Source: Chiloscyllium plagiosum
Lineage: Eukaryota
Reading direction: 5' to 3'
DNA: 64,000 nt
Assembly: GCF_004010195.1 (NCBI RefSeq)
Contig: NC_057719.1
Location: forward strand, 28,064,710 to 28,128,709
Below are positions 1 through 64,000 of this stretch, one piece after another; the first letter of the stretch is position 1, and every line of letters begins with the position of its first letter. The notes beneath the pieces are model-generated. The model was not told the DNA's origin. It saw nothing but the letters and a program-made list of their open reading frames with translations, and searched no databases. A program made the translations under genes and the position numbers.

Positions 1-318
1 GGTTTAGGTAGGGTCGACAGTGAGAATCTTTTTTCCACGTGTGGAGTCAGCTATTACAAGGGGGCATAGCTTTAAATTAAGGGGGGTAGGTATAGGACAG
101 ATGTTAGGGGTAGGTTCTTTACTCAGCGAGTCGTGAGTTCATGGAATGCCCTGCCAGTAGCAGTGGTGGACTCTCCCTCATTATGGGCATTTAAGCGGGC
201 ATTGGATAGGCATATAGAGGATAGTGGGCTAGTGTAGGTTAGGTGGGCTTGGATCGGCGCAACATCGAGGGCCGAAGGGCCTGTACTGCGCTGTATTCTT
301 CTATGTTCTATGTTCTAT
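1..318 (+). mobile_element. CR1 LINE 3' end
   Basis: ORF2 C-terminus (FFTQRVVSSWNALP), 3'UTR gggccgaagggcctgt and a (tctatgt)n tail. Confidence 0.85.
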
Positions 319-630
319 GAACAGGGTGGCCATATGGGGGACTTTAACTTCCCCAACATTGACTGGAAATGCTATAACTCTAGTGCATCGGATGGATCAG
401 TTTTTGTCCAATGGGTGCAGGAGGGTTTCCTGACGAAGGGCCAACAAGAGGGGAGGCCACACTGAATTTGGTACTTGGTAATGAACCAGGCCAGGTGTTT
501 GATTTAGGGGTAGGTGAGCGCTTTGGAAGAGTGAACATAATTTGGTTACGTTTAGTTTAGCGATGGAAAGGGATAGGTACATGCCACAGATCAAGAGCTA
601 TATATGGGGAAGGGGAATTATATTGTATTA

Positions 631-758
631 CTGATGGAGGGCTTTCGCCCGAAACGTTGATTTTTCTGCTCCTCGGATGCTGCCTGAACTGCTGTGCTTT
701 TCCAGCACCACTCTACTCCAGAATCTGGTTTCCAACATCTGCAGTCATTGTTTTGGCC
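631..758 (+). mobile_element. Short PLE terminal-repeat fragment beginning at a hammerhead-like core
   Basis: ctgatggagggctttcgcccgaaacgtt followed by the recurrent gatgctgcctg...ctgctgtgcttttccagca motif; interrupts CR1. Confidence 0.7.
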
Positions 759-1127
759 TAAGACTTAGGAGGCATAGAACGGGGAAGCAAACTGCAGCAG
801 AAGGGGACAATCGAATTATGGAGCTGGTTTAAGGAACAGATATTGCATGTCCTTGATAGGTATGTCCCTGTCAGGTAGGGAGGAAGTGATAAGGTAAGGA
901 AACCGTGATTTACTAAAGAAATTGTATCTCGTGTTAAGCAGACAATTGTGGCTTATGTGACATTGAGACAAGATGGAGAGATACAGATTAGCTAGGAAGG
1001 ATTCAAAGAGAGAGTTAAGAGGAGCATGGAGGGGACAAGAGCAGTCTTTAGCAAGTAGAACAAAGGAGAACTCTAAAGCTTTCTCTAGGTATGTGAGGAA
1101 TACAAGGATGACTAGGGTAGGAATAGG

Positions 1128-1254
1128 AGAAAGTGAGGACTGCAGATGCTGGGGTACCAGAGTTGAAAAATGTGGTGCTGGAAAAACACAGCAGGCCAGG
1201 CAGCATCCGAGGAGCAGGAGAATTGATGTTTTGGGCATAAGCCCTTCTTCAGGA
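1128..1254 (-). mobile_element. Short PLE terminal-repeat insertion with 14-bp TSD
   Basis: Flanked by agggtaggaatagg (1114-1127) and agggcaggaatagg (1255-1268); degenerate hammerhead at its 5' end. Confidence 0.8.
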
Positions 1255-1593
1255 AGGGCAGGAATAGGGCCAGTTAAAGACACAAGTGGCAAGTTGTGTG
1301 TGGACCCTATGGAGATCGGAGAGGTGCTAAACGAATATTTCCCATCAGTTTTCACTCAGGAAAAGGAGAACATTGTAGAGGAGAAGACTGAGATACGGGC
1401 TATTAGACCAGAAAGGATTGAAGTTAGTAAGAAGGAGGTGTTATCAATTCTAGGTGGTGTGAAAGTAGATATGTCCCCTGGGCCGGATGGGATTTATCTG
1501 AGGATTCTCTGGGAAGGTAGGGAAGAGATAGCAGAGTTGAAACTTTATTGCTGGAACAGCACAGCAGGTCAGGCAGCATCCAGGGAACAGGAG

Positions 1594-1629
1594 ATTCGAC
1601 GTTTCGGGCACAGGCCCTTCTTCAGGAAT
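1594..1629 (-). ncRNA. Minimal type I hammerhead ribozyme motif (intact)
   Basis: AUUC-CUGAAGA-A-GGGC-CUGU-GCCC-GAAA-C-GUC-GAAU: stem I AUUC/GAAU, stem II GGGC/GCCC, palindromic ACGU stem III, GUC cleavage triplet. Confidence 0.75.
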
Positions 1630-1913
1630 GAGCAGAGAGTGTTCAGCAGGAGAAGATAAAAGGTAGGGAGGAGGGACTTGGAGGAGGGGAGTTGGCAGAG
1701 GAGATGACCTGGGGTGTGCAGTGAGAGAGGGACTCACTGAAATCTTTGTAGAGAGAGGCAGAGAGCTTCTTCAAGGAAGGCATCCTTGTAAGAGGATTCG
1801 CAGTAGGTTGAAATCTTCGAGGAGAAAGTGAGATCTGCAGATGCTGGAGATCAAAGTTGAAACTTTATTGCTGGAACAGCACAGCAGGTCAGGCAGCATC
1901 CAGGGAACAGGAG

Positions 1914-1949
1914 ATTCGACATTTCGGGCACAGGCCCTTCTTCAGGAAT
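1914..1949 (-). ncRNA. Minimal hammerhead ribozyme motif, second tandem copy
   Basis: Same as 1594-1629 except GAAAUGUC; offset by 320 nt. Confidence 0.62.
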
Positions 1950-2133
1950 GAGCAGAGAGTGTTAGATCTTTGTAGAGAGAGGCAGAGAGCTTCTTCAAGG
2001 AAGGCATCCTTGTAAGAGGATTCGCAGTAGGTTGAAATCTTCGAGGAGAAAGTGAGATCTGCAGATGCTGGAGATCAAAGTTGAAACTTTATTGCTGGAA
2101 CAGCACAGCAGGTCAGGCAGCATCCAGGGAACA

Positions 2134-2170
2134 NNNNNNNNNNNNNNNNNNNNNNNNNNNNNNNNNNNNN
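2134..2170. other. Assembly gap (N run)
   Basis: 37 N bases. Confidence 0.99.
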
Positions 2171-2395
2171 CAGACTGGGATCACGGATAGTTAGGTCAGG
2201 ATCACGGTGAAGCAGACTGGGATCACATTTAATTAGGTCAGGATCACAGTGAACCAGACTTGACCTCTCCGCCTCCATCCTACTCCGACCTATCACCCTC
2301 ACCTTGACCTCTTTCCACCTATCACATTTCCAACGCCCCTCCTCCAAGTCCCTCCTCCCTACCTTTTATCTTCTCCTGCTGAACACTCTCTGCTC

Positions 2396-2431
2396 ATTCC
2401 TGAAGAAGGCCCTGTGTCCGAAACGTCGAAT
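2396..2431 (+). ncRNA. Minimal hammerhead ribozyme motif, inverted copy with weakened stem II
   Basis: AUUC-CUGAAGA-A-GGCCCUGUGUCC-GAAACGUC-GAAU. Confidence 0.58.
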
Positions 2432-4949
2432 CTCCTGTTCCCTGGATGCTGCCTGACCTGCTGTGCTGTTCCAGCAATAAAGTTTCAACTTTGATCTCCA
2501 GCATCTGCAGACCTCACTTTCTCCTCCTAAGAGATAGCAGAGCCTTTGGCTTTGATCTTTGGGTCGTCATTGTCTACAGGTTTAGTACCAGTGGACTGGA
2601 GGATTGCAAATGTTGTACCCTTGTTCAAGAAGGGCAGTAGAGATGACCCAGGTAATTATAGACCAAGGGAGCCTTACGTCTGTTGCAGGAAAAGTTTTGG
2701 ACAGGATTATAAGGGAAATGATTTACAATCATCTCACAAACAACAATTCGATTGGAGATAGTCAACATGGCTTTGTCAAGGGCAGGTCGTATCTCACAAA
2801 CCTCATTGAGTTTTTTGACAAGGTGACCAAGCATGTAGATGAGGGTAGGGCAGTTGATGTGGTATACATGGTCTTCAGTAAAGCCTTTGATAAGGTTCCA
2901 CATAGTTGGCTGTTCGAGAAAATGCAGAGGCATGGAATTGAGGGTGATTTAGCAGTTTGGATTAGAAACTGGCTTTCTGAAAGAAGGCTGCGAGTGGTGG
3001 TTGATAGAAAATATTCAGCCTGGAGTCCGGTTACTAGTGCCACAAGGATCTGTTTTGGGACCACTGCTGGTTGTCATTTTTATAAATGACTTAGATGCAG
3101 GCATAGGTGATAGTTTAGTAAATTTGCAGATGACACTAAAATCGGTGGAGTAGTGGATAGTATGGAAAGATGTTCCAGGTTGCAGAGGGACTTGGATAAA
3201 CTGCAGAATTGGTCTGAGAGGTGGCAGATGGAGTTCAATGCAGATAAATGTGAGCTGATTCAATTTGGGAAGATTAACAGGAAGGCAGAATACTGGGTCA
3301 ATGGAAAGATTCTTGGTAGTGTGGATGTGCAGAGGGATCTTGGAGTCCATGTACATAGATCCCTGAAAGTTACCACCCAGGTGGATAGTGCTGTTAAGAA
3401 GATGTACAGTGTGTTACGGTTTATTGGTAGAGGGATTGAGTTCTGGAGCTGTGATGTCATGCTGCAACTATACAAGCGACCACACTTGGAATATTGTGTA
3501 CAGTTCTGGTTGCCCCATTACAGGAAGGATGTGGAAGCATTGGAAAAGGTGCAGAGGAGATTTACCAGGATGTTGCCTGGTATGGAGGGATAATCTTATG
3601 AGGAAAGGCTGAGGGACTTAGGTCTGTTCTCATTGGAGAGATAGAGGCTAGGAGAGAATTTAATAGAGACATAAAAGATGATCAGAGGATTAGATCGGGT
3701 GGACAGTGAGTGTCTTTTTCCTAGGATGACGACGTTGGGTTGTATGAGGGAGCAGAGCTGCAAATTGAGGGGTGATAGATTTAAGACAGCTGTCAGAGGC
3801 AGGTTCTTTATTCAGAGAGTGGTAAAGGCATGGAATGCTCTGCCTGCCAATGTAGTTAACTCAGCCACATTAGGGGCATTTTAACAGTCCTTGGATAAGC
3901 AAATGGATGATGTTGGGATAGTGTAGGGGGATGGGCTTAGACTAGTTCAAAGGTGAGCGCAATATCCAGGGCCGAGGAGCCTGTTCTGCACTGTATTGTT
4001 CTGTGTTCTATGAGTCTAAACCAAAGAAATGACTGATGGCTTATTTCTGTATCATATCGTGCTGTGGTACTTTGTTCTTTTGATTTATTCAGGTCATTCT
4101 CCAGGTTCTTTCCCCACCCTGATAACTATCATATTCTCGTGGGTCTTACAATGCTGTTCTAAGATGCTCTGCTGATGTACACAACAGACATGTTGTCTGT
4201 TTAATTTTTCCAATGAACCTGACCAGGAATACAATGTGTAAACCATCTGGGTTGCACTGGGTTAAAGTGCTGTACCATTCAGGTACTTTCCCGGAGTACG
4301 AAGACAGTGCTATCTGTTGCAAGGCATGAGATAAGGAATATTTCGCTTTTATTAGGGTCAATTTCAGAATGGAAACAATTCTAATAGAATTGCCTCTTTC
4401 ATTCGGTTGGTAGATTTATCTTTTTTAAAATTTATTTGTGGGATGTGGACATCGCTAGCTGGCCAGCATTTATTGCACATCCCTAGTTGCCCTTGAGAAG
4501 GTGATGGTGAGCTGTCTTCTTAAATTGCTGCAGTCCATTTATCTCTCGATAAACAAAACAATGTAAAACAATGTCCAGAACAGCACTGAGCCAAATAACA
4601 CTGTAAAATGTCAGGTCCACTTCCTACTCTGTGAATTACAAGAAAAAAGTAGACTTACATTTATGTCACACCTCAGGACATCCTAAAGCAGTTTGTAACC
4701 AAGGGAGTACTTTTGAAGCCTAGTCATTTGTGTAATGGAAGAAATGCAGCAAAAAACTTGTGCAGAGATGGCAGGAAACAACATTACAGTCAGTGCAGCA
4801 CTACCTCAGCACTGGACTGAGAGTCACAACTGAATTAACTGATCTCAGTCTAGCCACCAAATGAAGGTGCTCGAATTGGGGTCAGCATTTCAAAACCAGC
4901 CCCTGCTCAACATGTCAGACCAATGATCGACTGGAACTTCTGTACAAAC

Positions 4950-6310
4950 AGCTCTCATTAAAGAGAAAAATTATATTGGTTGTGACTGTGCAAATGGTAA
5001 CAATTCCCTCATTATCCTGTTTGAACTGTTGACTGCTTTTGAGACATGGTTGACCACAGCATTCTGTTCAAACATTTCCCCACTCTCATCCAATTGGGGG
5101 GAACTGCTCTTGACAGGTTCCATACCTATTTCTTTACTCTCAGCCCCAGTTTAATTTACAAAGACTTCTCTTCTTGCTCCTGCACCATGATCTCTGGTGG
5201 GCATCAATGGTCAATCCTTCGCCCATCCCATTCCTCATCTACACAGTGCCCCTCAGTGATATTATCCACAAACAGTGTTAGTTTTCATATACATGCTGAT
5301 GACAGCCAGCTCTCTCTCACCACCACCTATTGTGACTCTTCTACTGTTGTTATCTCACATCCAATACTGGATAAGAATAATGTTTCTCCAAGGAAACACT
5401 GAAGCCATGGTTTGGGCCCTGCTCCATGCTCTGTTCCCCAGCTACTGCCTCCATCCTTCTGTCTAGCTACTGTCTGAAGCAAAATCAGACCTGCTGGCAA
5501 CTTTGAGGTTATGTTTAATCCCAAAATGAGATTTCAAATACATTTGTACATTCTTACAAAGAGCAACAATTTCTAAGATTGCCTGACTTCACCTTTGTCT
5601 CAGCTTACCTGCTGCAGAAAGCTTCACTCATAACTTTTTTTACTGCAAGATCTGACTATTCCAACCCACTCCTGACTTGCCTTCCACATTCTACACTCTC
5701 AACTGGAGCTCATTCAAAACTCTGTTTCCCTATGTCCCATTTTGCACATTGTACCATCCCCTAACACTCCTGTGCTCACTCATCTACAATGGCTCCTGCG
5801 CAAGCGACACCTCCATTTTAAAATACATATCCTTGTTTTTCAATGTCACCGTGACTTCTCCCCTCACTATCTCAGTAATTTGCTTCAAAACAACAAGCCT
5901 TCGAGATCTCTGCACACCTCTCATTCTAATCTTATGAGCATTCTGATATTCAAGGAAGAGATAGATACATTGTTTTGGTTTTAAAGCCATCAAGGGGTAT
6001 AGATAGAAAGTCAGAATATGACATTGAGGTAAGATCATATTGAATGGTGCAGCAGACTCAAAGGGCCAAAGGGCAGGCTCCTGCTCCTAATTTCCATGTT
6101 TCTATTCCCGTTCTTAAAGTCTCCAATGACTGTGCCAAACTCTGGAACTCCCTATCTACACCCTTTACCTCACTCTTCTCCTTCAAAAGAGCTCTTTAAA
6201 GTTGAACTCTTTGACAGAGCTTTTGACTTGATGTCTCCTCATGGGGCCTAATGTATTATCATGCTGCTATGATGTTGTTCTATGATGTTAAAGCTGCTAT
6301 AAAAATACAT
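4950..6310 (+). mobile_element. Old L2-type LINE RT/3' fragment with a short CR1-like tail inserted at about 5950-6105
   Basis: Degenerate AF..VDHSIL, GTALD.FH.Y, FHIHADDSQL and DYSNPLL motifs. Confidence 0.7.
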
Positions 6311-6592
6311 TTATGGATATTGGACTCGAGCAGAAACACTCACTGTCAGTTAATAGCTTCAGGAGAGAAGGGATTCAAGTGGAGCAAAGCAATTCCTCAG
6401 TGCCATAACAAATCAGTAGCATGTAGAAAAGGCATTTGCTAAATGAGCCTTGGAGAGACAGTTAATATTGCATGCACAATTTTAGGGCTATTTCAAGATC
6501 AGAAATGTTAATTCTATTCCTGTCGAGACAACCTTGCTCCTGAGGGTTGATTGAGGGTCGAATAAAAGGTTAGGGAATGGGTCTTCACTTAC

Positions 6593-62140
<55,548 letters not shown>

Positions 62141-64000
62141 CTTTATTCGAGAAAAGATAGATACAAAGAATTATTGTTACACACAGTGGAGTGAATAACT
62201 AATACCAGCTAATTAATGCTCCTGGATTATACAACTGACAGATTGCAACAGAATGTTTTCTAAGGGACAGAAATAGTATCAAGATTATAAAGTCCGATTG
62301 ACACAATTATTTCAGAAAATCACATGGTAAAGAAGTGGCCCATTAACCTGTCACTATTGTGACAGAGTAGCTCTCTGAAAGAGCTTCTTATTAATCCCAC
62401 ACCCTGCTCTTGCTTCAAAACCTTGCCATTGTTTCCTTTGTATCGCTTAAACTGTACTTTGTGACTGAGTCACAGTCATCACCTGATTCTCGTAATGTGA
62501 TACCAACACTAGCAATGTTTCTTTTGTCAGAATTTCTGTTTGAGAACAAACATGCAATGATATAAATTTAGTGTCCTACATCACACAAATGTCTTTCAAT
62601 GGGGAATATAGTGAAAGAGGTCTGCGTCATAAAATACAGAACCTTGTGTTGCTGGTGTAGAGCTTTTTACAACAGCACAGTAATTTGGGAATAATGTGGA
62701 AAATCAGGAGGTCCAAAGTCTTAAAACACGATCAGATCCTTTTTTTTCATTCCCAGAAGCTACAGCCCAGTACAGGTTGCTGCAATCCCCACTGTAGTGT
62801 TGAGAAAGCCCTGAGGCTGCAACTTTGTTACTGGTTTTATACACTCGCACCTCTGTCAAGCTCTACAGTGACACCACCTGAATGCAAGGTGGGTTAAACA
62901 TGCCAGATTTCTTAAGGGATTTTACTCTTCCCGTCAATTTCTTCTCTCTTCATTCCATTCCCCCAATTTCTACATATGATACAGTACAGTACTTGCACCT
63001 ACACAGCAAGGAGAATGTAACTACACTCGTGATACTCCTCAGTCATAACAAAAACTCCATTCCATCTGCATGCAGACACCTACACACACACACATATAGA
63101 TGGACACTTTCACAGACACACAGTCAGTCTGGATTAACCACTGTAACACTGAGTCATTTTCTTTTCTGTCCAATCACTTTTCTATACACTTTAAATTCCT
63201 GTTTGACTGTCTTTGCTAACCTGTCTTTCTGTCTGGTGCTTACTCATGCGCACATTTGAAACGTCACAACAGAATCCAATCCTGTCCTGTCCTTATCAGC
63301 TACCAGTGAGTTCAGGACAATGTCCTGGAAGAGAAGCCCAGGCCAGTGCCTCCCTCTCTAACCCAGCATCTGTAATGTCAGCTGCAAAAGGCTGGCCTCA
63401 GTGAAGGTCAATTAACTTAACGGCAAATGGACTGATCTGACTGGTGCACCAATAGAGATTGGTCTCTTCAGCACAGAGCAGGGATCGAATATGGGATATT
63501 CTGGAATGTCAAGCTTAATCATTCACTTAATCACCCCCTGAGCCTATGGAGTCCATCTGTGTAAAAGACAGATGTTCTTTGTTTCCAGAGCCACATGAAT
63601 TTGTACACAACAAATGTTTGACAGTTATACCATCATCAATTTTTGGTGAAGTCTAATTAAATAGAATTTTTGGGAAGTCTAATTAAAATAGTTGGCAATC
63701 ATCCACCTGAAATTCTAATGCACATTATTGCCAGGCATGGTTCCCAATGGATGTGTGCAGTTGGAATAAACAGTGGCTTATACGTCCACAGCACATTTTC
63801 CAATCTCAGCATGCCAAAGCATTTGAGCCAAAGAATAACCTTTTGAGGGTGTAATGTAGAAAACAGGACAGCCAAGGCAAGGACTGCATCACCGATAGCA
63901 TCATTGTCCATTGATTACAAGTGTAAACCTCCAACAATGTTAGAAATACCAGTGAGGCAGCTCAGCAGTATCCTTACCATCTGCCTCCTCTTTAAAGTGG

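What the first reader, a model, noticed from the sequence alone, without database searches (positions are those of the whole stretch)
631..60777. Three distinct short repeat families each carry a covarying minimal hammerhead ribozyme
Seen: three families with otherwise dissimilar sequence keep CUGANGA, one extra nucleotide, stem II, GAAA and an NUH triplet. Stem I differs but pairs in each (AUUC/GAAU at 1594-1629; CAC/GUG at 60621-60655; CCA/UGG at 34852-34891). Stem II also differs but pairs (GGGC/GCCC; GGAGC/GCUCC; GUUAC/GUGAC). Stem III is a 4-nt palindrome, ACGU or AGCU, broken in the third. About ten further degenerate copies occur. Established: Penelope-like elements carry minimal type I hammerheads thought to act as dimers. 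Inference: this genome hosts an abundant, probably unannotated population of ribozyme-bearing non-autonomous PLE derivatives. The motif class is known; these particular families may not be described.
Basis: partly seen in the sequence, partly recalled or inferred. Interest (0 to 1): 0.75.

Follow-up and report, generated by a model that had tools for sequence, protein, structure and literature searches.

The report
Penelope hammerheads, U6-marked at cut site
The three ribozyme-like repeats are real but are broken-off ends of three ordinary Penelope-type jumping genes in a shark-like genome, a known pairing; elsewhere in this genome U6 RNA copies are joined to two of these families exactly at the predicted cut, which likely records these weak ribozymes cutting in living cells.

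Summary
Four strict minimal type-I hammerheads lie in the window (0.01 per shuffle) among 20 related segments. The reading 'non-autonomous derivatives' mostly fails: every family traces upstream into a reverse transcriptase/GIY-YIG frame. A and B are Neptune-type Penelope-like elements (one A copy has an 893-codon open frame; one locus shows pLTR-ORF-pLTR); C is Poseidon-type, with its endonuclease remnant in the window. The short repeats are 5'-truncated or fold-back insertions with tail, target duplications and individual junctions. A random 764-kb sample gives one piece per 3.6 kb; core positions are kept while N7 and loop II vary. 61 of 115 family-A pieces begin at the ribozyme's 5' edge, 7 near the cut, so most were likely copied from uncut RNA. 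Yet all 7 U6 joins to the family-A end, and 1 of 1 to B, fall exactly on the predicted scissile bond. The window's 321-bp 'retrozyme' tandem is probably assembly gap-filling. The class is published (Cervera and De la Pena 2014); this scan has already reported all of this, U6 joins included, on other DNA of this genome.

The parts
1594..1629 (-). Family A (Neptune-type, young subfamily) minimal hammerhead, intact; predicted cut between 1598 and 1597
1914..1949 (-). Second family A hammerhead 320 bp upstream, stem III 4-mer decayed to AUGU
1537..2528 (.). One young family A fold-back insertion: left arm on minus (pLTR piece, ORF start, tail, repeated; N gap 2134-2170), right arm 2260-2528 on plus with tail; target duplication at 1523-1536 and 2529-2542
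   Evidence: 13 bp by script, 14 by eye
1695..1825 (-). 5' start of the Neptune A reading frame (MPSLKK...) that follows the pLTR tail; its join to a truncated pLTR at 1695 defines the doubtful 321-bp unit
2396..2431 (+). Family A hammerhead of the right arm, stem II broken by one mismatch
627..746 (+). Old family A stub starting 4 nt before the core, with tail
1130..1257 (-). Old family A stub starting about 5 nt before the core, with tail; 9-bp target duplication
13889..14122 (.). Family A fold-back pair (arms start at about -10 and -2)
27944..28156 (+). Diverged family A piece
28432..28520 (-). Family A stub lacking the first core bases, no tail
34273..34396 (+). Distant A-like stub of a further subfamily (weak profile score, 21 bits)
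34479..34760 (+). GIY-YIG endonuclease remnant of the Poseidon-type family C element, with stop codons
   Evidence: PF01541, E 9e-5 on the first 34 codons
34852..34891 (+). Family C minimal hammerhead; stem III 4-mer ACAU; predicted cut between 34888 and 34889; element ends near 34971
44248..44434 (.). Family B fold-back pair, both cores truncated
54337..54547 (.). Family A fold-back pair
58898..58975 (+). Distant A-like 3' piece without ribozyme core
60571..60777 (.). Family B (Neptune-type) fold-back insertion: minus arm without tail, truncated plus arm with tail; 13-bp target duplication at 60558-60570 and 60778-60790
60621..60655 (-). Family B minimal hammerhead, intact; predicted cut between 60624 and 60623

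Best explanation
The three repeats are the hammerhead-bearing terminal repeats (pLTRs) of three endonuclease-positive Penelope-like retrotransposons, two Neptune-type and one Poseidon-type, left as truncated and fold-back insertions, and their ribozymes likely cut only a minority of transcripts. Shown: motif, link to RT/GIY-YIG frames, tail, target duplications, variable junctions, pile-up of 5' ends at the ribozyme's front edge, U6 joins at the scissile bond. Inferred: transcription starts at about the first base of stem I; the element's protein nicks both DNA strands and starts reverse transcription inside the RNA at either end of the 30-40 nt tail; when it uses the 5' pLTR it runs off the uncut RNA end after about 90-125 nt, giving the short stubs, and two such cDNAs give the fold-backs. 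Inferred: the ribozyme folds with a partner copy (palindromic ACGU/AGCU) or with help from the element's protein and sometimes cuts, leaving a 5'-OH end that an RtcB-type ligase joins to U6 before retrotransposition. The run-off reading and the U6 lead came from earlier notes of this scan and were re-tested here.
For: Coding link: A, 893-codon open frame with RVT_1 and GIY-YIG ending just before the window-type pLTR (L161), and pLTR-tail-ORF start-RT-EN piece-pLTR with a hammerhead in both repeats plus an inverted copy (L334). B, GIY-YIG upstream in L081 and L093. C, GIY-YIG in the window and RT motifs in L008 and L016. Cys linker CX4CXXC in A and B, none in C, the Neptune diagnostic named in PMC8557442 (passages). 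Structure: inverted truncated copy, tail on one end, target duplication, as in PMC8557442 and PMC3846280. 3' ends of A are bimodal, around +86 to +98 and +111 to +121, as expected from the two initiation sites of PMC11167929. Random sample of 764,252 non-N bases: 21 strict motifs against 0-1 in 10 shuffles, all 21 with the extra base; 215 family segments. In 116 random A copies non-CpG core bases match the majority at 96.6%, N7 49.6%, loop II 75.1%, downstream non-CpG 90.4%. 5' ends: 61 of 115 in 21 nt at the front edge, 7 of 115 in 8 nt around the cut; flanks of the non-inverted ones are unrelated to each other. U6: 6 of 6 pattern matches (5 loci) have the one spacing of 26 allowed that puts U6's last U on the cut; two more A loci from the Rfam search agree; 1 of 1 for B, after an A. 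No microhomology at these joins.
Against: No cleavage was assayed. One RNA run showed no pile-up of read ends at the cut on either stretch (706 and 1,153 reads, both strands, mixed copies). No U6 join was found for family C, and B rests on one locus. U6 also joins other targets: two internal Neptune positions and many SINE-like repeats among the 48 U6 matches. The dimer fold is not the predicted minimum-energy structure (A -13.1 versus -18.3, B -16.3 versus -30.3 kcal/mol). An untemplated G at the start was seen in only 6 of 10 non-inverted copies beginning at -4, two of them explained by mini-hairpins, so the start site is not proven. Clades were assigned by motif, not by a tree. For the lizard Poseidon element, ribozyme mutants did not affect insertion in vitro and no RNA-seq ends were found at the cut (PMC11167929).
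Confidence: 0.85

Rival explanations
1. The short repeats are self-standing non-autonomous PLE derivatives (retrozymes) that amplify through self-cleaved or circular RNA; the 321-bp head-to-tail unit at 1537-1860 would be one such family.
For: The unit's junction recurs in 12 of 30 loci sampled from 168 exact matches and 40 scored copies are 99-100% identical. Older A copies show natural pLTR-ORF start-pLTR partial tandems with two same-sense ribozymes 300-450 nt apart. Retrozymes are reported in one chondrichthyan (bioRxiv 10.64898/2026.07.22.740005).
Against: 18 of 24 such loci end at an N gap with an identical edge; 10 of 12 junction loci contain a gap, against 3 of 18 without the junction. 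In three DNA runs from three studies contigs break at 1694/1695 and continue with the ordinary pLTR on one side and the ordinary ORF on the other; no listed piece spans the join, but only the longest pieces are shown. Other gap-fill signs abound (in-frame loops in L128, L161, L164). B junctions are all different; C carries coding sequence.
Confidence: 0.12
2. Same elements, but the hammerhead is kept as a folded or protein-binding signal at the transcript start, and its cleavage is an incidental side reaction with no role in transposition.
For: Most copies begin upstream of the cut; stem I of the commonest A subfamilies has a U-U mismatch; low in vitro activity of minimal hammerheads (PMC4209133); core mutants do not impair insertion in vitro (PMC11167929).
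Against: The catalytic bases, not the tolerant N7, are what stays fixed across subfamilies and across clades only 22-34% identical in protein; U6 joins hit the scissile bond in 8 of 8 A and B loci.
Confidence: 0.3
3. The motifs are chance matches in repeats.
For: The core is only about 13 fixed bases, and loose patterns give unrelated hits, one inside a kinase exon.
Against: 4 strict hits against 0.01 expected; 21 against 0.2 in the random sample; majorities of copies gathered by homology alone fold as hammerheads in all three families.
Confidence: 0.01

Closest known systems
Minimal type-I hammerheads (min-HHR) in pLTRs of metazoan PLEs, including fish Xena, Poseidon and Neptune (Cervera and De la Pena 2014, PMC4209133; parts 1-2 of 4 read, supplement file 2 searched, file 1 not searchable)
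   Same: Core, extra base before stem II, G10.1-C11.1, palindromic stem III, short stem I, several families per genome, mostly single motifs on truncated PLEs, some pairs on opposite strands.
   Different: Copy number: about 1e5 strict motifs by extrapolation, against about 4,000 and 9,000 in coelacanth and Xenopus (their descriptor differs). No shark is named in the parts seen.
Neptune and Penelope/Poseidon endonuclease-positive PLEs (Craig et al. 2021, PMC8557442, passages; Arkhipova et al. 2013, PMC3846280, passages)
   Same: RT plus C-terminal GIY-YIG, Cys linker in Neptune only, pLTR, adjacent inverted truncated copy, 30-40 bp tail on one end, target duplications, solo pLTRs.
   Different: Here most insertions are cut down to about 90-125 bp and start at the ribozyme's front edge.
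Anolis Poseidon PAc (Frangieh et al. 2024, PMC11167929; parts 1-2 of 4 read)
   Same: Two internal RT start sites that define the tail, both strands nicked, hammerhead at the pLTR-ORF junction.
   Different: In PAc the ORF starts at stem II; in family A the first in-frame ATG lies about 150 nt behind the core. They found no RNA ends at the cut; here genomic U6 joins mark it.
Non-LTR retrozymes (Cervera and De la Pena 2020, PMC7229834, passages; Li et al. 2026, bioRxiv 10.64898/2026.07.22.740005, parts 1-3 of 5, supplements closed)
   Same: Type-I hammerhead, PLE pLTR origin, about 300-bp tandem unit in the doubtful 1537-1860 repeat.
   Different: The window's pieces are dispersed stubs and fold-backs of autonomous elements; a real tandem family was not established.
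U6/LINE-1 chimeras made by RtcB ligation (Moldovan et al. 2019, PMC6789731, passages)
   Same: Full U6 3' end with five U joined to a retroelement RNA end that should carry a 5'-OH.
   Different: In L1 the acceptor is variably 5'-truncated; here it is one bond, the predicted ribozyme cut.

Membership tests
Minimal type-I hammerhead of metazoan PLEs | CUGANGA and GAAA core with NUH triplet | tested here: met
Minimal type-I hammerhead of metazoan PLEs | One extra base before stem II and G10.1-C11.1 pair | tested here: met
   21 of 21 random strict motifs have the extra base; family majorities open stem II with G-C
Minimal type-I hammerhead of metazoan PLEs | Palindromic positions in place of stem III | tested here: met
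   ACGU 11, AGCU 5, decayed forms 5 of 21; majorities ACGU, AGCU, ACGU
Minimal type-I hammerhead of metazoan PLEs | Located in the pLTR of a PLE | tested here: met
Minimal type-I hammerhead of metazoan PLEs | Self-cleavage as dimer or with protein help | not testable with these tools
   Indirect only: U6 joins at the cut; no read-end pile-up in one RNA run
Neptune PLE (families A, B) | RT followed by C-terminal GIY-YIG in one frame | tested here: met
   A. B: GIY-YIG and upstream frame seen by translation and 29% identity to A; Pfam gave no hit on the B piece and its RT core was not fetched
Neptune PLE (families A, B) | CX2-5CXXC linker between RT and EN | tested here: met
   CNRRRCNTC in A, CHGRRCKTC in B
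Neptune PLE (families A, B) | Placement in the Neptune clade on an RT tree | not tested
   No named reference set was available
Penelope/Poseidon PLE (family C) | RT plus C-terminal GIY-YIG without the Cys linker | tested here: met
   (broken copies read with X at stops); no tree built
Endonuclease-positive PLE insertion | Inverted truncated copy, tail on one end, target duplication | tested here: met
Non-LTR retrozyme / non-autonomous PLE | Non-coding unit with fixed junctions amplified on its own, in tandem | tested here: not met
   B junctions all differ; C carries EN; A stubs vary in both ends
Non-LTR retrozyme / non-autonomous PLE | 321-bp unit exists as a multi-copy family in real DNA | tested here: inconclusive
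   Frequent in the assembly but tied to gaps; contigs of three runs break at the join
Non-LTR retrozyme / non-autonomous PLE | Expressed as linear and circular monomer RNA | not testable with these tools
   Only a single-cell poly(A) run gave reads

The most novel reading that the evidence does not exclude
The genome holds a fossil record of minimal PLE hammerheads cutting in the germ line: U6 snRNA is joined at the exact scissile bond in at least two Neptune families (8 loci) and probably a Poseidon-like one, while most of the roughly one million stubs were copied from uncut RNA that starts at the ribozyme's first base. Cut and uncut templates could then be counted from DNA alone, family by family.
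Probability: 0.65. Interest if true: 0.6.

Novelty: new member of a known kind. Interest (0 to 1): 0.33.

Why it matters
The motif and its host elements are known, so the finding as written is ordinary. Two things lift it. These pieces fill this genome at about one per 3.6 kb and include a young family with long open frames, which makes a good source for PLE biochemistry. And whether minimal PLE hammerheads cut in vivo is an open question in the papers read; U6 joins at the scissile bond give indirect evidence and a direct test (RT-PCR for U6-PLE chimeric RNA, 5'-OH and cyclic-phosphate sequencing in gonad). A practical point: Rfam misses these motifs and calls the fold-backs microRNA-like at relaxed thresholds.

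Tried and rejected
Rfam scan: no hammerhead hit at E<=5; the microRNA hits on the fold-backs are all below gathering score and were rejected. DNA search with 2260-2400 returned nothing because common words are skipped; an exact pattern then gave 2,817 matches. Run search: no RNA holder listed, no evidence either way. X22 laid 0 reads (no test); X21 gave both strands with opposite bias in ORF and pLTR and no start or end pile-up, so expression of the element itself is not shown. Contig depths were not used as copy numbers. Dimer folding energies did not favour the active fold and were not used as support. The cap-G signature stayed inconclusive (6 of 10). No U6 join for family C. Per-position table failed once and was redone. 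In one search one B locus was a false parse (L068) and one did not parse (L062); both were dropped. In one search two of 16 regions (L233, L246) gave no U6 tail match and were not read. Cross-family stem covariation from descriptor hits is circular, so only homology-gathered majorities were counted; no R-scape-type statistic was run. A 1-kb identical segment next to young A copies was first read as captured host DNA, then judged more likely gap-filling. Literature: no paper held 'U6 snRNA', 'Penelope' and 'hammerhead' together; one search listed none on U6-PLE chimeras; two searches found only a review using 'shark' for the shape; one search found no shark PLE paper. The library lacks most subscription papers; Lunse et al. 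2016 was seen only as a reference; bioRxiv supplements were closed and may list these families.

Full report
Observation. A strict descriptor finds four in the window (minus 1625, minus 1945, minus 60652, plus 34855), against one hit in 100 dinucleotide shuffles. Profiles find 20 related segments. Rfam reports no hammerhead at E<=5 and scores the fold-backs as weak microRNA look-alikes. The window lies on a 96-Mb contig of a 3.56-Gb assembly. The nearest proteins to the family A frame come from sharks and a ray, 56-71% identical, so I call the genome shark-like. An exon of a protein kinase C eta-like gene lies at 57167-57340 on the minus strand.

Family C. The window itself shows a GIY-YIG remnant directly before the hammerhead. 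Twenty genomic copies share one 3' end and have variable 5' ends; two extend into RT motifs. No Cys linker is present, which fits the Penelope/Poseidon clade as described in PMC8557442 (passages). The first look gave 8,916 candidates. The broken palindrome is probably CpG decay: the majority in 21 random copies is ACGU.

Family B. One exact 40-mer occurs 868 times. Among the first 30 such loci upstream homology varies from none to about 730 bp and reaches a GIY-YIG with a CHGRRCKTC linker. The window copy is a fold-back: tail-less arm, truncated arm with tail, 13-bp target duplication. The inversion junction differs in all 23 loci that parsed, of 25, so the fold-back is made anew at each insertion and is not a MITE-like family.

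Family A. A 46-mer of the young subfamily occurs 2,817 times. Copies run upstream into a frame with a CNRRRCNTC linker and GIY-YIG. A protein search scored 150 places at 91-100% identity, nearly all without stops in the match. Of ten regions fetched for their long frames, one has 893 open codons with RVT_1 and GIY-YIG; its N-terminal part holds repeats that look like assembly loops. L334 shows the textbook layout: inverted copy, pLTR with hammerhead, tail, ORF start, RT, part of EN, second pLTR with hammerhead. The segment at 1695-1825 is the ORF start.

The 321-bp tandem. It was the best candidate for a non-autonomous unit: 40 scored copies at 99-100% and the junction in 12 of 30 sampled loci of 168. 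But 18 of 24 loci end at an N gap with the same edge, 10 of 12 junction loci contain gaps against 3 of 18 others, and contigs from three studies break at 1694/1695 and continue with the ordinary sequences on both sides. Those runs share 79-90% of the sampled words and may be this or a close species; only the longest pieces are listed, so absence is not proven. I judge it mostly gap-filling around perhaps one real locus. Natural partial tandems do exist in an older subfamily: in 7 of 18 non-junction loci an ORF-start piece of variable length is followed by a pLTR that begins at the ribozyme's front edge.

Abundance and constraint. Eighty 10-kb stretches taken at round coordinates (764,252 non-N bases) hold 21 strict motifs, against 0-1 in ten shuffles, and 160 A-like, 32 B and 23 C segments. 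That is one piece per 3.6 kb, about 1e6 pieces and 1e5 strict motifs if extrapolated. In 116 A copies the non-CpG core matches the majority at 96.6%, N7 at 49.6%, loop II at 75.1% and downstream non-CpG bases at 90.4%. The majorities of all three families, gathered by homology alone, form the hammerhead with different stems. This is constraint on the active lineages; single copies decay.

How the stubs arise. 3' ends of A cluster at the two ends of the tail, matching the two internal RT start sites shown for the lizard Poseidon protein, which nicks and extends both strands (PMC11167929, parts 1-2 of 4). 5' ends pile up at the ribozyme's front edge: 61 of 115 main-clade pieces within 21 nt, in both inverted (39 of 64) and single copies (22 of 51), while 7 of 115 start in the 8 nt around the cut (its offsets run one higher). 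Flanks of the single copies are unrelated, so this is not a missed subfamily. I infer run-off at the start of an uncut transcript. This reading was offered by earlier notes of the scan. Their untemplated G was only suggestive here: 6 of 10, two with mini-hairpins.

Does the ribozyme cut? Earlier notes reported U6 joins at the cut; I tested this. An Rfam search gave 48 U6 matches; I read 30 loci and 14 of 16 further regions. Four loci join the A end (L207, L224, L234, L241), all at GUC|GAUU; one joins a fourth, Poseidon-like family at or next to its cut (L236); two join internal Neptune coding positions (L219, L223); many join a SINE-like repeat (label recalled). A pattern allowing 26 spacings returned 6 matches at 5 loci, all with the spacing of the cut, and each carries U6 sequence upstream. 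In total 7 of 7 A loci, and 1 of 1 B locus after an A; none for C. Two fold-backs carry the U6 join on both arms (L224, L234), which suggests a chimeric RNA template. RtcB joins U6's cyclic phosphate to 5'-OH RNA ends (PMC6789731, passages), and a hammerhead leaves such an end (established chemistry). A template jump at a cut end would also need the cut. Against this: the one RNA run with reads showed no end pile-up, and the active dimer is not the predicted minimum-energy fold.

Comparison with known systems. PMC4209133 (parts 1-2 of 4) describes this motif feature by feature, in fish Neptune and Poseidon elements, mostly as single motifs on truncated copies, with low activity even as dimers. 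PMC8557442 and PMC3846280 (passages) describe the insertion layout. Retrozymes (PMC7229834, passages; bioRxiv 10.64898/2026.07.22.740005, parts 1-3 of 5) are tandem non-coding units and include one chondrichthyan whose tables I could not see. PMC6155905, PMC6765202 and PMC8455134 were seen as passages. No held paper combines U6, Penelope and hammerhead. Repbase and Dfam could not be checked.

Verdict. Real feature; new members of a known kind; not non-autonomous families. The scan has reported the same families, the 5'-edge pile-up and the U6 joins many times on other DNA (121 findings for one word search). Interest 0.33; the in vivo cleavage reading would deserve about 0.6 and I give it 0.65.

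Noticed in passing
window 57167-57340 (-): Exon of a protein kinase C eta-like gene (best PDB match E 2.7e-28); three of the four strict ribozymes lie on the same strand, but gene limits were not mapped.
   Followed up: partly
window 2171-2259: About 90 bp of unrelated sequence with an imperfect 41-45 bp repeat sits between the two arms of the young family A insertion, beside the N gap; captured DNA or gap-fill.
   Followed up: no
L102, L113, L114, L124/L125, L127, L130: An identical non-coding segment (62 to about 990 bp, fixed 5' join, variable 3' end) follows the tail-less young pLTR in 6 independent loci of 30; three share the same inversion junction. Likely one locus reused in gap-filling; host-DNA capture not excluded.
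   Followed up: partly
L128, L161, L164, L170: Tandem loops inside Neptune A frames, in frame in L128, L161 and L164; probably assembly artefacts that lengthen apparent open frames.
   Followed up: partly
L172, L175, L176, L178, L181, L185, L200: Partial tandems pLTR-tail-ORF start (variable length) joined to a pLTR that begins at the ribozyme's front edge; they place two same-sense hammerheads 300-450 nt apart and could seed retrozymes.
   Followed up: partly
L303, L317, L329, L269; window 34273-34396: At least two further hammerhead-bearing PLE end families (stem II beginning GUCACC with triplet GUU; stem II beginning GGGUC) in the random sample.
   Followed up: partly
L205, L212, L213, L217, L222, L225-L230 and others: Many U6 copies are joined at their 3' end to the start of one abundant SINE-like repeat (label recalled); L208 is joined to a tRNA-like sequence, L219 and L223 to internal Neptune coding sequence.
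   Followed up: no
window 44316-44403 and 60608-60702: PLE fold-backs score as microRNA precursors below gathering threshold; a trap for microRNA annotation in this genome.
   Followed up: yes
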